Shown: piece by piece, positions 1 to 64,000 of the stretch
Layout: every line of letters starts with the position of its first letter
Position numbering within the stretch: position 1 is the stretch's first letter
Virus record (IMG/VR): IMGVR_UViG_2706796033_000001
Coordinates: 1-64,000 of that record
Length of the DNA: 64,000 bases
Source of the DNA: a virus
Taxonomy: Duplodnaviria; Caudoviricetes
Direction: 5' to 3' (one strand)
Translations under genes and position numbers: made by a program
The notes under the pieces: generated by a model
The model's input: the letters and a program-made list of their open reading frames with translations, nothing else
Databases searched by the model: none
Told to the model about the DNA's origin: nothing

Positions 1-95
1 AGCGACATTTCTCTCTCTGCCGAGCTAGGGCCGTTAAAAGGCCAGGAAAGTGCGACAAAACCGCTGGTCGCACCCACTTAAGGGGGTTTCAGCGC

Positions 96-428
96 ATGGG
101 CAAGCGTGGTGGTGACAACAACCCGACTGGTAAGCGGGGTCGGGACTCTCGGAAGGCCACTAGGGAGGCTTTCGAGGAGCGGAAGGCCGAAAGGGTGCCT
201 GATGGGTGGAGTCCGGACTTTTGGCGGTTGATGCGTGACGCTTCACGGTCTCAATCGACTAGTGAGGATGAGGCGATTATGGAGTTTCTTGCGCGAATGG
301 ATAAGTCGGGGCGCAGTTCGTGGGAGCGGGCGACTATTCAAGAGGCTAGGGATTACACGATGCGCGAAGAGGCGAACGTTATAGCTGAGGAAATGGGCCG
401 TAAGTACCGGGAGCTGACGGATCGTTGA
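96..428 (+). CDS. hypothetical protein (first gene of left arm)
   Basis: 110-aa ORF with AGGGGG SD upstream; no recognisable motif. Confidence 0.6.
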   Translation: MGKRGGDNNPTGKRGRDSRKATREAFEERKAERVPDGWSPDFWRLMRDASRSQSTSEDEAIMEFLARMDKSGRSSWERATIQEARDYTMREEANVIAEEMGRKYRELTDR

Positions 429-441
429 TAAGGGGGGATTT

Positions 442-831
442 ATGCCGCCACGTAAGCGGTTACCAGGTAAAAGTCCGGTTCCGCCGGGTCTCATGGAGGC
501 CGGTACCACGCTGTGGACGAGCATTACTGCCGATAGGGAACTTGACGCTGCGAGCCGAGTGCTTTTAGTCAATGCGTGTCGCATTGCGGACAGGCTGGAT
601 CAGCTTGATACCGAGATTGACGGTCGGCTGTTGTCGTATAACCAGCGTGGGGATGAGGTTATCAATCCGCTTATCTCTGAGCATCGTCAGCAGTACACGG
701 CTTTGGCGAACATTCTGGGCAAGATGGGGCTGGGTGAGTTGCCTAAGCCGAAGTCTGGTGAGTCGAAGTGGGATGAGCTGGCGAAGAAGCGTGCGGAGCG
801 TGCCGCTAAGGCTGCCGAGAAGGTGTCTTAG
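442..831 (+). CDS. terminase small subunit (P27-like)
   Basis: Size, position upstream of TerL, helical 'ACRIADRLDQL...INPLISEHRQQ..L..LG' pattern typical of actinophage TerS. Confidence 0.7.
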   Translation: MPPRKRLPGKSPVPPGLMEAGTTLWTSITADRELDAASRVLLVNACRIADRLDQLDTEIDGRLLSYNQRGDEVINPLISEHRQQYTALANILGKMGLGELPKPKSGESKWDELAKKRAERAAKAAEKVS

Positions 832-1034
832 TGCCGGGGATGATGCAGTCCATTCGGTCTGGGCGCGGGGTTGTTTGTCCCTGCTGCGACGAGTGGACGG
901 CCACTAGGGCGGCTGAGAAGCGCCAGTGGATGCGTGAGGCTGATGATGAGCGCGCTGAATACGAGTACATGCTTAAGCGCGCCATTCTTGGCGACATTGT
1001 TGATTCTCTAGAGATTGGATTTGGTGATGACTAA
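831..1034 (+). CDS. hypothetical protein
   Basis: 67-aa ORF coupled between TerS and TerL; CPCC motif. Confidence 0.55.
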   Translation: MPGMMQSIRSGRGVVCPCCDEWTATRAAEKRQWMREADDERAEYEYMLKRAILGDIVDSLEIGFGDD

Positions 1035-2602
1035 TGCCTATGACGGTCGCAGAGCCGTTGTCGGCGGAAGAGGTCGACCAGGCGCGGCTTGAGGCGCAAG
1101 TTTTCGCCGACGTTGCAGACCCTTCCGAGAAGTGGCCGGAGCTTACCGGTAATCAGAAACCTCGACTGAGTAACTATCCGACGTTCTTTACGTCGATGGC
1201 CGATGATGGCGTCGATTTTGTTGAGACGTTCGGTTACAACCTATTGCCCTGGCAAGAGGCTTTGTTTAGGCACTCGCTGGGCGAGACTATCGACGGCCTG
1301 TGGTCGGCCCGCCGGGTCGGCCTGATCGTTGTCAGGCAGCAAGGTAAGACGGAGCTGCTTGAGGCGCGGGAGCTGTTCGGCCTATTCGTGCTGAACGAGA
1401 AGATTTTCCATACGGCGCAGCAGGCTAAGACGGCAACTCTGTCTTGGCAGACGCTTCGGAACCGGATTGAGAACTATCCGGACCTGGCTGAAATGTGTAT
1501 GCGGCCTAAGAATGGCGGCGAAGAAACGTCGATCCGCCTTAAGGCTGGTAACGGCTATCTCGATGGTGACCGGTTCGTTCGGTATATCGCTCGGTCTCCT
1601 GACTCTGGTCGTGGTTTCCGGAATATCGACTTGGTTGTGTGTGACGAGGCTTATGCCTTGTCTAACGCCGAGTGGGGTTCTCTAGGTCCGACTCAGCGCG
1701 CTAACCGCAATCCGCAGACGTGGTTTACCAGTTCGGCGGGTACCGAGGATTCCGAGATGCTGACAAAGCTTCGGGACGTTGGTATCGCTAAGGCTGACCC
1801 GAACTTGCTTTTTGCGGAGTGGTCGCTACCTGAGGGTTCGGACCCGACTGACCGTGACTTGTGGCCGATTGCTCAGGCTTCGTTGGGTGCTCCGTTCTGT
1901 ACGGTGCGCAACCTTGAGGCCGAGTTCATGGGCATGGACTTTGTTGAGTTCGCCCGCGAGCACATGGGTATGTGGGACGACCCGCGCGTTAACTCCGTGA
2001 TCCCGATGGACAGTTGGGAAGCGTGCAAGATTCCGGACCTGCCTAATGGTGAACAGCCTTCGGTTGAGGTCGAGTGGACGGTTGCGTGTGTCGATGTGGC
2101 TCCGGACCGGGCGTGGGGTTCCATTGCGCTGGCCGGTAAGCGTCCGGATGGCCGGTCTCATGTTGAGGTTCTGGTGGCCGATGAGGGCACTAATTGGATT
2201 ATCCCGACGATGCAGCGGCTTATCAGCTCGAGTACGCCTCCTAGGGCGGTCGCTTTGCAGGCTGGTGCGCAAGCTGGCGCGTATTACGCGGAGCTTGAAC
2301 AGATCGGCTACAAGGTTCACATGCTGACGCCTCAGGAGGTTGCAGCGGCCACTGCGAAGTTTTACGACGACGTGGTTAGCGAGAAGCTGACTCACTTGGA
2401 CGACGACACGCTTGTGCAGGGTTTGGCCGGGGCTACTAAGTACCCAATCGGAAAGATTGAGCACGGCGGCTGGGGCTGGCTTCGTAAAGGTACGAACGTC
2501 GATATCACTGGAATTGTCGCGTGTTCTTACGCCAACCGGATTCTGACCCTGGAATCGGCTGAGGAATCCATGACTAAGAAGAAGCGGTACAGGATGGTGT
2601 AA
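1034..2602 (+). CDS. terminase large subunit
   Basis: PWQ adenine-binding motif, Walker A-like RQQGKT, Walker B VVCDEA, TSSAG motif III, C-terminal nuclease (VDVAPD...DITG). Confidence 0.93.
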   Translation: MPMTVAEPLSAEEVDQARLEAQVFADVADPSEKWPELTGNQKPRLSNYPTFFTSMADDGVDFVETFGYNLLPWQEALFRHSLGETIDGLWSARRVGLIVVRQQGKTELLEARELFGLFVLNEKIFHTAQQAKTATLSWQTLRNRIENYPDLAEMCMRPKNGGEETSIRLKAGNGYLDGDRFVRYIARSPDSGRGFRNIDLVVCDEAYALSNAEWGSLGPTQRANRNPQTWFTSSAGTEDSEMLTKLRDVGIAKADPNLLFAEWSLPEGSDPTDRDLWPIAQASLGAPFCTVRNLEAEFMGMDFVEFAREHMGMWDDPRVNSVIPMDSWEACKIPDLPNGEQPSVEVEWTVACVDVAPDRAWGSIALAGKRPDGRSHVEVLVADEGTNWIIPTMQRLISSSTPPRAVALQAGAQAGAYYAELEQIGYKVHMLTPQEVAAATAKFYDDVVSEKLTHLDDDTLVQGLAGATKYPIGKIEHGGWGWLRKGTNVDITGIVACSYANRILTLESAEESMTKKKRYRMV

Positions 2603-4258
2603 ATGGCTATTGAACTTCCCGAGGAAATCTCGGACGGTGACGTTCGGAAGTTCGTTGAGAATGAGTTGTGGCCGGAGTTTGTGCGGCGGCGCGACAAGTT
2701 GGACAAGATTGCTAACTGGGCGCGCGGCGAGCAGCCGGATTATTTGATCCAGAATGCTAACCGGGAGAAGCGGGCGCTTCTTAAGCTGGCTAAGACTCCG
2801 TGGTTGGGGCTGGTGGTCACGCATTTCACTCAGGCGTTGTTTGTGGACGGCTATCGGGCTGAGGGTTCTAAAGAGAACACTAAGGGGCCTTGGCAGACGT
2901 GGAATGCGAACAACATGCAGTCTCGTCAGATTGCGATTCACCGGGCGGCGTTGACCTATGGGTATGCGTATGCGCGTGTGCTGCCGGGTGAGGCGTGGGA
3001 CGGTAAGAATCAGGCTGAGATTCGTGGTGTGTCTCCGCGTCGTCTGTTGGCCTTGTATGAGGATCAGATCAACGACGAGTACCCACGGTATGCGTTAGAG
3101 CTTGCCGCTAACGGTAAGTATGTGCGGCTTTACACGGACGAGTTCTATTACGAGCTTAAGATGCCGTCGCCGGGGAATTTCCCTAACGAGCAGACGATTA
3201 AGAAGGTTCGTCACGGTGTGGGTGTGTGCCCGTTTGTGCGGTACGTGAACATGATGGACCTGGACGGCTTCACTATGGGTGAGGTCGAGTATCTGGTGCC
3301 GGTGGCGTCGAAGATCGACAAGACGGACTATGACCGTCTGTTGGCGCAGCATTACAACTCTTGGAAAGTCAAGGTCGCTACTGGCATTGACGATCTGTCT
3401 GAGGACGCTACGCCGGAGGAGCAACAGCGGGCGAAGTTGATCCTGGCTCAGGACGACATTCTGATGCACGGCAACCATGAGGCGAAGTTCTACACGCTGC
3501 CGGAGACGAGCCTGGACGGCTTCATTGCGGCGCATACGCAGGACGTTGAAATCCTCGCTAACAACGCTCAGGTGCCGGTGTGGATTCTTAATGGGCAGCT
3601 TGCCAATCTTTCGGCAGACGCGCTTACAGCGGCCACTAAGGGCACGATCCAGAAGCTTTATGAGCGTCAGGTGACGTTTGGGTCGGCGCATAACCAGTTG
3701 CTTCGGCTCGCGGCGCATGTCGAGGGTGACACTGCGGGCGCGCGTGACTTCACGGCCAGTGTGTCGTGGCAGGACACGTCGGTGCGGTCGCTGGCTCAGG
3801 CTGTGGACGCTTATGGCAAGGCCGCGACGATGTTGGGTATGCCTAAGGAATTTCTGTGGGGTCTGATCCCTGGCATTACTAAGTCTGATGTTGAGCAGAT
3901 GCGTGAGCACTTCAACGATGACGACGAGATGACGCAGATGCTCTTGTGGTGGACGGCTAATGGTCCCGGTGGCGAGTTTGCAGCCGAGATTGAGGTTGAT
4001 ACGCAGAAGCAGGTCATTGAGGCTCAGGGCGATGTGCAGAAGGCATTGCAGGATGCGCAGGCTAAGGCTCAGAAGGATTTGGCTAAGCAGAATGCGGAGG
4101 CGCAGCGGAAGCAGGCTGTGGAGGTCGCTAAGGCGACTCCGGCTCAGCCTGCCGGTGGCACGGCTCCGACTGCACGCAAGACCAGCTCTACGTCCAAGCG
4201 GACGGCTAAGAAGTCCGGCGGGGTGAGTGGTAACGACCCGGCGAGTAGGGCTGCATAA
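2603..4258 (+). CDS. portal protein
   Basis: 551 aa directly after TerL; SPP1 gp6-like actinophage portal motifs (HGVGVCPFVRY, NLSADAL). Confidence 0.9.
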   Translation: MAIELPEEISDGDVRKFVENELWPEFVRRRDKLDKIANWARGEQPDYLIQNANREKRALLKLAKTPWLGLVVTHFTQALFVDGYRAEGSKENTKGPWQTWNANNMQSRQIAIHRAALTYGYAYARVLPGEAWDGKNQAEIRGVSPRRLLALYEDQINDEYPRYALELAANGKYVRLYTDEFYYELKMPSPGNFPNEQTIKKVRHGVGVCPFVRYVNMMDLDGFTMGEVEYLVPVASKIDKTDYDRLLAQHYNSWKVKVATGIDDLSEDATPEEQQRAKLILAQDDILMHGNHEAKFYTLPETSLDGFIAAHTQDVEILANNAQVPVWILNGQLANLSADALTAATKGTIQKLYERQVTFGSAHNQLLRLAAHVEGDTAGARDFTASVSWQDTSVRSLAQAVDAYGKAATMLGMPKEFLWGLIPGITKSDVEQMREHFNDDDEMTQMLLWWTANGPGGEFAAEIEVDTQKQVIEAQGDVQKALQDAQAKAQKDLAKQNAEAQRKQAVEVAKATPAQPAGGTAPTARKTSSTSKRTAKKSGGVSGNDPASRAA

Positions 4259-4275
4259 CTGAATAAGGGGGATGG

Positions 4276-5343
4276 GTGGCTGAGGACGCAGAAGATCAGG
4301 ATGAGGATAAGAAGCGTCTAGCCGCTGCCCCGTTGATCGCGGTTCCTGCCCTGGCCGCTTGGTATGCGACTAAGCATGTCGAGCGCCAGGAGCAGATCGC
4401 GGCGTCGACCACGGCGGGCCTGGCCCTGTTGTGGCCGATCATTAACTTTGGCGATCTGGACGGGTCAACTCCGGCCTGGCTGCACGCAACCACGCTACAG
4501 ATTAAGACGGGCTGGGATGAGTCCAGCGAAGCGGCGTTTGAGTATGTGCAGCAGGCTTTGTTTGCGAACGAGCCAGACGCTACGCCACCTGTTAAGGCGG
4601 CGGTGAATTTTCCCGCGCAGGATATCCAAACTGCGATGCGGGTTCGCGGTCCGGTTGAGGTTAAGCGCCAAGTTGCGCGCGCTAAGCCTGAGTCGGAGGC
4701 GATGGAAGCCGGTAAATCGGCCTCACAGGCAGTGGGTGCCACTAAGGCGACTGACGGCGGTCGCGCTGAGGTTTTGCAGTTCGTGCATCGAGAAGCCCCC
4801 CGGCGGTTAAAGCAGGGTAAGCCTATCGGGTACGCGCGTAAGACCGACAATAATCCGTGCTACTTCTGCGCCATTTTGGCGTCACAAGGGGCGGTGTACT
4901 ACAAGGAGACTGCGTTCGCGGATTCAAGTTCTAAGCTCCGCGAGGTTAAGTGGTCTAGCAATAGTGACAAGGGCGCGAGGCGCGCGTTCATCGGTGACGG
5001 CCCGGCCAAGGTGCATGACAATTGTCAATGCACTATGCGACCGGTGTTCAGTGAAAAAGACAAATGGGATGAGCGCGCCAAGTTTTTCCTTGACCAGTGG
5101 ATAGCGCACGGTCACGGCGGGGTTGGTCCGGACGGTAAGTACCGTTCGGCGGAACAGAACTTCCGGCGTAATTATGTGTCGCCACCACCTTACAGCGCAG
5201 ATGTGCTGGATTTAAGCGAGCGCCGGAAGATTATTGCCGACGTTCAAAATAACCGTGAGCGGCTTATCGCTCGCGGGTTTAAGGCGGATTCGCCAAACGT
5301 CAAATTTATTGACGATTCGATTAAGAGACTAAGCATCGCTTAG
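4276..5343 (+). CDS. MuF-like head morphogenesis / capsid maturation protein
   Basis: After portal; C.FC..LASQG and HDNCQC motifs. Confidence 0.75.
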   Translation: MAEDAEDQDEDKKRLAAAPLIAVPALAAWYATKHVERQEQIAASTTAGLALLWPIINFGDLDGSTPAWLHATTLQIKTGWDESSEAAFEYVQQALFANEPDATPPVKAAVNFPAQDIQTAMRVRGPVEVKRQVARAKPESEAMEAGKSASQAVGATKATDGGRAEVLQFVHREAPRRLKQGKPIGYARKTDNNPCYFCAILASQGAVYYKETAFADSSSKLREVKWSSNSDKGARRAFIGDGPAKVHDNCQCTMRPVFSEKDKWDERAKFFLDQWIAHGHGGVGPDGKYRSAEQNFRRNYVSPPPYSADVLDLSERRKIIADVQNNRERLIARGFKADSPNVKFIDDSIKRLSIA

Positions 5344-5395
5344 GACGCGGAACAGTCACGCGTTTTTATTGACTGGCTTTTGAAGGAATTTTCTT

Positions 5396-6001
5396 ATGTC
5401 TGATATTGACCCTACTGAGAACAATGATCCTGCTGACAACGATCCTGCTGGTGGCGATCCTGCCGATAAGGGTGGCGAGAGCACGTTTAAGGCGATCACG
5501 TCGCAGGACGAGTTTGACAAGGCTGTTGCGCGTCGGGTGGCGCGTGAGCGGAAGAAGTACGAAGGCTTTGAGGACTTCAAGGCTAAGGCTGAGCAGCTAG
5601 AGAAGCTTGAGGCTGAGAAGGGTTCGGATATCGAGAAGCTGACTCGTCGTGCTGAGAAGGCCGAGGGTGAGCTTGCCAAGTTGACCGAGAAGCTGACTAA
5701 GGCTGAGCGGAATGAGCTTGTGCGGGATATCGCGGATGAAATGGGTCTGCCTAAGAAGCTCGCTAAGCGGGTTCAGGGCGATACCGAGGACGACATTCGC
5801 GCAGACATTGAGGATCTTCTAGAGGGCCTGCCAAAGGGTGAACAGAAGGTCGAGAAGGCCGAGGACGGCGAGAAGAAGAAGCCGCCTACTCAGGCTCCTA
5901 AGGCTCGCATGACTTTCACGTCGACTGGTGATGAGTCGGATGACGGGTTGGAGCTTAGTGCCGACGACATTCTTAAGGATATTCCGCGCGGCAGCGCTTA
6001 A
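5396..6001 (+). CDS. capsid scaffolding protein
   Basis: Acidic coiled-coil, SQDEFDKAVARRVARERKKY, upstream of the major capsid gene. Confidence 0.85.
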   Translation: MSDIDPTENNDPADNDPAGGDPADKGGESTFKAITSQDEFDKAVARRVARERKKYEGFEDFKAKAEQLEKLEAEKGSDIEKLTRRAEKAEGELAKLTEKLTKAERNELVRDIADEMGLPKKLAKRVQGDTEDDIRADIEDLLEGLPKGEQKVEKAEDGEKKKPPTQAPKARMTFTSTGDESDDGLELSADDILKDIPRGSA

Positions 6002-6043
6002 TTAGCAGTCAATAACTTAATAACAAATTAATAGGAGAAACAT

Positions 6044-7192
6044 ATGGCACACATTTTCGTGAAGCCGGAACTCGTCGCTGAGATTGGCGTTAAGCAGCTA
6101 CAGCGCGAGATCGTTCTACCTGGCCTGGTGTGGACCAACCCGCTGACCAATTTCGGCGGTTCTAAGAATGACACGATTACCGTGCGCGTTCCGGCCATCA
6201 CCACGGCTAACCGGCGCGACCTGCGTGATACGGACCGTTCGGTCGTCGCTTCTGAGCTGGTTGAGCATTCATTCGGCGTGACGCTGGATAAGCACATCTA
6301 TGCCGCGCTTAAGTTCACGGATGAGCAGCGCACGTTGGATATCCGCGACTACACGTCGCAGGTGCTTGTGCCGCAGGTCTCGGCTGTTGCTTACGAGCTT
6401 GAGGATTACATCGCTGAGCTGATCGAGGGTGCTCCTTACGAGGAAACCATTCTGATTGACCCATCTGATACGGTCCCGGCGTTTATCACGGCTGACCAGC
6501 GTATGGGTGAGGCTTTTGTGCCTACGGATGGCCGTACCCTGGTGGTCGGTTCTGCCGTGGCTGCGGCTCTGGCTAAGGATAAGCAGTTCCGTCATGCTGA
6601 TTGGTCTGGCGATCAGGCTAACTCGGCTCTGCGTGAGGCTCATGTGGGCCGTCTGGCCGGTATGAACGTGATTCGTTCTCTGGCTATCGCGCCGGACAAG
6701 GCTTATCTGTGGCACCGGACCGCCTTTATCCTGGCTTACCGGACGCCGGTTGTGCCGGAGGGCGCTAAGGCTGGTGCTTCGTTCTCGGCTAACAACGTGG
6801 CTCTGCGTTGGCTGGCGGACTACGACTACAGCCAGCTTGGGGACCGGACCCTGCTTGACGTGTTCACTGGCCGCAAGGTCGTGACTGAGGTCGACGGGTC
6901 GTTCGTGCGCGCTGTGGAGCTACAGCTAACCGCTGCGGGTGTCTCGATTGTGGGTGGCGACTTCGCGCTTGCGACCAAGACTGGCACGCGCCAGCTCAAG
7001 GTTCGTGACGACAACGGCACCGACGTTACGGCGCGTTGCACCTTTACGTCGGCCACTCCTGCTAAGGCCACGGTTTCGGCTTCTGGCCTGGTGACGGGTG
7101 TGGATTCGGGTACCTCGGTGATCACGGCGTCTTACGTTCCGCCTCAGGGTGGCGCGGCTAAGACGGCTACCGCTACGGTCACCGTTCCTTAG
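6044..7192 (+). CDS. major capsid protein with C-terminal Ig-like (Big_2) domain
   Basis: Position, strong AGGAG SD, P22-coat-like N-terminus (DTITVRVP), C-terminal ATVSASGLVTGV Ig motif. Confidence 0.9.
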   Translation: MAHIFVKPELVAEIGVKQLQREIVLPGLVWTNPLTNFGGSKNDTITVRVPAITTANRRDLRDTDRSVVASELVEHSFGVTLDKHIYAALKFTDEQRTLDIRDYTSQVLVPQVSAVAYELEDYIAELIEGAPYEETILIDPSDTVPAFITADQRMGEAFVPTDGRTLVVGSAVAAALAKDKQFRHADWSGDQANSALREAHVGRLAGMNVIRSLAIAPDKAYLWHRTAFILAYRTPVVPEGAKAGASFSANNVALRWLADYDYSQLGDRTLLDVFTGRKVVTEVDGSFVRAVELQLTAAGVSIVGGDFALATKTGTRQLKVRDDNGTDVTARCTFTSATPAKATVSASGLVTGVDSGTSVITASYVPPQGGAAKTATATVTVP

Positions 7193-7203
7193 TCGAGGCT
7201 CTT

Positions 7204-7668
7204 ATGGCGGGTCTAGCGTCCATTGAGGACTTGCAGACCCTCATGTCTCAGGTGTTTGAAGGCGATGAGCTAGAGCAGGCCAAGCTTGTTCTAGACATTG
7301 TTTCTTCGTGGGCGCGGGTGGTGTCGGGTCGAGCGTGGCCCGACGCCCCCGCCGACGTTCCTGAGGATGTGCGGGCTGTTGTGTTGCAGGCGTCCCGCCG
7401 GGAGCTTAAGAACCCTGACCGCGTTATCTCGCGGCAGATGGGTCCGTTCAACGTCCAGTATTCCCAGCCGCCGGACGGGTTCTTTTACCCGGCTGAGTTG
7501 GCGATCCTTAAGCGCTTTAAGCGTAGCGGGGGGTTGCAGACGGTGAGCACTTCTCGCGGCGAGGAAGGACGGCCTTGGGCCGGTAAGACGGCCTTTATTC
7601 GATACGGGGACGGTTTGTTCCCGTTCTGTAGCGAGGACGACGGGTACGGAGATGTGGTGCCCTGGTGA
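7204..7668 (+). CDS. head-to-tail adaptor
   Basis: LASIEDL N-terminus, RELKNPD...MGPF motif, synteny. Confidence 0.8.
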   Translation: MAGLASIEDLQTLMSQVFEGDELEQAKLVLDIVSSWARVVSGRAWPDAPADVPEDVRAVVLQASRRELKNPDRVISRQMGPFNVQYSQPPDGFFYPAELAILKRFKRSGGLQTVSTSRGEEGRPWAGKTAFIRYGDGLFPFCSEDDGYGDVVPW

Positions 7669-8003
7669 ACGATGAGACTTTAACCGTTTACCGGGGCGAC
7701 ACGGATAAGTACGGCAATCCGAATAAGGAGGTCCACGGCACCGTAAAGGGCATCTTTGCGTGGGGGCCGGGGACCAGCACCAACAAGTTTGGCCGTAAGC
7801 AGAATTTCAAGGGTGAGAGTTCAAGCCTGACTGCTGAGCTGTATGTGAAGCGGGGCGCGGACCTTAAGGCTCGGGATCGTATCGAGCGTGCTAACGGTGA
7901 GGTTTATGCCGTCGTTGGTCATTCGATGTGGGATCAGGGGCACGCCTTTGATGGGTTCGACTTCGGCTACATGGTGTTTCAGGTGGAGGCGGTGAATGGG
8001 TAA
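7665..8003 (+). CDS. head-to-tail stopper
   Basis: DKYGNP motif, size, synteny. Confidence 0.75.
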   Translation: MNDETLTVYRGDTDKYGNPNKEVHGTVKGIFAWGPGTSTNKFGRKQNFKGESSSLTAELYVKRGADLKARDRIERANGEVYAVVGHSMWDQGHAFDGFDFGYMVFQVEAVNG

Positions 8004-8434
8004 TGCCTGCTGCTGGTACAACGATTGGGCACAGGCTTACTGACATTCAGATTCCGAACCCTAACCGTGGTTTGGCGCAAATTCTGCTTAGCCCGAACAT
8101 GGAATTGCTCATGGGCATTATCGGCCAGGAGGTCGTGCTTGCCTATCGGGCGGGGGTTGCTAAGCGGACCGGAAAGCTTATGTCGTCCGCGAGCGCGGAA
8201 ACGATGATTGGCGGTAAGAAGAATGACCGCTGGGTTTCGCACGTCACTATCGGCGGCGAAACGGCTGTGTCGACGTGGCACAGTCCACGTAACCCTAATC
8301 CTGGTGACCTGTTCTTTTACGGCGTTCTTCATGAGCACGGCGACGGTGGCAATCCGCCTTCGGGTTGGGATTTCCCTGCCCATAAGGATTTGAAGAAAGC
8401 TCTGGCCGTCGTTAAGGCGAAGAACGGGGCTTAA
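8003..8434 (+). CDS. neck / tail completion protein (HK97 gp10-like)
   Basis: RTGKL..S and Y...HEHG motifs, synteny. Confidence 0.6.
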   Translation: MPAAGTTIGHRLTDIQIPNPNRGLAQILLSPNMELLMGIIGQEVVLAYRAGVAKRTGKLMSSASAETMIGGKKNDRWVSHVTIGGETAVSTWHSPRNPNPGDLFFYGVLHEHGDGGNPPSGWDFPAHKDLKKALAVVKAKNGA

Positions 8435-8443
8435 GGGGGGCTT

Positions 8444-8920
8444 ATGTCTTTGGTTCTGCCGGATTGGTACGAGGATAATTTCGTAAACATCGAGAACCTG
8501 TTTATCGACATTTTCACGAAACTGCTGCCAAGTTATGAGTCGGGGTGTTGGTTGCCTGACGATTGGCTTGATAATGCGGACCCTGACCCGACGTTGTGGT
8601 TCTTCCGGTTGCCGGGGGGCCAGGTGAACTGGGACGCCCGTAAGGACGAGTGCCAGTTGCAGGTCATGGCCGTTACTGGGTCGCGCGATGATTCGTGGCG
8701 GCTGATGAACTTTGTCCGGTCAATCCTGCTGCCTATGCAGGGGGACAAGTTCAAGATGGCGGACGGTTACACGGCGCAGATTCGCTGCGATAAAGAGGTG
8801 GCCGGGCCGCAATTGCTGACGCCGAATCAGAGGATCGACAACCGCGTTGTCACGGCGACGTTCCAGGTGTCGGTGTCGATAAAAACCGCGAAGCACTACA
8901 AGGAACATTTGTACGCTTAG
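8444..8920 (+). CDS. tail terminator protein
   Basis: Immediately before major tail gene; size and RLPGG motif. Confidence 0.7.
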   Translation: MSLVLPDWYEDNFVNIENLFIDIFTKLLPSYESGCWLPDDWLDNADPDPTLWFFRLPGGQVNWDARKDECQLQVMAVTGSRDDSWRLMNFVRSILLPMQGDKFKMADGYTAQIRCDKEVAGPQLLTPNQRIDNRVVTATFQVSVSIKTAKHYKEHLYA

Positions 8921-8947
8921 CGCACAATTAAATAAGGACAACTTAAT

Positions 8948-9850
8948 ATGGCTGATTTTTACACGATTAAGGATGCGCAGGCTGACCTAGCGATTGCGCC
9001 TCTTAACCTGACCGTGCTTCTGGCCCCGTATTCGGTGACCCCGGCGCTAACGCTTGAGTCTGCCGTTGACGGGTCGCTGGAAATTCCTGCTGGCTACAAG
9101 TCTGTGGGCCATTTCCAGAAGCAGGCGGGTCTGACGCTCGGTAACGAGTTCGACTCGAAGGATATTGAGGCTTACGGCGAGCCTGAGCCGATCCGCACGA
9201 TTATCAACAAGCGGACCACGACGTTCGATTTCTCGATGTACCAGAACCAGCGCAACGTGCTTGAGCTGATCTGGACGCAGGACTTCTCGGATGTTGTGCC
9301 TTCGGAGTTCGGTGGCATTGTTCTGGAAGCGCCTAAGGTGCCGAAGAACATCTACTACCGGGCGATCCTGGTTGGTCTGGATGACCGTAATGACCGTGAG
9401 GTTTGGGTCTACTGGCTGATGCCGAAGGTGAAGCTGGATCGGCTGGATAACCAGACGCTCAATGACGACAACGTTCTTGAGTACAAGCCGACGCTTAAGG
9501 CGTTCCGTGACGATGTTGTGGGCTACTCGGTGGCTCAGGGCTTCGCGGGGCCGGGCTGGCGCGACATTGTGGCTACGGCTGGCTTTGGTCAGGCGCTTAC
9601 CGCTCTGACGATCACGCCTGCGGCTCCGGAGGTCACGGTGGCGTCTGGTGCTTCGCATACGGCGCAGCTTCTAGTTGAGGGTGACAACGGCATTAACTAC
9701 ACGCCGGATTGCACCTTCACGTCGAGCGATCCGCTTAAGGCGACGGTCTCGGCTAACGGTCTGGTGACCGGCGTTGCGGCTGGTACCGCGACGATCACGG
9801 CTAAGAAGGGCGCGCTGACGGCTACGGCCACGGTGACCGTTACTGCTTAG
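8948..9850 (+). CDS. major tail tube protein with C-terminal Ig-like domain
   Basis: IEAYGEPEPIRT motif of mycobacteriophage tail tube proteins; C-terminal Big_2-like repeat. Confidence 0.9.
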   Translation: MADFYTIKDAQADLAIAPLNLTVLLAPYSVTPALTLESAVDGSLEIPAGYKSVGHFQKQAGLTLGNEFDSKDIEAYGEPEPIRTIINKRTTTFDFSMYQNQRNVLELIWTQDFSDVVPSEFGGIVLEAPKVPKNIYYRAILVGLDDRNDREVWVYWLMPKVKLDRLDNQTLNDDNVLEYKPTLKAFRDDVVGYSVAQGFAGPGWRDIVATAGFGQALTALTITPAAPEVTVASGASHTAQLLVEGDNGINYTPDCTFTSSDPLKATVSANGLVTGVAAGTATITAKKGALTATATVTVTA

Positions 9851-9868
9851 TCGCAGTTTGGGGGGAAT

Positions 9869-9905
9869 GAGGGGGGCGGGCTTAGGTTCGCTCCCCTCTC
9901 CCTTT
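9869..9905 (+). terminator. putative intrinsic terminator/attenuator after major tail gene
   Basis: G-rich/C-rich inverted repeat followed by TTTGTT. Confidence 0.45.
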
Positions 9906-9933
9906 GTTGTCTGAATTACCTAAAGGGGGAAGA

Positions 9934-10239
9934 ATGCTTATGGAAGAAAACAAGGAACTGAACGATCTGGTTGGTTCGCTATTCGCTGATCTGATTGCGT
10001 CGGTGCGGGTGCCTGAGCCGCTACACGTTGCGCCTGGCTTGGTGGTGAAGAACCCGACTAAGAAGCAGGCTAACGCGCTGATCAAGGCGGTTACTGAGGA
10101 GGAGGCGCAGCGCATCATCTTTGGTGATGACTATGACCGCGCTATGGAGCTGTTTGATCCTCAGCCTGTGCAGGTGTGGAACAAGTTTATGGCTAAGTAC
10201 AACGAGCACTTTTTCGGAGATAAGGACTCGGGAAAGTAA
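9934..10239 (+). CDS. tail assembly chaperone (short form)
   Basis: Between major tail and tape measure; ends in GGGAAAG-TAA slippery site. Confidence 0.85.
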   Translation: MLMEENKELNDLVGSLFADLIASVRVPEPLHVAPGLVVKNPTKKQANALIKAVTEEEAQRIIFGDDYDRAMELFDPQPVQVWNKFMAKYNEHFFGDKDSGK

Positions 10240-10763
10240 TCTACGCTGCGGATATTGTTGAGCGGTATTGGCGTGCGATCTGTTGGGATTTCCAAACGGT
10301 CTTGCACGTCAATGCCCTTGACTATTTCGCAGCGCCGTGCCGGTGCGGTCAGTGCCGCGAGAGGTATGGGGATGACGTTAACGCTCGGTATGCGTCACGT
10401 CGGAACTGGGATCAGTTCATCATGTTCTACGAAACCTTGCTGCAAATCCGTGGTTCTTACACGCAGGCAATGTATCTGCAAGACCCTGATGTGATTGAGC
10501 TTCAGGTTAACGCTAAGGATGAGGATTGGAAGGCCGCTAAGCCGCCGCTGTTCGGGTGGACGGCTGAGATGGATGCTTTGTTCTATATCGCTGATCAGGT
10601 CCAGGCGGGCCGGGTGCAGAAAGCGGAGGACTTTAAGCCTTATCCACGTCCTGAACTTCCGGCTGAGAAGGAACGTAAGCGCCGTAAGGAGACGAAGGTT
10701 AACGCTGGTCTTGAGGCGGCTATGGCTCGTGGTGTCGAGTCGGCCAAGTGGAACTACCTGTAG
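10230..10763 (+). CDS. tail assembly chaperone -1 frameshift extension
   Basis: GGGAAAG at 10230-10236 just before the stop; the open frame ending at 10763 is -1 relative to the short chaperone. Confidence 0.8.
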   Translation, partial: GKVIYAADIVERYWRAICWDFQTVLHVNALDYFAAPCRCGQCRERYGDDVNARYASRRNWDQFIMFYETLLQIRGSYTQAMYLQDPDVIELQVNAKDEDWKAAKPPLFGWTAEMDALFYIADQVQAGRVQKAEDFKPYPRPELPAEKERKRRKETKVNAGLEAAMARGVESAKWNYL

Positions 10764-10804
10764 TTCCGAATACAACTGAATAACAACTTAATAGAGGGGG
10801 CACT

Positions 10805-13800
10805 GTGGCTGAATATGTTGCCGCCCAGGCGTCGGTACTTATGGTGCCGACGCTTGGGAAGGGTGCCAATAGCTTTCACCAGAAGCTAAGGACACAACTA
10901 CAGACGGTGCGCGAGTCTGTCGAGGTCAAGGTTGAGGCCAAGACTGCCGAAATGTTGGCCGAGATTGAGGCGGCTAAGCAGGCTGCCGAGCGTGACCCGA
11001 TCCGGTTGCGGATTGAGGAACAGAGCGTCACGCACCAGATCACGTCGATTAAGCGCAAGGTTACCGACCTTAAGGACCAGACGCGGCGCGGTTTGACCCT
11101 GAATATCGCTGTGGCCGGTATGGCGCAGCTTTCGCAGCTCAGCTTGCTTATCGGGTCGGTGAATACGTCGCTTGTGCAGTTGGCGCAGTCGTCGTTGGTG
11201 GTGCCGGGAATCATGGGCGGCTTGGCGTCGTCGCTGGGCACTGCGATTGTCGGCTCTCGCGGCCTGGCGGATGCGTTCAAGGCTCAGGCGCAGGCGGCGC
11301 AGAGCACGGTGGAGTCCGCGCGGAGCCAGCGTGACGCTAACAATGCGGTTCGGGATTCGACGCGTGCGCTTAACAACGCGATCCGCGATGCCCGTCGCAA
11401 TATCGAGGATTTGAACGCGCAGCTTCGGGACGCTCCGCTCGATGAGGCCGAAGCGATGTTGAACTTGCAAGAGGCTATTGCTGAGGCGGGCGATAAGGCT
11501 GGTAAGTCGGCGTTCCAGATTCAAAAGGATCAGGTTGCGCAGTTGCGGGCTGAGTCTCAGCTTGCGGAGACGCGACGACGGAATCTGCGGCTACAGGACG
11601 ATGTTCAGGAGGCCAACGCTAAGGGCATCCAGGGCAATGATGCTGTGGTCGCGGCGACGGAGCGTTTGACGCAGGCGCTTGAGTCGGCGGCGGATGGCTC
11701 TACCGCGATGAAGAAGCTCGCGGACGCGATGGGCAACTTGTCTCCGAATGCTCAGGATTTTGTTAACCGGGTTCGGTCGCTGAGTGGGGCGTGGCTTGAC
11801 CTACGCACGGCGGTCCAGGATCGGCTGTTCGCCGATCTGGGGTCAGATATTCAGGGGTTGGCCGGTACGGGCCTGCCTCTGCTTGAACGTGGCTTGACGG
11901 GCATTGCAGGGGCCATTAATGGCAATCTGCGTGCCGCTATCGCACAGTTGGGTGACAGCCAGAATCAGGGGCTTCTCGAGCGCCTGTTCGGCAACACGGA
12001 GGACGCGCAGAATCTTCTGACGCGGGCGGTGGACCCGCTTATCGGCGGTGTGCTGCGCCTAACGGCTGCTAGCTCTGATTCGTTGCCTCGTTTGTCGGAT
12101 GCGTTCGGCGACGTGATGACTCGGTTTGAGAACTTTGTTACTGCGGCTGACGATGATGGCCGGTTGGACAAGTGGATCGACTCTGGCCTTAAGGCGCTAA
12201 CCGATCTGGGTAACACTCTGCTGAATATCGGTTCGATCATGAACTCTGTCAGCGAGGCGTTCACTGGTACGGGTGGCCGTGGCCTGCTTGACCTACTTAG
12301 TGATGGCACTAAGCGTCTAGCGGATTTCCTTAAGAGCGCTGAGGGGCAGCAGAAGCTTAAGGATATCTTCTACGAGGCGCGTGCTGAGTTTCAGAAGTGG
12401 CGTCCGACGTTGGAGCAGATTCCCGGCATTCTTAAGAATGTGCAGGATGCGGCTCAGCGGTGGGCCAATATGCTGTTGCCGTTCCTGAATACGGCGGCGA
12501 CGTTGCTTAAGGAACATCCTGGCCTAATCCAGACGATCCTGTTTGCGTGGCTTGGGTGGCGCACGATTCAGCCGATTCTGACGGGCATTAGGAGCGGGCT
12601 GGACCTGATGCGGGGCGGCTTGGACCTGGTTTCCAAGGCGTTCGGTAATGGCGATGGTGGCGTTAACGGTAAGGCGTCGAAGTTTAGTGGCCTTATGGCG
12701 GTGGGTGGTCCTATCGCACTGGGTGTGAGTGCTGTGGCTTCGGTCCTGATGTACGAGTATGTGAATGCTCAGCAGGAGGCCGCTGAGTCGACTGCTTACC
12801 ACGCGGATATGGTCGCTCGGCTTCGTAATGAAATGGATGCGCTGTCTGGGTCGCTGACGCAGCAGGGCTTGACTGAGAAGCTGGGCCGGGCTGGCGGTTT
12901 CGTTGATCCTAACGAGACGGACGCTAAGCCGCGTGACTTGCCGGGGTTGGCTCAGAGTGAGTTCAACATTAACCGGGAGCTGTTTGGTCAGGCGTTGACG
13001 CCGACGAATCAGGCGGCGCGTGATCAGGTTATCGGAACGACGCGTAAGGCGATCCTTGACGAGCTGAACTCTAAGCCTTTGGCTGAGTTCGTCGGTGAGG
13101 ATGATGCGAATTTCCTTGATCTGCTGAATAAGCAGCGTAAGCCGGAAGATCAGATCACGACTGATGTTCTAGCTCGGGCGCTTACTGGTGATGCTCAGGC
13201 TCGGGAGTTGTTTGAGAAGTCTGGTGCGTCGTTCTCATTGAGCGATCTGCTTTACGGCTACAACAGTCCGTTGTCGTGGCTGCCGGGTTCGCGGAACGAT
13301 GACACGCCGGGTCTGTCTCAGCGTGCTCGTGCGGGTGCGAATATCAGCCGGTTCGTGATGGACGACACTAACCATGCGTTGCAGGTTGGGTCGGAGATTC
13401 GGTCGAACAATGAGGCTGTTACTGGTCGGGCGCAGTTCAAGCAGGGTGCTCCTAACCCGTTCGCGGGTCTTGGTAGCCCTAGTGCGTATTACGAGCCTGG
13501 TGGGCAGGGCGCGGCTGGTATCCGCGTTGATATGCCGTTTAGCGAGATTAAGCGGAACCATCCAGACCTGGTTGAGAACATTCGTAAGAATGGTGGCCGG
13601 TTCGAGGAGTTGGCTGACGGCACGGTGATCCATCTTGACGCTGACCGGGCGGGGTTGTACTTGCAGCCTGCGCCTACGGCGGCTACTGGTGGGCTGTTTA
13701 GTGGGCCGGGGACGGGTCGTAGCGATTCGATTCTGGCTCGGGTGTCTAACGGTGAGTTCATTACGCGCGCCGATGCTGTGGCTAAGTATGGGCAGGACTT

Positions 13801-16201
13801 CTTTCACGCTCTGAATAAGGGCGAGGTTGATCCTGCTCTGCTGCCTGGTTTCGACGGTGGCGGCATGATCTTCGCTGGTCCTTATGACCCACCACCGGCT
13901 CCTAAGCCGGACTTCGCGGGTGTGACGGCTAGTGGTGCTGCCGCGTTGCCGCCGCCGGTTGTTCGGGGGTTGCCGGATACGGGTGTGTCGGTGCCGTTGA
14001 CGCCGGGGGCGCAGAGCGCTAAGGATGCTGCGGATAACTTCGGGACGCCTAAGCGGCTGCCGGATTCTGGTCTGACTCTGCCGGTGCGTAAGCCGCAGTT
14101 GAGGCCGGGGATTTCGCAGTGGTTCGGTGGCTTGTTTGGTTCAGATAAGCCTGCTGCTCCGGTGCGGGAAGCACCGCCGGGTGCGAGTGCTGATTTTGTT
14201 GATCGCATGTTCGGGCTGGCTACGGCTGGCGCGGCCATTCCAATGTCTGATCCGGCTAACCCGACGTTGTATGACCCTGCGACGGGCAAGTTTGCTGGTC
14301 CAGCGCCAGCTCCGCGTTTCCCGCAGAAGCCAGCGACTCCGCTTAAGGCGGGGCGGGATGGTGACAAGGGTGAGGCGAGCGGGCCTAATGTGCCGCCGAC
14401 TGACCCGCGTTCGCCGGGGTACGCACAGCCGAATCACGCGCTTGTGGCTACTCATGGTGGCGGTGGGTCGCCTGGGCCGGGTAATGGCATCCCTCATTTG
14501 ACGGGTGCTGCGCCGGGGCCGGGGTTGACGCCTACGGTGGCTGGTCTGCCGGGTCTGGGGCTTACGCCTCAGCCGGGTATGCCGGGCAGTGTTCCGAATC
14601 CTGGTTTGACGCCGAGTGCTAATGATCCGCTGGGCTTGTCTGGTTTGCCGGACGAGTTGCAGCCGGTGAGCATTTTCGAGCAGATCGGGGAGATTCTGCT
14701 TAGCGCGGTGTTGGGGTTCTTCGGTATTGATCCGACGTACTTCGGTATCGGTAAGCGAATCTTTACGGGCCTGACGGGCAAGGATAAGGACGACCGGGGT
14801 AAGCCTAAGGACGCTGATCCTCAGGTGCAGCAGATTATCGACGGCTATCCAACTGATCTGGGAACGCAGTACCCATTCGTGGGGGCGCTGAATGGTACGG
14901 GTTCTCCGGCTGCGCAGCGTGCGGCGAACATGGCTGAGGTTATGGCCGGTAAGCCTTACGTGTGGGGCGGTTCGGGCCTTGACGGTACGGACTGTTCAGG
15001 TCTGGTGATGTACGTCGCTGATGCGCTTAACGGTAAGCCGTTCTCGGGCCGCACTGGTGGCACTGGCGGGTTTGCGCAGTCGATTCCGGCTAAGGGTGGC
15101 GTGATCATTAGTGATCCGTCGCAAGCGCCGCCGGGTACGTACCGGATTGGTTGGAATGCTTCGCATACGGCGGCAACGCTGCCTGATGGCCGGAACATCG
15201 AGTCGAGCACGTACGGTAAGCCGATTGCGGTTGGGTCGGGAGCTTCGGGTTACAACGATCCGCAGTTCACGAACTGGGCGTACTTCCCGCTGCCTAGCTA
15301 TGCGAGTGGAGGGTTCCTGAGCGGTGCTGGTACGGGCCGTTCGGATTCGATGCTGGCGCGTGTCAGTAACGGTGAGTTCATCACGCGTGCGGATTCGGTG
15401 GCTAAGTACGGTCGCGGCTTCATGGAGGCGCTTAACGCGGGGCGGGTTGATCCGTCTGCGCTGCCTGGCTTCGCGCCGGGTGGTATGCCGCTGCCTCCTC
15501 CGACGCCGTTGCCGACTCCACCGGCTGCGGAGCCGCCACCTGTTGCGACGGCTGAGCCGAATGGTGCGCCGCCGCCTAGTGATCCGGCTGCGCTTGCGCC
15601 GCCGCCTGCTGAGGCCATTCCTACGGAAACGGCGGAACAGGCGCTTGGCGGGCTTGGTAGCGCGCTGTCTGGTACGGGTGCGGGGTCGAGTGGGCAGATG
15701 CCGGGGGCGGCTGCACCTGAGGGTGCGACTCCTGGTGTTGATCCTCGCTCTGTCGCTGGTCGTGCGCCGACGAACCTTGACCACAACAATCCAGCTCTTA
15801 CCAAGGGTATTCAGTCTGGGTTTACGCATGTGGGCAGCCTGATTGCCACGGCGGCGTCTATGGGCGCTGGCGCGGCTGGTGCTGCGGGCGCTCCTGGGGC
15901 TGGTGCTGCGGGGGGCGCGGCTGGTGCTGGTATTCAGGCGGGCGCGCAGATTGCGGGGCAGGTCGCTAGCGGCGCTGTCAACATTCTGTCGAGCTTGCTG
16001 GTGGGCACGCTATCTGGTGGTTCGTCACCTAACGCGTATGGCGCTCCGGTGCTGCCACAGCAGCCGCAGGGTAGCGGTCTGGGTGGTCCGGCTGTGGTTA
16101 ACAACTACGGCGATATCCACACGGCTTCTTATGACCAGTTCTATCAGGGTCAGCAGAGGCGTGAAGCTCAGACGCAGGTTCCATTCCTGCCGATGAAGTA
16201 A
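10805..16201 (+). CDS. tape measure protein with NlpC/P60-like peptidase domain
   Basis: 1798 aa, Ala/Gly-rich, after chaperones; GKPYVWGG...DCSGLV motif near C-terminus. Confidence 0.95.
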   Translation: MAEYVAAQASVLMVPTLGKGANSFHQKLRTQLQTVRESVEVKVEAKTAEMLAEIEAAKQAAERDPIRLRIEEQSVTHQITSIKRKVTDLKDQTRRGLTLNIAVAGMAQLSQLSLLIGSVNTSLVQLAQSSLVVPGIMGGLASSLGTAIVGSRGLADAFKAQAQAAQSTVESARSQRDANNAVRDSTRALNNAIRDARRNIEDLNAQLRDAPLDEAEAMLNLQEAIAEAGDKAGKSAFQIQKDQVAQLRAESQLAETRRRNLRLQDDVQEANAKGIQGNDAVVAATERLTQALESAADGSTAMKKLADAMGNLSPNAQDFVNRVRSLSGAWLDLRTAVQDRLFADLGSDIQGLAGTGLPLLERGLTGIAGAINGNLRAAIAQLGDSQNQGLLERLFGNTEDAQNLLTRAVDPLIGGVLRLTAASSDSLPRLSDAFGDVMTRFENFVTAADDDGRLDKWIDSGLKALTDLGNTLLNIGSIMNSVSEAFTGTGGRGLLDLLSDGTKRLADFLKSAEGQQKLKDIFYEARAEFQKWRPTLEQIPGILKNVQDAAQRWANMLLPFLNTAATLLKEHPGLIQTILFAWLGWRTIQPILTGIRSGLDLMRGGLDLVSKAFGNGDGGVNGKASKFSGLMAVGGPIALGVSAVASVLMYEYVNAQQEAAESTAYHADMVARLRNEMDALSGSLTQQGLTEKLGRAGGFVDPNETDAKPRDLPGLAQSEFNINRELFGQALTPTNQAARDQVIGTTRKAILDELNSKPLAEFVGEDDANFLDLLNKQRKPEDQITTDVLARALTGDAQARELFEKSGASFSLSDLLYGYNSPLSWLPGSRNDDTPGLSQRARAGANISRFVMDDTNHALQVGSEIRSNNEAVTGRAQFKQGAPNPFAGLGSPSAYYEPGGQGAAGIRVDMPFSEIKRNHPDLVENIRKNGGRFEELADGTVIHLDADRAGLYLQPAPTAATGGLFSGPGTGRSDSILARVSNGEFITRADAVAKYGQDFFHALNKGEVDPALLPGFDGGGMIFAGPYDPPPAPKPDFAGVTASGAAALPPPVVRGLPDTGVSVPLTPGAQSAKDAADNFGTPKRLPDSGLTLPVRKPQLRPGISQWFGGLFGSDKPAAPVREAPPGASADFVDRMFGLATAGAAIPMSDPANPTLYDPATGKFAGPAPAPRFPQKPATPLKAGRDGDKGEASGPNVPPTDPRSPGYAQPNHALVATHGGGGSPGPGNGIPHLTGAAPGPGLTPTVAGLPGLGLTPQPGMPGSVPNPGLTPSANDPLGLSGLPDELQPVSIFEQIGEILLSAVLGFFGIDPTYFGIGKRIFTGLTGKDKDDRGKPKDADPQVQQIIDGYPTDLGTQYPFVGALNGTGSPAAQRAANMAEVMAGKPYVWGGSGLDGTDCSGLVMYVADALNGKPFSGRTGGTGGFAQSIPAKGGVIISDPSQAPPGTYRIGWNASHTAATLPDGRNIESSTYGKPIAVGSGASGYNDPQFTNWAYFPLPSYASGGFLSGAGTGRSDSMLARVSNGEFITRADSVAKYGRGFMEALNAGRVDPSALPGFAPGGMPLPPPTPLPTPPAAEPPPVATAEPNGAPPPSDPAALAPPPAEAIPTETAEQALGGLGSALSGTGAGSSGQMPGAAAPEGATPGVDPRSVAGRAPTNLDHNNPALTKGIQSGFTHVGSLIATAASMGAGAAGAAGAPGAGAAGGAAGAGIQAGAQIAGQVASGAVNILSSLLVGTLSGGSSPNAYGAPVLPQQPQGSGLGGPAVVNNYGDIHTASYDQFYQGQQRREAQTQVPFLPMK

Positions 16202-16219
16202 ACACTCTAAGGACGGGTT

Positions 16220-16267
16220 AGCCCCGCTCGAATGCCGGTATTACTCCGGTGGCCGGGCGGGGCTTTC
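16220..16267 (+). terminator. putative terminator after tape measure
   Basis: AGCCCCGCTCG...CGGGCGGGGCT inverted repeat followed by short T run. Confidence 0.5.
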
Positions 16268-16289
16268 CCGTTAGAAAGACAACTGAATA

Positions 16290-17204
16290 GTGAGCGATTA
16301 CGTCAAGATTACTTTGACGGGTCGGGATGGTTCTACCTGGTGCTTGTCTGGCGCTGGCGCGGGTCGAGAAGGTGTCACCCTTTCCCCGAATGTCCAGAAT
16401 CTTATTGATGCGCCGGTTAAGACCTTGTGGACGCCCGGCCCCTTCGGAGAGCAGTACGCCGGTAAGCGGGTTCGTCGGCGCGAGGTCATTTTCTCTGTCC
16501 AGGTTGGGCATGAGGGCTTTGATCCTGATACGTGGGCCACGGTCGATTCCCGTTGGCGTTGGGCCTGGGATTACGACCAGGAATGCACGCTAACTGTCGA
16601 GACTAGCGATGGCATCCGGAACCTTAAGCTCCGGCTGCTAGAGGAACCTAAGGCGTACGGGGCTAAAGACCCGTTCCTTACGGGCGACTGCGAAGTGATG
16701 ATGACGACGGTCGCTGAGTTCCCGTATTGGGTTAGTGAGCCGGACGTTTTCATCTGGAAAACGCCGAACCTTGCGGACCGCACGACGGTGTTCGTTGCCA
16801 ATAACGGCGATGTGCCGGTGTGGCTGCGGTGGACGTTCACTGCGCCTGGCACGTGGACGATTCCTGATTTTTCGTGGGACAACGACATGTTTGCGCGCGG
16901 CGAAATGGACCGTGGGCGAACGTTGGTGCTGCCTGAGCTTAAGCAGGGTGAGCACATCACGGTCGATTCGGACCCGCGTGTCCAGACGATTGTTTCCGCT
17001 AACGATTCGCCTGTTCAGCACAGGTGGAAGGGCAATGACCTTCTGTATCCGCTGATGCCGGGTAAGAGCGGTGAGATTCCGGTGGGGTTCAGGGTGAACT
17101 CGACTGCGCCGGGGTCGGAGAACGGTGGCGCTTTCAAGCTAACGGTTCCTAAGTGGTATTCGCGTCCGTGGTCGCGTCCGCATGTGATTCGGACGGTGTA
17201 CTAA
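16290..17204 (+). CDS. minor tail protein (distal tail-like)
   Basis: First gene after TMP; TLTGRDGSTWCL N-terminus. Confidence 0.8.
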   Translation: MSDYVKITLTGRDGSTWCLSGAGAGREGVTLSPNVQNLIDAPVKTLWTPGPFGEQYAGKRVRRREVIFSVQVGHEGFDPDTWATVDSRWRWAWDYDQECTLTVETSDGIRNLKLRLLEEPKAYGAKDPFLTGDCEVMMTTVAEFPYWVSEPDVFIWKTPNLADRTTVFVANNGDVPVWLRWTFTAPGTWTIPDFSWDNDMFARGEMDRGRTLVLPELKQGEHITVDSDPRVQTIVSANDSPVQHRWKGNDLLYPLMPGKSGEIPVGFRVNSTAPGSENGGAFKLTVPKWYSRPWSRPHVIRTVY

Positions 17205-18938
17205 ATGTGGCAGGACAGTGACCTTTGGGAAATTGACAAGTCTTGCGATTACTACCGTGGTCGGCACGAGTCGATGCGGAAGGCGCACCCGCTAATCCGT
17301 ATTTGGATTAACGATCCAGAGAATAGTCATGGCGCTGTCTGTGTCGGGCGGATCGACTTTACGGACACCATTAAGGGTTCGTTCCCATTTAAGAACAACA
17401 CGGCTACGCAGGGCGTGTTGCAGATTCGAGACGATCATTACATCGCTCTGTTCCTTAAGCGGTTGCCGCAGGATGAGCGTTATCAGAAGAACGTAATGAT
17501 CACGGTGGACTTCTATGGCGGCGCTAAGCGTTGGTCGGGGTTGCTGGATAAGTGGAACATTAAGACCACTGAGGACGGCGCAAAGTATTTTGAGATGACG
17601 TTTCAGGACGATCTCACTTACTTGCAGTACCTTTTGTGCCCGCCGAATCCGTTCCTGCCGATCCCGGTATTCCAGTTCCCACGCATGTTTATGCTGGCTG
17701 GCCCTAGTAAGTGGGCTATTTCGATGCTCATTCTGCTTAACCTGCTTAGGGTTGAGGGCAACCTTTGGGAGCTGCCGGACGACCCGTTTGATCCTGAGGA
17801 GTGGGACCAGATTTTAGATTGGTCCGACTGGCAGGTTCACATTAAGGGTTCGCCGTGGCTGGTTGACGATTCGTCAATGTGGACGTTCCTGTCCGCGCGT
17901 ATGAATCCGGTGGACGCGGTTATCGCTGATGCGCTGGATGACTGCCAGCTCACGATGACGTACCGCCGGATTCTGACCGATGACGGCGAGGTCGCGGATG
18001 GCCTGATGGGCATTGCGGACGGCACTCGCGTTAAGAACGGCGCGCTGGTGTTTGAGGTTGTCGATAACTCTAACGCGCACGCTTTCGACGGCACGTTCCT
18101 GTCGGGGACGGTCATTGATGGTTTTGCGCGGTCGCTGATCACGTATGGCGGCGGCTTTGTTGAGGATGTGTTTAACCAGGTCGGGGAGGACTCGACACTG
18201 CATCCGGACGAGTATTACCAGTCTGGGTGGTTGGGCACTATCGCTAAGCAGCCGTGGTTGGTTATCCGTGATAGTGAGTGGACGCCGATTACGTCGTCTG
18301 ACATGTCGTGGGGTCCGTCTAAGAATGTTTCCGTTGTCGTGGGTGGTGATAACCCGGCGGCGGACGCCATTGCAAAGCTAGTTATTGAGACTACTGGCGC
18401 GCTTATCGGATATTTCCTGCTAGCTGGTTTCTCCGGCTTGGGCAGTATCGCGGCTGATGTGATTATGCCGTTCCTGGTGGGGACCATCGCGGCTTGGCTG
18501 CAATGGAAGAACACTGGGCGGGCTAACGCGCTCGGCTGGATGCACTACTGGGAGCTGTATCAGGCCGGTGCCGAGAATAACTCTTGGTCTCTGGCTGCGC
18601 TTAGCGCGCTTCGTGGCGGGTTCCTGGTGGGTAAGTCGGAGACGACGCATCTTGTGGCGCTGCACGATTCCTGGGCTATCCCTGGCCTGCATTTCGATAT
18701 CGGTCACCGGATCGGTACGACGGTGGATTCGCCGGGTGTGCAGGACATTGTTTGGGTCAACCAGGTCGAGGAAATGGTTGCGGAGTGGGATAACTCCGGC
18801 GACGGGCAGCCGTACGCGTGGGTCATTAAGGCTGGTAAGTCGCAGCGGAACATGAGTGTCGGTGAGCGATTGGCTCGGCTTTCAAAGAAGTTCCTAGATG
18901 CAATTAACAACGTTGGCGTTCACCTTGTTCAGGGTTAA
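17205..18938 (+). CDS. minor tail protein (baseplate hub, Gp37-like)
   Basis: PNPFLP...QFPR motif, size, synteny. Confidence 0.85.
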   Translation: MWQDSDLWEIDKSCDYYRGRHESMRKAHPLIRIWINDPENSHGAVCVGRIDFTDTIKGSFPFKNNTATQGVLQIRDDHYIALFLKRLPQDERYQKNVMITVDFYGGAKRWSGLLDKWNIKTTEDGAKYFEMTFQDDLTYLQYLLCPPNPFLPIPVFQFPRMFMLAGPSKWAISMLILLNLLRVEGNLWELPDDPFDPEEWDQILDWSDWQVHIKGSPWLVDDSSMWTFLSARMNPVDAVIADALDDCQLTMTYRRILTDDGEVADGLMGIADGTRVKNGALVFEVVDNSNAHAFDGTFLSGTVIDGFARSLITYGGGFVEDVFNQVGEDSTLHPDEYYQSGWLGTIAKQPWLVIRDSEWTPITSSDMSWGPSKNVSVVVGGDNPAADAIAKLVIETTGALIGYFLLAGFSGLGSIAADVIMPFLVGTIAAWLQWKNTGRANALGWMHYWELYQAGAENNSWSLAALSALRGGFLVGKSETTHLVALHDSWAIPGLHFDIGHRIGTTVDSPGVQDIVWVNQVEEMVAEWDNSGDGQPYAWVIKAGKSQRNMSVGERLARLSKKFLDAINNVGVHLVQG

Positions 18939-18962
18939 GGCCAGCTTAGGGGGAGATAAGTA

Positions 18963-19460
18963 ATGCTATCGCAGAACGAATGCGACATGGAGAATCCGGA
19001 ACAGTTTGCGGCGTGGGCGTTCGCTGCGGGGGTACCTGACCCTCGCGGCGAGCGTTACCCGAATCAGCCTTTGATTCCTGCTAAGTGTTTCAAGGGCTTG
19101 TCGCAGATGCTTTGGGATTTCGGTTTCCGTTGGCATGAGGATAAGCAAACGAAGTGGGTTAGTCCTCGCACCGGGCCGACGCGCAACTTTGAGGCGTGGG
19201 GCACTACGGATATCAAGCCTGAGGACATTATCGGTGACGTTGCTCAGATGGCGGTTGAGGAGTTCCCGCAGATTGCGGCGAAGGTCGCGGCGGTGACTCC
19301 GGAGAAGCACCAGGAGGCGCTTGAGGACGCGGCTAAGGACTTGCTTAGCAAGATCGAGCGGCTTAATGAGGCGCGGTCGCGTATGGAGAGTCGTTTGGCT
19401 GAGCGTCAGGACCGGGAGGTAACTCCGGAAACGGAGGCGGTTGATGGCGGGTCTGCCTAG
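18963..19460 (+). CDS. minor tail protein (DUF2744-like)
   Basis: Q.ECD.ENPEQ..AWA and S..LWDFGFRWH motifs. Confidence 0.7.
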   Translation: MLSQNECDMENPEQFAAWAFAAGVPDPRGERYPNQPLIPAKCFKGLSQMLWDFGFRWHEDKQTKWVSPRTGPTRNFEAWGTTDIKPEDIIGDVAQMAVEEFPQIAAKVAAVTPEKHQEALEDAAKDLLSKIERLNEARSRMESRLAERQDREVTPETEAVDGGSA

Positions 19461-21240
19461 TGGTGAAGCGGGTCTAGACGATCCCAAGTATGTAGTTCAG
19501 AACACCGTCACTGCGCTGGCGCAGCGGACGCAGGAGAACGTGGAGGCTGAGCACCGGCAGGCGATTGAGAGCGGTGGTAATCCGCTGTCTCCGGCGTTGC
19601 AGTTTTTCTTTAACACGATCATGGGCGGGTTTCAGACGCTCGGCAATTTTCTGGAAATGATCATTGAGGCCATTACCGGCGCGGCTGGTGGCACGTTAGC
19701 CTCGCTCGCTAACTTCATGACGGGTGTGGTTACCGACATTGGTAACGCGTTGGGCTGGCTCGCTGATCTGGTGGACGATCTGTGGAATAACGCGGCGGCG
19801 GTTATCGGGTCTATCCCGCAGACGCTTGTGTCTGGGCTACAGAGCGCGCTTAACGGCATTAACAACACGATTCAGCAGGTCATTGAAGGCATCATTGGCG
19901 CTATTCGGGGTATCCCGCTTGTGGGCGCTGGCATTGCCGATCTGGTGTCGATCCTTACGGGTTACCGCGAGGGTGTGGAGACCGACCAGATCGTTCAGCA
20001 GAACCTAACGATTTCGTCTACGAGTTCGGTGCAGCGGCAGCCCGCGTGGGCGTCTGCTTACCCAATTTCGGCGGTGACGTATCCGGCGATCCTGCATTCC
20101 GATTTCACGGTCTATGCGGAGACGGTGGGGCCTGCTACGGCGGGCACGCAGCACACGCATGAGATTCGGGGGTCGACGGACGACGCGTACGCAATCGCGC
20201 CGTTTTGGGCTTGTGAGCAGAACGGCAGCTTGGGCGGGTTCGTCACGGCGGGCGAGGATACGGTTTTCTCAAAGTTCGGCATCGTGATCTTCGCGGACAC
20301 GACTCCGGTCCCTGCTGGGACGGTCTATTTCGAGGTTTACCGCGAGCAGCCTGACGGCAGTTTGGACCGGTTGACGCAGGCGGATATCTCGTCTCATATC
20401 ACCGGCTCGAGTCAGCTTTTGGTGTTGCAGTGGACGGACTTTCGGATCGTGGCGCGTCGGGGTGAGCGTTACCTACTGCGGATTAAGAACACGTCGAGTC
20501 CTAACGTTGTGCCGCGTTTGCGTGGTCTTGCGTGGGGCACTGGTGTTCCGGAGATTCAGTGGGAGACGACTACCGCTGCCGATACGAATAAGACTTCGTA
20601 CACGGCTGCGGAATCGGCTGCGATTATCTCTACGTCGGGCATCACGCCGTGGCTGATGTTGGCGGCTGAGGAAACCGATATCCCTGAGGCTCGGACGTGG
20701 GCAGACGACTTTAACCGGCCTGAGCTGGGTTACCTGTGGAATCACAACACGTCGGATAACGGCGATCTGGTCATTACCGCTAACAAGTTGTCTTACGGCG
20801 GGACGACTAACGGTTTCCAGCAGGCTTTGTATATCCATCCTTTGGCGACGGATAAGTTCAAGCTGACCGCTGAGGTTTCTAGCCTTGCGGGTACGGGCCA
20901 GGTGTATTTCATGTGTGCGTCGGGCCGTAACAACAATGTGGCTGCGGTTCTGGCGGTTGGCGCTACTGGCGTGTCAATTCAGACGTTGATCGGTACAACG
21001 GTAACGGTTCGTGCGCAGGTTCTTCGGACGAACAACGCAGGCAAGTACACGTTTACCTATGATCCAGCGTCGAAGGTCTACAACGTTCTACTTAACGATC
21101 AACCTATTGGGTTGTCGTGGACGGATAGCGCCAACTTGCTAAGCAAGGGCGTCCAGTTCCGTTATTTCCAGATTCAGATTCAGCGCGTTAGTGGCGTTAA
21201 TGGGGGGCAGGTAGACAATTGGGTGATTCAGGACAACTAA
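19444..21240 (+). CDS. minor tail protein
   Basis: Helical N-terminus and beta-rich C-terminal domain (DDFNR), within tail operon. Confidence 0.75.
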   Translation: MAGLPSGEAGLDDPKYVVQNTVTALAQRTQENVEAEHRQAIESGGNPLSPALQFFFNTIMGGFQTLGNFLEMIIEAITGAAGGTLASLANFMTGVVTDIGNALGWLADLVDDLWNNAAAVIGSIPQTLVSGLQSALNGINNTIQQVIEGIIGAIRGIPLVGAGIADLVSILTGYREGVETDQIVQQNLTISSTSSVQRQPAWASAYPISAVTYPAILHSDFTVYAETVGPATAGTQHTHEIRGSTDDAYAIAPFWACEQNGSLGGFVTAGEDTVFSKFGIVIFADTTPVPAGTVYFEVYREQPDGSLDRLTQADISSHITGSSQLLVLQWTDFRIVARRGERYLLRIKNTSSPNVVPRLRGLAWGTGVPEIQWETTTAADTNKTSYTAAESAAIISTSGITPWLMLAAEETDIPEARTWADDFNRPELGYLWNHNTSDNGDLVITANKLSYGGTTNGFQQALYIHPLATDKFKLTAEVSSLAGTGQVYFMCASGRNNNVAAVLAVGATGVSIQTLIGTTVTVRAQVLRTNNAGKYTFTYDPASKVYNVLLNDQPIGLSWTDSANLLSKGVQFRYFQIQIQRVSGVNGGQVDNWVIQDN

Positions 21241-21405
21241 GCAGGATGGGTGTTTACGTGCCTGATAAGGGCACGCGGGCGGTCCCTGACAATGTTCGGC
21301 AGAAGCCGTCTGTTAAGAAGCCGGTCTTGTCTGCGAGTGCAGAGGTTCGTGCGCAGATTGCCGAGGCCACCCTTAAGCGCGCTAGGGCCGAGAAAGGGGG
21401 GCTAA

Positions 21406-21681
21406 GTGTCGCTTAAGAAGTTCACGCAAGACCCAGATGAAGTTTTGGACTACACGATTGATTGGTCGGAGTGGCTGGCTGAGGGTGACACGATCACCGA
21501 AGTTACGGCTACTCCGGCTTCTGGGATCACGGTTGATTCCACGTCTTTCACGGTTAGTTCTACGACGATTTGGGTTTCTGGTGGCGCTGCTGGGCAGCGG
21601 TACGACATTAGCGTGCATGTGGTTACTAATGGCGGTCGTGAGGGTGACCGGTCGATCACGATTGAGATTAAGGAGAAGTAG
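21406..21681 (+). CDS. tail-associated small protein (fibre adaptor-like)
   Basis: DPDEVLDYTIDWSEWL motif. Confidence 0.6.
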   Translation: MSLKKFTQDPDEVLDYTIDWSEWLAEGDTITEVTATPASGITVDSTSFTVSSTTIWVSGGAAGQRYDISVHVVTNGGREGDRSITIEIKEK

Positions 21682-21765
21682 TGACGAACCCGGTTTTTAC
21701 TCTGGTGGCTTATGCCACTGCGGAGGTCACTCCGGCTAATACACAACTAAATATGGAGGACGGTA

Positions 21766-22152
21766 ATGACGGTCGGGATTCACACGGTCAACCTGGCGAA
21801 TAAGTGGCTTGGCATCCTGCGGGGTACGGCTTTCACTGCGCCTACTGGCATTTATATTCAGCTTCATAAGGGCGATCCTGGCGGGGCTGGCACGGCCAAC
21901 CTTTCAGCGGTAACGACACGGGCGCTTGCGACTTTCGCGGCTCCGGCTTCTGGCGCTATCGCGCTTACGGGCACTAACCCGTCGTGGACGATGACGGCCA
22001 CTGAGACGATTACGCATATCAGCGTGTGGGACGCGTCGACCAGCGGAAACTTTCTGTGGTCGGCGGTGCTGGCTGCGTCTAAGAACGTGCAGTCGGGTGA
22101 CACGTTGACGCTTACTACGTGCGGGCTGTCGCTGGGCGCTTTGGCGGCTTAA
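21766..22152 (+). CDS. minor tail / fibre protein
   Basis: YIQLH.GDPG and ITHISVWDASTSGNFL motifs; GGAGG SD. Confidence 0.7.
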   Translation: MTVGIHTVNLANKWLGILRGTAFTAPTGIYIQLHKGDPGGAGTANLSAVTTRALATFAAPASGAIALTGTNPSWTMTATETITHISVWDASTSGNFLWSAVLAASKNVQSGDTLTLTTCGLSLGALAA

Positions 22153-24441
22153 ATGGCTATCGCGTTCAACGCGGCCACTGTTGGGAGCATCACCGCTTCT
22201 GGGCGGACCGCTTCTGTTACGCATACAGCTAATGGCTCTAATCGGGCCGTAATCGTTATGGTCGTCGGTGGGTGCGGGCCAAGCAATGAACAGCCTTGGG
22301 GTAATGGTGATTCCGAGGGCTTGACCTGCACCTACGGCGGTGCGGCTATGACTCTGTTGGGTCATATCGGCACTAACGCAGGCACTTTCGGTGGCGTGGC
22401 GTTCTTTGGGATGCTTAACCCGCCTACTGGCGTGCAGAATGTCGCGTTCTCTAAGACGAACATCACGTGGTCGCTGCGAGCGGCGGCTATGTCGTATACC
22501 GGGGTGGCGAGCTTCGGGGCGGCTAGTGCCACTTACGGGACCGGCTCAGGGGCCGGGCTAGGAATGTCGGCTACGTCTGCTGCGGGCGAGGTCGTCGCAC
22601 AGGCGTGGGTAACGCTCCTGGGCACAGTCACCGGCTGGGCATCTTTGCCGAGTGGCACGCAGCGGCAGATCGTTAACGCTGTCGATTCTGGCGGCGGCGC
22701 TTACGGAGTTTTCGGTGATGCACCGGGCGCGGCGTTGGTGGCGTTCAGCGGAACGCGCACGACTTCGGGTGACCAGTATGCGGCGGCTGCGGTTCGTCTA
22801 TTGCCTGCGGAGGGTGGCGAGCCGGAGAACCCTGGTGAGCTGACAACGTTTTCAGCGACGGGCGCTTATACGTACGACATTCCGTCGTGGGCCACGCATG
22901 TCGACGTTATTGCGATTGGCGGCGGCGGCGGCGGTGCCGGTGGGGCTAATATCGGCAACGGCGATGGTCAGGGCGGTAGCGCTGGGACGTGGCAGTCGTT
23001 GACGGTTAAGCGCGGTGTTGATATCCCGTCTGGTGTCACGCAGATTACGGGCGTAGTCGGCACTGGCGGTACGGCTGGTGGTTCAGGTAACGGTTCCGGC
23101 GGTGGCGGTAATGCGTCGACTGCCTTAGCTTCTGGGCTTAGCGTTTCGGCTGCCGGGGGTTCGGGCGGCTCGGGTACTAACCCTGCTGGCGGTAGCACAA
23201 CGTACGGCAAGTCGCCGGGCAACCGGGTGTTTAACGGGCAGACCTATGCGGGTGGCGCGCAGGCGGGCACGACGAATAACCCAAGCGGCACTGGTACGGC
23301 TGGTAATCCGCCCGGTGGTGGCGGTGAGGGTGGCGGCGGTGCCTTGTTTGGCACCGGTTCACCTGGTGGCGTTGGTGGAGCTGGCCGGGTGTTCTTCTAC
23401 GCCTATCGCGTCGGTGTCGACTACGACGGTCAGGCTTCGCTCGCTTTGGCGGTGTCTACGGAGGCGTCAGCCACGCTGCGGGCTGTAGCTCAGGCGGTGT
23501 TGGCAGTCGACGTGGATTCGCCGTCTGCCGTTTCGCACGGCCAGGCCATAGAGGCGTCTCTTGACGTCTCTGCCGACCCAGACGACGTGGCCCGGTATGA
23601 CGCACTGGGTGGCACCGATTTGTTCCTTGACGTGGCTTTCACGGCTTCGGGCATGAAAACCCTGAACGGAATTGCGGTGCTGTCGCTTTCGGCGGATACA
23701 TGGGCCGACGTTACGGAGTTCAGCGTGGCTGACGCGCTGTTGTCTGTGGCTGCTGATACGTCGGCGGACGTTTCGCAGTGGCAGCCGCTTAGTGGCTCGC
23801 TGGCGGTCGGGGTTATCCCTACGGGTGAAATGTCGCAGGGCCAGGACGTGGGCGCTGATCTTGAGGCCATCGTGTCGCCTACGGCGGCGATGCTTTACGA
23901 GGGCACGGTGCGGGCGAACTTGGTGGTTAACGCAACGTTCGTCGCGGTTGCGGAGCGGGACGCTCCTGTGGACGCGGACCTGGCTGTGGTGGTGGTCGGT
24001 ACGGCTGACGCTTCGTCGGGGCCGGTCGCTGGCTCGGGCCTGGCTGTGGTTGTGACGACTACGGCGGCGATGCAGCGCACGCAGTACGTGGACGCTGACC
24101 TGTCGCTTAGTGCGCTTACGGGTGGCGAGCTGTCCGCGAGTTTCGGTATTGACGCCATTTTGGAGCTGGTCGCTAACGCGTCGGTTTACTTCGGTTCGGT
24201 ACGCGAAATTGTGGTGGTTCCTTTCCATGATCGGCACGCAGTTGTGCCTGAGAATCCGCGCTTAGTGGAGGTTAGGGGCGAGTTGCGCCTAATCAAGGCT
24301 GATGGCGATTACCGCATTGTGGGTGTGCCTGAGGTTGAGCGCGTGGTTTTGGTTGGCGATTCGGATAGGTCCGTGCTGGTGGCCGCTGTCGATAGGTGGG
24401 TTCAGGTCGCGCCGGTACCTAAGGCGGTGGCGGTGAGTTAA
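22153..24441 (+). CDS. glycine-rich minor tail protein
   Basis: Gly-rich central domain (IGGGGGGAGG...GRV) and Ala/Val-rich C-terminal repeats. Confidence 0.75.
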   Translation: MAIAFNAATVGSITASGRTASVTHTANGSNRAVIVMVVGGCGPSNEQPWGNGDSEGLTCTYGGAAMTLLGHIGTNAGTFGGVAFFGMLNPPTGVQNVAFSKTNITWSLRAAAMSYTGVASFGAASATYGTGSGAGLGMSATSAAGEVVAQAWVTLLGTVTGWASLPSGTQRQIVNAVDSGGGAYGVFGDAPGAALVAFSGTRTTSGDQYAAAAVRLLPAEGGEPENPGELTTFSATGAYTYDIPSWATHVDVIAIGGGGGGAGGANIGNGDGQGGSAGTWQSLTVKRGVDIPSGVTQITGVVGTGGTAGGSGNGSGGGGNASTALASGLSVSAAGGSGGSGTNPAGGSTTYGKSPGNRVFNGQTYAGGAQAGTTNNPSGTGTAGNPPGGGGEGGGGALFGTGSPGGVGGAGRVFFYAYRVGVDYDGQASLALAVSTEASATLRAVAQAVLAVDVDSPSAVSHGQAIEASLDVSADPDDVARYDALGGTDLFLDVAFTASGMKTLNGIAVLSLSADTWADVTEFSVADALLSVAADTSADVSQWQPLSGSLAVGVIPTGEMSQGQDVGADLEAIVSPTAAMLYEGTVRANLVVNATFVAVAERDAPVDADLAVVVVGTADASSGPVAGSGLAVVVTTTAAMQRTQYVDADLSLSALTGGELSASFGIDAILELVANASVYFGSVREIVVVPFHDRHAVVPENPRLVEVRGELRLIKADGDYRIVGVPEVERVVLVGDSDRSVLVAAVDRWVQVAPVPKAVAVS

Positions 24442-24472
24442 GGCCGCTTAATAACTAAATAGAGGGGGTCCA

Positions 24473-24622
24473 ATGATTATGGATCACGCGGGGGAGCCGG
24501 AGGTTCGCTGCGTTGCATGTGGCGACCGCAGTGTGGACCATCCCACTTTCAAGCACAGGGCTTGGAATTGGTTGGCGGCTTCCGAGGCTTTCGTGCGGTT
24601 TCACCTAGGGCGGGTGCTCTAG
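24473..24622 (+). CDS. small hypothetical protein (CxxC)
   Basis: 49-aa ORF with GAGGGGG SD filling the gap; below ORF-track cutoff. Confidence 0.5.
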   Translation: MIMDHAGEPEVRCVACGDRSVDHPTFKHRAWNWLAASEAFVRFHLGRVL

Positions 24623-25564
24623 GTGAAGCACGAGGCTGTTTTGAGCACGATTCCCATGTCGCGGGGATCGGGATTTAAGTACGAATTGCGCGGTAAGCCG
24701 GGCGACTATTGGCCGGAGTCGGGCAGCGCTTACGTGGTGTTTTACGAGTCGACGGGTGCGGTGATCGCAACCCTTGAGGGGATTGTTAAGCCGGAGCTGT
24801 TGCTGTTTGAGGCTGAGCCGGTAGAGATTGCGTTCATTCCGCATGGTGCGGGGTTTGAGCTGTTCGTTACGCCGGATGAGACCGGTGTGCCGGTGATGGT
24901 TCGTTATGGGACGGTCACGCGGCGGGAGGTCCGGTTTCCGGATGCGCCTGCTACTGACGTTTCGGATACGGCGCTGCTGTACGTGGACGATATGCAGCGG
25001 ACGATCCTTGGGCCTAGGTGGCGCAAGGTTGGCGGCAAGGCTGCGATTTACGACGATTGGATTTCGCTGCATCCTAAGCGGGCTATTGGTCCGGACTTCA
25101 TTTTCTTTGACCGGGCGTCTGTGTTGTGGTTCGCGCCGCTGAATCTGGATTCGGTAACCGTTAACGTCAATATCGTTAACGCGGGTGCCGGTAAGTCGAC
25201 GGTTGTTCTCGCGTCGGACTACAACATGACTTCATGGCTGGGAGTCCAGTTTGAGACCGGCATTTCTAACAACAAGTGGCACATCGTGGTCGGGCATTCG
25301 CCGCAGGGCGATGACTATGAGATTAAGGCCAGCGTTGATGCGAACTCGGACAACGGCAATAACGCGCTAATCAAGTTCAACCACGCTGCACGGCAGATTA
25401 CGGCGTTCCGGAATAACGGCACGACGCCGATCCTGACGTGGACCGACGAGACGGAATCGCTGCCGATTGGTGACGGGTTCCGCTATACGGGCTTCTCTTG
25501 GATTTCGTCACTGGCTGCTCGTGGTGCGTGTTTTTACGACTGGTGGGCTAAGGACGGTATCTAA
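24623..25564 (+). CDS. minor tail protein
   Basis: Last structural-type gene before lysin A; beta-rich C-terminus (GDGFRYTGF). Confidence 0.65.
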   Translation: MKHEAVLSTIPMSRGSGFKYELRGKPGDYWPESGSAYVVFYESTGAVIATLEGIVKPELLLFEAEPVEIAFIPHGAGFELFVTPDETGVPVMVRYGTVTRREVRFPDAPATDVSDTALLYVDDMQRTILGPRWRKVGGKAAIYDDWISLHPKRAIGPDFIFFDRASVLWFAPLNLDSVTVNVNIVNAGAGKSTVVLASDYNMTSWLGVQFETGISNNKWHIVVGHSPQGDDYEIKASVDANSDNGNNALIKFNHAARQITAFRNNGTTPILTWTDETESLPIGDGFRYTGFSWISSLAARGACFYDWWAKDGI

Positions 25565-26734
25565 GTGGCGCTACTTGGGCAGTTAACGAGTGCGTCCAGC
25601 TTTGAAGATGTAGCCGAGGCGATTATCAAAGAGGCCGTCCGGCGGGGCTATGACCGCACTGGGCAGGTCGCGGTCACTGCCGACGGCATTCAGGAGTCGT
25701 GGCTTAAGCCTGGCGTTAAGAGCGCTAACGGCAAGTGGGTTGGCATCTATCAGCAGGACACGAGTTACACGGATCGGGATAACCCGAACGCGAATATCAA
25801 GCAGTTCTTTGACCGGTTGGACGTTAAGCGTAAGAGCGCTGGTGCGTCTCCGGACATTTGGCTGAACATTTTTTGGTTACAGCAGAGGCCGGGGGAGAAG
25901 TCCGCAGCTCTGGCTTACGCGAATGGGCGTAAAGAGTACCTGACTGAGATTAAGTCGCAGACGGCTCGCGCTGAAACCTTGGTTAATAAGTATGGGGGTG
26001 AGCCTGTGCCGGATAATCGGCCCGATTTTAACGAGTATGCGATTTGGAGTCCTAACTATTCGTCTCGCGGTTCGGCTAAGCCGACGATGTTTCTGTTGCA
26101 TACGCAGGAGGGGGACGGTAATGCGGACTCGCTGGCGAAGTATTTCACTCCGGCCAGCCAGGTTAGTTACCACTACACGATCAGTAAGGGTGCGACTGAC
26201 GACGGTGTGACGGTCGTTGATTGTGTCGATACTGATTACTCGTCGTGGTCGGTTGGAAATGCTAACGGCATTTCGATCAATCTGTGCTTTGCAGGGTCGC
26301 GGGCGAGCTGGTCGCGTGAGCAGTGGCTTGCGAAGGCTGGCCGCGCTATCGACGTGGCCGCGTACTTGGCGGTGCAGGACGCACAGAAGTACGGCTTCTC
26401 ACCGCTGGTGGTGCCGCCTCCGTACACGAACGGCAGGCCAGGCATTAGCGACCACAGGTGGGTCACTGACGTGTTCGGGTGGGGTTCCCACACGGACGTA
26501 GGCGCGGGCTTCCCTTGGGACGTTCTGGCGGCTTCTGTGGCGAAGTACACCGGCCAGGCGACGACGCCTACGGAGCCGGAGTTCACCTACCCGTCGACCG
26601 ACGTAATGATCCGCGAGATTTGGGAACAGTTGCGCGGGCCGAAGGGTAAGGGTTGGCCGCAGCTCGGGAAGAACGCTAAGGGCGAGAACCTGAGTTTGGT
26701 TGACGCTATTGCGGAGCTTAAGGCGGCTGCCTAA
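25565..26734 (+). CDS. lysA: lysin A (N-acetylmuramoyl-L-alanine amidase domain)
   Basis: LHTQEG...SYHY...SINLCFAG...HTDVG amidase motifs; C-terminal LRGP.GKGWPQLG cell-wall-binding motif. Confidence 0.92.
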   Translation: MALLGQLTSASSFEDVAEAIIKEAVRRGYDRTGQVAVTADGIQESWLKPGVKSANGKWVGIYQQDTSYTDRDNPNANIKQFFDRLDVKRKSAGASPDIWLNIFWLQQRPGEKSAALAYANGRKEYLTEIKSQTARAETLVNKYGGEPVPDNRPDFNEYAIWSPNYSSRGSAKPTMFLLHTQEGDGNADSLAKYFTPASQVSYHYTISKGATDDGVTVVDCVDTDYSSWSVGNANGISINLCFAGSRASWSREQWLAKAGRAIDVAAYLAVQDAQKYGFSPLVVPPPYTNGRPGISDHRWVTDVFGWGSHTDVGAGFPWDVLAASVAKYTGQATTPTEPEFTYPSTDVMIREIWEQLRGPKGKGWPQLGKNAKGENLSLVDAIAELKAAA

Positions 26735-27762
26735 TGGCCGCCGGGCCGGATGGCAAGTGGATCGGTTACGGACTGGGGGACTCTGGCATCCCGGTCCTAA
26801 CCGCCCGCCAAAAGCTCAAGGGAAAGTTCTCTTACGCGAGTCACCTAAGGGAGACGACGCTTTACGACAATGAGCTTTTGCCGGTGCTGATTGAGTACCA
26901 GCTCCGGAAAAATGTTGAGTTCGCTAAGGCCGGTAAGAAGCTTCTGCGGACGGACGGCATTCTCGATTACGCCACGCAAGTAGCGCTCGGCGTTGTTGTG
27001 CCGGTGGCGCTGGTTAAGCCGGTGCTGTTCACGGTCCACGGTACGGGCCAGCCGGTTCCTGATGGGCCGGGTCTGCCTGCCGATACCGCGCGGGCGGTGC
27101 TCGATAAGTGGGACTGGCAGCCGATTGGTAACTACCCGGCTGAGCCGTTCCCCATGTGGCCTTCGATCCTTAAGGGCGTTGCGGAGCTGCGGGACCAGAT
27201 TCGTAAGGCTCTGGCGGCTAACCCTCGCCGCAAGCTGGGGTTCGCTGGCTACTCGCAGGGCGCGGTGGTCGTGTCGCTGGTGATGAAGTACGACTTCATG
27301 GCCGAGGGCGGCGAGTTCCATGCCGAGTATGAAGCGGGGCAGGTTCTCGCGGTTGTTACGTGGGGCAACCCGATGCGTGAGCGCGGTGTTCAGCACGCGG
27401 ACAACTGGAAGGCGATTGCGGATGCCGACACGGAAGGCATTCTTGAGGATCGGCTAGAGGGCACTCCGGCTTTTTGGCGGGAGTATGCACACAAGGGCGA
27501 TATGTACGCGGCTTGTGAGCTGACCGGTGTGCAGCGCGGCGATAACAAGCGCGCGGTGTGCAAGATCATTATGTGGCACGACGTGCTTAAGGGTGAAAAC
27601 AGTATCCTCGCGCAGATTGCGGAGCTTCTGCAAAAGCCGATTCTGTATGTGATTCCACTGTTCCAGTCTGTTGTTGACGCGGGCATGTTTTTCGCGGCGG
27701 GGGTTAACTCTCCTCACGCTTATGCGATTGAACCCGCGATTGATTACCTAAGGAGTGTTTAG
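26734..27762 (+). CDS. lysB: lysin B (cutinase-like esterase)
   Basis: GYSQGA serine-hydrolase motif, WGNPMR, N-terminal PG-binding region. Confidence 0.92.
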   Translation: MAAGPDGKWIGYGLGDSGIPVLTARQKLKGKFSYASHLRETTLYDNELLPVLIEYQLRKNVEFAKAGKKLLRTDGILDYATQVALGVVVPVALVKPVLFTVHGTGQPVPDGPGLPADTARAVLDKWDWQPIGNYPAEPFPMWPSILKGVAELRDQIRKALAANPRRKLGFAGYSQGAVVVSLVMKYDFMAEGGEFHAEYEAGQVLAVVTWGNPMRERGVQHADNWKAIADADTEGILEDRLEGTPAFWREYAHKGDMYAACELTGVQRGDNKRAVCKIIMWHDVLKGENSILAQIAELLQKPILYVIPLFQSVVDAGMFFAAGVNSPHAYAIEPAIDYLRSV

Positions 27763-27764
27763 TT

Positions 27765-28241
27765 TTGTTGATTTATGACGAGCAACTGCCGGTGTTGGAT
27801 GACACGTTTGAGGGCGACGAGGTTGCGTTGCTAGCGGTGCGCGGTGGACGGGTGGATCGGAATTTCCGCCGGAACTACGCGTGGGCTAAGCACGCGGCTG
27901 ATCGTGGGCAGCTAAAGAAGATCGTTGTGAAGGTCGCGGTCAATAAGGATTCGTGGGTTCACACGGTGGGTGCGGTCACGTCGGCCCTATCGGGTCAGCG
28001 GTTGCATCCTCTGGCGGCTTTCAATGTGGACGCGGACGTGCGGGATATCGGCGGCGACAGGCTAACGCAGGTATTGGAGGCGCTTAAGGAGCTGGCACCT
28101 AAGCCAGCGGCCTTTATGGCGACTGGTGCCGACGTTAAGGCTCTTGTACGGGCACAGAACGCGCAGGCGAAGAATGCGCCCAAGCCGGGGCCGAAGAGTG
28201 AAGCGAATAAGAACGTTGAGGACGTGAAGGACGGTGAGTAA
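27765..28241 (+). CDS. hypothetical protein in lysis cassette
   Basis: 158-aa ORF between lysB and holin. Confidence 0.6.
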   Translation: MLIYDEQLPVLDDTFEGDEVALLAVRGGRVDRNFRRNYAWAKHAADRGQLKKIVVKVAVNKDSWVHTVGAVTSALSGQRLHPLAAFNVDADVRDIGGDRLTQVLEALKELAPKPAAFMATGADVKALVRAQNAQAKNAPKPGPKSEANKNVEDVKDGE

Positions 28242-28495
28242 TGAAGATTCTCGGGCACAAGCCGAGCGAGATTCGGAAGTCAATTGCGGGGTTCGCGGCT
28301 GCCCTGTTGGTACTGCTAGTGGCGCTACCTGTGGCCGGTCTGCCGGTCGCTGTTGCGGCTGTAGTGGCGACTGTGACGGCCTTCCTGACGGGTGTGAGCG
28401 TCTATCTCGCTAAGCCTAATGTGGCTGCGGTAATCGACGGGCTGGACATGGTTGATCCGCCGGTCGAATACCCACCATTTATTGAGAAGTCATAG
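28241..28495 (+). CDS. holin
   Basis: 84 aa, two hydrophobic segments, in lysis cassette. Confidence 0.7.
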   Translation: MKILGHKPSEIRKSIAGFAAALLVLLVALPVAGLPVAVAAVVATVTAFLTGVSVYLAKPNVAAVIDGLDMVDPPVEYPPFIEKS

Positions 28496-28497
28496 CC

Positions 28498-28920
28498 ATG
28501 CCGGAGACGGGCGAGTGGATTGGGGTGCTGGTCACTAACTGGCCTGAGCTTGCAGTGATTGCCAGCTTAGTGTTCGGCGTTTATATGATCGTTCGTTTCC
28601 TGGCGGGCACCTTCGAGTCGTTTAGTAGGGCGCTTGGGCCGGTGGGCAGGTTCCTCCGCGCTCAGCGCGCTATTAACAAAGCTGAATCAGACGACATGCG
28701 GAAGCGGATTGCGTACCTGGATGAGCGGGTTACGCGTCTGCTTTACCGCGACCAGTGTTATTTCGCGTACGTGTTGGCTGACACGGAGTGGCATCGCAGG
28801 CATGAGCTTAAGGCGGCGGCACTTGGTTGGGTGTTTGAGCCGCACGTTTCATTCCTTGAGTTCCGCGACACGTGGATGCGCGAGCGTGGACTAGATAAGG
28901 AATTGGAAATTTGGAAGTAA
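28498..28920 (+). CDS. membrane protein (lysis-cassette associated)
   Basis: N-terminal TM helix followed by coiled coil. Confidence 0.6.
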   Translation: MPETGEWIGVLVTNWPELAVIASLVFGVYMIVRFLAGTFESFSRALGPVGRFLRAQRAINKAESDDMRKRIAYLDERVTRLLYRDQCYFAYVLADTEWHRRHELKAAALGWVFEPHVSFLEFRDTWMRERGLDKELEIWK

Positions 28921-29177
28921 CGGTTTACTCACCAGCGACCGCTTGCACAAGCTGCATGGCAACGAAGCTAGCGCTTAAGGGTGCGGCTATTCCGTTTACG
29001 GCTGTCGTGGCCTCTGACGATCAGGTGGAGAAGTTTAAGGCGGATGGGCACTCGGCGTTCCCGGTCGTTGTCGTGGATTGCGGCGACGGCGCTACGTGGA
29101 CGTGGAACGGTTACCGCCATGACGACATTAAGCGACTTAAGGAATTGCGGCAGGAACAGACGCCTTTGGCGGCTTAA
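28911..29177 (+). CDS. NrdH-like glutaredoxin
   Basis: VTVYS...CTSCMATK, PVV and W.GYR motifs. Confidence 0.85.
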   Translation: MEVTVYSPATACTSCMATKLALKGAAIPFTAVVASDDQVEKFKADGHSAFPVVVVDCGDGATWTWNGYRHDDIKRLKELRQEQTPLAA

Positions 29178-29184
29178 ATAGACT

Positions 29185-29240
29185 CGGGCACTCGCGCTCC
29201 CCTCTTTCCCCTGGGGTTGAGCGCGGGTGCCCGTCTTTTT
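29185..29240 (+). terminator. intrinsic terminator ending the late operon
   Basis: CGGGCACTCGCGCTC / GAGCGCGGGTGCCCG stem plus TTTTT between convergent genes. Confidence 0.8.
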
Positions 29241-29246
29241 GTGTTT

Positions 29247-29591
29247 CTAGCAGTATCCGCAGTCGCAGTCGTCGGGTGACCGGCTGGATATGACCATCAC
29301 GGCACCCTCAGGCTCCGACTCGATGTTGTCGAACTTGGCGGGCGGGAACTTGCCGTAAATGCCGTCCTCGAATCCGGCCAGGGTCCGCTGGTGCTGCCAG
29401 TCGGCCCGCTCGATTAGCGCCCGGTCCCGCTTGGCCCGTTCTGCCGCCTGTGCGTCCATATGGCGAGTGATCTTGCGTGCGATGAGGTAAGCCAGCCAGA
29501 CAAGCGTTACGCCCAGCAGAAGCGGCCACACAACCTTGACCACAAGCACTACCACCACGGCGATAGTCAGCCAGACGGCGAACTCACTCAT
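29247..29591 (-). CDS. membrane protein
   Basis: Hydrophobic N-terminus; RADWQH...GIYG.FPP motif. Confidence 0.7.
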   Translation of the reverse strand: MSEFAVWLTIAVVVVLVVKVVWPLLLGVTLVWLAYLIARKITRHMDAQAAERAKRDRALIERADWQHQRTLAGFEDGIYGKFPPAKFDNIESEPEGAVMVISSRSPDDCDCGYC

Positions 29592-29929
29592 GTACCTATG
29601 CTCCCTGTCGCGTATATGGAGGACTCGTACTCGGGGCAGTAGTAGGCGACCGCGCCGCTAAGGATGCCGACCGCCAATGCCTTGTCCCCTAAGAGGCTGG
29701 TGTCGTCGGCCAGGATTTCCCGCCACGATGAGCCGTCCGCCAGTTGAGCGCACCGCGACTGCGCGATGGGCACTGCCATGTTGCAGTTAACGTTGCGCCC
29801 GGTCTGCCCGGCCACGTAGGTGCAGAACTCGTAGTCGTCCTGCGGAGCGGCTGCCGCGTGCGGGGCGGCTAGACCGCTGAGCGCAAGGGCCGCAAGCCCC
29901 ACAAGCGCGCGTGCGTGTCGATTAACCAT
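29588..29929 (-). CDS. secreted DUF732-like protein
   Basis: Signal peptide (APHAAA-A), AVAYYCP C-terminus. Confidence 0.7.
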   Translation of the reverse strand: MVNRHARALVGLAALALSGLAAPHAAAAPQDDYEFCTYVAGQTGRNVNCNMAVPIAQSRCAQLADGSSWREILADDTSLLGDKALAVGILSGAVAYYCPEYESSIYATGSIGT

Positions 29930-30615
29930 TGGTCGATCTTGTCTCGGTTAGGTTCGTCTGGCAAGGAGGTCGTAGCTTCGGCGCGCTGGATCATGTCGCG
30001 CCAGTCCCGAATGTCCTCTAGCACCTGTTCCTGGGGAACCTCGCCGTTGCGGATGCTCAGCAGGTAGTCCCGCCTGAGTTCCATCATGGGCATCTGCATG
30101 TTCTGCGTGACCAGCATTTCGTGGCCCTGCATAAGCAGACGGAGCGCATGGAACGCGGCCTTAGTGTCGTAGCCGTGCGCCTCAATCAGCTCGGGCCGGT
30201 TGGTGCGCGGGGCGCGTTCACCGGTCAGCCGGGCTGCCATTGAGTCTGCGTATCCCATGTGCCGCGCAGCGAGCCGCTTGCTAAGGAACATGTGCCGGTT
30301 ATCTTGCAACCCGATAAAGTCGGGGAAGATCAGGTTAGGCGTAAACAGCAGGGTCATAACCGTAGGGTTTCCCTGGCAAACAAGACTCACATATTTACGC
30401 AGACCGTAAAACTGGGTCTCAGAGTCTCCGGCCTCACTCTTAACACCTTCGGGCTTATCCCGCCTCCGCACGGCCCCCACCTGCGGCTTAAGGCCGATTA
30501 GCGCCTCCGGCGGGTCGGCATAGACGCCGATGTAGTCATGGTCGGAGTCCTCACGGTTTAGGCCGTGGGCAAACGATCCAATCTCGCCAATGATCAATGG
30601 CCGAATCTCAGCCAT
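29869..30615 (-). CDS. Pol-beta superfamily nucleotidyltransferase (RlaP-like)
   Basis: GSFAHGL...SDHDY.G catalytic motif, GNP, YDTKAAFHALRL. Confidence 0.85.
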   Translation of the reverse strand: MAEIRPLIIGEIGSFAHGLNREDSDHDYIGVYADPPEALIGLKPQVGAVRRRDKPEGVKSEAGDSETQFYGLRKYVSLVCQGNPTVMTLLFTPNLIFPDFIGLQDNRHMFLSKRLAARHMGYADSMAARLTGERAPRTNRPELIEAHGYDTKAAFHALRLLMQGHEMLVTQNMQMPMMELRRDYLLSIRNGEVPQEQVLEDIRDWRDMIQRAEATTSLPDEPNRDKIDQWLIDTHARLWGLRPLRSAV

Positions 30616-30698
30616 GCTTCCCCCTAAACAAAGCTAGCCCCGGCGGGCGCTCCCCCTCCCAAGAGAGCGGCCAGCCGGGGCCAGCGGTCTTGTTGCCG

Positions 30699-31163
30699 TT
30701 AAGACGACTCCCCGGCTGCCGAAAACTGCGGGTCGTCTTTCTTCTGTGCCGGTGCAGCTTTCTTAGCTGGTGCGGCCTTTTTGGCTGGTGCAGCCGCTTT
30801 GATTTCGTCACCGGTAGGCGACCCTGCGGCTTTCCATTCCCGAACGATCTGCGCGGAGACGCGGCCACGGTCGGACACTTCGTGCCCGTTGAGCTGCGCC
30901 CACTTGCGAACGTCTGCGAGCGGCAGGCCCGGCTCTCCACCAGAGAACGTGTTTTTGCTGCTAGAGCGCTTGCGACCGGTTTCCTTGCCGACGCGCGAGG
31001 CCACTTCCAGCCACTTCTCCATGTCCTTGTCGAACTGCTTAGCGTTCTTCTCGGACAAGTCCAAGTGGTAGTTGACTCCTCCGACGCCGAAGTCACGCTC
31101 TACCTCAGCTTCAAGCTCCGGCTCGTAGTCATCGAACAGCGTGACGGTTACCCGTTTACCCAT
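30699..31163 (-). CDS. lsr2: Lsr2-like nucleoid-associated protein
   Basis: Y.LDLSEKNA and VRKWAQLNG.EVSDRGRV AT-hook motif; PAKKA tail. Confidence 0.93.
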   Translation of the reverse strand: MGKRVTVTLFDDYEPELEAEVERDFGVGGVNYHLDLSEKNAKQFDKDMEKWLEVASRVGKETGRKRSSSKNTFSGGEPGLPLADVRKWAQLNGHEVSDRGRVSAQIVREWKAAGSPTGDEIKAAAPAKKAAPAKKAAPAQKKDDPQFSAAGESS

Positions 31164-31642
31164 TTCGGTATCCTCCCGGTTTCGTTGTTTCGGGTATGTG
31201 GTGCGTACACAGTAAGCATGTTATCCGGCCTTAGTCAAACGTTTCTTTTGATTCTCTAGGTAGATAGCCGCTCTGCGCAGTAACACCGGGTCGTCCTTAC
31301 CACAGAAGCCGTAGCTGGTCGCGGGCCGGTCGCAGTCGAAGTGTCCACATTCCTCCACGCGCGTGTCTCCTACCGGACTTTAGTGAGCTACTAGATTCTT
31401 TTATTTTTTAATAACCACATCTTCAAGGTGACGTTTCGGAGGTTGTTTCTTTTTCGTTGCGTTTGTCGGGAACGGTACTAACCCCCCTCCCCCTATGGAT
31501 GATTCATGCCCGCACCGCCAGATCGGAAGTAATAGAAGCGCCCCTCAGGAAAGTCTTAGGATTCTCTTACCGCTCAAGTGTTGCGCGAGAGTGTCCGCAG
31601 GTGTAAGTGCCGCAGCGCTCCGACCAGCGCCGATCCGGCTCT

Positions 31643-31844
31643 TAGTTGATACTTTTGTTGATACCTGGCGGCAAAACACCCTCTGACCTGGGGTTTCTTA
31701 ACTTCACCAGCGGATTAAAAGCCCGTAGATACACCCCCTGCACACGCTGGTGTAGGGTGTCAAACATGCAGCTAAGGCGGGTTTAGAGTCTCTAGATGAC
31801 TCTAGATAACTCACCCGTAGTTGATACCTGTAGTTGATACCTGG
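31643..31844. other. putative attP: paired GTTGATAC arm-type sites flanking a candidate core
   Basis: GTTGATAC at 31645, 31657, 31820 and 31833 upstream of int; central GGATTAAAAG (31712-31721) resembles the reverse complement of a tRNA-Lys(TTT) anticodon arm. Confidence 0.65.
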
Positions 31845-31864
31845 GCACCGCGAGGGGGCGAAAC

Positions 31865-33166
31865 GTGGCCGATGAGCCAGCGAAAAATAAGAGGCGCGCG
31901 AGGGGTGATGGAGGGCTGTACCAAGACGCCAAAGGGTTGTATGTCGGCGTCGTCTGGATCACCGGTCCGGACGGCAAAAAGAAGCAGAAGCGAGTCGCCA
32001 GCAAGAGCAAAGCGGAGGCTGCCGCGAAGCTGAACAAACTGCGCGCGGACGTGCTGGCCGGTCGGGTCGGAACCACGCCGGGGAAGGTCCGGACGGTAGG
32101 TGAGTGGTTGGACTACTGGCTGACCGTTAAGAAGCGTGAGGTTCGCCCGAAGTCGTACAGCAGTTACGAGAGCACCGCGCGGTTGTACCTCAAGCCTCAT
32201 ATCGGTCATATCCGGCTGGACAAGCTGACGGTCGCTCAGGTGCGCTCTACGCTCTCGGCGCTACAGGACGGTAGTGGTGACACCACGGCGTCGACGCGGA
32301 ACGCTGAGAAGGCGTACCAGGCGCTAAACAACGCCCTCAAGCAAGCGGTCAACGAGTCCGCGATTCACCGCAACGTGTGCGATGCGATCAAAAAGCCGAA
32401 GCACCGAAAGCAACAGCGCGGCGCATTCGAGAAGAACGCGGCGGTCCACATCCTGCGGACGGCGGCCAAGCGCGACGACGAGAACGACCCTAAGCGGCCT
32501 AAGCTCGCGTCCCGGTGGGCGGCGGCGTTCATGACGGGCGCGCGGCAGGCTGAGCTGATCGGCTTGGAGTGGGATCGGGTCGACACCGAGAACGGCGTGC
32601 TGGATATCTCGTGGCAGTTGCAACGGCTCTCGTATGAGCACGGTTGCGGGGAACCTAAGGACGGTACGTATCCGTGCGGCAAGGCGCGCGTCGGGTACTG
32701 CCCAGAAAAGAAGTTTGTGCCGCCACCCGGCTTTGAGTATCGGCACTGCCACCGGTCCCTGTTCTGGACGCGGCCTAAGACGTACTCCGGCGAGCGGATC
32801 GTTCCAATGGCTCCGCTACTCGCTGAGTCGCTTAAGGTGCATTCCCGGCTCGATACAGACCCGAATCCGTACGGGCTGGTGTGGCATCACCGCGACGGTA
32901 GGCCGTTAAGCCAGGAGGACGATAACGAGCAGTGGAACATGCTGATGGCTGCGGCTGGGATTGAGAAGCTGCCACGGCAGGTGGTGTTGCATGAGGCTCG
33001 GAACACTGCGGCGACGATGCTTTTGGAGTCGGGTATCGACGCGAGGGTCATTCAGCAGATTTTGGGGCACGCGTCGATCTTGCAGACGCGCGAGTACCAG
33101 AGGGTCAGTTTGGAATTGGGAAAGAGCGCCGTCAGCAATGCGTTCGACGCTCTGCTCCCATCCTAG
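31865..33166 (+). CDS. int: tyrosine integrase
   Basis: N-terminal RARGDGGLYQ arm-binding domain; TGARQAEL (R), HEARNT (HxxR), LGH, Y. Confidence 0.95.
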   Translation: MADEPAKNKRRARGDGGLYQDAKGLYVGVVWITGPDGKKKQKRVASKSKAEAAAKLNKLRADVLAGRVGTTPGKVRTVGEWLDYWLTVKKREVRPKSYSSYESTARLYLKPHIGHIRLDKLTVAQVRSTLSALQDGSGDTTASTRNAEKAYQALNNALKQAVNESAIHRNVCDAIKKPKHRKQQRGAFEKNAAVHILRTAAKRDDENDPKRPKLASRWAAAFMTGARQAELIGLEWDRVDTENGVLDISWQLQRLSYEHGCGEPKDGTYPCGKARVGYCPEKKFVPPPGFEYRHCHRSLFWTRPKTYSGERIVPMAPLLAESLKVHSRLDTDPNPYGLVWHHRDGRPLSQEDDNEQWNMLMAAAGIEKLPRQVVLHEARNTAATMLLESGIDARVIQQILGHASILQTREYQRVSLELGKSAVSNAFDALLPS

Positions 33167-33946
33167 TTAGAAAGCGCCGTCGAGCTGCTTAGGCGTGGGC
33201 CGGTTCTTAACCCTGCGCTTAAGCGGCTTCTCGGCGCGGATGCGCCGCCACATGTGGGCCTTAAGGTGGCGCTGCTTGCGGCTCCACGAAAGGCTCATGG
33301 TGACCATCCAGAGGGATGCTGCAATGACCGTGATTCGCCAGGGCCAGCGCCCCTCAGCTACTCCAATGGTGATCGGCGCTGCGAGCGCTAGTCCGGTGGC
33401 GATCAGGTAGAGGTTGGCGATTAGCGGTGAGCGCGGATCGGTTTGACGGATGCGCCAGAACAGCCAGCAGGTGTGGGTGAGTAGCCACGCGTAGACGGCG
33501 ATTGTGAGCGGCGTAATGGCCGCGTGGTCGCCAGTTACCCACAGCCCGACGATTGTCGGCGTGGTCACCGTCAAAGGGACGCCTAGGTGGCTATTGAGCA
33601 GAGCGTCCTTATACGGGCGGGTCCAGTCCATGCGTTCGATGAGTCCACCAAGGAATACCGCGTAGCCGATCATGAGCATGATGTGACCGACGAGGAACTG
33701 TGCGGAGATATGGCTGTAACTAAACGTGTTGGGGGACAGCGGATTAAACACTGAGAGCCAGGGGGATAAGAGGGCCAATGCTGTGAGTACCAGCGCGGAG
33801 CTGGCGGTGGGGCCTGTCTCCCATCGAATGTGCCAGGTGTTTCGGCGTAGTACCTGGTTGGCGATTCCTACAGCGATCAGCGTCCACATGAGCGCGTGGT
33901 CTACGAGGGAGGTTAGTTCGTTGGCAAGGTGGAGCTGTTCAAGCAT
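33167..33946 (-). CDS. multi-pass membrane protein
   Basis: About 7 hydrophobic segments; downstream of repressor, same strand. Confidence 0.75.
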   Translation of the reverse strand: MLEQLHLANELTSLVDHALMWTLIAVGIANQVLRRNTWHIRWETGPTASSALVLTALALLSPWLSVFNPLSPNTFSYSHISAQFLVGHIMLMIGYAVFLGGLIERMDWTRPYKDALLNSHLGVPLTVTTPTIVGLWVTGDHAAITPLTIAVYAWLLTHTCWLFWRIRQTDPRSPLIANLYLIATGLALAAPITIGVAEGRWPWRITVIAASLWMVTMSLSWSRKQRHLKAHMWRRIRAEKPLKRRVKNRPTPKQLDGAF

Positions 33947-34095
33947 AGGGTCGTGCCTTTACGGGAGGGGCTGGACTCACGTCCGGGTGGGAGGGGAAAC
34001 GGCTTGTGACTCAGGCCGTTACAGGGAATGTACTGCCCTGGTTACACCGTCGTCAATGGCCGTTTTCCCGCTAGCAACCTCCCACAAAATCCGCA

Positions 34096-34476
34096 TTACA
34101 GAGGCGGAATATCGGTGCGTGCCCTGGGCCGGTTAAGTCGGCCCCTGCTCCGTCTCCTCACTGCCGTTAGCACCGGAGGGTCCAACGGCGCGTCACCCCC
34201 GTCAGCGATGACCTCACCCTCCCGCTCAAGGAAGTCGATCAGGTCCGTCTTGGATATGTGCCCGAAGCGCACCAGCAGATCAACCTTGTCGAGGTTGAAG
34301 TGCTCAGCGACGGCCATGAGGTTGGGGATGCTGTTCAGCACGCCCTTATCCCGCTGCTCGTAGTAGGTAGAGCGGGAGATACCGAGCGCGCTCAGGGCCT
34401 CTTGCATACGTACCTGACGTTTAAGTAGGTAGCTCACCACAACGATCAGGTCATTGTCTTCGTCTCTGGCCGACAT
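34096..34476 (-). CDS. immunity repressor (HTH)
   Basis: ALGISRSTYY HTH; divergent from Cro-like gene, next to integrase. Confidence 0.8.
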   Translation of the reverse strand: MSARDEDNDLIVVVSYLLKRQVRMQEALSALGISRSTYYEQRDKGVLNSIPNLMAVAEHFNLDKVDLLVRFGHISKTDLIDFLEREGEVIADGGDAPLDPPVLTAVRRRSRGRLNRPRARTDIPPL

Positions 34477-34487
34477 GCCGACCATCT

Positions 34488-34505
34488 TGTCCGACTGTCG
34501 GGACA
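34488..34505. promoter_or_regulatory. operator-like palindrome (degenerate)
   Basis: TGTCCGA-CTGT-CGGGACA upstream of repressor. Confidence 0.6.
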
Positions 34506-34554
34506 AGTGTCAACCCGGCTGACCAGCAAAGACGGTCTTACACGGCTGTAATTC

Positions 34555-34572
34555 TGTCCGAAAAGTCGGACA
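34555..34572. promoter_or_regulatory. operator-like palindrome TGTCCGA-N4-TCGGACA
   Basis: Perfect 7-bp inverted halves in the repressor/cro intergenic region. Confidence 0.7.
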
Positions 34573-34613
34573 AATCCCTTCCGGATCGGATCGGGCTGTG
34601 TATCGTTCTCACC

Positions 34614-34901
34614 GTGACGCCGACAACCTCCCAAACCTCAGCCCACACGATTCGCTGGATTCCCGAAGCAGTGGAGAATCTGCTGCATAACCACGACATT
34701 CTGACTCGCACTGAGCTTGCAAACGCGCTGGGTGTAGCGCGTTCCACCGTGTACCGCACGTTCGATGACGACTGGTCCGGTGAGCCGAGCATGACGATGC
34801 TGGCGCGGATGGCGGGCCACTTCAGAGTCCCCCTTAACCGCATCGTTACCGAGCCGGGGCGGACAAACACGCGCCGCAGAAATGTCCGGTTGGCCGGATG
34901 A
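34614..34901 (+). CDS. Cro-like HTH regulator
   Basis: ELANALGVARSTVYR HTH, divergent from repressor. Confidence 0.8.
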   Translation: MTPTTSQTSAHTIRWIPEAVENLLHNHDILTRTELANALGVARSTVYRTFDDDWSGEPSMTMLARMAGHFRVPLNRIVTEPGRTNTRRRNVRLAG

Positions 34902-35113
34902 CCGCCAACACAGCGCTTCTGTCCGATGAGCCAGACAGGTTGCTCGTTACTCGCCCAGAAGCCGCCCGAATCCTTGGCCTGTCCGTCCCTGAGATTGACC
35001 GGCTGCGCCACAAAGGAAAGCTGCTGGCGAAAAAGCACGGCTCAAAGGTGCTGTTCCCGATGAAAGAGCTTGAGCGTTTCGCCAATGACCTGCCTTGGGA
35101 GCTTGACCAGTGA
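34898..35113 (+). CDS. xis: excisionase / recombination directionality factor
   Basis: HTH_17-like TRPEAARILGLS...L...GKL. Confidence 0.75.
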   Translation: MTANTALLSDEPDRLLVTRPEAARILGLSVPEIDRLRHKGKLLAKKHGSKVLFPMKELERFANDLPWELDQ

Positions 35114-35472
35114 CTAGAACCCGCATTGAACCCGATGCCGAAGCTGTCGAAGAACTTAAGGCCGCGTTAGAGCGGCTAAGGAAGGACGGATGGAACCGTG
35201 GAAAGTTTCACGATGTCGCAACAGGCAAGTGCTGTGCTCTTGGGGCATTCGGCTACTCGTTTCCCACGGAGTCGCCCGGCGTTAAGTACCTCGCCTACGC
35301 AGTCCGCACCCGCAAAGGCGGGCACCCATACCCGGCAGACATGCCAGATATGTCCGTCGTCATTCGTTTCAACGATGCACATGGCCGAAAGTGGGCAGAG
35401 GTCGAGGCCGTATTCCTCGCCGCTATCCGTTACGCGGAAGGTAAAGGCGTCTATGTCCGAGAAGGCCGTTAG
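35110..35472 (+). CDS. hypothetical protein (DUF6197-like)
   Basis: GW.RG...CCALGA...FND motif. Confidence 0.6.
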   Translation: MTRTRIEPDAEAVEELKAALERLRKDGWNRGKFHDVATGKCCALGAFGYSFPTESPGVKYLAYAVRTRKGGHPYPADMPDMSVVIRFNDAHGRKWAEVEAVFLAAIRYAEGKGVYVREGR

Positions 35473-35559
35473 GGATAACGTGCTGGCCGCTGTGTCGCTG
35501 GCTGCGTTGATCTTGCTCGGTGCCATCGTTCTTAGCGAGCTGTTCGCGGGGTGGCAGGC

Positions 35560-35976
35560 ATGAGTACAGCGCCAGTACAGAAACTTGGTTCTATTGTTTC
35601 CGTATCCCCCGAAAACTCCGTAGAGTTATTAGTAGAGGGGGAGGGGATGAGAAAGTTCCGAGACGTGATCAACGAAGCGCGAAAGGTCGCAATGTTGAAT
35701 CCCCTTGGACGTAACACCGGTAAGGGTTACTTCGAGTATGGAGAGCCTTGCTGCTTCTTCGGTCACGTCTTGGAACGTCTCTTGCTCCCTAACGTTGCCA
35801 AATGGGAAATTGCCCTCTTTAACACCTACACACTTGCTGAATTGCCCTGGTCCTGTTGGGGCATTGAAGAACCTAACGAATATCAGCGGTTGTGGATCGC
35901 TAAGGTCCAAGCCGCTGCCGATAACGGGGATTCGTGGATTATCGCTATTGCGATGGCTGACGCGACTCTCATTTAG
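35560..35976 (+). CDS. hypothetical protein
   Basis: ORF with PCCFFGH; lower GC than flanks. Confidence 0.6.
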   Translation: MSTAPVQKLGSIVSVSPENSVELLVEGEGMRKFRDVINEARKVAMLNPLGRNTGKGYFEYGEPCCFFGHVLERLLLPNVAKWEIALFNTYTLAELPWSCWGIEEPNEYQRLWIAKVQAAADNGDSWIIAIAMADATLI

Positions 35977-36034
35977 ATTTCAGCTACGCACCTGAGGCTG
36001 GCTAAACAAATCAGCTGCACACATAAGTAATAAC

Positions 36035-36380
36035 TGTTGACCTCTACGAAGTAACTCCGTTGCCGGAGCGTCTGTGTTCAGTGTCCAGACGGCAGAGTGG
36101 TTCGCCTGCAAGTAAGTCAGCATGAGTACGTAACCCGTTCACCGTCCTGTGCATTGGGCCTATTCGGTGAATGGGGGTAGCGATACGCGGTTGGTGCCTG
36201 AGGGTGACCGCCACTGCTTTAACTGACCCGCTAGTGGTGTTAAAGCATCCAGGTTCAATTCCTGGGTATCGCACTGGGCCGGGAGGTTGAGGCGCACGGC
36301 ACTAACGGGCATTAGTGCTTGGGCGCGGGACGTAAGGGTGTGGCGTTCGCGCTGCCTTGTCGCGCTCCCTCCCGGCCATT
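36035..36380 (+). ncRNA. candidate multi-domain structured RNA including a tRNA-like domain (36180-36273)
   Basis: GCGATAC/GTATCGC acceptor-like stem, CCAGG-TTCAATT-CCTGG T-arm, further 7-11 bp stems in an ORF-poor gap. Confidence 0.6.
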
Positions 36381-36422
36381 CTCTTCACCACCGATCACCA
36401 CATCACCACGAAAGGGCGCGCT

Positions 36423-36779
36423 ATGACAGTTATCTACTTGGGCGAACCCACCGGCCCACGACTTCGGTGCCTTAGCCGCTCAAAAGAGCGGGAGCTGGAC
36501 GAATGGCTGACAGACGCGCTTAAGCATGGTGGTCCACGCGACCACGACGTTCCCGTCGACTACACCCGCGCGCTTAGCGCCTTAGCTAAGCGTCGGGGAA
36601 TCCAGTTCCACTTCAACGGCGACCGGATGCGCGTACGTGGCGAAGTGGTTTTGGGGCAGAACTTGCCCGGCTGTGTTGGCGGGTCGAAACGAAAGGTCAC
36701 GGTTACCGACGAACGCTCTGCTGTTACGAAACTTGGAAACCGCGTCGAACCTTGGAATATGAGGGATTGGCGTGAATGA
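36423..36779 (+). CDS. hypothetical protein
   Basis: GAAAGGG SD plus ATG. Confidence 0.55.
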   Translation: MTVIYLGEPTGPRLRCLSRSKERELDEWLTDALKHGGPRDHDVPVDYTRALSALAKRRGIQFHFNGDRMRVRGEVVLGQNLPGCVGGSKRKVTVTDERSAVTKLGNRVEPWNMRDWRE

Positions 36780-36969
36780 GTTGACACCTGGGGTACAGGC
36801 GATGTACCTTGATTACTGCAAGGAGTACGGAAAGTGGCAAAGCAGTTTTCTTGCCCGCTGGAATGTGGAGCCTCGTACAGCGAGCAATACCAGCTCCACC
36901 TTCACGAATACGCATCCGAAAAAGGCATCCTTCCGACGTGTGGTCGGGGGGCCGAACGAAAGGCGCGCT

Positions 36970-37803
36970 ATGCCGGAGGCGATCACGCTGCAAACGGACT
37001 TGAGGCAGCCTGAGAAGCTAATGCTGGCCGGGGACTGGCACGGCAATCTGCCGTGGGCGTTCAAGGCGATCCACTTCGCTAAGGCGCACGGTGCAGACAC
37101 GATCCTGCACGTGGGCGACTTTGGCTGGTGGGCACCGATTGAGCGGACGTTCCAGTTCCTCGCGGAGGTCGACAAAGAGCTTAAGGCGACCGGTATCGAC
37201 CTTCTTTGGGTCGACGGTAACCACGAGGACCACGCGTTTTGGCACCAGTTCAATAAGCCGGGGTCGTATCCGCTGACCACCATGTCTTACTCAAGCATCA
37301 CGCACTTGCCGCGTGGCTTCCGGTGGAAATGGTGGGGCGATACATGGATGGCGCTGGGTGGCGCTCACTCCGTGGATCGGAGCTGGGCCGTCGAGGGCCA
37401 AACCTGGTGGCCGGGCGAGTGGTTGCAGGACGACCAGCTCGAGTACGCCATGCGGCCCGGCAAGGTGGACATAATCGTGTCGCACGACGCGCCGACCAAC
37501 GTCGACATTCCCGGCATCGTGCCCGGTAAGGCGATTTACCTGCATATCGGCGGCATGAAGCGCCGCGTTCCACAGGCCGACTTGCTTAAGGCTGAGGAGC
37601 ACCGCGCTCGTATCCAGCAGGTTGTGGACGCGGTTAAACCCGTCGAGCTTTACCACGGCCATTACCACCGCGCTTACCAGTCGTTGTCGCGCCATGAGGG
37701 CGGCGGCTACACGCTGTGTCGTGGCCTGGATAAGGACGAAACCACGATGGCTCAGAACACCCATTTCATTACGGGAGGCACGCAGGATGACGACGACGAC
37801 TAA
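36970..37803 (+). CDS. calcineurin-like metallophosphoesterase
   Basis: DWHGN, GDFG, GNHE, HDAP, HGHYH motifs (frame is open from 36772). Confidence 0.9.
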   Translation: MPEAITLQTDLRQPEKLMLAGDWHGNLPWAFKAIHFAKAHGADTILHVGDFGWWAPIERTFQFLAEVDKELKATGIDLLWVDGNHEDHAFWHQFNKPGSYPLTTMSYSSITHLPRGFRWKWWGDTWMALGGAHSVDRSWAVEGQTWWPGEWLQDDQLEYAMRPGKVDIIVSHDAPTNVDIPGIVPGKAIYLHIGGMKRRVPQADLLKAEEHRARIQQVVDAVKPVELYHGHYHRAYQSLSRHEGGGYTLCRGLDKDETTMAQNTHFITGGTQDDDDD

Positions 37804-38119
37804 CCCTGAGCGTGAGGTCTGCCGGATGCCTAGCGGTGCCCTGACGATTAAGGGCACTAGCGTTTGGCTGCCGGATGATCCTGACCTTTTGGAGCGGGAG
37901 CGCCAGGAGGCCGCGCAGCGGCTTACCGACATTCTCGCGGCTAAGCGTTTCCTGCTTGAGGAGCAGGACCGGGAGTACGGCGGCGCTATCGACTTCGCTA
38001 CCCGTAAGGCTAACGAGGAGTGCGGTCGCGCCAACCAGGTTCTCTACCGGGATATGTCCACCCGCGATCAGCGTTGGTGGGTCGCTTTCCTTAAGGCGGT
38101 GCGCCATGAGGGCGAGTGA
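37787..38119 (+). CDS. hypothetical protein
   Basis: GGAGG SD, coupled ORF. Confidence 0.55.
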   Translation: MTTTTNPEREVCRMPSGALTIKGTSVWLPDDPDLLERERQEAAQRLTDILAAKRFLLEEQDREYGGAIDFATRKANEECGRANQVLYRDMSTRDQRWWVAFLKAVRHEGE

Positions 38120-38313
38120 GCGGCTAGCGGAGCGCAACGACATTCTCGAAGTCATCGCTGAGATTGATTCTGAGCTGTCTGCGCTTGTCGGCATTAGGTC
38201 TTTCCGCGCGGCGCAGGAGGCGCGGGAGAAATTGGATATCCGCCGGGGTTTGGAGGCGGAACTTAACGCGCTCGGGTTTAAAGCGCCTGAGCTTGACGAA
38301 AGGTTGAAGCACC

Positions 38314-38559
38314 GTGAGGTTACTCGCAGCAGTGCTGCTACTGGCGGTGATCGTGCTGGCGGTAGTGGCAGCGGTTCAGTGGTTGCGAAACGCCGTATTG
38401 GACCGTCGCCTCAAGCGAGCTAACGACCCTTTGCAGTACCTCACCCGGAAGGAGCGCCGGGAACATGCGCGGGCGCTCGCTAAGCGCCACCTGTCCGAGG
38501 CGGATGAGGCGTATTACCAGCGCCTTAACGAAATGCTCAAAGTCACCCCGGTTCTGTAA
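38314..38559 (+). CDS. membrane protein
   Basis: N-terminal TM helix. Confidence 0.6.
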   Translation: MRLLAAVLLLAVIVLAVVAAVQWLRNAVLDRRLKRANDPLQYLTRKERREHARALAKRHLSEADEAYYQRLNEMLKVTPVL

Positions 38560-38596
38560 CTCAGGACCATCCTCTAAGAAAGGTAATCGCACCAAA

Positions 38597-38725
38597 ATGA
38601 AGAAGATCATGGAGTTCTTCGGTTTCACGTCGGCTGGCACGTTCATGAAGGAATGGAAGGCGCTGACCGAGACCGATCAGGCTCAGCTCAAGGCCGGTAT
38701 CGAGGACGGCTCGCTGACCTACTAA
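38597..38725 (+). CDS. small hypothetical protein
   Basis: GAAAGG SD; FMKEWKALT...QLKAGI.DGSLTY. Confidence 0.6.
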   Translation: MKKIMEFFGFTSAGTFMKEWKALTETDQAQLKAGIEDGSLTY

Positions 38726-38736
38726 CTGCGCTCCCT

Positions 38737-38776
38737 AACTAAGCCCCTGCTAACTCCGGTTGGTGGGGGCTTAGTT
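38737..38776 (+). terminator. hairpin / possible terminator
   Basis: AACTAAGCCCC...GGGGCTTAGTT inverted repeat. Confidence 0.5.
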
Positions 38777-38815
38777 GTGCGCGAAATAAACCCTTTCAGG
38801 AAAGGAATCCTTACG

Positions 38816-39775
38816 TTGAACCGTAAGAAAATCGCGGCTATTGCCGTGGCTGCGGCTGCCGTTCTGCCGGTCGTCGCATGTTCGACTTCGGTCCCGGCGG
38901 GCGTAACTGCCGTCAAGGTGGAGGACTACGCGTTTATCCCGACCGATCCGACCGTCGAGGGCTGCATGAAGCCGGAGACGAACGAGTACAACCCTATCGG
39001 CGGGTTCAAGGCGTACATGTACCCGGCCCGGCAGATCAGCTACGACGCGCTTGACGCTGAGGGCACGGAGGCTCCGGCCACTGTCGTCGTGTCGAACGCA
39101 TCGGCTCCGGCTGAGCTTAAGGTGCCGGTGACGGTCACGTTCGACCTCACGTCGGACTGTGAGCTGCTTAAGCAGTTCCATCGGGACTTCGGCACGAAGT
39201 ACCAGGGCTGGCTTAACGATGACGGCACCACTTCGCAGGGCTGGAAAGACCTGCTGAATTACGTCGTCGGCCAGCCGTTGCAGAACACGTTGGTGTCGAT
39301 TGCGCAGAAGTACGAATGGCGCAAGATTTGGAACGACGAGGCTGTGCGCGTCGAGTTCCAGAACGCGCTGCGCGAGACGCTGCCTAAGGTGTCGCGCGAC
39401 CGTACTAACGGCGTCGACTACTTCACCAACTTTCAGGTGACCGTGATGAAGCCGGACCCGGTTGACGCGAACCTCAAGTCCGCGATCATTGCGGAACAGC
39501 AGGCCATCGCTCAGGCCAAGGCTGCCGAGGCTAAGGGTGTGGCGGACGCGAACGCTGCCGAGGCTAAGGCTAAGGCTGATGTGGCGGCGGCGACTGCGCA
39601 GACCGAGGTTGCGCGGCAGGAGGCGTTGAAGCGTCAGGCTGAGGTCAGCGGCTACCCGTCCGTTGACGACTATCTGCGGGCGCTGGAAATCAACGCTAAG
39701 CGCGATGCGGTGAGCGCGGGTATCAATCCGTGGCCTTCGCCGATTGTGGCTGGCGTTCCGACTGCCGGTCGCTAA
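38816..39775 (+). CDS. SPFH/band-7-like lipoprotein
   Basis: Lipobox VVAC, SPFH-like core, AEA-rich C-terminal coiled coil. Confidence 0.75.
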   Translation: MNRKKIAAIAVAAAAVLPVVACSTSVPAGVTAVKVEDYAFIPTDPTVEGCMKPETNEYNPIGGFKAYMYPARQISYDALDAEGTEAPATVVVSNASAPAELKVPVTVTFDLTSDCELLKQFHRDFGTKYQGWLNDDGTTSQGWKDLLNYVVGQPLQNTLVSIAQKYEWRKIWNDEAVRVEFQNALRETLPKVSRDRTNGVDYFTNFQVTVMKPDPVDANLKSAIIAEQQAIAQAKAAEAKGVADANAAEAKAKADVAAATAQTEVARQEALKRQAEVSGYPSVDDYLRALEINAKRDAVSAGINPWPSPIVAGVPTAGR

Positions 39776-39955
39776 TGCTTAGCCGTATCAAGCCGCGTGA
39801 TTGGCTTTTCCTGGCGATCTGCACCGTGGTTATAGCGACCACTGTTGCAGCCCTGCTGCTCATCGGCTAATTGACTCTCCCTAGGTGGGGCGCGCATACC
39901 TAGGGGTGATTAACGCACGCGCATCCTAAACCCTTGAGAACTAAGGAAAAACACC

Positions 39956-40405
39956 ATGTCGAAAAAGTCTCTGTTCAAGCAACCGGGTGTCGAGCAGTTG
40001 ATTCCCGGCGCAGAGCTGCCGGTCGGCGTTAAGGTCACCGGTCGCAACATGCACGCGGTGTCTCTGCTCGCGTCGGTGAGCGGCGAGACGCTGGGTCGTC
40101 GGACCATCGTTAAGTCGTACTTTGAGGCGGACGGCTCCCTGTCTCACGTCAGGCTGGTTGACGAGGACGGCACCGTCGATATCAAGGCGGGCAGCTACAT
40201 GATGCTGGGCGACGACCGCGAGACCATCGTGATTGCGAACGCGCAGGACTACGCCGCTATTAAGTCGCTGCTCCCTCTGGTTGGCGCGCTGGGGGACGTA
40301 TTCTCCACTCTTGCGGCAGCTGGGGCTAAGACCGGCCTCCCCATTTTCGATAGCCTGTTTGACGGGCTGTCGGGTACCTTGCCGAACATTTTTGGCGGCG
40401 TCTAA
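39956..40405 (+). CDS. hypothetical protein
   Basis: AAGGA SD, 149 aa. Confidence 0.6.
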   Translation: MSKKSLFKQPGVEQLIPGAELPVGVKVTGRNMHAVSLLASVSGETLGRRTIVKSYFEADGSLSHVRLVDEDGTVDIKAGSYMMLGDDRETIVIANAQDYAAIKSLLPLVGALGDVFSTLAAAGAKTGLPIFDSLFDGLSGTLPNIFGGV

Positions 40406-40644
40406 TGGCGCTGTTCAAAAAGAGCGTGCCCGTCGTCGCTCCACCCAAGTCCGTAGCGTCGATTACGGCTGGGCTGAGCGATACCCTCGCTGAGCTTGAG
40501 GCTCACGCCGACGACCAGGCAGAGCAGGTTTCGTTTCAGAACATGCTCGCGGCCCAGGCGCGGAACGCCGCTAAGGCGCATGAGGTAGAGCACGACAAGG
40601 CGCGCAAGATTGCCGGGAATATCAAGGCGCTACTCGACGCGTGA
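40405..40644 (+). CDS. hypothetical coiled-coil protein
   Basis: Coupled ORF. Confidence 0.6.
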   Translation: MALFKKSVPVVAPPKSVASITAGLSDTLAELEAHADDQAEQVSFQNMLAAQARNAAKAHEVEHDKARKIAGNIKALLDA

Positions 40645-40770
40645 TCAATTTCGTTTTGCGGAACCTGTCCGCGCTTCATTACTTCCGTAAGGAGCGCGGC
40701 AGGTTTCCCACACTCAAAGAATTTCGTGATGAAACACGATGACACTACGACTTTGCCCTAAGGAGCATTA

Positions 40771-42201
40771 ATGACGACGTTTTTGCAGAACCTAAGCGGA
40801 CAGCTCAATACCACCCGCACGGAGAACGGCGATAAGGCGCACAAGTCGTCGCTTGATCCGGTGGTGGATTACTTCGGCTTGGCGGGCGCTATGCGTGACC
40901 GTGCCGAGGCGAGCGCTGACCTGTTTGAGAAGGCGTTCAACGTTGACCCGCAGGCTGCCGTGCGGACCCTGTTTTATCTGCGTGATGTGCGCGGGGGCCA
41001 GGGGGAGCGCGACGTGTTCCGCGCTGGGCTTAAGCGCCTCTATGCCGTCGACCCGTACACGGCGATGGCCGTTACCGAGCATGTCCCGTTCTATGGGCGC
41101 TGGGATGACTTGTTCATCTTCGGGTCGCAGGTTCCGGCGGGCATCGGGGCGATCATTCGTGAGCAGTGGTCCGCCGACGTTGACGCTTACGAGCGCGGCG
41201 AGAAGGTCTCACTGCTGGCTAAGTGGCTGCCGTCCGATAAGAGCCGGTCGAACTTGGACCTGGCTATCGCGGTCCGCGAAATGCTGGGCCTGACTCAGCG
41301 CGAGTACCGCCAGACGCTTAGCGCGCTGCGGGGTCGTATCGACCTGCTTGAGCACGCGATGACGGAGGGCGTGTACGGCAACGTCGACTACGGCAAGATT
41401 CCGGCGCAGGCGCACCGCAAGCACGTTAAGGCGTTCCGGCGCAACGACGGTGAGCGGTACCAGGCGTTCCTAGACGCGGTGGACCGTGGCGAGGCCAAGG
41501 TGAACACGTCGACCCTGTACCCGTACGAGCTGTACGACATGGTTCGTAACGGTGACGCGGCTGCGGCTAACACGCTGTGGAACAACCTGCCTGACTACAC
41601 GCGCCCCGGCCAGGACGCGATCGTTCTCGCGGACGTTTCAGGCTCGATGTGGGGTCGGCCTATGTCGGTGTCCGTGTCGCTGGCTTTGTACTTCGCAGAG
41701 CGCAACACAGGGCCGTATAAGGGCTACTTCATGACGTTCGCCTCTACGCCTGAGCTGGTGCAGGTGACCGGTAAGACGTTGAAGCAGAAGCTTCACGCTA
41801 TCGAGCACTCGACTGGCTGGTGTGGGTCGACCGACTTGGAGGCCGCGTTTAAGGCGATCTTGCGGGCCGGTAAGCAGTCGGGCACCGTCCCGGCCACGCT
41901 CTACGTCGTGTCGGACATGCAGTTCAATCAGGCGCTTAACCACGCCGATCTGAGCGTGTTTGAGTCAGCCCGGCTGGACTTCAAGCGGGCGGGGCTTGAG
42001 CTGCCGCATGTCGTGTTCTGGAACGTCAACGCGCGCCACGATCAGCTCCCGGCCACGATCCTTGACGGGAACGTGACGCTGGTGTCTGGCTTGGCGGCTA
42101 CGACGTTCGGCATGGCCGTGGAGGGTAAGACCCCTCGTGAGCTGGTAGATGACGTGATCAACAGCGAGCGGTACTCGCGGATCAACGTTTACAGTTCCTA
42201 A
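40771..42201 (+). CDS. DUF2828-family Ro60/TROVE-like RNA-binding protein with C-terminal VWA domain
   Basis: TENG, RDVRGGQGER, YGRWDDL, AKWLPS helical region; MIDAS DVSGSM...T...SDMQF, VFWNV. Confidence 0.85.
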   Translation: MTTFLQNLSGQLNTTRTENGDKAHKSSLDPVVDYFGLAGAMRDRAEASADLFEKAFNVDPQAAVRTLFYLRDVRGGQGERDVFRAGLKRLYAVDPYTAMAVTEHVPFYGRWDDLFIFGSQVPAGIGAIIREQWSADVDAYERGEKVSLLAKWLPSDKSRSNLDLAIAVREMLGLTQREYRQTLSALRGRIDLLEHAMTEGVYGNVDYGKIPAQAHRKHVKAFRRNDGERYQAFLDAVDRGEAKVNTSTLYPYELYDMVRNGDAAAANTLWNNLPDYTRPGQDAIVLADVSGSMWGRPMSVSVSLALYFAERNTGPYKGYFMTFASTPELVQVTGKTLKQKLHAIEHSTGWCGSTDLEAAFKAILRAGKQSGTVPATLYVVSDMQFNQALNHADLSVFESARLDFKRAGLELPHVVFWNVNARHDQLPATILDGNVTLVSGLAATTFGMAVEGKTPRELVDDVINSERYSRINVYSS

Positions 42202-42208
42202 TGTTTCC

Positions 42209-42232
42209 GATACCGGGGACCGCCCCGGTATC
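42209..42232 (+). other. GC-rich hairpin between DUF2828 gene and RNA array
   Basis: GATACCGGGG-ACCG-CCCCGGTATC perfect 10-bp stem. Confidence 0.7.
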
Positions 42233-42240
42233 TTTAAACA

Positions 42241-42296
42241 TGTGGACGCTAACAGCAACTAAAACTGTTTGCGGATAACAATAAAATGCGTCCAGT
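42241..42296 (+). ncRNA. Y-RNA-like unit 1
   Basis: TGGACGC/GCGTCCA closing stem, TAACAGCAA motif, internal hairpin. Confidence 0.7.
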
Positions 42297-42303
42297 TAAA
42301 ACG

Positions 42304-42429
42304 TGTGGACTCCTACAGCAATTACACTGCTTCCACTGTTAATGGCGAGGTCTGGGTTCGAGTCCCAGTAGCGGCCCTGTGTCGCTGTAGCTTAAGGGCA
42401 GAGCGCGTACGCAAAAAACGGAGTCCAGT
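42304..42429 (+). ncRNA. Y-RNA-like unit 2 containing a circularly permuted tRNA-Asn(GTT)
   Basis: TGGACTCC/GGAGTCCA stem, TACAGCAA; anticodon arm, T arm, looped acceptor stem and D arm in permuted order. Confidence 0.8.
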
Positions 42430-42436
42430 AAGCGGC

Positions 42437-42500
42437 TGTGGTCACTAACAGCAATCCCTATGAAATCTGTTGCCAAAACTGATAATCAAATGTGACCAGT
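42437..42500 (+). ncRNA. Y-RNA-like unit 3
   Basis: TGGTCAC/GTGACCA stem, TAACAGCAA motif, internal hairpin. Confidence 0.7.
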
Positions 42501-42516
42501 CCTGCCGCGCCAGATC

Positions 42517-42557
42517 AGCCCCGTATCCAGTCTTAGCCGACTGGCCGGGGCTTTTTT
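42517..42557 (+). terminator. intrinsic terminator closing the DUF2828/RNA array unit
   Basis: AGCCCCG..CCAGTC / GACTGG..CGGGGCT stem plus TTTTTT. Confidence 0.85.
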
Positions 42558-42702
42558 GTGCCCTAAGAAAGGATTTACATGCCTGGACCAATGTCCGCGC
42601 CGAACGGAAACGCGCTGATCACCTACAGCGCCGAGGCGCGTAAGAAAGCCGGTCGCACCGGCAAGACGGAAGCTGTGAAAGCCCGTAAGGGGGAGAAGAA
42701 GA

Positions 42703-43038
42703 ATGCGTAAGGGAATCGTCGCAGTCGTCCTCGTCGGCGCATTGTCGCTGGTCGGGTGCGCCACTCAGAATCAGCACTGGGAGCGCGGCTGCAAGGTCCA
42801 GTCAAAGGACATGCTGTACGGCAGCAACAGCGACGGCGGCACGACGCGCACTAAGCGCATTAGCACCACATGCGGGGCGTTCGACGTAGAGGACGCTATC
42901 GAGGTCGGCCACATGAACAGCTACGACCTGTGGGCCAAGCTCGAAGAGGGCAAGACCTACGACCTCAAAGTCGGCGGGCTGCGCAACGGGTTCCTGTCCA
43001 TGTTCCCCACGGTGTTGGAGGTTAAGGATGCCGGTTAG
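42703..43038 (+). CDS. lipoprotein
   Basis: Signal peptide with LVGC lipobox. Confidence 0.65.
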   Translation: MRKGIVAVVLVGALSLVGCATQNQHWERGCKVQSKDMLYGSNSDGGTTRTKRISTTCGAFDVEDAIEVGHMNSYDLWAKLEEGKTYDLKVGGLRNGFLSMFPTVLEVKDAG

Positions 43039-43327
43039 CGTTAGCGAAGCGATCCGCCGCTACCAGGAGGCGCAGGCACAGGAGCGCGGCGAGACTCTGC
43101 CGGAGAAGTTCTACCCGGTGCCTAACCGGCGCTCCATCCGCGCGCATCGCTTCGGCGGCTTCCGTGAGGGCATGGGCACCGGTGATTCGTTCGTGTTGGT
43201 CAGGCCATACCGGTCGCGTATTCAGCGCGGCAAGTCTCGTCCTCAGCCGCGCGGGCAGATCGTTAGGCGTGGCTTTAACGATTACGTCGAAAACGGTCCG
43301 GATTCCATGCGGGGCCGCGTGCTGTGA
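43028..43327 (+). CDS. hypothetical protein
   Basis: Coupled ORF, GGAGG SD. Confidence 0.55.
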   Translation: MPVSVSEAIRRYQEAQAQERGETLPEKFYPVPNRRSIRAHRFGGFREGMGTGDSFVLVRPYRSRIQRGKSRPQPRGQIVRRGFNDYVENGPDSMRGRVL

Positions 43328-43498
43328 TGCCGACGAAGAACCTCGTCAGCGTCCTACTTAACGACGGCCAGAAGTTCGACTTTGTGACGAAAACCCTGCC
43401 ACAGGAAAGCGCGGCGGGGTCGCTGACAATCATGCTTAGCGACTCGTACCTGGTTTACGGGCCGGGCCGTTGGATTAGCTACGGAGTTAAGGAACACG

Positions 43499-43699
43499 AT
43501 GGAGAACCCTGAAATTGGCACAGTCCTCCGTAAGGACTTTGCAGAGGAGTTAGGTCCAGGCACGTTCGACCTGTACGTGTTCACCCTGCGCGGATGGGTA
43601 TTTGTCGACCAATACGGCCTTCCGCAGGTCAATGTCGTCGCCCCGCGTGACAGTGACACGCGGCTGGTCCAGTTGCATCCGAAGGTTAGCGAGGATTAA
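43499..43699 (+). CDS. hypothetical protein
   Basis: Coupled ORF. Confidence 0.55.
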   Translation: MENPEIGTVLRKDFAEELGPGTFDLYVFTLRGWVFVDQYGLPQVNVVAPRDSDTRLVQLHPKVSED

Positions 43700-43740
43700 T
43701 CACTGATTATCAAGTAAAGCGCGACTACTGGGACCGTCCG

Positions 43741-44673
43741 ATGGTTTACCCACCGGACTTCCAGGGTCCGCTAACGGGGGAATGGCGCGAAGGTAGGGGG
43801 CGCGATGGAAAGCACAAGCGCTGGTGGTACTCCAAAGACGCCAAGGGATATAGCCGGGCGTCCGGTGCGGGCAAAGGTCTCGACACCAAGGATGGGCTTA
43901 TCGACTGGGCAGCCTGTCAGGCAGCCGTTGGCATCCTCTTGGACGCCTCCGCGCGCTCAGAGGTCGCAACGCTTATCAACGAGTACGACGCCGACCCCTG
44001 GTACAAGGGAGACGACGGCGGCACCCGCTCCGGCAAAGAGCGGCTTAAAGCTGCTGTTGAGCAAGCGCGTAACACTGCCGGTCAGCACACTGCTGCTTCT
44101 GCTGGCACTGAGTTCCATAAGCTCGGTGAGCTACGCAATAAGGGCGAAACGCCGCGCGTAATTCAGGAGCATCTAAAGGAACCGCTGGCGAAGTACGACA
44201 AAGCGGTCGAACCTATCGAGTTCATTGACCAGGAAATGCTTATCGTTAACGACAAGCTGGAACTGTGCGGCTCGGTGGATTACCTCATGGCGCTGCCGCC
44301 AGGGATCACTACGCCGGATGGCGTTAAGCACGACAAAGAGCTTGTCGTTGTGGGCGACCTTAAGACCGGGCGTTGGGACGCTAAGCGCCCTATGGGTGTG
44401 ACCTGCCAGTTGGCGGCTTATGGGACGGGTCTGCGTTACGACCAGGAGACGAATACCCGTACTCCGCTGCATAACCAGATCAATAACAAATGGGGAGTGA
44501 TGGTTCATTTCCCAATCATGACTAAGAATCCTCAGGTCAAGTTCTATTGGGTGGACCTTGAGCTGGGGTTGCAAGCGGCCTTGCTCGGTAAGCAAGTCGA
44601 GGCTATGCGCCGCGTTTTCAATTCTAAGGATTCAGAGCTTAAGGAGTTGAGCCTTGACCGTTATCAGTGGTAG
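43741..44673 (+). CDS. PD-(D/E)XK / Cas4-like exonuclease
   Basis: GTEFH, E......GSVD...DLKTG, QLAAY motifs; adjacent to ERF. Confidence 0.85.
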   Translation: MVYPPDFQGPLTGEWREGRGRDGKHKRWWYSKDAKGYSRASGAGKGLDTKDGLIDWAACQAAVGILLDASARSEVATLINEYDADPWYKGDDGGTRSGKERLKAAVEQARNTAGQHTAASAGTEFHKLGELRNKGETPRVIQEHLKEPLAKYDKAVEPIEFIDQEMLIVNDKLELCGSVDYLMALPPGITTPDGVKHDKELVVVGDLKTGRWDAKRPMGVTCQLAAYGTGLRYDQETNTRTPLHNQINNKWGVMVHFPIMTKNPQVKFYWVDLELGLQAALLGKQVEAMRRVFNSKDSELKELSLDRYQW

Positions 44674-44971
44674 CCGGGAGACCAGCTTGGCGGCTTTCGA
44701 GTCGCTGGATAAGGACTATCTGCGGGAGTCGCAGAAAGCAGTGCTTAAGGCACTGGGCCGGTTGCGTAAGGGCGGTACGGATACCGATATCGCGCGTGTT
44801 TACAACCGGTCCAAATGGGGCGCGGTCCTGCCTCAGTCGCCTTCGGGTCTGCGGACTCGTCGGTCGGAGCTGGTGAGGCAGGGGCTTGTGGTGGATACCG
44901 GCGTGCGTAAGCGGCTGGCGAGTGGTCGTCAGTCCGTGGTGTGGGCCAAGGCGAAGAACGGGGTTAAGTGA
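44654..44971 (+). CDS. winged-HTH DNA-binding protein
   Basis: TS..A...RTRRSELV..GLV.D.G..R...SGR...VW. Confidence 0.7.
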   Translation: MTVISGSRETSLAAFESLDKDYLRESQKAVLKALGRLRKGGTDTDIARVYNRSKWGAVLPQSPSGLRTRRSELVRQGLVVDTGVRKRLASGRQSVVWAKAKNGVK

Positions 44972-45720
44972 CGGCTACCAAAGCGGACCTAGAGACCGCT
45001 CTCGCGGAGGCGGACGCCAAGATCGAGTCCCTTGAGGAGGAGCTTAAGAACGCTCCCAAGTGGGATAAGTCCGACACGCCTACCGTCTTTGAGGCGTGGA
45101 ATCGCGTCATGCGCGACGTGCAGTTCCTTAGTAAGAACTCGCGCAACGAACAGCAGAGGTTCAACTTCCGAGGCATTGACGCGGTAATGAACGCGGTCGG
45201 CCCGGTGCTGCGTGAGCACGGCGTGATCGTTGTTCCTACGGGTGTTGAGCATGAAGCGGAGCGGTACCTGTCGAAGAGTGGCGCACAGATGTGTAACCGC
45301 ACTGCCGCGATGACTTACCGGGTGTACGGACCGGCTGGCGACTATTTCGACGGGACTGCGGTCGGTGAGGCCGCAGATTCAGGCGACAAGTCGATGACTA
45401 AGGCTGAGTCGGTTGCGCTGAGGACGTTCCTGCTGCAATCGCTGATGCTGCCGACTGACGATCCGGACCCTGACGCTAGCTCACATGAGCGGGCGGTGCC
45501 GGTTCGTAGCCAGGCCGCTACGCCGCCTCCGGTTGGTAACGCGGATTCTGCTGCCGCCCGCGCCAAGCTGCGCGAGCTGGCGACCTCTAAGAACTGGGAC
45601 TTGAACGGGATTGCGAACAAGTTCGCAGAGCACAACAAGGGTCGGGAGCTTAAGGACGCCACTGCCGAAGAGGTCACGGCATTTACGAACCTTCTAGAGA
45701 CAGGGGCGGTGACCGTCTAA
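44968..45720 (+). CDS. ERF-family ssDNA annealing protein
   Basis: FNFRGIDAV...GEA.DSGDK...KA.S.A motifs. Confidence 0.85.
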   Translation: MTATKADLETALAEADAKIESLEEELKNAPKWDKSDTPTVFEAWNRVMRDVQFLSKNSRNEQQRFNFRGIDAVMNAVGPVLREHGVIVVPTGVEHEAERYLSKSGAQMCNRTAAMTYRVYGPAGDYFDGTAVGEAADSGDKSMTKAESVALRTFLLQSLMLPTDDPDPDASSHERAVPVRSQAATPPPVGNADSAAARAKLRELATSKNWDLNGIANKFAEHNKGRELKDATAEEVTAFTNLLETGAVTV

Positions 45721-45916
45721 TGATCAACAGCACGATTGCGGGTATCCCTGTGGAGCTGGTCGACGCTCCACAGGGCATCACCATTCCGTGTGAGCTTTGT
45801 TTCGTTAAAGAGGCTGAGTTCGCAGTAGGTTCCTACGATCACAAGCTGCTGTGCGAAGGCTGCCTTGATTACGGGGATTCGCGCCGGTTCTGGAACTTGG
45901 AACCGAGGCAGGCTCT

Positions 45917-46195
45917 GTGAGTGATGTTCTACCTGAATCTCAGGTGTTCGACGCGGACACATTCATCGGCATTTTCCAGCCGGGCGACAGCGACCACGGC
46001 TGGCCTAACGAGCTGCAATACCTCTGGACGGCAGACCAGGCACGTACCTTGGCGCTGCTTGACGAGGTTGTCTCGGCGGGTGGAATCACTAAGCCGGTTT
46101 CAGTTGGCCCCGATAAGAGGGTTTGGGATGGGCACCACCGCGTAGCCATCGCTTTAGCGCTGCGCATTCCTTTGCCTGTCGAGTTCGTCAAGTAA
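45917..46195 (+). CDS. ParB-like nuclease domain protein
   Basis: GI..PV...WDGHHR..A motif. Confidence 0.7.
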   Translation: MSDVLPESQVFDADTFIGIFQPGDSDHGWPNELQYLWTADQARTLALLDEVVSAGGITKPVSVGPDKRVWDGHHRVAIALALRIPLPVEFVK

Positions 46196-46204
46196 GGGGG
46201 AACG

Positions 46205-46564
46205 TTGAGTGAGTACAATCCGGTCTCCGTAGAGCAGGAAATCTTAGCGACCGTTAACGATATCTCGGCAGGGATTATCACGGCGCGGGATGCTCACGAG
46301 AAAAAGCTAGAGACTGAGCGCGCCTACAAGCGTGCTTACGCTCGCGCGTTCATGGCACATAAGGGTCCGCAGACAGAGAAAAAGGTCGCGGCGAACATCG
46401 TTGAGGATGTTATGAACGCCGAGGACGAGCGGGACGCTTGGGCTGTCGCTTACGAGTACGCGAAGGACAACAACCGGGCGCTTAGCTCAAAGCTGGACGC
46501 TATCCGGTCGGTGGGCGCTTCGGTGCGTCAGGCATACGCGAACGCTGGCCGTGGCGAGTGGTGA
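46205..46564 (+). CDS. hypothetical helical protein
   Basis: AAGGGGG SD, 119 aa. Confidence 0.6.
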   Translation: MSEYNPVSVEQEILATVNDISAGIITARDAHEKKLETERAYKRAYARAFMAHKGPQTEKKVAANIVEDVMNAEDERDAWAVAYEYAKDNNRALSSKLDAIRSVGASVRQAYANAGRGEW

Positions 46565-46892
46565 GAAGAAATGCCGGGAACTGGTCTATGAGCGGGCCGA
46601 CCGCTTCTGTGAGCGGTGCTGCCGCAATGGGCCAGTTTTCAGCGTTCACCACAGGTTAAAGCGGTCGCACGGCGGGCTATGGACCGCAGATAACTGCGTG
46701 CTGCTGTGCGGGACCGGCGTTCAGGGCTGCCACGGCTGGATAGAGCACAACGCTAATGCCGCGAGCGATGAGGGCTGGCATGTCCGCGCTTGGGAAATCC
46801 CGGCGCAAGTCCCGGTCCTGTATCGGGGCAATGATTGGTCACTTTTAACAGCGGAGGGTGAGCGTGTCCGAGTTTGGAAAAATCCACCGTAA
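46551..46892 (+). CDS. HNH endonuclease
   Basis: CERC...HHR..RS.GG...N...LC....GCH. Confidence 0.85.
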   Translation: MASGEKKCRELVYERADRFCERCCRNGPVFSVHHRLKRSHGGLWTADNCVLLCGTGVQGCHGWIEHNANAASDEGWHVRAWEIPAQVPVLYRGNDWSLLTAEGERVRVWKNPP

Positions 46893-47544
46893 GTTCTGGG
46901 ACCACCCAAAGGCTAAGCAGGCTGGCAACGCTGCGCTTGGCCTTTGGGCTAAAGCCAACGCGTGGACTCGGGATAACCGATCCGGAGGGTTCGTCCCGCG
47001 CGAGGTGGCCCTAGAGCTGGGAACACGCGACGAGGCCAATGCCCTGGTCAAGGCCGGGCTTTGGCGCAGGGTCGATAAGGACGGCGAGTTCATCGGCGTT
47101 CAGTTCAACGATTACGAGCATTGGAACGATGACGTTGAGCCGAACACTGAGGCAGGCAAGCTGGTCCGCAAGACCATTCCGGAGTCACACCCATTCGCCA
47201 TTCGGCAACAGCTAGTCAAAAAGACAGCTGAGCTGCTGCGTGAGGGTATCGACCAGGAAATTATGGAGCGCGCACTTAACCTCTGGCTCGCTAAGGACTT
47301 TGGGCCGGGCATTCTGCCCAGCCTGGTCAGCGAGGCACAGAAAGAGGCGCAGCGCGCGGCCACGCTAAGGAACACGATCACTGAGTGCCTTAAGACGGGG
47401 CAGGTTTCACCGCTTAAGGCTTACGGATACATCTTCTCGCCTCCCGTACCGCCGGATGGACTTGACGTGAACTCGCGCCGAGCTTGGATGGATCGCGCTA
47501 AACGGGACTGGCTGAATGAACTCCGTGGAAGGGTTGCAGCTTGA
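46858..47544 (+). CDS. replication initiator / helicase-loader-like protein
   Basis: FWDHPK...ALGLW...GFVP...LVKAGLW N-terminus, directly upstream of DnaB. Confidence 0.6.
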   Translation: MSVSEFGKIHRKFWDHPKAKQAGNAALGLWAKANAWTRDNRSGGFVPREVALELGTRDEANALVKAGLWRRVDKDGEFIGVQFNDYEHWNDDVEPNTEAGKLVRKTIPESHPFAIRQQLVKKTAELLREGIDQEIMERALNLWLAKDFGPGILPSLVSEAQKEAQRAATLRNTITECLKTGQVSPLKAYGYIFSPPVPPDGLDVNSRRAWMDRAKRDWLNELRGRVAA

Positions 47545-48806
47545 CTGAGGCACAGCCACCTAATGATCAGACTGCCGAGCAGTGCGTTATTGGGTCGCTA
47601 CTCCTGTCGTCTAAGGCGCTTAACACGCTTTCGACGTTAATTACCGCTGAGGACTTCTACCGTCCGATTCACGCGGACATTTTCACGGCTGCGATGGCTC
47701 TGCAGGCTGCCGGTGAGGCGGTCGACGCAATGACCGTCGCTAAGGAACTCGAGACGCGCGGCCAGCTCCGCAAGATCGGCGGGGCACCGTACCTGCTGAC
47801 CTGCATGGAGAACACACCTACCGCTACCAACGCTGAGGCGTACGCGCGGATGGTGCTGGACAAGGCGAAGCTGCGGCGGATGGCAGAGCTGGGCACCCGG
47901 CTTAAGCAACTGGCGTACGCGGAGACCACGACCAGTGACGACGTTGCTTGCCTGCTGGGGGAGGGTGAGAAGTTCTTCCGCCAGGAGCATGAGCCTGACG
48001 ACCGGGCGCTTGGGTTCGGCAGAATGATTGAGTCCTGGGAGCACTGGCAGACGACCGCAGAGGGCTATATCAAGACGCCTTGGGAAGCGCTGAATGCGCG
48101 CCTGAATGGTGGTCTACAGCGCGGCAGGCTCTACACGATTGCGGCTAGGCCGGGCGTCGGAAAGAGTGTCGCTGCGTTGCAGCTAGCGAGCAATGCGGCC
48201 TTTTGGGGTTTCCCGTCCGCGTTCTTCACGCTGGAAATGTCGACCGACGAGGTTACGTCGCGGTTGATGGCTGCCGGGTCGAGTGTCGACTTCTCAAAGA
48301 TCATGCGTAAGGACTTGGACCTTACCGACCGCGAGAAGATCGACAATTTCATTAAGTTGAACGACACCATTCCGCTACAGGTGGTGGACCGCGCAACGAT
48401 CACTACAGAGCAGATCGTGGCTCACTGCCGGTCGGTCGGAAACCTAGGCGTCGTAGTCGTGGACTACCTGCAACTGGTTAAGCCGTCCGATAGCAAGGTG
48501 TCGCGCGAACAGCAGGTGTCGCACATGTCGCGGTCACTCAAGATTGCGGCGCGTGAGCTGAACGTGGCGATGGTCCAGTGTGCCCAGTTGAATCGCGGCC
48601 CCGTTAAGGACGGTAAGCCGCGCGCTCCGACTATTGCGGACCTACGCGAGTCGGGAGCGATTGAACAGGATAGCGACGTGGTTCTCCTGCTGCATAACGA
48701 CGAGGACGACCCCGGCATTATCCAAATGATTATCGGTAAGAACCGGAACGGGAGAATGGGTGACCTTGCGCTCAATTTCGAGGGGCATTACCAGCGAATC
48801 ACGTAA
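47541..48806 (+). CDS. dnaB: DnaB-like replicative helicase
   Basis: AARPGVGKS, LEMS, VDYLQL, QLNR, DLRESGAIEQDSD, KNRNG. Confidence 0.96.
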   Translation: MTEAQPPNDQTAEQCVIGSLLLSSKALNTLSTLITAEDFYRPIHADIFTAAMALQAAGEAVDAMTVAKELETRGQLRKIGGAPYLLTCMENTPTATNAEAYARMVLDKAKLRRMAELGTRLKQLAYAETTTSDDVACLLGEGEKFFRQEHEPDDRALGFGRMIESWEHWQTTAEGYIKTPWEALNARLNGGLQRGRLYTIAARPGVGKSVAALQLASNAAFWGFPSAFFTLEMSTDEVTSRLMAAGSSVDFSKIMRKDLDLTDREKIDNFIKLNDTIPLQVVDRATITTEQIVAHCRSVGNLGVVVVDYLQLVKPSDSKVSREQQVSHMSRSLKIAARELNVAMVQCAQLNRGPVKDGKPRAPTIADLRESGAIEQDSDVVLLLHNDEDDPGIIQMIIGKNRNGRMGDLALNFEGHYQRIT

Positions 48807-48822
48807 AGCCATTGAAGCGCTT

Positions 48823-49083
48823 ATGTCACCTAAGCCGCTTATGTGGCAGGACGAGGCGGCGTGCGCGGGCGACTCACGCTTCACCGCGCGCCTTGACTGG
48901 CTAGATGCGTCCGACCTTCACGAAATGGACGCCATGTGCGGGGAATGTCCCGTATTCGAGCAGTGCAATAAGTGGGCTTCGACTCAGAATGAGGACGGCT
49001 CTCCTGCCGTCGTTGAGGTATTCGCAGCGGGTCATTGGAGGCAACCGAAATGGATGAGTACGACGACGACTACCACGACGTAG
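48823..49083 (+). CDS. WhiB-like protein (degenerate)
   Basis: WQDEAAC...C.ECPV..QC...VFAAG. Confidence 0.6.
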   Translation: MSPKPLMWQDEAACAGDSRFTARLDWLDASDLHEMDAMCGECPVFEQCNKWASTQNEDGSPAVVEVFAAGHWRQPKWMSTTTTTTT

Positions 49084-49232
49084 ACGAGGAGTATCCACGT
49101 GACTAATCCAGACGACGACTATGAAAACCCAATCGGCGAAGTCCTAGACGAGGACACGGTTAGCGACCTTAGGGCTACCCACTTCGTTTACTCGATTGCC
49201 GGTCTGCTTGGAATCAAGACAGGAGCGCCCTG

Positions 49233-50096
49233 GTGGCCGTTCACCTAAAGGTCTATGCCGAGAAGCTAGGCACTCTTAACGCTGCTGCGGAGCCGTTCAA
49301 GTTCCCCGGCGGGGAGCTGCACCTTAAGAACATCTTGCCGCCAATGGACTTTGACGGCGTGACGTGGATTGCGGACGTGCGGGGCGCTGCCACCGACGAC
49401 CTGATGACAGCGCTGCTGCTGGCCGACCACGCGGCGCAACAGGGCCAGCCGTTCGTGTTGTTCCTGCCGTACCTTCCGGCTGCTCGCGCGGACCGGGGCA
49501 CGCCGTTCGGCCTGCGGGTGTACGCGGACATGATCAACAACTCTGCCTATGCGGAGCATGTCATTGTCATCGACCCGCATTCGCCAGTGGCTAACCGGCT
49601 GGTTAGGAATATCTGCCCACTTGAGCCTCTGCCGCTGCTAGACCGGGCTTTGGAGAGTCAGGGCCATTGGCGGTACGACGGCATCATTGCGCCAGACAAG
49701 GGCGCGAGGGACCGGGCCGAGGCGGTCGCTAAGAACTACGGGTTAGACCTGTATGTCGCCGAAAAGGACCGCGATTTCGTGACGGGCCAGATTTACGAAA
49801 TTAAGGTGCCTAACCTGCCTAAGAGCGGTAAGTACCTGGTCGTTGACGATATCTGCGACGGTGGCCGGACATTCCTAATGCTGGCGCACGACACGTTTCT
49901 ACCCAAAGAGAACATTGATCTTTGGGTTACGCACGGCATTTTTTCCGGAGCGGCTACCAACCTCCGGAATTACTACGGGCGCATCATGACGACCGACTCT
50001 CACCCCGGCCATAACCGGGTGGGCGTGGCTACGTCGATTGTGCCGACTTTCACGTACATGCACCAGGCGATGGTTGAGCTTAAGGGGATAGGGTGA
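49233..50096 (+). CDS. ribose-phosphate pyrophosphokinase-like (probable Adps)
   Basis: FPGGE, PYLPAARADR, DPHS, APDKGA, VDDICDGGRTF, VTHGIFS. Confidence 0.88.
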   Translation: MAVHLKVYAEKLGTLNAAAEPFKFPGGELHLKNILPPMDFDGVTWIADVRGAATDDLMTALLLADHAAQQGQPFVLFLPYLPAARADRGTPFGLRVYADMINNSAYAEHVIVIDPHSPVANRLVRNICPLEPLPLLDRALESQGHWRYDGIIAPDKGARDRAEAVAKNYGLDLYVAEKDRDFVTGQIYEIKVPNLPKSGKYLVVDDICDGGRTFLMLAHDTFLPKENIDLWVTHGIFSGAATNLRNYYGRIMTTDSHPGHNRVGVATSIVPTFTYMHQAMVELKGIG

Positions 50097-51577
50097 GCAC
50101 GAAGTTCGCGCCGGTCGCGGCGCTATTCGAGACGGACGCATACAAGCTGGGCCACGTCGACCAGTACGCGCTTAGCGGGAATGTGACTCGGGTGTATTCC
50201 AACTACACCAACCGTAAGTCGCGTCTGCCGGGCGTCGATAAGGTCGTGCATTTCGGGTTGCAGGCTTACATCGCTAAGCATCTGATGGACGCGTTTGAGC
50301 CGTTCTTTGCGGCTAGGGAGAATGAGGTTGCCGCGCTTTACGAGGAGCGTGTTGCCCAGATTCTCGGGCCGGATGCAGCTCACGCGATTGGGTCGGACCA
50401 TATTCGCCAGTTGCATGGGCTGGGGTTCCTGCCGCTGCGGTTCTGCGCGGTGCCTGAGGGGACGCTAGTGCCTATCGGGGTGCCGTCGTTCACGGTGGAG
50501 AACACTCACGAGTCGTTCTACTGGCTGACCAACTACATCGAGACGGGCCTTAGCGCTGGGGTCTGGCAGGCCAGCACGTCCGCGACCATCGCTAAGCAGT
50601 ACCGGCGGGTGCTTGAGGCTGCGGCCTTGCGGACCGGCGCGGACCTGGCGGGCGTCGACTGGCAGTGCCATGACTTCTCTTACCGGGGCATGTCCTCACA
50701 TGAGAGCGCGGCGGCGTCGGGCGCGGCTCACCTGTTGAGCTTCACCGGTACGGACTCGCTGGTGTCGCTGGATTGGATCGACCGCTACTACGGCGGCGAC
50801 TACGTGGCGGGGTCGGTTCCGGCTACCGAGCACTCGGTGATGTGTACCGGCATTGAGACGGTCGGGGAGCTTGAGACGTTCAAGCGGCTGCTGGACCTGT
50901 ACCCGTCCGGAATCGTCAGCGTCGTGTCCGACACTTTCGATCTGTGGAAGGTGCTGACCACGTACCTGCCGACGCTGCATAAGCAGATCGTGGGCCGGGA
51001 CGGCAAGCTGGTCATTCGGCCTGACTCCGGCGATCCAGAGACCATCATTTGCGGCGACGACACGAATCCTCCGGCGTCCCCGGCGGGCATGGGCGTCCTA
51101 GGTCTGCTGTATGAGCATTTCGGCGGTAAGAAGAACGCTGGGGGGTTCATTGAGCTTGACCCGCACGTGGGTGTGATCTACGGCGACTCGATCACGCTTG
51201 AGCGCGCCGAGCGCATCACCGCGCGTATGGAGCGGCTGGGTTATGCGTCGTCCAACGTGGTGTTTGGGGTCGGGTCGTTCACGTACCAGTACAACACCCG
51301 CGACACGTTCGGGTCCGCGATGAAAGCGACGTGGGCTGAGGTCGACGGCAAGGGCTACAACCTGCTTAAGAATCCGGTGACCGACGACGGGACCAAGAGG
51401 TCCGCTACGGGCCGGTTGGCGGTGTTGGAGAACATCTGGGGCGATCTGGCGCTCAAGCAGAACGCCTCGATTGAGGACGAGAAGGCGAGCTTGCTCCGTC
51501 CCGTTTGGGAGAACGGAAAGTTTCTAGGCCGGCAGTCGTTTGCGCAGGTCAGGGACGTTCTAGCGCGTCAGCGGTAG
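50093..51577 (+). CDS. nicotinamide phosphoribosyltransferase-like (probable Namat)
   Basis: TDAYK..H, HDFSYRG, SVPATEHS, VSDTFD, IRPDSGD, YGDSI, TRDT motifs. Confidence 0.92.
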   Translation: MSTKFAPVAALFETDAYKLGHVDQYALSGNVTRVYSNYTNRKSRLPGVDKVVHFGLQAYIAKHLMDAFEPFFAARENEVAALYEERVAQILGPDAAHAIGSDHIRQLHGLGFLPLRFCAVPEGTLVPIGVPSFTVENTHESFYWLTNYIETGLSAGVWQASTSATIAKQYRRVLEAAALRTGADLAGVDWQCHDFSYRGMSSHESAAASGAAHLLSFTGTDSLVSLDWIDRYYGGDYVAGSVPATEHSVMCTGIETVGELETFKRLLDLYPSGIVSVVSDTFDLWKVLTTYLPTLHKQIVGRDGKLVIRPDSGDPETIICGDDTNPPASPAGMGVLGLLYEHFGGKKNAGGFIELDPHVGVIYGDSITLERAERITARMERLGYASSNVVFGVGSFTYQYNTRDTFGSAMKATWAEVDGKGYNLLKNPVTDDGTKRSATGRLAVLENIWGDLALKQNASIEDEKASLLRPVWENGKFLGRQSFAQVRDVLARQR

Positions 51578-51584
51578 GTGAGGG

Positions 51585-51602
51585 TGTCCGACTTTTCGGA
51601 CA
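51585..51602. promoter_or_regulatory. operator-like palindrome upstream of PNK
   Basis: TGTCCGACTTTTCGGACA is the exact reverse complement of 34555-34572. Confidence 0.7.
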
Positions 51603-51664
51603 CTTTCGCATGTTTCCGGAGTACATGTGTTGTACTCGAATGGCGAACGAGAAAGGAGGTCACA

Positions 51665-52591
51665 ATGACGCTGACCTTAACCGCGATGCGGGGCTATCCC
51701 GGTTCGGGTAAGTCCACTAAGGCGCGGGAGATTGCAGACGCTACCGGCGCTGTTGTTGTGTGCCGGGACGATCTGCGGATGATGCTGCACGGCACTTATT
51801 TCTCGGGCAAGAAAGAGCTTGAGGATGAGGTAACGGTTGCGGAGCGTGCGCAGGTCAGCGCGTTCCTTAAGGCTGGTATCTCGGTCGTTGTCGACGCTAC
51901 GCATTTGGAGCCGTCTTACTTGCGTAAGTGGGCGAAGATGGCGAGCCAGTACGGCGCAGAGTTCAAGCGCGTCGATATCGAGACGCCCGCTAGCTACTGC
52001 ATCGTCAATGACTTCAAGCGCGGCGAGGCCGGAGACCGGACTGTCGGCGCGGAAGTGATTAACCGGATGGCTAAGCGTCACCCGATTAAGAACTGGCCGA
52101 ATATCCAGGCTCCTCCGACGTTCGACCCTAAGCCGGTCGAGTGGGTGCCGGGTCTGCCGGAAGCCATCATTGTCGATATCGACGGCACGGTGGCGCACAT
52201 GGCGGGCCGGTCACCCTACGACTACACGCAGGTTCACACCGACACGGTTGACGAGAATGTGCGCTGGCTGGTCAACCACATGTACGAACTGGGCGATCCT
52301 GGCTGCCGGGTGCTGTTCGTGTCGGGCCGCGACGATTCCTGCCGTGAGGCGACTGAGCAGTGGTTGTGGGAGAACGGTATCTCTTACGACGAGCTGCACA
52401 TGCGGCCCACTGGCGCTAAGGACGAGCGCGGCAACAAGCTGCCGGATTACCTGGTGAAGTACGACCTGTTCAACCTGAACATTCGCGGTAAGTACAACGT
52501 CCGCTTTGTGTTGGACGACCGGGACCAGGTTGTGAATCTGTGGCGGTCACTTGGCCTTAAGTGCCTGCAAGTGCAGCCGGGGGACTTCTGA
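51665..52591 (+). CDS. pnk: polynucleotide kinase/phosphatase (T4 PseT-like)
   Basis: GYPGSGKST P-loop plus RDDLR; HAD motifs DIDGT, SGR, DDR. Confidence 0.92.
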   Translation: MTLTLTAMRGYPGSGKSTKAREIADATGAVVVCRDDLRMMLHGTYFSGKKELEDEVTVAERAQVSAFLKAGISVVVDATHLEPSYLRKWAKMASQYGAEFKRVDIETPASYCIVNDFKRGEAGDRTVGAEVINRMAKRHPIKNWPNIQAPPTFDPKPVEWVPGLPEAIIVDIDGTVAHMAGRSPYDYTQVHTDTVDENVRWLVNHMYELGDPGCRVLFVSGRDDSCREATEQWLWENGISYDELHMRPTGAKDERGNKLPDYLVKYDLFNLNIRGKYNVRFVLDDRDQVVNLWRSLGLKCLQVQPGDF

Positions 52592-52592
52592 C

Positions 52593-52793
52593 ATGGCTAA
52601 GACGTGGCAGGACGAACTTAAGGAATGGCTAGCGCGGACTGACGGCCTGGCGTTGAACCTGATCGGAGACAAAGCGCTAGCCGAAGCTCGGGAGCATATT
52701 CCATCTGTTCCTAGCGATGACTTCTGGCGCGGATACCGAGCGGCACTCAAAGACGTTGAGCAGTGGCGTAGGGCGCGGGAGGAGACCGACTAA
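52593..52793 (+). CDS. hypothetical protein
   Basis: Coupled ORF. Confidence 0.5.
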   Translation: MAKTWQDELKEWLARTDGLALNLIGDKALAEAREHIPSVPSDDFWRGYRAALKDVEQWRRAREETD

Positions 52794-52981
52794 TGGCGGT
52801 GAGCATCACCGGCGACGGTATGGCGATTGCGCTGGATGGCGAAGTGGGACTCACCTACGACCGCAAGACCAAGGTAATTGAGATTACCGGCCTTAGCGAG
52901 CATGACCGGGTAATCCACAGGACCGCGACTGGCGGCCTCGGTTCGACCTACGACCAGATGGTTCGTATCGAACTCAAGTAA
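52793..52981 (+). CDS. hypothetical protein
   Basis: GGAGGAG SD, coupled. Confidence 0.55.
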   Translation: MAVSITGDGMAIALDGEVGLTYDRKTKVIEITGLSEHDRVIHRTATGGLGSTYDQMVRIELK

Positions 52982-52985
52982 AAAC

Positions 52986-53106
52986 TTGGATGGGTGCGTT
53001 AAAGGGCGGTTAACCCGTTCCCAAAGTGGGAAGGTACCCATGTCGCCCCAAGCCTGGCCCAAGACCCAATCGAAGCTGGCGAGGTCTGTGCTGCGCACCC
53101 ATCTAA
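52986..53106. ncRNA. candidate structured RNA
   Basis: 13-bp closing stem TTGGATGGGTGCG/CGCACCCATCTAA with internal hairpins, intergenic. Confidence 0.45.
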
Positions 53107-53140
53107 CTAACTTTCCCCCTCCCCTAAACGGGGGACAGTT

Positions 53141-53554
53141 TTGGAGCACCTGCTAATAGCGCCTTTCAAACGGCCACCAATGACCGCTAACGATCAGCGG
53201 CGCGCACATTGGGCGGTAGTCCGAAAGGCCAAGCAAGAGGTAGGGGACACGGTTTACTGGTTGGCCCGGCGGGCGGGCGTTAAGGACTTAGGTCCGTCCG
53301 TCGTGTCATTCCTGTGGTACACGCCAACCAGGCGGGCTACCGATTCCGATTCCCTCGGCCCTTTCGTCAAAGGGGCCTTAGACGGATTAGTAAGGGCTGG
53401 CGTTTGGCCTGACGACAACTCTAAGTACGTCAAACAAACGCGCATGGCAGTAACGGACTCGGATACGAAAAATCCACGGATTGAGATAAGGATTTGGGAA
53501 GTTGGCGAAACCGGAATCGAGCTGGCGGGAGCTGGCGGCGTGCCAGTTCATTGA
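53141..53554 (+). CDS. rusA: RusA-like Holliday junction resolvase
   Basis: D.D....K...DGL..AGVWPDD motif. Confidence 0.85.
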   Translation: MEHLLIAPFKRPPMTANDQRRAHWAVVRKAKQEVGDTVYWLARRAGVKDLGPSVVSFLWYTPTRRATDSDSLGPFVKGALDGLVRAGVWPDDNSKYVKQTRMAVTDSDTKNPRIEIRIWEVGETGIELAGAGGVPVH

Positions 53555-53798
53555 CCCCGAACTGTTCTTCCCTAACAAGGGTGGATCGGCAGACGCGCCT
53601 AAGCGTGTGTGCAACACGATGTGTGACGTTCGGGAGCAATGCCTAGAGGCTGCGATGCGTGAAGAGTACGGCCTGAGTAAGACTCACCGGTTCGGCGTTC
53701 GCGGCGGGTTAGTGCCGAATGCGCGGTACGCGCTAGCGATAGAGCGTGGCGAATATGTCGGTAAGGATCATTGGGCAGATTACGGAGAGGTTGCGTAA
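53502..53798 (+). CDS. whiB: WhiB-family transcription factor
   Basis: WRELAAC...DPELFFP...C...C.V..QC...GVRGG. Confidence 0.9.
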   Translation: MAKPESSWRELAACQFIDPELFFPNKGGSADAPKRVCNTMCDVREQCLEAAMREEYGLSKTHRFGVRGGLVPNARYALAIERGEYVGKDHWADYGEVA

Positions 53799-54203
53799 GT
53801 GTATTCGGTTAACCAGCGCGTCGGCGTTGAAATGCGGTTCCGCGCCAATCAGATCAGCCGGGGTAATGCGTTCAGCATTCCGGTAACGAACGTGAGCGGT
53901 GTGCGGAGCAAGCTGATTCCTGAGCTGGATATTCCTGATCTGCCGGGGGCGGCTTGCAAGGGCACGGTTACCGACGCTGACGACGACCCGTTCTTTCCTA
54001 AGGCGGGAGCTGGCGGGCGGAAGCAGGTCGCAGAGGCTCGTGTCATGTGCAACGGCTGCCCAGTCAAAAAGAAGTGCTTAGACGTGGCGCTCGAGTGGGA
54101 CCGCGCTCACCCCGATTATTTCGACCGGACGCAAGGCGTTTGGGGCGGGACTACGGAAGCGGAGCGCCGGGAAATCCTTAAGGGGGAGAACAATGCTGCT
54201 TAG
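53799..54203 (+). CDS. whiB: WhiB-family transcription factor
   Basis: AACKG...FFP...C.GCPV..KC...GVWGGTTEAER. Confidence 0.9.
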   Translation: MYSVNQRVGVEMRFRANQISRGNAFSIPVTNVSGVRSKLIPELDIPDLPGAACKGTVTDADDDPFFPKAGAGGRKQVAEARVMCNGCPVKKKCLDVALEWDRAHPDYFDRTQGVWGGTTEAERREILKGENNAA

Positions 54204-54423
54204 CACCACGATAAAGCTGCACTGCGGAGTCTTGGAGTACGGGTTTAACCCGGCGCATAGCTACCACCTGGTCACGGTCTCTAAGGGCTGCACCAGGGCT
54301 TTCCGCCGAGACCTGTACCGGTCGGCGGGCGAGGCCGTTAACGCGCTGGCACCGTACCGCGAGGAGAACACAGAGGTGGCGTCTCTGATCCGCTGGCTGT
54401 CCCGCTTCCCGCACGATGCGTAG
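54193..54423 (+). CDS. hypothetical protein
   Basis: AAGGGGGAG SD. Confidence 0.5.
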   Translation: MLLSTTIKLHCGVLEYGFNPAHSYHLVTVSKGCTRAFRRDLYRSAGEAVNALAPYREENTEVASLIRWLSRFPHDA

Positions 54424-54498
54424 GCGTAAGCACCGCCGGAACTGGCGGCGGTTCCTGTCCGACCTGTTCGACTCATTCCTTGATGGGGTGTTCGACGT

Positions 54499-55065
54499 AT
54501 GGGACTAGCGGAACGCTGCCGTTCAGGGCGCAAGTGCGTTAGTCGCACTCCGGACGGCCCAGCCCTAGTCGCATTGCGTCCGCTGTGCGACGGCTGCATT
54601 AAGGACATTCAGAAGTGCCTAGATGAACTCCCGACCTACTCGGAACTGCTCGAAACGTATAAGGGCTACGTGCCCGGCTCGGTGGGGCAGTCGAAGGTCA
54701 GTTCATCGGCAGAGCCTAAGGCTCCGTTAAACCTGACGGTCGTTGACCTGATCGGCCAGATTCGCGCGGTGATCCACCGGGCGGACGGCTACCAGGTGCG
54801 CGACCTAATCACGCTTACCGGTGGCCTAGAGGTAGCGCTCGATATCCGTGATGTTTATTCCAAGGCTGACGGGATTATCGGGCTGCAAAGGGTGTGGGAG
54901 CGCCGGAGGGTGCCCTGTCCCGAATGCGGGCTACCCACGTTAGGTGGGTGGGTTGGCGAGGATCGCATTTACTGCACTAATGCGGATTGCGGGAACGTCT
55001 TAACCAAAGCCCAGTACGAAGAATATTGCGAAATGAAATCAAAGGAGAAACGTGCCAAACGCTGA
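54499..55065 (+). CDS. Zn-finger-containing hypothetical protein
   Basis: LCDGC and CPEC...C....C motifs. Confidence 0.65.
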   Translation: MGLAERCRSGRKCVSRTPDGPALVALRPLCDGCIKDIQKCLDELPTYSELLETYKGYVPGSVGQSKVSSSAEPKAPLNLTVVDLIGQIRAVIHRADGYQVRDLITLTGGLEVALDIRDVYSKADGIIGLQRVWERRRVPCPECGLPTLGGWVGEDRIYCTNADCGNVLTKAQYEEYCEMKSKEKRAKR

Positions 55066-55447
55066 AATTCAGATTCAGGGCAACCTTACCGCTGATCCGG
55101 AATTGCGGTTCCTTGACTCTGGCGTGGCCGTCGCTCAGTTCTCGGTGGCTTCTACGCCTCGGGTTAAGAAGGGCGACGAGTGGGTGGACGGCGAGACGGT
55201 GTTCCTCCGTACGCAGGTGTGGCGGGAGCTGGCCGAAGGCGCTGCCGAGAATCTGCGTAAGGGCGATTCGGTCGTGGTGATCGGCAAGCTCAAGCAGCGG
55301 AGCTACATGAAGGACGAGAACGGCGAGAAGGTTAAGAAAACCGTCTTTGAAATCGACGGCGAGTTCGTCGGAAAGAACGTCCGCAAGCGTCGGGAGCAGG
55401 GTGGCGGCGGGTACCAGTCTGCCGCTAACGACGCTCCTGCCTGGTAA
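55052..55447 (+). CDS. ssb: single-stranded DNA-binding protein
   Basis: GNLTADPELRF..SG.AVA.F.VASTPR...LRKGD.V.V.GKL.QRSY. Confidence 0.95.
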   Translation: MPNAEIQIQGNLTADPELRFLDSGVAVAQFSVASTPRVKKGDEWVDGETVFLRTQVWRELAEGAAENLRKGDSVVVIGKLKQRSYMKDENGEKVKKTVFEIDGEFVGKNVRKRREQGGGGYQSAANDAPAW

Positions 55448-55509
55448 GCGAAACCACCGGAGGTAGGGCTAGTTGATCCTGGCCCTATCTCCGGCCTTAA
55501 GGATACGAA

Positions 55510-55728
55510 ATGTCTCACGAGAAAACTTCCGTTGTGCTGCGAAAGATCGACAAGGCCGCGCGGGTGCGAGGTCTGACTTTCGAGATTCGACGGCCCGGCG
55601 GTAATCACACCATTTATGACTTAGACGGTCTGATGGTCACTATCCCGAATGGCTCTAAGGTCACGCGGGTTGAGGCCACTTACCGGCAATTGCAGGACAA
55701 ACTTGGGAAGGGCTGGTGGCGGCAGTGA
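55510..55728 (+). CDS. HicA-like small protein
   Basis: 72 aa, R.GGNH..Y...VTIP, LGKGWW. Confidence 0.6.
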   Translation: MSHEKTSVVLRKIDKAARVRGLTFEIRRPGGNHTIYDLDGLMVTIPNGSKVTRVEATYRQLQDKLGKGWWRQ

Positions 55729-55792
55729 CGTGGCGCAAGGTTCTTAAGGTAATCGACCGGATTTTGTGGGGTGTAGAGGGGCGGTGGGTTAA

Positions 55793-57079
55793 GTGAGCTT
55801 TGATGCTCCGGAGAACGCTAATTACGCGGCGACCATTGTTAAGTTGCCGCAGGGGGTTCTCCTAGACGGTCTGGACAACCTGGTCGGCGTGCCTATGTTC
55901 GGTTACCAGGCGCTCACCCAAAAAGAGGGCTACGAGCTGGGCGCGCTGCGCGTGCTGTTCATGGCTGAGACTCAGCTTGACACGGAGTACGCGCGGGAAA
56001 ACAACCTGTTCCGTGAGGCCACCTTGAACCGGGATGCCAGCGAGACGGGCTACCTAGAGCCGAATGCGCGCGTCAAGGCGCTCCGGCTGCGTAAGCACCA
56101 GTCGGACGCCCTGCTAATGCCGGTGGAGTCGCTGGCCTATACCGGCTACGACGTGTCGACGCTCAAGCCGGGTGACACGTTCGACAAGCTGAACGGTCAC
56201 ACGATCTGCCGGAAGTACGTCCCGAAGGGTAAGAAGCAGGCCACGCAGGGCCAGCCCAAGGTGCGTAAGCAGGTGGACGAGCGGCTGTTCCCGAAGCATC
56301 TGGACACGGAGCATTGGTTCCGGAATATGCACTACTTCCGCGACCCGAAGTCTGCGGTGGTGACGCAGAAGTTGCACGGTACGAGCTGGCGCGGTGGCAA
56401 CGTCCCGGTTAACCGGACTAAGGGTCGGTTTGAGCGGTTCCTGAACCGTCTGGGCATTGCGACTCCGGACACTGAGTACAAGCACGTGTTCGGCTCTCGG
56501 AATGTGGTTAAGGGCCGGTCGGAGAACAACCACTTTTACAAGGCTGACCTGTGGGCGAAGTTCGGCGAGAAGCTTGAGGGCAAGATTCCGGAGAACTTCA
56601 TCATCTACGGCGAGCTGATCGGCTGGGTCAGTGAGGATGAGCCGATCCAGCGGGGCTACACGTACAACCTGCCGCCGGGGCAGTGCGAGCTTTACGTGTA
56701 CCGGGTTGCGACGGTGAACCCTAAGGGTGTTATCGCGGACCTGTCATGGGAAGGTGTTAAAGACTTCTGCCGGTCGCTGGACCTTAAGACGGTCCCTGAG
56801 TTGCAGAACTTTAACAACTTCTTCGTTAACTCTGACGAGGAAGATGTGCGCGTTTCCAACTTGGGCGCTTACTGGCTGGATAAGCGTTATGCCGACATGG
56901 ATAAAGAGTGGCCGGACAAGCCGGTTCCGCTGAGTGACCGTAAGACGGTTGACGAAGGTATCTGTGTCCGTATCGAGGGCCAGATTCCGCACGTGTTCAA
57001 GGCGAAGTCGCCTCGGTTCTTAGAGCACGAGACTAAGCAGTTGGATAAGGGAGAGGTTGACCTTGAAGCGGTGGCCTAA
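55793..57079 (+). CDS. RNA ligase (Rnl2-like)
   Basis: Motif I TQKLHGT, YGELIG, EGICVR, FKAKS. Confidence 0.88.
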   Translation: MSFDAPENANYAATIVKLPQGVLLDGLDNLVGVPMFGYQALTQKEGYELGALRVLFMAETQLDTEYARENNLFREATLNRDASETGYLEPNARVKALRLRKHQSDALLMPVESLAYTGYDVSTLKPGDTFDKLNGHTICRKYVPKGKKQATQGQPKVRKQVDERLFPKHLDTEHWFRNMHYFRDPKSAVVTQKLHGTSWRGGNVPVNRTKGRFERFLNRLGIATPDTEYKHVFGSRNVVKGRSENNHFYKADLWAKFGEKLEGKIPENFIIYGELIGWVSEDEPIQRGYTYNLPPGQCELYVYRVATVNPKGVIADLSWEGVKDFCRSLDLKTVPELQNFNNFFVNSDEEDVRVSNLGAYWLDKRYADMDKEWPDKPVPLSDRKTVDEGICVRIEGQIPHVFKAKSPRFLEHETKQLDKGEVDLEAVA

Positions 57080-57242
57080 GGCCATTGTCGCGGGGGCCGC
57101 AGTGCTGGCAGCTTTCGGGCTGTCGGCCTGCGGCTCTGCCGTGCCAGCCAATACATACAAGCAGAAATTGCCGGATGGACGCACCGTTCAGTGCGTTACG
57201 AGTGGGCCTGCTATTAGCTGCGATTGGAGCAATGCTAAGTGA
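57057..57242 (+). CDS. small lipoprotein
   Basis: LSAC lipobox. Confidence 0.6.
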   Translation: MTLKRWPKAIVAGAAVLAAFGLSACGSAVPANTYKQKLPDGRTVQCVTSGPAISCDWSNAK

Positions 57243-57889
57243 CAGATATTAAGGACGCATTCAAGGCTGCCAAGCTGCGGGAGGCTGAGGCTAAGGCCGA
57301 TCTTGCGGTGTTGCAGACCGGCCAGGCGCAGCGGGCCGAGCGTCATTTCCTAGCGACCGACGACATGGTTCACCAGCACTATTTCATCGGCGGCGTGGAC
57401 TCTAAGAACGTCAATGAGTGCGCGCAGCACCTTGAGTTCTGGCACCGGCTGGACCCGACGTGCGACATGAACGTTGAGATTCACTCCGGCGGTGGGTCGT
57501 GCTTGGCGGGCTTGAGCCTGTTCGACAACCTGACCCGCTACAGCTTGCGCGGCGGTGGTGGGCACAAGGTGACCATGACTGTGCGTGGCTTGGCCGCGAG
57601 CATGGCGACGGTCCTGGTGCAGGCCGCCGACGAGCGCGTTATCGGGCCTGAGTCGTTCTTCATGGTTCACGAGCTGTCCGGTAACACGGCGGGCAAGATC
57701 GGTGAGCTTGAGGACACGATGGCGTTCTACCGGAAGCTCAATACGCGTATCGGTGAGATTTACGTCGAGCGGTCCGGTGGTAAGTGCTCTGCCGAGAAGT
57801 TCGCGGCGCTGTGGACGCGTCAGGACGTTTGGCTTAACGCTCAGGAGGCTTTCGATCTGGGCTTTGTGGACCGGATTGAGGGGGTCTAA
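57239..57889 (+). CDS. ClpP-like serine protease
   Basis: SGGG, GLAASMA (Ser), FMVHE (His), D.WL.AQEA..LGFVD. Confidence 0.9.
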   Translation: MTDIKDAFKAAKLREAEAKADLAVLQTGQAQRAERHFLATDDMVHQHYFIGGVDSKNVNECAQHLEFWHRLDPTCDMNVEIHSGGGSCLAGLSLFDNLTRYSLRGGGGHKVTMTVRGLAASMATVLVQAADERVIGPESFFMVHELSGNTAGKIGELEDTMAFYRKLNTRIGEIYVERSGGKCSAEKFAALWTRQDVWLNAQEAFDLGFVDRIEGV

Positions 57890-58324
57890 GTGGAGTACGG
57901 CATGAGCGCGGCTGACGCCGCATACAGGGACGCGGCTAAGGCTCCCACGTTGAATGGCCGTAAGGCTGAGCACAGGGTGCAGCCGCATGAGGTGGCGAGC
58001 GCTAAGGTGCTGCCGACCACGCGGGGCGAGGGTGAGGTATTGACCCTTACCGCTGCCGAGCACAAAGCGGCGCGCAAGGCCATCGGCCAGATTCACGCGA
58101 ACATGGACGTGAAGCTGCAAGCTGTGCTGGACGCCATTAACCACGTGCGGTCTAACGATCCGGTGGGGACGCTGCGTAAGAACAGCAAGGGCGTGTACGC
58201 GTTCGCATTTGAGCCGGGCAAGTGGCTGCTGATCGACGTGGATAAGCCTGCGTACAAGTCGGTGGAGACGCCTGCTGATAACGCGGCCATTCAGAACTCA
58301 TGGGAGCTGGTGGTTTCCGGCTAG
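57890..58324 (+). CDS. hypothetical protein
   Basis: Coupled ORF. Confidence 0.55.
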   Translation: MEYGMSAADAAYRDAAKAPTLNGRKAEHRVQPHEVASAKVLPTTRGEGEVLTLTAAEHKAARKAIGQIHANMDVKLQAVLDAINHVRSNDPVGTLRKNSKGVYAFAFEPGKWLLIDVDKPAYKSVETPADNAAIQNSWELVVSG

Positions 58325-58430
58325 TGGTCAATTACCTGTCGGGGTTGTTCGTGGGCGCGGTCGTTGGGGCCGCGCCCACGGTCTACCTGTTCGCCAGCGG
58401 CAAGTTCTCAATCACGCCTGAGGGGGACGA

Positions 58431-58670
58431 GTGAGCTACACATTGCTAGCAGGGTCAGCTAACGGCCTGGCCCTGGTCAGCCATCCGGACGGCGGGGTGT
58501 TCCGCTACAACTTCGGGCGTCCGGACGGCATCATCTTCTACCAGAATGCGGACCATGCTGAGGCGTTCAACCCTGGTGAGCATCTGCTGTGGGATTACTA
58601 CGGTCGCAAGTTCGACACGCTCGATGCGCTGCGGGTCTGGTGGGCTTACGAGCGGACCAGCGGTGGCTAA
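58431..58670 (+). CDS. hypothetical protein
   Basis: GAGGGGG SD. Confidence 0.55.
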   Translation: MSYTLLAGSANGLALVSHPDGGVFRYNFGRPDGIIFYQNADHAEAFNPGEHLLWDYYGRKFDTLDALRVWWAYERTSGG

Positions 58671-59001
58671 GTGGCCTTGGCCTAGCGACACCAAGGATGA
58701 CCGGTACCGGAGGATCATTGACCACTACCGGTCAGCCCTAGCGGAGATTGACCTAGAGGCGTGCCTAGTGGTCGATAAGAAGATGGCTGAGTATGGGCAG
58801 CCGTGGGTGTCTGATAACTCGATTATCGACGTGAACGAAATGCTGAGCGCTAAGCAACTGTCTGAGCGTTTTGGCATTTCGGAGTGGGACGTGCGGAACT
58901 GGGCTAAGCGTCATCCTGACAAGATCAGGCGGCATAAGGCTGCTAACGGTCGGACGTTATTTCGCGTCGGGGACGTGCTCACTTATCACGCAACCCGCTA
59001 G
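58663..59001 (+). CDS. MerR-like HTH DNA-binding protein
   Basis: LSAKQLSERFGISEWDVRNWAKR...FRVGDV. Confidence 0.65.
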   Translation: MAKWPWPSDTKDDRYRRIIDHYRSALAEIDLEACLVVDKKMAEYGQPWVSDNSIIDVNEMLSAKQLSERFGISEWDVRNWAKRHPDKIRRHKAANGRTLFRVGDVLTYHATR

Positions 59002-59048
59002 GGAACTCTTGGTCATGATTTAATTAAAGAGGGGAAAGTTGTACCCAA

Positions 59049-59462
59049 ATGTGGGCTGATATTCCTATTCCAGAACTTAAGGGGTACCAGGCCAGCGACC
59101 AAGGCAAGATTCGCGGTCCTCGCAAGGAACTGTCCGAGTGGGCAGACGAGCGGGGCTGTATGCGCGTTAAAGCGGCTGGGAGGCCGTGGGCGGTACACAT
59201 GCTGGTCTTGCTGACGTTCGTCGGTCCTCGGCCATCTGGGGGCGCTCCTCGGTGGCTTAATGGTGATCCCACGGATAACCGGCTGGTGAATCTGAAATGG
59301 CACACCGAAGATGAGCCAGAAGTTCTGACGCGGGTCAATCGTTGCCGCAACGGCCACGTGTACTCACGAGAAAACACAAAGGTATGGGGTTCGGGTCACC
59401 GGGTTTGTCTGGACTGCGAGAAGGGCGTTCCTAAGGTGATTCAGCTTCCGGAAGTGATTTAG
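59049..59462 (+). CDS. NUMOD4-HNH homing endonuclease-like protein
   Basis: W..IP....YQASDQG.IR, VH.LV..TFVGPRP, NG.PTDNRL.NL.W, C.NGH. Confidence 0.85.
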   Translation: MWADIPIPELKGYQASDQGKIRGPRKELSEWADERGCMRVKAAGRPWAVHMLVLLTFVGPRPSGGAPRWLNGDPTDNRLVNLKWHTEDEPEVLTRVNRCRNGHVYSRENTKVWGSGHRVCLDCEKGVPKVIQLPEVI

Positions 59463-59504
59463 CGCGCCCGCCTAGCCGGAAACTGGGCGGTTCTGGCTGC
59501 GCTG

Positions 59505-59547
59505 AGGCGGGTGTCCTGGCGAGGGGTCGGGGCACCCGCCTTTCTCT
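59505..59547 (+). terminator. putative intrinsic terminator
   Basis: AGGCGGGTGTCC / GGGCACCCGCCT stem plus T-rich tail. Confidence 0.6.
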
Positions 59548-59560
59548 TAAAGGGGGTGCG

Positions 59561-59821
59561 GTGAGGCCATCTGACTATGCGTGGGTGGCGCTGCTTTGCG
59601 CGATTGTCGGATATGAGATTGCGGCACCACCCGGCGAGCTTCTTAGTGAAGGCTGGGACCGCTACTTGCAGAGGTTTCCGATTGGGGCGCGTGTGCTGCC
59701 GCTGGTGCTGACCTTGCATGTGATTAATGCGCTGCCTGAACGCTACGACCCGGTTCACCGGTTGTCTGTGCTGTTCGCGGCGCTTGGGGGAAAAATTGAC
59801 CGATCCAAAGGAAGTGCTTGA
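59561..59821 (+). CDS. small membrane-associated protein
   Basis: AAAGGGGG SD; ELLSEGWDRY motif. Confidence 0.6.
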   Translation: MRPSDYAWVALLCAIVGYEIAAPPGELLSEGWDRYLQRFPIGARVLPLVLTLHVINALPERYDPVHRLSVLFAALGGKIDRSKGSA

Positions 59822-60203
59822 ACACCTAGAGGCCGAGAAGGCTGCTAAGGCCGTTAAGCGTGACGCTATCAACCCGCAGCATTACAAAGATGGCTGGTCT
59901 GACGGTGCAGAGCTGATCAGCATTACTGAAAACTTGACCAGTTCGGGTGGGCAGGCTGTGCAGTACATTGCGCGCTCAACTCGACTGGATGCGAGCCGTA
60001 ACAAGGGAGCCACCGCTAAGCAGTGGATTGAGGACTTGGAGAAGGCTAAGTGGTTTATCGACCGCGAGATTAAGCGACTTAAGGGGCAGAGGCCCGATCC
60101 GGCCAAGCCGATGCTCATTAACGAGTACACGGTGACGGTTCCTAGCGCGGTCGACCATATGATGACGCTGCGTGACTCGCGGCACCCTAGGGCGTTCGCG
60201 TGA
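59796..60203 (+). CDS. DUF3310-like protein
   Basis: INPQHY...Y..R...K....EDLEKAKWFI.REI. Confidence 0.75.
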   Translation: MTDPKEVLEHLEAEKAAKAVKRDAINPQHYKDGWSDGAELISITENLTSSGGQAVQYIARSTRLDASRNKGATAKQWIEDLEKAKWFIDREIKRLKGQRPDPAKPMLINEYTVTVPSAVDHMMTLRDSRHPRAFA

Positions 60204-60982
60204 GTGCGCGCGTCCTGATCCTCGACATTGAGACGCAGCGGGCCATCGTTGAGACGTTCGGCCTGTTCAAGCAGTTCATTGGCATTGATCAGGTCCAGGT
60301 GCCTACGCGTGTGTTGTGTTGGGCGGCTAAGTGGCGCGGTGAGGATCGCGTCATGTTCAAGGCCGCTTGGGACGATCACGACGAGGCCGCTTACCGCTCC
60401 ATGATGCAAGTCATGTGGGATGCGCTGGATAGCGCCGACATTGTTGTGACGTGGAATGGTGACCGGTTCGACCTGCAATGGCTTGAGGCTGAGTTCCTGC
60501 GCCTGGGTATGGGTCGTCCGATGCCGTATAAGTCGGTGGACTTGATTAAGACGGTGCGCCGCTGGTTTAAGGGCGGGCTGATGAGCATGAAGCTCGATTG
60601 GTCGGCCCGCATGATCCTTAAGGACCGCAAGGTTCACCACGGAGGGAGTGACCTCTGGTGGGATATTAGGCATGGCACGCGGGCTGAGAAGCGTGCAGCT
60701 CAGAAGATTATGCGCGAGTACAACGAGCATGACGTCCGTTTGACTGGGCGGCTGTTTGAGCATCACTTGCCGTATTTGAATCTCAATCTGGCCCTGTATG
60801 AGGACACGGTTGATGACGGCGTTGAGCGTTGCGTTAAGTGCAATAGCGAGAACTTAAAGAAAGACGGCGTGAAGGCTTACGTCACTACAGCGGGCGTGTA
60901 TCAGATGTACCGCTGTAAGGACTGTGGCGCGACTTCGCGCGGTAAGCGTATTCGTGGAACGACAGAATTGAGGCCGGTTTAA
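60200..60982 (+). CDS. RNase H-like / DnaQ-like 3'-5' exonuclease
   Basis: LDIET, WNGDRFD, YNEHDV, C-terminal Zn ribbon. Confidence 0.85.
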   Translation: MSARVLILDIETQRAIVETFGLFKQFIGIDQVQVPTRVLCWAAKWRGEDRVMFKAAWDDHDEAAYRSMMQVMWDALDSADIVVTWNGDRFDLQWLEAEFLRLGMGRPMPYKSVDLIKTVRRWFKGGLMSMKLDWSARMILKDRKVHHGGSDLWWDIRHGTRAEKRAAQKIMREYNEHDVRLTGRLFEHHLPYLNLNLALYEDTVDDGVERCVKCNSENLKKDGVKAYVTTAGVYQMYRCKDCGATSRGKRIRGTTELRPV

Positions 60983-61165
60983 ATGAAGCCTGTTCCGCAG
61001 CCTAATAAGCTGCACCAAATGATTGTGGGCGCTCTGCTTGATAACAAGCAGGTGTATGTCCCCGCTCCTAAGGGTGTGGATGGTCCTGGTCATTGGCGGG
61101 GCACGTTGGCGAATAACGTGTCGGAGCTGAACATGGATCGCGCGGCTAAGCGGTGGCTTAAGTGA
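60983..61165 (+). CDS. hypothetical protein
   Basis: Coupled ORF. Confidence 0.5.
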   Translation: MKPVPQPNKLHQMIVGALLDNKQVYVPAPKGVDGPGHWRGTLANNVSELNMDRAAKRWLK

Positions 61166-61294
61166 GTAGGGACGCTGCGGTTCGTCGGCAGGAGTTGCGC
61201 CGGTCGAACGCAGCGGTCCCACATCGCAACCGTTACCGCGAACACAAGTCTGGAAAGGGCAAGCATGGGGAGGCCATAGCTGAGGGGGTAGCGG

Positions 61295-61717
61295 ATGCCG
61301 GGGAATTTGAGGAAGAAGGGTGGGACTGGCAAGACTGAGCGCGATTACCTTAGGGCGCGTAAGCGTGTCTTGAGGCAGTCTCAGATTTGCGCACTCCCAA
61401 GTTGCCGTCAGGCGATTGACCTCACTCTCAAGCCGATCTGCCAGTTCGTGGATACGAGCAAGTACACGGTTGAGACGGCGCACTTGATTCCTTTGGACTG
61501 TGGCCCTAATTGTCGGGAGCTTAAGCATTACCGCAAGAGCAATCCGTGGGGTCCGTCCGCTAACCACAAAATCTCGGTGGCGTCGTTGCCGCCGGATTCA
61601 CCACTGTTGGCGTCCGCTAAGAACCTCGAGCCTATGCACTTGAAGTGCAATCAGGAGCTTGGCGACGGCAAAAACGCTAAGCCTCGACATAAGGTGTCGA
61701 GAGATTGGTTCGCATAG
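61295..61717 (+). CDS. HNH endonuclease
   Basis: ICA...C...H.I....NL.PMH.KCN. Confidence 0.75.
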   Translation: MPGNLRKKGGTGKTERDYLRARKRVLRQSQICALPSCRQAIDLTLKPICQFVDTSKYTVETAHLIPLDCGPNCRELKHYRKSNPWGPSANHKISVASLPPDSPLLASAKNLEPMHLKCNQELGDGKNAKPRHKVSRDWFA

Positions 61718-62136
61718 TGTCGGATATTTCAGCGCCCGACGACCAGGGCAACATCATGGTCGGTGAGCTTCGCATCGTTCAGTACATAGACGGTGACGGC
61801 ACCCTTAACACGATTGACTTGTCTCAGGGGCCGGGCGGCGCTGAGCTTGAGGAGCACGCGTATTCGCAGTTGCTCGATTGGGGGCACGCGTTCGCGTTGG
61901 CTCCGAAGGTTGCGGCGATCCTCGCTAATGAGTGAGGTTTACACGTCGGAGGTTTTCGCGCGCTGTTTGGAGTGTGACGATTCGATCCGGCAGGGCGATG
62001 AGATTACTGAGTATGCGGGGGAGCTGTTTCATGCCGAGTGCGTCTAAGGTCAAGCGGCCTTGCGTGGAGTGTGGCAAGGAAGTTCCTACAGAGCGTTTCC
62101 ATAAGATTTACGGACGTGGTTGGGGGAGGCTATTTC

Positions 62137-62454
62137 ATGTCGAGTGCGCGCCAGATCAAATACAACCCCTGGGGACCGCTACCTGATCTGAATGAGTGTG
62201 AGCGTGCGCTTGCGTTCTCTGGGTGGGCGTATGAGGGCGGTTACGACACGGCTGAGGCGATCTACCGGCAGAAGTTCGGTGATCTGCCGTGCTTCGCTAT
62301 GGAGCCGGATGGCGGCACCTTGGCGGCGATGACGTTCCTTAAGCGGGCAATCGCGCTGATCGGTGAGGGGAAGCGGATTCGTTACCCGACCGGTGGTGAC
62401 GGGCACCCGATCATTTCCGCGCTTGTGGAGGTTCCGAGTGGAGTTCAAAGCTAG
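62137..62454 (+). CDS. hypothetical protein
   Basis: GGAGG SD. Confidence 0.55.
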   Translation: MSSARQIKYNPWGPLPDLNECERALAFSGWAYEGGYDTAEAIYRQKFGDLPCFAMEPDGGTLAAMTFLKRAIALIGEGKRIRYPTGGDGHPIISALVEVPSGVQS

Positions 62455-62615
62455 GTGCTGCGCACCAGGACATGACTTGTGCGATCCGTGCTGTGTGTGT
62501 GGTGAGCCGGAGGGTATTAATGACCGGCCTGATCTTGCGCCGCCGTCGAATCCAGTTCCGTCGCGTGTGAAGCGGAAGATTCTTAATCCTTGGCCGCAGG
62601 AGAAACGCGGCTAAC

Positions 62616-62686
62616 GCTGGATTAGCTTAGTGGTCAAGCGCTGCCTTCGTAACGCAGATTCACCGGTTCGATTCCGGTATCCAGCT
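62616..62686 (+). tRNA. tRNA-Thr(CGT)
   Basis: GCTGGAT/ATCCAGC acceptor, TTCGTAA anticodon loop, ACCGG-TTCGATT-CCGGT T arm. Confidence 0.88.
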
Positions 62687-62718
62687 CGCAGGAAATACAA
62701 CTGAATATGGGAGTAGTT

Positions 62719-62853
62719 ATGACTGAAAAAGACCCGATCAAGGTAGCTAAGGACAAGCTTGACGTTGTGCAGGAACTTCGGGACCGCACTGCGTGGCCTA
62801 AGGCTGAGGTGCCTGAGCAGGCTAAGAAGCCCGCGAAGGTCGGTAACGCTTAG
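62719..62853 (+). CDS. small hypothetical protein within the tRNA cluster
   Basis: 44 aa, GGGAG SD preceded by AACTGAATA motif. Confidence 0.6.
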   Translation: MTEKDPIKVAKDKLDVVQELRDRTAWPKAEVPEQAKKPAKVGNA

Positions 62854-62873
62854 TTCGTCCCCTTCGGGGGTTT

Positions 62874-62947
62874 CTGCTTGTAGCTCAGCTTGGTAGAGCG
62901 CCCGCTTTGGGAGCGGGAGGTCGCAGGTTCAAATCCTGCTTGGCAGA
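62874..62947 (+). tRNA. tRNA-Pro(TGG)
   Basis: TAGCTCAGCTTGGTAGAGC D arm, CCCGC-TTTGGGA-GCGGG, GCAGG-TTCAAAT-CCTGC. Confidence 0.9.
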
Positions 62948-62974
62948 CGTTAGGGATTACCCCGCCTCACGGCG

Positions 62975-63110
62975 TGTGGCCCCTCGGTTACTGCCACCGA
63001 CTGAACGGCAGCGTTGCAGATCGTATAACTGTCGTCCTGGCTGGGGTTGCGTAACACTGACCTATACCAGCTCGCTCTATGGTTCCAGGGCGTTAGGCAA
63101 AAGGGCCACA
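62975..63110 (+). ncRNA. candidate structured RNA between tRNA-Pro and tRNA-Trp
   Basis: TGTGGCCC/GGGCCACA closing stem and several internal stems. Confidence 0.45.
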
Positions 63111-63111
63111 T

Positions 63112-63187
63112 AGCTCGGTAGCTCAATTGGTAGAGCAGCGGTCTCCAAAGCCGCCGGTTCCCCGTTCAAGTCGGGGCCGGGTTGCCA
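63112..63187 (+). tRNA. tRNA-Trp(CCA)
   Basis: GCGGT-CTCCAAA-GCCGC anticodon arm, T arm, encoded CCA. Confidence 0.92.
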
Positions 63188-63217
63188 ATGAAGTACAGGC
63201 GGTGTACTATTCTCGAC

Positions 63218-63526
63218 ATGAGATACGCCGAAGTTGAGTACCGAATCGCAGACCTGTACCGCCTACATAGGTATGACGCGTTCGCCAACCCCGATAAGGT
63301 CGGGCTTGGTCGGTGCGGCTGCGGTGAGGACATGTACTACGCCGGGCATGATCTGCATTTCGGTCGTGCGGTGGCGGCGGCGCTCAAGCTGGGTGATGAA
63401 TGCCGTGCCTGCAAGGCTGAGATTTATTACCACGACGACGTTAAGCAGTGGTTCCATCGCGCCGATGTTGGCGAGCGGCCTACGTGCCGGTTTGGGGATG
63501 GCCCAGTGACGGAGCTGGTCGAATGA
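63218..63526 (+). CDS. Cys-rich hypothetical protein
   Basis: ORF between tRNAs; start uncertain. Confidence 0.5.
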   Translation: MRYAEVEYRIADLYRLHRYDAFANPDKVGLGRCGCGEDMYYAGHDLHFGRAVAAALKLGDECRACKAEIYYHDDVKQWFHRADVGERPTCRFGDGPVTELVE

Positions 63527-63570
63527 GACGAGGCGACGTAAGGCGAAATTATCGGCACAGGAGGGAACAC

Positions 63571-63747
63571 ATGAAGCGGAGTGAGCATTATGCCGAAGCG
63601 GTGCGCTTATTGGATGAGGCGAACCACGTCGGGCACACCGATGAGCTGCGCGGACTCGGGATGATGATGGCGGCGAACGCTCACGCCACACTGGCCTCGA
63701 TAGAGGACTTGGCGCGCCTACAGGAGGCGGCAAACAGATTGACGTAA
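63571..63747 (+). CDS. small hypothetical protein
   Basis: AGGAGG SD; HYAEA.RLL...AHATLA motif. Confidence 0.6.
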   Translation: MKRSEHYAEAVRLLDEANHVGHTDELRGLGMMMAANAHATLASIEDLARLQEAANRLT

Positions 63748-63759
63748 TCGAGCAATATC

Positions 63760-63833
63760 GGCCCTCTAGCCCAATTGGTAGAGGCACAGGTTTTAGGTAC
63801 CTGTCAGTGCGAGTTCGAGTCTCGCGGGGGCCA
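63760..63833 (+). tRNA. tRNA-Leu(TAG), short variable region
   Basis: GGCCCTC/GGGGGCC acceptor, CAGGT-TTTAGGT-ACCTG, GCGAG-TTCGAGT-CTCGC. Confidence 0.85.
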
Positions 63834-63834
63834 C

Positions 63835-63908
63835 GCTTAGTAGCCTAGTGGTAAGGCAGCCGGTTGTGATCCGGTGAACCTGAGTTCGATTCTCAGCTAA
63901 AGCCACCA
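63835..63908 (+). tRNA. tRNA-His(GTG)
   Basis: GCCGG-TTGTGAT-CCGGT anticodon arm, CTGAG-TTCGATT-CTCAG T arm; acceptor stem with bulge. Confidence 0.8.
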
Positions 63909-63982
63909 TGACCGGTAGCACAACTGGTAGTTGCGCCGCGCTCTGGACGCGGAGGTTGTTGGTTCGATCCCAGCTCGGTCAG
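63909..63982 (+). tRNA. tRNA-Gln(CTG)
   Basis: TGACCGG/TCGGTCA acceptor, CCGCG-CTCTGGA-CGCGG, T arm. Confidence 0.88.
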
Positions 63983-64000
63983 CTAGGGCAGCTCTAGCGC

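What the first reader, a model, noticed from the sequence alone, without database searches (positions are those of the whole stretch)
40771..42557. DUF2828 (Ro60/TROVE-like VWA) gene with its own array of three scaffold-conserved small RNAs
Seen in sequence: right after the gene and a 10-bp hairpin come three units (42241-42296, 42304-42429, 42437-42500), then one strong terminator. Each unit reads TGTGG-stem-T(A)ACAGCAA-variable cargo-A-rich-stem'-CCAGT. The closing stems differ in sequence but always pair (TGGACGC/GCGTCCA, TGGACTCC/GGAGTCCA, TGGTCAC/GTGACCA), which is covariation within one genome. ACAGCAA is invariant and unpaired. Established: Ro60/Rsr proteins (helical ring plus VWA) bind the 5'/3' stem of Y RNAs encoded next to them. 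Inference: this DUF2828 protein binds the stem plus ACAGCAA handle and carries interchangeable RNA cargo modules. That would be a Ro/Y-like ribonucleoprotein system whose recognition motif differs from canonical Y RNA, and I know of no description of it.
Basis: partly seen in the sequence, partly recalled or inferred. Interest (0 to 1): 0.93.

Follow-up and report, generated by a model that had tools for sequence, protein, structure and literature searches.

The report
Phage small RNAs beside DUF2828 gene
A mycobacteriophage gene for a protein of unknown function is followed by three small RNA genes that share one stem-plus-ACAGCAA handle and carry transfer-RNA-like modules, and the same pairing recurs in many other phages and bacteria, which points to an undescribed RNA-protein particle.

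Summary
After gene 40771-42201 (Pfam DUF2828 + DUF7788/VWA) and a hairpin lie three units. Each has a 7-8 bp terminal stem, then ACAGCAA, a variable module, an A-rich linker, the 3' stem strand and an unpaired G. One strong terminator follows.

The pairing of gene and units is general:
- In 153 related loci, ACAGCAA is 15-25 times enriched within 250 nt of the gene, on the gene's strand only.
- A covariance model of the short units gave 231 of 231 matches on that strand.
- A scan with the RNA pattern alone returned 80 viral loci; 49 hold the gene, all on the same strand, at a median of 129 nt.

Unit 2 is a circularly permuted tRNA mimic, and the same core in a relative scores 44.5 bits against Rfam YrlA. 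The short units often carry a hairpin like an anticodon arm.

No binding or expression was shown. My tests did not show that the protein is a Ro60/TROVE homologue. Only its architecture, helical repeats plus a VWA domain with a MIDAS motif, is alike.

The units also match the build of Dictyostelium Class I RNAs.

Verdict: a real, widespread, apparently undescribed Y-RNA-like system.

The parts
40771..42201 (+). Gene for a 476-aa protein: N-terminal helical DUF2828 domain (about residues 1-275) and C-terminal VWA-like DUF7788 domain with the MIDAS residues D288-x-S290-x-S292, T354 and D382. GenBank annotates it 'Ro-like RNA binding protein' in related phages.
   Evidence: ORF. Pfam PF11443 99 bits and PF25043 105 bits. 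PHROG 850. Invariant columns. AF2 model pLDDT 85. GenBank names.
42209..42232 (+). 10-bp G+C-rich hairpin between the stop codon and unit 1. It lacks a clear T run, so it may be a stabiliser or a partial terminator.
   Evidence: Fold of 42200-42240: -20.9 kcal/mol, z -4.84.
42241..42296 (+). Unit 1, short type. P1 is 42243-42249 with 42288-42294. ACAGCAA is at 42252-42258. The inner hairpin is 42266-42269 with 42277-42280, with the 7-nt loop TGCGGAT. An A-rich linker and the 3' tail GT follow.
   Evidence: R1 match 57.2 bits (this unit was a seed). GC 0.41 against 0.59 for the window.
42304..42429 (+). Unit 2, long type. P1 is 42306-42313 with 42420-42427. ACAGCAA is at 42315-42321. Next comes a small hairpin CCA-CTGTTAA-TGG with an anticodon-like 7-nt loop. 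Then follow a T arm (GGGTTCGAGTCCC, from about 42354), an acceptor-like hairpin and a D arm (TAGCTTAAGGGCAGAGC, 42388-42404). Together these make a circularly permuted tRNA mimic.
   Evidence: Partial Rfam YrlA match at 42351-42404, 20.2 bits, model positions 30-81. Some GenBank relatives annotate a tRNA-Asn or tRNA-Thr at the matched region.
42437..42500 (+). Unit 3, short type. P1 is 42439-42445 with 42492-42498. ACAGCAA is at 42448-42454. The inner hairpin is weak in this phage but clearer in relatives. The 3' tail is GT.
   Evidence: R1 match 41.5 bits (this unit was a seed). GC 0.39.
42511..42558 (+). Terminator-like hairpin followed by TTTTTT. It closes the gene-plus-RNA block.
   Evidence: Fold of 42500-42560: -26.9 kcal/mol, z -4.12. 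Not listed by the simple scan.

Best explanation
The gene and the three units form one module that makes a Ro60/Y-RNA-like ribonucleoprotein.

How the RNAs are made (inferred): the block is probably transcribed with the gene, or from its own promoter in other phages, and cut into small RNAs. In phages where units sit in tRNA arrays, the tRNA-processing enzymes would release them. That leaves 0-2 nt before the stem and a 4-5 nt 3' tail beginning with G.

How the particle forms (inferred): the DUF2828/VWA protein recognises the common handle. The handle is the 7-8 bp terminal stem with semi-conserved G-C pairs, the single-stranded (A)CAGCAA at its inner end and the unpaired G at its outer end.

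What differs between units: one is a whole permuted tRNA mimic with the same core as bacterial YrlA. The others are minimal versions, often an anticodon-arm look-alike.

Most likely use (inferred, about 0.3-0.4 within this reading): the particle presents tRNA look-alikes to proteins that recognise tRNA. These could be host anticodon nucleases, which would make the RNAs decoys. They could also be RNA repair, processing or decay enzymes, which would make the RNAs tethers, as Y RNA tethers PNPase to Ro60.

Shown here: the RNA family, its structure, its strand and its genomic coupling to the gene and to tRNA arrays. Inferred: transcription, processing, binding and function.
For: (1) Coupling, starting from the protein. 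In 153 loci fetched with a DUF2828 profile, ACAGCAA on the gene strand occurs at 1.66 per kb in the 250 nt upstream and 2.5 per kb in the 250 nt downstream. Elsewhere it is about 0.03-0.3 per kb. On the other strand there are 1 and 2 copies in those two bins.

(2) Stems. Among 128 of the 153 loci kept after removing near-duplicates, 73% of 201 such sites have a stem of 7 bp or more closing a 44-140 nt unit. The figure for 2560 random nearby positions is 23%.

(3) Covariance model R1, built from 57 short units.
- 65 + 166 = 231 matches at E<=0.1 in 156 loci, and all 231 are on the gene's strand.
- By my count of those tables, 73 of 80 viral loci and 34 of 76 other loci have at least one match.

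(4) Specificity in whole genomes. In four bacterial genomes (17.2 Mb), R1 gave 10 matches at E<=1. Eight lie next to the DUF2828 gene.

(5) Coupling, starting from the RNA. A pattern of stem plus handle, with no reference to the protein, returned 80 listed IMG/VR loci out of 120 matching stretches.
- 49 hold a DUF2828 homologue, 49 of 49 on the same strand, at a median of 129 nt and with 41 within 1 kb.
- Of 5 roomy loci without the gene, 3 have it elsewhere on the contig. The other 2 contigs are 51% and 11% complete.

(6) Structure.
- P1 is paired in 99.1% of 1021 cells over 146 matches, with 309 double-sided changes. Versions slid by 1-3 columns pair at 28-42%.
- In 100 matches that were not seeds, the core CAGCAA is 94-100% conserved per position and the 3' G is present in 99 of 100.

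(7) The modules mimic tRNA.
- Long units in many lineages have a T arm, an acceptor-like hairpin and a D arm in permuted order.
- One such unit, L089:4472-4533, matches Rfam YrlA at 44.5 bits, E 1e-8, over model positions 24-84. That is the tRNA-like core without YrlA's Ro-binding stem.
- Short units have an inner hairpin better than shuffles (4.87 against 4.11, sd 0.11).
- 7-nt loops occur in 37 of 100 units against 11.7 (sd 3.2) expected. Those loops show Y32 in 32/37, U33 in 24/37, R37 in 35/37 and A38 in 22/37.

(8) tRNA context.
- 53 of 128 loci have tRNA genes within about 3 kb, and 361 of 364 of these are on the gene strand.
- Units are interleaved with tRNAs in Felix O1.
- Where a tRNA follows a unit, it typically starts 4-5 nt after the 3' stem strand. 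Where one precedes, it ends 0-2 nt before the stem.

(9) Protein. Helical repeats plus a VWA domain with a full MIDAS motif are the same two domain classes as Ro60.

(10) Literature, passages seen.
- In Listeria phage CKA15 the homologue CKA15_055 gave Rsr as its best HHpred match and was detected in virions. Three very abundant non-coding regions lie within 2 kb upstream of it (PMC12282133).
- I find three units with a sigma-A-like promoter directly upstream of that gene.
- A true phage Ro60 binds two adjacent Y-like RNAs (PMC12135203).
Against: - No RNA data: no RNA run was available for this phage. The CKA15 paper gives coordinates for only one abundant region, and that region is a different RNA.
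- No binding test is possible with these tools.
- Homology to Ro60 was tested and not found, so 'Ro-like' rests on architecture and on other people's HHpred.
- Only 34 of 76 genome-derived loci have a model match at E<=0.1. By the cruder stem-finder criterion, 55 of 128 dereplicated loci lack a unit. Many DUF2828 genes may therefore work without adjacent units, or with diverged ones.
- Units also occur away from the gene: E. larvae contig C8 and inside tRNA arrays. They could be autonomous tRNA-array RNAs.
- The seeds for R1 and for alignment A2 were chosen for exact ACAGCAA and for a stem. A4 was fitted to the model. Pairing percentages therefore lean towards the structure.
- In this window the nearest tRNA genes are 20 kb away and no RNA repair gene lies next to the module.
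- The anticodon-loop signature is partly helped by the A-rich composition (42% A) and holds for only about a third of short units.
Confidence: 0.7

Rival explanations
1. The units are autonomous passengers of phage tRNA arrays. On this reading they are tRNA and anticodon-arm mimics, excised by tRNA-processing enzymes, that act on their own, for instance as decoys for host tRNA-cleaving defences or as regulators. The DUF2828 gene is merely another member of the same translation/RNA module and does not bind them.
For: - Units occur inside large tRNA arrays with no DUF2828 gene within several kb.
- They also occur at an orphan locus in a bacterium.
- Their spacing to flanking tRNAs is sharp.
- The modules mimic tRNA.
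Against: - The conserved part of every unit is a handle that is not tRNA-like. That is what a common protein partner would require.
- The median distance to the gene is 129 nt and the strand is always the same.
- In this window and in many loci there are no tRNAs nearby, yet the units still flank the gene.
- 3 of 5 'orphan' contigs carry the gene elsewhere.
Confidence: 0.15
2. The units are cis-acting parts of the DUF2828 messenger RNA. They could be binding sites through which the protein controls its own synthesis, or 3'/5' stabilising and processing elements. On this reading they are not separate RNAs.
For: - The units lie in the same transcription block. In the window there is no promoter-like site between the gene and the units, and there is one terminator after them.
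- Units can lie directly upstream of the gene in other lineages.
Against: - Units lie upstream in some lineages and downstream in others, in arrays of 2-5 different copies.
- They carry full tRNA mimics.
- They occur between tRNA genes at processing distance.
- In Listeria phages they have their own promoter-like site.
Confidence: 0.08
3. The repeats act at the DNA level, as protein-binding sites, recombination sites or remnants of mobile DNA, and are not RNA genes.
For: They are short, clustered, repeated sequences in a non-coding gap.
Against: - The strand bias is complete: 231 of 231 model matches and 49 of 49 pattern matches on the gene strand.
- The stems change by compensatory substitutions that include G-U pairs.
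- T-loop and D-loop signatures are present.
Confidence: 0.02

Closest known systems
Bacterial and phage Ro60 (Rsr, TROVE family) with Y RNAs, especially YrlA (Rfam RF02553). The Thermus phage phiLo Ro60-Yrl1/Yrl2 particle is one example (PMC4201824 and PMC12135203, passages seen).
   Same: - A helical-repeat plus VWA/MIDAS protein is encoded next to, and on the same strand as, two or more small RNAs.
- One RNA per locus carries a permuted tRNA-like domain (T arm, acceptor-like hairpin, D arm). That domain matches the YrlA model core at 20.2 bits here and 44.5 bits in L089.
- The other RNAs are smaller hairpins.
- It is found in phages and is sometimes near RtcB.
   Different: - The protein is Pfam DUF2828+DUF7788, not TROVE. 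No homology was detectable by my tests.
- The handle is a plain 7-8 bp stem plus single-stranded CAGCAA plus a 3' G. It is not a bulged helix with GNCGAA or CGAA.
- The YrlA model's terminal stem (positions 1-23 and 85-114) is not matched.
- All matches are below Rfam's gathering score of 69.
- Units come in arrays of up to five and are often embedded in tRNA arrays.
Dictyostelid Class I RNAs (Rfam RF01414; PMC7919456, passages seen).
   Same: - Length is about 42-65 nt.
- A short stem joins the 5' and 3' ends.
- A conserved unpaired motif lies directly after the 5' strand. The Rfam consensus reads CCUUACAGCAA. The paper names U3, C6, C9, A10 and A11 as near-universal. C6, C9, A10 and A11 are the positions that are 94-100% conserved here.
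- There is a short 3' tail with G-U (the paper gives CUGU).
- The interior is variable.
- The genes occur in clusters.
- G+C content is low whatever the genome's G+C.
- The Dictyostelium-only model gives full-length matches exactly on units. All 4 of its 4 matches in Felix O1 are units, and so are its top 2 in Listeria phage LP-048.
- Its single best match in each of three 3.7-4.4 Mb Enterococcus genomes is also a unit.
   Different: - All matches score 13-25 bits, below the gathering score of 41.5.
- Class I RNAs have eukaryotic promoters (DUSE).
- The paper reports them as unique to Dictyostelia.
- Their only known direct binder is an RRM protein, Rnp1A.
- I could not test whether dictyostelids have a DUF2828 protein.
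- Homology and convergence cannot be told apart.
Phage tRNA arrays and other structured RNAs that ride in them (ROOL, GOLLD).
   Same: - The units lie on the same strand as tRNA genes and interleaved with them.
- They are probably released by the same processing.
- ROOL lies about 650 nt upstream of the units in Listeria phage cka15.
   Different: The units are not tRNAs: ARAGORN does not call them and the tRNA model gives 15 bits. They are far smaller than ROOL and are defined by a handle that is not tRNA-like.

Membership tests
YrlA / bacterial Y RNA (Rfam RF02553) | Reaches Rfam's gathering score (69 bits) | tested here: not met
   Unit 2 scores 20.2 bits, a partial match to model positions 30-81. 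The best relative, L089, scores 44.5 bits over positions 24-84. No match at the gathering score in the window.
YrlA / bacterial Y RNA (Rfam RF02553) | tRNA-like domain: T arm, acceptor-like hairpin and D arm in permuted order | tested here: met
   Seen in unit 2 and in long units of many lineages. Aligned to the YrlA core.
YrlA / bacterial Y RNA (Rfam RF02553) | GNCGAA(N0-1)G motif near the 5' end (presumed Ro60 site) | tested here: not met
   The motif comes from PMC4201824 (passage seen). No GNCGAA was seen on reading units 1-3. CAGCAA stands in that place.
YrlA / bacterial Y RNA (Rfam RF02553) | Encoded within about 4 kb of a Ro60 (TROVE) gene on the same strand | tested here: not met
   No TROVE match in the phage record. 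The neighbour is DUF2828/DUF7788.
Ro60 / TROVE protein family (Pfam PF05731) | Sequence match to the TROVE profile or to solved Ro60 chains | tested here: not met
   No TROVE hit at E<=10 in any of 17 family members. A profile search of PDB sequences gave nothing. Six-frame TROVE search found 0 of 5 genomes that carry DUF2828.
Ro60 / TROVE protein family (Pfam PF05731) | Ring of HEAT-like repeats plus a VWA domain with MIDAS | tested here: inconclusive
   The AF2 models (pLDDT 85) show a helical N-domain plus VWA. Foldseek gives VWA/MIDAS proteins and generic TPR/PPR/ARM repeats at E>=0.015, with no Ro60 in the top 50. hhalign to one TROVE protein aligns only DxSGSM (probability 19%). Others report Rsr as the best HHpred match for the Listeria phage homologue (PMC12282133, passage seen).
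Ro60 / TROVE protein family (Pfam PF05731) | Binds adjacent small RNAs | not testable with these tools
   Only genomic coupling is shown.
Dictyostelid Class I RNA (Rfam RF01414) | Reaches Rfam's gathering score (41.5 bits) | tested here: not met
   13.1-25.4 bits on units.
Dictyostelid Class I RNA (Rfam RF01414) | Terminal stem joining the ends, a conserved motif next to the 5' strand, about 60 nt | tested here: met
   Units 1 and 3 are 56 and 64 nt, with a 7-bp stem and UAACAGCAA. Conserved positions coincide (PMC7919456, passages seen).
Dictyostelid Class I RNA (Rfam RF01414) | DUSE promoter about 60 nt upstream; found in Dictyostelia | tested here: not met
   This is a phage of Mycobacterium, so the eukaryotic promoter does not apply.
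DUF2828/DUF7788 protein family (PF11443 + PF25043; PHROG 850) | Both Pfam domains above the curated cut-offs | tested here: met
   99.2 bits (cut-off 29) and 105.3 bits (cut-off 27.1). PHROG 850 at E 3e-167.

The most novel reading that the evidence does not exclude
The stem-plus-CAGCAA RNAs and the DUF2828/VWA protein are the two halves of an ancient ribonucleoprotein that spans phages, bacteria, archaea and eukaryotes. On this reading, the abundant Class I RNAs of dictyostelid social amoebas are its eukaryotic members. Those RNAs have been thought unique to that group, and their core function is unknown. Their missing core partner would be a DUF2828-family protein, and the phage versions would show what the variable part is for: presenting tRNA or anticodon-arm mimics.
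Probability: 0.3. Interest if true: 0.92.

Novelty: new variant of a known kind. Interest (0 to 1): 0.85.

Why it matters
DUF2828/DUF7788 is a very large family with no tested function. More than 6000 clusters were found, and 707 of 50,697 phage records carry it, among them Felix O1, the Listeria P100/A511 group and phages of staphylococci, enterococci, Campylobacter and Vibrio.

If the reading is right, three things follow:
- The family gets an RNA partner and a testable recognition code: stem, CAGCAA and the 3' G.
- A new and widespread class of small RNAs is added to phage tRNA arrays. In GenBank records these are unannotated or sometimes called tRNAs or small ORFs.
- The tRNA-mimic module of bacterial Y RNAs turns out to have been combined with two different handles next to two different proteins. 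That argues the mimic itself is the working part. It also gives a handle for asking what tRNA-recognising factor it engages, for example tRNA-cleaving defence systems.

The resemblance to Dictyostelium Class I RNAs offers a concrete hypothesis for RNAs whose mechanism is unknown, according to the one 2021 paper I read (PMC7919456). I did not review that field further.

Tried and rejected
RNA evidence: the look-up of sequencing runs listed no RNA holder.

Ro60 homology:
- The PDB profile search, Pfam at E<=10 on 17 members, Foldseek of the whole model and of the N-domain and hhalign against one TROVE protein gave nothing beyond VWA/MIDAS and generic helical repeats.

Eukaryotic relatives:
- The 'longer' protein search gave 2 hits, neither with a eukaryotic name.
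- The protein atlas gave only viral and bacterial clusters.
- I could not test whether dictyostelids have a DUF2828 protein, because no eukaryotic genomes are held.
- Pfam's description of PF11443 as eukaryotic and viral is recalled from memory. A potato DUF2828 gene is mentioned in PMC12344491 (passage seen).

Other checks:
- RtcB linkage is rare: 2 of 128 loci, plus Listeria LP-048.
- The simple promoter and terminator scan found nothing useful in the gap.
- The orphan locus in E. larvae has no DUF2828-like neighbour.

Literature:
- 'DUF2828' in full text gave 5 papers, none on RNA or phages.
- The YrlA+mycobacteriophage search, the Ro-like search, the Class I searches, the ACAGCAA search (useless because it matched primers and 'macrophage') and the Y RNA, tRNA-like and repair searches found no description of these units.
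- The supplements of PMC4201824, which list the 22 phages with YrlA, are closed. I cannot exclude that cluster L phages are listed there.
- I saw passages, not whole texts, of PMC4201824, PMC7919456, PMC12282133, PMC13148394, PMC12135203, PMC7824862 and PMC12344491.
- Avesson 2011 and Sim 2020 are not held.

Full report
WHAT IS THERE.

The window is a Mycobacterium phage. Over the queried stretch (40771-42560) it is 99.9% identical to phage Bazzle and about 94% to Faith1, Rumpelstiltskin and others.

The ORF at 40771-42201 (+) encodes 476 aa. It has Pfam DUF2828 in the N-terminal part and DUF7788, a VWA-like domain, in the C-terminal part. It falls in PHROG 850, 'RNA-binding protein'. GenBank relatives call it 'Ro-like RNA binding protein'.

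Downstream, in order:
- a 10-bp hairpin at 42209-42232;
- three units at 42241-42296, 42304-42429 and 42437-42500;
- a strong hairpin with a run of six T at about 42511-42558.

Each unit has a 7-8 bp stem joining its ends (TGGACGC/GCGTCCA, TGGACTCC/GGAGTCCA, TGGTCAC/GTGACCA). After 1-2 nt comes ACAGCAA. Then follow a variable middle, an A-rich stretch, the 3' strand and GT.

Folding energies of the single units are unremarkable (z -0.6 to -1.7). ACAGCAA as such is not over-represented in the window, with 5 found against 7.4 expected. The case therefore had to be made by comparison with other genomes.

IS IT MORE THAN CHANCE? COMPARISON STARTING FROM THE PROTEIN.

The family is very large. More than 6000 clusters matched at E<=0.001, and 707 phage records carry it, among them Felix O1, the Listeria P100/A511 group and phages of Staphylococcus, Enterococcus, Campylobacter, Vibrio and Bacillus.

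With a profile of 17 members (A1) I fetched 80 viral loci and 73 loci from bacterial and archaeal genomes, each with the gene on the + strand.
- ACAGCAA on the + strand occurs 60 times in the 250 nt before the gene (1.66 per kb) and 92 times in the 250 nt after it (2.5 per kb). Further away it is about 0.03-0.3 per kb. On the - strand there are 1 and 2 copies in those two bins (loci not dereplicated).
- After removing near-duplicates, 128 of the 153 loci remained. There, 73% of 201 such sites have a stem of 7 bp or more ending 0-2 nt before the motif and closing a 44-140 nt unit. The figure for 2560 random nearby positions is 23%. By this crude criterion 73 of the 128 loci have at least one unit.
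- Units are seen beside homologues only 33-40% identical to the window's protein. Hosts include Enterococcus, Thermoactinomyces, Neisseriaceae, a Saccharibacteria bin with five units, and bins labelled Promethearchaeota and Pacearchaeota.

COVARIANCE MODEL.

I aligned 57 non-redundant short units (A2) and built model R1 with the terminal stem as its only helix.
- In the whole 64-kb window, both strands, filters off, only the three units score at E<1.
- In the 156 loci there are 65 + 166 matches at E<=0.1, and all 231 are on the gene's strand. By my count of those tables, 73 of 80 viral and 34 of 76 other loci have at least one match.
- In a model-based alignment of 146 matches (A4), 100 rows were not seeds. 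In those rows the motif core is C 99, A 97, G 100, C 100, A 94, A 95 per hundred, and the first A is 80. The unpaired G after the 3' strand is present in 99 of 100. Thirty-four rows have variants such as UUCAGCAA, ACAGCAG or ACAGCGA.
- The stem is paired in 99.1% of 1021 cells with 309 double-sided changes. Structures slid by 1-3 columns pair at 28-42%.

Caveat: the seeds were picked for an exact motif and a stem, and A4 is fitted to the model. The pairing figures therefore lean towards the structure. The strand bias, the position and the 3' G are free of that bias.

SPECIFICITY AND THE REVERSE TEST.

R1 run over four whole bacterial genomes (17.2 Mb) gave 10 matches at E<=1. Eight lie next to the DUF2828 gene. 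Two lie at a second locus in Enterococcus larvae. That locus has no DUF2828 homologue within about 4 kb and sits between a Macro-domain gene and unknown ORFs, with an ADP-ribosylglycohydrolase gene 2.5 kb downstream.

Starting from the RNA alone, the pattern AGACNCTAACAGCAA-N22-48-GNGTCTNG matched 120 stretches in IMG/VR, of which 80 were listed as loci.
- 49 of the 80 hold a DUF2828 homologue within the fetched stretch. All 49 are on the motif's strand, at a median distance of 129 nt, and 41 are within 1 kb.
- Many of the other 31 have the motif near an end of the stretch.
- Of five with ample flanks, three contigs carry the gene elsewhere. The other two contigs are estimated at 51% and 11% complete.

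WHAT THE 'CARGO' IS.

Unit 2 contains GGGTTCGAGTCCC (a T arm), a hairpin, and TAGCTTAAGGGCAGAGC (a D arm), in that order. This is the permuted order of the tRNA-like domain of bacterial YrlA RNAs.
- Rfam's YrlA model matches 42351-42404 at 20.2 bits, model positions 30-81.
- The same build recurs in long units of many lineages, including Felix O1.
- In locus L089 it matches YrlA at 44.5 bits, E 1e-8, over model positions 24-84 of 114. That is the tRNA-like core without YrlA's terminal, presumed Ro-binding, stem.
- All of these are below Rfam's cut-off of 69, and the GNCGAA motif of YrlA (PMC4201824) is absent. The units are not members of that family, but they share its working module.
- Some GenBank records annotate a tRNA-Asn or tRNA-Thr at the matched region.

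Between the handle and this core lies a small hairpin with a 7-nt loop, CTGTTAA in the window. The short units consist of the handle plus such a hairpin only. In 100 non-redundant short units:
- the best inner hairpin is better than in shuffles (4.87 against 4.11, sd 0.11);
- 7-nt loops occur 37 times against 11.7 (sd 3.2) expected;
- those loops show the anticodon-loop pattern: pyrimidine at the first position in 32/37, U second in 24/37, purine sixth in 35/37 and A seventh in 22/37.

The A-rich composition helps the last two figures. The pattern holds for about a third of the units, and the window's unit 3 is a weak example.

LINK TO tRNA ARRAYS AND PROCESSING.

- 53 of the 128 dereplicated loci have tRNA genes within about 3 kb. 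There are 364 tRNAs, 361 of them on the gene's strand, and 30 loci have three or more.
- In Felix O1 four units are interleaved with tRNA genes just after the gene.
- In several large phage contigs, units lie inside arrays of 10-21 tRNAs.
- Where a tRNA follows a unit, it most often starts 4-5 nt after the 3' stem strand (26 of 229 at 3-5 nt, nearly all 4 or 5). Where one precedes, it ends 0-2 nt before the stem (24 of 256).

This suggests, by inference, that tRNA-processing enzymes release the units with almost no 5' extension and a 4-5 nt 3' tail that begins with the conserved G. In this window the nearest tRNA genes are 20 kb away, so another route must apply here.

THE PROTEIN.

An AF2 model (pLDDT 85) shows a helical N-domain and a VWA domain. 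The MIDAS residues DxSxS, T and D are invariant in A1. These are the two domain classes of Ro60, but I could not show homology:
- no TROVE hit in 17 members at E<=10;
- no PDB sequence match;
- Foldseek gave only VWA/MIDAS proteins for the whole model and generic TPR/PPR/ARM repeats for the N-domain, with no Ro60 in the top 50;
- hhalign to one mycobacterial TROVE protein aligned only the MIDAS stretch (probability 19%);
- five bacterial genomes with DUF2828 lack TROVE.

Others report Rsr as the best HHpred match of the Listeria phage homologue (PMC12282133, passage seen).

EVIDENCE FROM PAPERS (passages seen).

Listeria phage CKA15:
- CKA15_055 was detected in purified virions.
- Three very abundant non-coding regions lie within 2 kb upstream of it, and the authors guessed they might be Y RNAs (PMC12282133).
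- I find that CKA15_055 is the DUF2828 homologue.
- Three units lie directly upstream of it, at record positions of about 25286-25555.
- A TTGACA-17-TATCAT site precedes them.

The only region whose coordinates the paper gives (26,236-26,727) is something else: a ROOL RNA (90.1 bits, E 6.5e-18). Whether the units are the other two regions needs the reads.

In phage LeBron the homologue gp53 is toxic when over-expressed (PMC13148394). A true phage Ro60 binds two adjacent Y-like RNAs and host PNPase (PMC12135203).

HOW IT MOST LIKELY WORKS.

Shown: a conserved RNA family with a common handle and tRNA-mimic modules, coupled in position and strand to DUF2828 genes and to tRNA arrays.

Inferred: the protein binds the handle, and the particle presents tRNA look-alikes to tRNA-recognising factors. 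They could act as decoys for host tRNA-cleaving defences or as tethers for RNA decay or repair enzymes.

I put 0.7 on the particle, and 0.3-0.4 of that on the decoy-or-tether use.

Rivals:
- autonomous tRNA-array RNAs that do not need the protein (0.15);
- cis-acting parts of the mRNA (0.08);
- DNA-level repeats (0.02).

RESEMBLANCE TO DICTYOSTELIUM CLASS I RNAs.

Rfam's RF01414 model, named for Dictyostelium Class I RNAs, gave a weak hit on unit 2 (18.9 bits). As a follow-up test I ran it on other loci and on whole genomes. It matches full-length, exactly on units:
- in Felix O1, all 4 of its 4 matches are units;
- in Listeria LP-048, its top 2 of 4 matches are units;
- in each of three Enterococcus genomes of 3.7-4.4 Mb, its best match in the genome is the unit beside the DUF2828 gene (22.9-25.4 bits).

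All are below the cut-off of 41.5. The three Enterococcus genomes are of one genus and are therefore not independent tests.

Class I RNAs are 42-65 nt. They have a 6-bp stem joining the ends and an 11-nt motif next to the 5' strand whose near-universal positions are U3, C6, C9, A10 and A11. They end in CUGU, keep a low G+C content, occur in gene clusters, and are reported as unique to Dictyostelia (PMC7919456, passages seen). That paper's searches covered eukaryotes and Myxococcus only. The shared features are listed under Closest known systems.

I could not test whether dictyostelids have a DUF2828 protein. Homology is therefore a lead, at about 0.3.

NOVELTY.

Rfam 15 has no family for the units. 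The literature searches listed under Tried and rejected found no description. The supplements of PMC4201824 are closed and might list these phages. The kind of system, a Ro60/Y RNA-like particle, is known. The protein family, the handle, the arrays of mini-RNAs and the breadth are new as far as I can see.

Noticed in passing
L156:1370-1921 (Listeria phage cka15, record OR088597.1, about 26195-26746): This stretch matches Rfam ROOL RNA full-length at 90.1 bits (E 6.5e-18; gathering score 99.1). It covers the small 'ORFs' CKA15_059-061. The CKA15 paper reports that region as by far the most abundant transcript of the infected cell and leaves it unexplained (PMC12282133). It lies about 650 nt upstream of the three units.
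   Followed up: partly
L158:3968-4092 (Enterococcus larvae genome G001, contig C8:14467-14591): Two tandem units lie here with no DUF2828 homologue within about 4 kb. They sit between a Macro-domain gene and two ORFs without family, with an ADP-ribosylglycohydrolase gene 2.5 kb downstream. A T-loop-like GGTTCGATTCC lies just upstream. The same genome has the gene with two units on another contig.
   Followed up: partly
L160:119-717 (IMG/VR contig labelled GVMAG, a giant-virus bin): Three units alternate with four tRNA genes at the end of a 15.6-kb contig filed as a giant-virus metagenome bin. I did not resolve whether it is a real giant virus of eukaryotes or a phage contig binned in error.
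   Followed up: no
window 42353-42371 against 42420-42429: The 3' strand of unit 2's T arm (GAGTCCCAGT) closely resembles the unit's own 3' closing strand (GGAGTCCAGT). The covariance model therefore found an alternative, shorter closure at 42303-42371 (18.6 bits). This could be chance or two alternative folds.
   Followed up: no
P0121: One metagenomic protein of 1148 aa lists DUF2828, RecQ-type helicase domains (DEAD, Helicase_C, HRDC, RecQ zinc-binding) and DUF7788 in one chain.
   Followed up: no
window 62616-63983: A cluster of six tRNA genes (Thr, Pro, Trp, Leu, His, Gln) on the + strand lies 20 kb downstream of the module. R1 found no units there.
   Followed up: yes
L063:4568-4680; L084:4424-4534 and 5201-5312: Rfam's tRNA model matches stretches of 111-113 nt just downstream of DUF2828 genes (46.6-49.4 bits). 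That is far longer than a tRNA. They may be tRNAs with inserts or further tRNA-mimic units. I did not examine them.
   Followed up: no
L060, L065, L069, L071, L073 and L072/L075 (viral loci): A sub-group of loci has ACAGCAA preceded by CGG and by AAGATA-type stems, with partners 170-250 nt away or about 2 kb from the gene. L060, L065, L069, L071 and L073 have no R1 match at E<=0.1. L072 and L075 have one each, at a different site with a variant motif (5083-5143). This may be a longer, diverged unit type.
   Followed up: no

What the first reader, a model, noticed from the sequence alone, without database searches (positions are those of the whole stretch)
42331..42404. Complete circularly permuted tRNA-Asn(GTT) as cargo of RNA unit 2
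Order seen: anticodon arm CCA-CTGTTAA-TGG (42333-42345); variable region; T arm CTGGG-TTCGAGT-CCCAG (42352-42368); acceptor 3' strand TAGCGGC joined by a 5-nt loop to the acceptor 5' strand GTCGCTG (42369-42387, 7 bp); TA linker; D arm GCTT-AAGGGCA-GAGC (42390-42404). This is a whole tRNA opened between the D and anticodon arms with its acceptor end sealed, so it cannot be aminoacylated unless processed. Established: YrlA RNAs have the permuted T-acceptor-D layout, but the anticodon arm is replaced by the Ro-binding stem. Here an anticodon loop is retained. Inference: either a non-chargeable tRNA decoy, or a permuted tRNA precursor that could be ligated and reopened (the phage encodes PNK and an RNA ligase).
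Basis: partly seen in the sequence, partly recalled or inferred. Interest (0 to 1): 0.87.

Follow-up and report, generated by a model that had tools for sequence, protein, structure and literature searches.

The report
Phage Y RNA mimicking a whole tRNA
Just downstream of a mycobacteriophage Ro60-like gene lies a small RNA gene shaped like a complete but rearranged and end-sealed tRNA, anticodon arm included; it belongs to the known class of tRNA-mimicking Y RNAs and is most likely a protein-tethered tRNA look-alike, not a working tRNA.

Summary
Every arm sits at the stated coordinates. Window 42305-42428 is one RNA unit: a terminal stem, a TACAGCAA motif and a circularly permuted, acceptor-sealed tRNA-like body.

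It is a divergent YrlA-type Y RNA (Chen 2014), encoded about 100 nt after a Ro60-fold gene (Pfam DUF2828/DUF7788; the top five PDB fold matches are all Ro60).

The new point concerns the 3-bp hairpin CCA-CTGTTAA-TGG. It stacks on two pairs (C42406-G42347, G42407-C42346) made with the strand that leaves the D arm. Together they give a 5-bp stem with a 7-nt loop.

- In 88 non-redundant relatives, this exact 5-bp/7-nt geometry can be drawn in 39, against 3.6 in shuffles.
- The loops carry the anticodon-loop signature: T33 in 38 of 39, purine 37 in 38 of 39.
- A canonical mycobacterial YrlA next to a TROVE gene has the same arm. It is probably the stem-loop that Chen 2014 call "V".

The label "tRNA-Asn" does not hold as a function:
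- close relatives read GTT, GGT, GAT or GCT, or have 8-nt loops;
- the sealed acceptor stem ranges from 7 to about 12 bp;
- other relatives carry the loop hairpin on a different unit;
- the phage has its own canonical tRNA-Asn.

No expression or binding data were available.

The parts
40771..42201 (+). Ro60-like protein gene (476 aa), annotated 'Ro-like RNA binding protein' in the near-identical phage Bazzle
   Evidence: ORF. Pfam DUF7788 3.6e-30 and DUF2828 3.1e-28, weak VWA, no TROVE. AlphaFold2 model pLDDT 82.2. The top five PDB fold matches are all Ro60, TM 0.51-0.55, E 4e-6 to 4e-5. GenBank name.
42209..42232 (+). 10-bp hairpin (loop ACCG) right after the stop codon; role unknown (processing site or attenuator?)
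   Evidence: Read. Conserved in place, with sequence changes, in the Faithunavirus relatives. Not tested further.
42242..42295 (+). Y-like unit 1: terminal stem GTGGACGC/GCGTCCAG, motif TAACAGCAA, small inner hairpin TTG-CGGATAA-CAA; no tRNA-like body
   Evidence: Read. Same plan in 19 of 19 cluster L intergenic regions. Not matched by model R1 at E <= 0.01.
42305..42428 (+). Y-like unit 2, the whole RNA that holds the finding
   Evidence: Model R1: 160.8 bits, the only match in the window. Rfam YrlA partial match at 42351-42404, 20.2 bits, E 0.095, below the cut-off of 69.
42306..42313 (+). 5' strand of the terminal (presumed Ro-binding) stem; pairs with 42420-42427
   Evidence: 8 pairs with pair probability 0.81-1.0. 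Helix 1 is 93.2% paired and all 8 pairs have double changes.
42314..42321 (+). Conserved single-stranded motif TACAGCAA next to the 5' strand of the stem; presumed contact for the Ro-like protein (inference)
   Evidence: (N)ACAGCAA or GCAGCAA in all three units of 19 of 19 phages, in an Acidimicrobiales and a Saccharibacteria MAG, and used as anchor for the metagenome set.
42328..42332 (+). Possible helix Px, 5' strand TGCTT; pairs with ACGCA 42409-42413 (4 of 5 pairs)
   Evidence: Compensatory changes at two columns among cluster L (TGCTT/ACGCA, TACAT/ATGTA, TACT/AGTA), but the register is ambiguous. Pair probability 0.0. Not general in the wider family.
42333..42345 (+). Hairpin CCA-CTGTTAA-TGG = lower three pairs (29-41, 30-40, 31-39) and 7-nt loop of the anticodon-arm mimic. 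C32 42336, T33 42337, G34 T35 T36 42338-40, A37 42341, A38 42342
   Evidence: CCA/TGG to TCC/GGA. Helix 2. 5-bp/7-nt enrichment.
42346..42347 (+). C42, G43: 3' strand of the top two anticodon-stem pairs; partners G28 42407 and C27 42406
   Evidence: Invariant in 12 of 12 cluster L closed-type sequences. Covaries in distant relatives (CG, CT/AG, CA/TG, CC/GG). Helix 3 is 91.2% paired. Same letters as in the phage tRNA-Asn.
42348..42351 (+). Variable loop AGGT (44-48, four nt); T48 pairs with A15 (Levitt pair)
   Evidence: 15-48 is A-T or G-C in 11 of 12 cluster L closed-type sequences and complementary in 76 of 88 relatives.
42352..42368 (+). T arm CTGGG-TTCGAGT-CCCAG
   Evidence: Helix 4 is 99.6% paired.
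42369..42387 (+). Sealed acceptor stem, 7 bp, loop CCTGT. By analogy with M. smegmatis YrlA, a possible RNase P site lies between 42380 and 42381 (inference)
   Evidence: Helix 5 is 96.8% paired and all 7 pairs have double changes. Length varies from 7 to about 12 bp in cluster L. Precedent from Chen 2014, passages.
42388..42405 (+). T8-A9, D arm GCTT-AAGGGCA-GAGC (42390-404), G26 (42405)
   Evidence: Helix 6 is 98.8% paired.
42406..42407 (+). C27, G28: 5' strand of the top two anticodon-stem pairs. The chain then leaves (T42408 onward) towards the terminal stem
   Evidence: As for 42346-42347.
42420..42427 (+). 3' strand of the terminal stem of unit 2
42432..42508 (+). Y-like unit 3: outer stem GCGGC/GCCGC, inner stem GTGGTCAC/GTGACCAG, motif TAACAGCAA; no tRNA-like body
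   Evidence: Read. Homologous unit in 19 of 19 phages. In Lumosvirus phages and CELFI this unit carries a 5-bp hairpin with loop CTGCTAA or CTGTTAA.
42517..42557 (+). G+C-rich branched hairpin followed by TTTTTT: likely intrinsic terminator closing the Ro-like gene plus three-RNA block
   Evidence: Read. Equivalent hairpin plus T-run in the relatives. The simple scan did not flag it, because its loop rule does not fit a branched stem.

Best explanation
**What it is.** Window 42305-42428 encodes a Y RNA of the YrlA kind.
- An 8-bp terminal stem and the adjoining single-stranded TACAGCAA motif are the presumed docking site for the phage's Ro60-fold protein, whose gene ends about 100 nt upstream.
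- The rest folds as a circularly permuted tRNA: variable loop, T arm, acceptor stem sealed by a 5-nt loop, U8-A9, D arm.
- Unlike the crystallised Salmonella YrlA, it also has a full anticodon arm. This is a composite 5-bp stem with a 7-nt loop CUGUUAA. Two pairs use the strand leaving the D arm and three pairs are closed as a hairpin.
- The connection to the Ro-binding stem branches off between positions 28 and 29.

**Shown here.**
- The anatomy and its covariation.
- The conserved 5-bp/7-nt geometry with a U33/R37/A38 loop signature across relatives.
- The Ro60 fold of the neighbouring protein.

**Inferred.**
- The RNA is made together with the Ro-like gene and bound by that protein.
- It presents an L-shaped, tRNA-Asn-like look-alike to a host or phage tRNA-recognising protein, such as a modification enzyme, repair enzyme or anticodon nuclease, either as a tether or as a decoy.
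- It does not decode.
- Its 7-bp acceptor stem followed by C-C may be opened by RNase P and given CCA, as reported for the host's own YrlA. Relatives with acceptor stems of about 12 bp show that this is not required for the conserved function.
For: - **Anatomy.** All elements are at the stated coordinates.
- **Rfam YrlA.** It matches T arm, acceptor stem and D arm here (20.2 bits, E 0.095). It matches full length in the homologous unit of sister phages (37.7-39.8 bits, E about 1e-5).
- **Neighbouring protein.** DUF2828 + DUF7788 + weak VWA by Pfam. The predicted fold's top five PDB matches are all Ro60 over the full length.
- **Conservation.** The same three-unit block follows the Ro-like gene in 19 of 19 cluster L phages read.
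- **Hairpin.** Two compensatory pairs within cluster L.
- **Composite arm.** Exactly 5 bp with a 7-nt loop can be drawn in 39 of 88 non-redundant relatives, against 3.6 in shuffles. Other stem/loop combinations stay near background, apart from 4 bp/9 nt (31 against 7.4), which is the same arm minus its loop-closing pair, and a smaller excess at 5 bp/8 nt (13 against 3.8). The split between top pairs and hairpin pairs varies (0+5: 7, 1+4: 5, 2+3: 14, 3+2: 13) while the sum stays 5.
- **Loop signature.** T33 in 38 of 39, purine 37 in 38 of 39, A38 in 35 of 39. On the model-based alignment, 49 of 59 intact hairpins have 7-nt loops, with T33 in 46 of 49.
- **Covariation of all six helices**, and of the Levitt pair in 76 of 88.
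- **Canonical relative.** A mycobacterial YrlA next to a TROVE/vWA_Ro60 gene has CCA-CTACGGA-TGG plus AG/CT.
- **Against decoding.** The loop varies among near relatives, the hairpin sits on other units in other relatives (21 such hairpins in 19 regions against 0.29 in shuffles), and the phage's own genome has a canonical tRNA-Asn(gtt).
- **Precedent in this phage's host.** Chen 2014 (sections 5 and 6 read whole; passages) report that M. smegmatis YrlA is bound by Rsr, cut by RNase P and given CCA in vivo.
Against: - **Thermodynamics.** Nearest-neighbour energies do not favour the fold in this sequence. The model scores -25.8 kcal/mol (-29.9 without Px) against an MFE of -41.0. Pair probabilities are 0.06-0.07 for the hairpin, 0.08-0.12 for the acceptor stem, 0.06 for the D arm and 0.0 for the two top pairs. 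Only 4 of 12 closed-type relatives show the hairpin in their MFE.
- **Weak local support for the top pairs.** The hairpin has only 3 bp. The two top pairs never vary inside cluster L, so their covariation comes from distant relatives on an alignment fitted to the model.
- **8-nt loops.** The Crossroads type and a prophage type (L162, Mycolicibacterium sphagni) have 8-nt loops.
- **YrlA membership is incomplete.** The Rfam score is far below the cut-off. The published 5' motif GNCGAAN0-1G is replaced by ACAGCAA. Pfam sees no TROVE domain.
- **Neighbourhood.** Only 13 of 77 metagenome loci hold a relative of the Ro-like protein in the flank fetched, and 10 of 10 neighbouring ORFs tested were unrelated genes.
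- **Weak ARAGORN test.** The call survives shuffling of the arm in 29.1 of 39.
- **Not shown.** Transcription, ends, protein binding and any partner.
Confidence: 0.7

Rival explanations
1. Processed, chargeable mimic. Host RNase P opens the 7-bp acceptor stem between 42380 and 42381, the 3' end is trimmed to C-C and completed to CCA. The two halves, held together by the terminal stem, then form a tRNA-Asn-like molecule that is aminoacylated or enters an aminoacyl-tRNA-dependent step while bound to the Ro-like protein.
For: - The acceptor stem is exactly 7 bp and is followed by C-C.
- The complete anticodon arm and G26 closely match the phage tRNA-Asn.
Against: - Close relatives with the same hairpin have acceptor stems of about 12 bp closed by tetraloops (Crossroads, Bromden, DyoEdafos, Chaser, L162). 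Opening therefore cannot be the conserved requirement.
- The middle anticodon letter varies freely.
- The acceptor stem is unlike that of either tRNA-Asn compared.
- No charging has been reported for any YrlA in the passages I read.
Confidence: 0.12
2. True permuted tRNA gene. The transcript is circularised or ligated (phage PNK plus RNA ligase) and reopened at the acceptor loop to give a working tRNA-Asn(GUU), as in the permuted tRNA genes of a red alga (recalled, not checked here).
For: - The re-permuted sequence is called tRNA-Asn by ARAGORN.
- PNKP and RNA ligase genes are present.
Against: - The ARAGORN call is not discriminating (29.1 of 39 with shuffled arms).
- The break lies inside the anticodon stem, and both flanks are committed to a conserved 8-bp stem plus motif shared with two units that have no tRNA body.
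- The anticodon is not conserved, and some loops are 8 nt.
- The genome already has a canonical tRNA-Asn(gtt).
- The same architecture occurs next to Ro genes in bacteria, where the RNA is known as a Ro-bound Y RNA (Chen 2014).
Confidence: 0.04
3. The hairpin is only a variable-arm-like or idiosyncratic insertion (the 'V' stem-loop of Chen 2014) that decorates the stem leading to the Ro site. It does not stack as an anticodon arm, and its loop binds something unrelated to tRNA recognition.
For: [quoted passage not shown]
- A three-way junction can stack in other ways. Px could continue the two top pairs, as in the Rfam YrlA consensus, where a 3-nt bulge sits at this place.
- Loops of the type N-T-G-N-T-A-A also cap 5-bp hairpins on units that have no tRNA body.
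Against: - A normal 4-5-nt variable loop, with the covarying position 48, already lies between the arm and the T stem.
- The hairpin lies 5' of the strand that pairs with positions 27-28, which is not where a variable arm sits.
- The sum of top pairs and hairpin pairs stays at 5 while the split varies, and loops are 7 nt with U33/R37. None of this is expected for a variable arm.
Confidence: 0.12
4. An ordinary, unpermuted tRNA gene at 42304-42374, as annotated in some GenBank records of sister phages (tRNA-Asn in Wilder and Gardann, tRNA-Thr in Zakai).
For: - GenBank features.
- The Rfam tRNA model aligns 42309-42376 in native order, with a D-arm-like AGCA...TGCT.
Against: - That alignment scores 15.0 bits against a cut-off of 29, at E 3.1, with four non-pairs in the acceptor and anticodon stems.
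- ARAGORN finds nothing here in the window, Wilder, Zakai or Bazzle.
- The AGCA/TGCT pairing is lost in CELFI, Bromden and DyoEdafos.
- Most records leave the place unannotated.
Confidence: 0.02

Closest known systems
Mycobacterial YrlA (M. smegmatis YrlA of Chen et al. 2014, RNA 20:1715, PMC4201824; an unnamed mycobacterial ortholog read here as L290)
   Same: - Order: terminal stem, hairpin, variable loop, T arm, sealed 7-bp acceptor stem, UA, D arm.
- Encoded beside, and on the strand of, a Ro60-type gene.
- L290 has the same 2+3 composite arm (CCA-CTACGGA-TGG, then AG pairing with CT after position 26).
- The M. smegmatis primer printed in the paper contains CA-CTTCTAA-TGG.
- Same host genus as this phage.
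   Different: - The 5' motif is GNCGAA-type there and ACAGCAA here.
- The partner protein is TROVE + vWA_Ro60 by Pfam there and DUF2828 + DUF7788 here.
- The RNA lies upstream of the gene there and downstream here, in a block of three units.
- The authors label the hairpin a variable arm.
Salmonella Typhimurium YrlA, crystal structure of the tRNA-like domain (Wang et al. 2018, bioRxiv 10.1101/312249; passages read)
   Same: - L-shaped tRNA mimic with T, D and sealed acceptor arms.
- tRNA tertiary pairs, including the Levitt pair.
- The Ro-binding module is attached through the anticodon-stem region.
   Different: - The authors state that it lacks the anticodon loop.
- Its anticodon stem is open and continuous with the Ro module, with a kink at U23-A24.
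- Here a closed 3-bp hairpin with a 7-nt loop sits at the place where the Rfam consensus has a 3-nt bulge.
Rfam family YrlA (RF02553)
   Same: T arm, acceptor stem and D arm align to model positions 30-81.
   Different: - 20.2 bits here and 22.5-39.8 bits in the cluster L and IMG/VR loci that matched (12 of 17 searched), against a gathering score of 69. None qualifies.
- 0 of 101 mycobacterial genomes gave a match over the cut-off either.
Deinococcus radiodurans Yrn1
   Same: A Ro-bound Y RNA. Chen 2014 draw it with a potential anticodon arm of 5 bp (section 6).
   Different: - Its loop is 6 nt, no full D arm is evident, and the order of T and D relative to the ends differs.
- Not compared by sequence here.
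Circularly permuted tRNA genes of the red alga Cyanidioschyzon merolae (recalled from memory; mentioned only in passing in a passage of Wang 2018)
   Same: The 3' half of the tRNA is encoded before the 5' half, and the acceptor ends are joined by a short linker.
   Different: - Those are processed into working tRNAs.
- Here both flanks form a conserved protein-binding stem.
- The anticodon is not conserved.
- The family is linked to Ro-type proteins.

Membership tests
YrlA-type Y RNA (Chen 2014; Rfam RF02553) | Encoded within a few kb of, and on the same strand as, a Ro60 ortholog | tested here: met
   The RNA starts 104 nt after the stop of ORF 40771-42201 on the + strand. The protein has a Ro60 fold (top five PDB hits all Ro60, TM 0.51-0.55). 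Pfam, however, files it under DUF2828/DUF7788, not TROVE.
YrlA-type Y RNA (Chen 2014; Rfam RF02553) | T arm, then a closed acceptor-like stem-loop, then UA, then D arm, with tRNA tertiary-pair nucleotides including a covarying 15-48 pair | tested here: met
   Helices 4-6 are 96.8-99.6% paired with covariation. 15-48 is complementary in 76 of 88.
YrlA-type Y RNA (Chen 2014; Rfam RF02553) | GNCGAAN0-1G motif near the 5' end (proposed Ro contact) | tested here: not met
   The place is occupied by TACAGCAA (42314-21). The motif (N)ACAGCAA or GCAGCAA is in all three units of 19 of 19 phages.
YrlA-type Y RNA (Chen 2014; Rfam RF02553) | Score at or above the Rfam gathering cut-off (69 bits) | tested here: not met
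   20.2 bits, E 0.095, model positions 30-81 only.
YrlA-type Y RNA (Chen 2014; Rfam RF02553) | Bound by the Ro ortholog in cells; carries tRNA modifications | not testable with these tools
   No RNA data could be laid. Needs immunoprecipitation and modification mapping.
Functional tRNA / permuted tRNA gene | Scores as tRNA | tested here: inconclusive
   In native order: Rfam tRNA 15.0 bits against 29, and ARAGORN finds none. Re-permuted: ARAGORN calls Asn(gtt) and of 39 relatives, but 29.1 of 39 shuffled-arm controls also pass.
Functional tRNA / permuted tRNA gene | Anticodon and 7-nt loop conserved among orthologs | tested here: not met
   GTT, GGT, GAT, GCT and 8-nt loops occur among cluster L type sequences.
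Functional tRNA / permuted tRNA gene | Free acceptor end with CCA, and continuity of the anticodon stem strand | tested here: not met
   In the DNA the acceptor end is sealed by CCTGT. The 5' strand of the anticodon stem is split between 42406-07 and 42333-35. Whether processing changes this is not testable here.
Ro60 / TROVE protein family (for the neighbouring gene) | TROVE (HEAT-repeat ring) domain followed by a vWA domain | tested here: inconclusive
   No Pfam TROVE hit and no PDB hit by sequence or by profile. The predicted fold matches Ro60 chains over about 546 aligned columns at TM 0.51-0.55 and about 10% identity.

The most novel reading that the evidence does not exclude
Ro-type proteins of phages and bacteria carry isoacceptor-specific, complete tRNA look-alikes. 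The composite anticodon arm presents a real anticodon loop; 23 of 39 loops are of the U36-A37 kind that reads ANN codons. Phages would use these protein-tethered mimics as decoys or baits for enzymes that recognise or cut anticodon loops, for example host anticodon nucleases, working with the phage's own PNK/ligase repair pair and tRNA set. In members with a 7-bp acceptor stem, such as this one, RNase P and CCA addition could even turn the mimic into a chargeable two-piece tRNA. A further lead: dictyostelid Class I RNAs share the stem plus ACAGCAA module, so they may be eukaryotic cousins of this RNA family.
Probability: 0.2. Interest if true: 0.85.

Novelty: new variant of a known kind. Interest (0 to 1): 0.6.

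Why it matters
**The open question.** YrlA RNAs are known tRNA mimics, but their partner is unknown. The structural paper states that they lack an anticodon loop and predicts a partner that reads the tRNA elbow (Wang 2018, passages).

**What this locus adds.** In this locus and its relatives, a large part of the family has a full anticodon arm of exact tRNA dimensions, built from two strands. The point where the Ro-binding module branches off varies, and the loops look like those of particular tRNAs.

**What becomes testable.**
- The list of candidate partners widens to enzymes that read the anticodon stem-loop.
- Specific predictions follow, for example a t6A-type modification at A42341, sensitivity to anticodon nucleases, and opening by RNase P.

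**A family outside current catalogues.** The RNAs here share the motif ACAGCAA, and their partner proteins are filed as DUF2828/DUF7788 but have a Ro60 fold. The family is widespread in viral sequences and falls below the Rfam YrlA cut-off, so genome annotation misses it or mislabels it as tRNA-Asn or tRNA-Thr.

**Limit.** None of this shows function. It is sequence and covariation evidence only.

Tried and rejected
- **Expression.** The look-up of sequencing runs listed no RNA holder. I laid no reads. This says nothing either way.
- **Motif scan of IMG/VR**. A tighter pattern replaced it.
- **MAFFT alignment A1**. It misaligned the CELFI-type hairpin by one column. I did not use it for counts. 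I used scripted segmentation and a covariance-model alignment.
- **First regex.** It mis-parsed the Bazzle-type hairpin (TCC instead of CCA). This was corrected.
- **Single-sequence MFE folding**. It does not recover the cloverleaf in the window sequence. I report this as evidence against and did not try to tune it.
- **Terminator and promoter scan**. It found no promoter-like site and did not flag the terminal hairpin. The terminator is therefore my reading of the sequence only.
- **Link to the Ro-like protein in metagenomes.**
  - Only 13 of 77 loci had a tblastn hit in the flank held.
  - 10 of 10 large neighbouring ORFs tested from loci without such a hit were unrelated or unassigned: 8 matched unrelated Pfam families and 2 matched none.
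  - I therefore do not claim that the whole metagenome set is Ro-linked.
- **PDB by sequence and by profile.** No relative found.
- **Literature.**
  - Searches for YrlA with anticodon or variable arm and for DUF2828 (5 papers, none on RNA) found no description of an anticodon-arm reading or of a DUF2828-RNA link.
  - This covers only the library searched.
They may already list cluster L phages and draw this hairpin.
- **Paper primer as a pattern.** The M. smegmatis YrlA primer from the paper was not found in 121 sampled genomes of the genus. I then used the Rfam family search. Most of its 13 hits were tandem tRNA genes. Two were YrlA-like: L290 and L291.
- **Class I RNA lead.** Only the Rfam sub-threshold hit and passages of Kjellin 2021. 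One further paper search and one Atlas look-up added nothing. Whether Dictyostelium has a DUF2828 protein was not tested.
Full report
**Where we are.** The 361 bases around the finding are 100% identical to Mycobacterium phage Bazzle. They match 85 phage records, all mycobacteriophages of the cluster L type (Lclasvirinae). The window's own genome is a 76,271-base virus record, so it is a very close relative of Bazzle rather than necessarily the same record. ORF 40771-42201 (+) is annotated "Ro-like RNA binding protein" in Bazzle. The next annotated gene starts at about 42579. The 377 bases between them carry no annotation in most records.

**Observation.**
- hairpin CCA/CTGTTAA/TGG at 42333-45
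- T arm at 42352-68
- a 7-bp acceptor stem sealed by CCTGT at 42369-87
- TA at 42388-89
- D arm at 42390-404

ARAGORN and Rfam at gathering thresholds see nothing here. With permissive thresholds:
- Rfam YrlA aligns T arm, acceptor stem and D arm (20.2 bits, E 0.095; cut-off 69).
- The tRNA model gives only a poor native-order alignment (15.0 bits against 29).

The re-permuted sequence, built inside a script from window slices, is called tRNA-Asn(gtt) in 3 of 3 join variants. That test has little power. Applied to 39 relatives it. After shuffling the anticodon-arm part it still.1 of 39 on average.

**The block as a whole.** The intergenic region holds three units of one plan. Each has a terminal stem (GTGGAC.../...GTCCAG) with the motif (T/C)(A/T)ACAGCAA directly after its 5' strand.
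- Unit 1: 42242-95
- Unit 2: 42305-428
- Unit 3: 42432-508

A 10-bp hairpin precedes the units (42209-32). A G+C-rich hairpin with a T-run follows them (42517-57). The same block follows the Ro-like gene in 19 of 19 cluster L phages that I read. Only unit 2 has the tRNA-like body.

**Is the neighbour really Ro-like?**
- Pfam gives DUF7788 (3.6e-30) and DUF2828 (3.1e-28) with weak VWA hits, and no TROVE.
- Sequence and profile searches of the PDB find nothing.
- An AlphaFold2 model from 31 aligned relatives (pLDDT 82.2, pTM 0.68) has as its top five PDB matches only Ro60 chains over the full length: 1yvr, 2i91, 9nf8, 1yvp, with TM 0.51-0.55 and E 4e-6 to 4e-5. After those come only vWA domains.
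- So "Ro-like" is supported at the level of fold.
- The family is large: 6083 proteins at E <= 1e-5 among the 8000 candidates scored. Its Atlas clusters are mostly viral.

**What the hairpin is.** Two architectures occur in unit 2 among cluster L phages.

*Open type.* Bronvirus, Lumosvirus and Douge have an open 5-bp anticodon stem formed by the strand before the variable loop and the strand after the D arm (ACCGA/TTGGT, ACCGG/TTGGT, ACTGC/GCGGT). This is the layout of the Rfam YrlA consensus. These units score 32-40 bits full length or nearly so.

*Closed type.* Faithunavirus (including the window), CELFI and Bromdenvirus have a closed 3-bp hairpin with a 7-nt loop.
- The stem changes from CCA/TGG to TCC/GGA, which is two compensatory pairs, with no disruption in 12 distinct sequences.
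- Directly after the hairpin come C-G, then AGG(T/C), then the T arm.
- Directly after the D arm come G, C-G.
- Read as tRNA positions this gives: G26, C27-G43, G28-C42 (42406-07 with 42347-46), pairs 29-41, 30-40 and 31-39 from the hairpin, loop 32-38 = CTGTTAA, and a 4-nt variable loop.
- The chain to and from the terminal stem branches off between positions 28 and 29.
- A further short helix (Px, 42328-32 with 42409-13) is possible and shows compensatory changes at two columns. Its register is ambiguous and it is not general.

**Does the composite arm hold beyond cluster L?**

*Named relatives of the protein*:
- a Mycolicibacterium sphagni prophage (CCA-CTGATAAA-TGG);
- an Acidimicrobiales MAG (open type);
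- a Saccharibacteria MAG with four units, two of which have closed hairpins (CCA-CTTTCAA-TGG followed by AG, pairing with CT; TGC-TTTTGGA-GCA followed by TG, pairing with CA).

Together with cluster L this makes 88 non-redundant sequences. I asked in how many a contiguous arm of T base pairs and loop L can be drawn, where the arm combines top pairs made with the post-D strand and a hairpin.
- For T=5 and L=7 the answer is 39 of 88, against 3.6 in shuffles of the upstream segment.
- Other combinations stay near background. The exceptions are 4 bp/9 nt (31 against 7.4), which is the same arm minus its loop-closing pair, and a smaller excess at 5 bp/8 nt (13 against 3.8).
- The split between top pairs and hairpin pairs varies (0+5: 7, 1+4: 5, 2+3: 14, 3+2: 13) while the sum stays 5.
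- Loops have T at position 33 in 38 of 39, a purine at 37 in 38 of 39 and A at 38 in 35 of 39.
- All five stem positions show four or five pair types.

*Covariance model.* A model built from six near-identical Faithunavirus sequences with this structure finds 121 matches in 96 sources, and only unit 2 in the window. On its alignment:
- 95.4% of cells pair, against 35-46% with slid partners;
- the hairpin is 88.7% paired and the top stem 91.2% paired;
- each of their five pairs has 30-55 cells changed on both sides.

This alignment is fitted to the model and so leans towards the structure. Of 59 rows with an intact 3-bp hairpin, 49 have 7-nt loops, with T33 in 46 of 49.

*Why this is not a variable arm.*
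- A normal 4-5-nt variable loop with the covarying Levitt partner already sits next to the T stem (15-48 complementary in 76 of 88).
- The hairpin lies on the 5' side of the strand that pairs with positions 27-28.

**Relation to the known family.**
- Chen et al. 2014 describe YrlA RNAs next to Ro60 genes in 254 bacteria and 22 phages. [quoted passage not shown]
- Wang et al. 2018 state that Salmonella YrlA lacks the anticodon loop (passages).
- I found a canonical mycobacterial YrlA directly upstream of a TROVE + vWA_Ro60 gene. It has the GNCGAA-type motif and the same 2+3 arm: CCA-CTACGGA-TGG, with AG pairing with CT.
- A primer printed in Chen 2014 for M. smegmatis YrlA contains CA-CTTCTAA-TGG followed by a TGGTC-type variable loop.
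- So the hairpin is very probably their V stem-loop. The feature is not unique to this phage.
- What I could not find in print is its reading as an anticodon arm of exact dimensions.
- The cluster L RNAs differ from canonical YrlA in the 5' motif, the Pfam family of the partner protein, the position relative to the gene and the three-unit block. All fall below the Rfam cut-off.

**Is it a tRNA-Asn?**

*In form, yes.*
- With G26, the composite arm differs from the anticodon arm of the phage's own tRNA-Asn(gtt) only at pair 30-40.
- The re-permuted unit is closer to that tRNA (score 29, 54 of 71 identical) than to the other ten phage tRNAs (17 or less).
- It is about as close to a Mycolicibacterium tRNA-Asn (28).

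*In function, unlikely.*
- Relatives about 93% identical over the whole intergenic stretch read CTGGTAA (Zakai, Lewan).
- Others read ATGATAA (CELFI, Bromden, DyoEdafos, Chaser), ATGCTAA (a mycobacterial prophage, L291) or have 8-nt loops (Crossroads, L162).
- All keep T33, G34, T36, A37 and A38 and vary only the middle letter.
- Hairpins with the loop N-T-G-N-T-A-A occur 21 times in the 19 intergenic regions, against 0.29 in shuffles. In Bronvirus, Lumosvirus and Douge they sit on unit 1 or unit 3, on 5-bp stems, separate from the tRNA-like body.
- The sealed acceptor stem is 7 bp here but about 12 bp, closed by tetraloops, in Crossroads, Bromden, DyoEdafos, Chaser and L162.
- The genome has a canonical tRNA-Asn(gtt) outside the window (Bazzle gene 119).

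**How it most likely works.**

*Shown:* anatomy, covariation, and a neighbouring protein with a Ro60 fold.

*From the family's literature:* Y RNAs bind Ro through the terminal stem region and tether it to other proteins. M. smegmatis YrlA is Rsr-bound, cut by RNase P and given CCA in vivo. Salmonella YrlA is modified by TruB and DusA (Chen 2014).

*Inferred:*
- Unit 2 is co-transcribed with the Ro-like gene, bound by that protein, and presents a complete tRNA look-alike to a tRNA-recognising protein as tether or decoy.
- The phage also encodes PNKP and an RNA ligase and 11 tRNAs. In other systems, from memory, such enzymes repair anticodon-loop cuts. A role around tRNA damage is therefore plausible but untested.
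- Because the acceptor stem here is 7 bp and followed by C-C, opening by RNase P and CCA addition is a reasonable prediction for this member. It cannot be the conserved requirement.

**Evidence against, in full.**
- Nearest-neighbour folding prefers another structure in this sequence: -41.0 kcal/mol against -25.8, or -29.9 without Px. It gives the hairpin, acceptor and D pairs probabilities of only 0.06-0.12, and the two top pairs 0.0.
- Only 4 of 12 closed-type relatives show the hairpin in their MFE.
- The two top pairs are invariant within cluster L.
- Some loops are 8 nt.
- The relatives were selected by a pattern and are not independent.
- Only 13 of 77 metagenome loci show a relative of the Ro-like gene in the flank held.
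- There is no evidence on expression or binding.

**Verdict.**
- It is a new variant of a known kind, a YrlA-class tRNA mimic.
- Its interest lies in the composite, exactly tRNA-sized anticodon arm, which proves to be general.
- It also lies in the DUF2828-linked, ACAGCAA-type family, which current catalogues miss.

Confidence is 0.7 that it is a Ro-tethered tRNA mimic that does not decode. Interest is 0.6.

Noticed in passing
window 42308-42354 (and the stem plus ACAGCAA module of all three units, 42242-42508): The Rfam model of dictyostelid Class I RNAs hits unit 2 below threshold (18.9 bits, E 0.66, cut-off 41.5). Its consensus 11-nt motif CCUUACAGCAA is nearly the motif here. Class I RNAs are described as a short stem joining the ends, with this motif next to the 5' strand and CUGU at the 3' end (Kjellin 2021, passages). 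That is the same plan as these units. Possibly they are related RNA-protein systems. Whether Dictyostelium has a DUF2828 protein was not tested.
   Followed up: partly
window 40771-42201: The protein that phage annotators call 'Ro-like' has no Pfam TROVE hit. It is DUF2828 + DUF7788, yet it folds like Ro60. The family is large (6083 hits at E <= 1e-5 among 8000 scored) and mostly viral in the Atlas clusters. No paper in the library links DUF2828 to RNA.
   Followed up: partly
L001 1605-1675 (Wilder), L002 1605-1675 (Zakai); equivalent to window 42304-42374: Some GenBank records annotate an ordinary tRNA-Asn (Wilder, Gardann) or tRNA-Thr (Zakai) over the 5' part of unit 2, while most sister records leave it blank. 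ARAGORN finds no tRNA there. The annotation is probably a false positive caused by the tRNA-like body.
   Followed up: yes
L006, L013, L012, L016, L017, L008 (unit 2 of Crossroads, Bromden, DyoEdafos, Chaser, Douge, Snenia): The tRNA-like body is mosaic among lineages. The long acceptor stem of Crossroads (Faithunavirus flanks) is that of Bromden. Douge (Bromdenvirus-like flanks) has the acceptor stem and open anticodon stem of the Lumosvirus type. This suggests exchange of the module by recombination.
   Followed up: no
L225, L228, L257, L259, L249, L180, L185, L231 (metagenome contigs): In these relatives the strand that closes the hairpin is duplicated after the D arm, so the same 3' strand could form either the closed hairpin or an open stem. 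This may be a structural switch or a recent duplication.
   Followed up: no
L137, L139, L143-L146, L150, L156, L158-L160, L163 (IMG/VR contigs): A different Y-like RNA group with the same GTGGAC...ACAGCAA start. It has a 5-bp hairpin with loop CTGCAAA and a T arm but no D arm, followed by what looks like a short open frame before the closing strand.
   Followed up: no
L167 3929-4410 (Saccharibacteria MAG); L260, L267, L230, L215, L216, L253 (metagenome contigs): Several tRNA-like Y RNAs occur per locus. There are four units after the Ro-like gene in L167, and three to five model matches in single metagenome loci. These are arrays of mimics with different loops.
   Followed up: no
loops of the 39 composite arms and 49 model-aligned loops: Loop letters follow tRNA habits beyond U33/R37. 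T36-A37 occurs in 23 of 39 (27 of 49 in the second set). Where position 37 is G, position 36 is G in 4 of 5 (5 of 6). In real tRNAs this goes with t6A37 and m1G37 respectively (recalled, not tested).
   Followed up: no
window 51578-52591 and 55793-57079; own genome about 65858-65931: PNKP (kinase plus HAD phosphatase; HAD_PNKP 1.5e-48) and an RNA ligase (7.4e-12) are encoded about 9-15 kb downstream. A canonical tRNA-Asn(gtt), whose anticodon arm nearly equals the mimic's, lies outside the window.
   Followed up: partly
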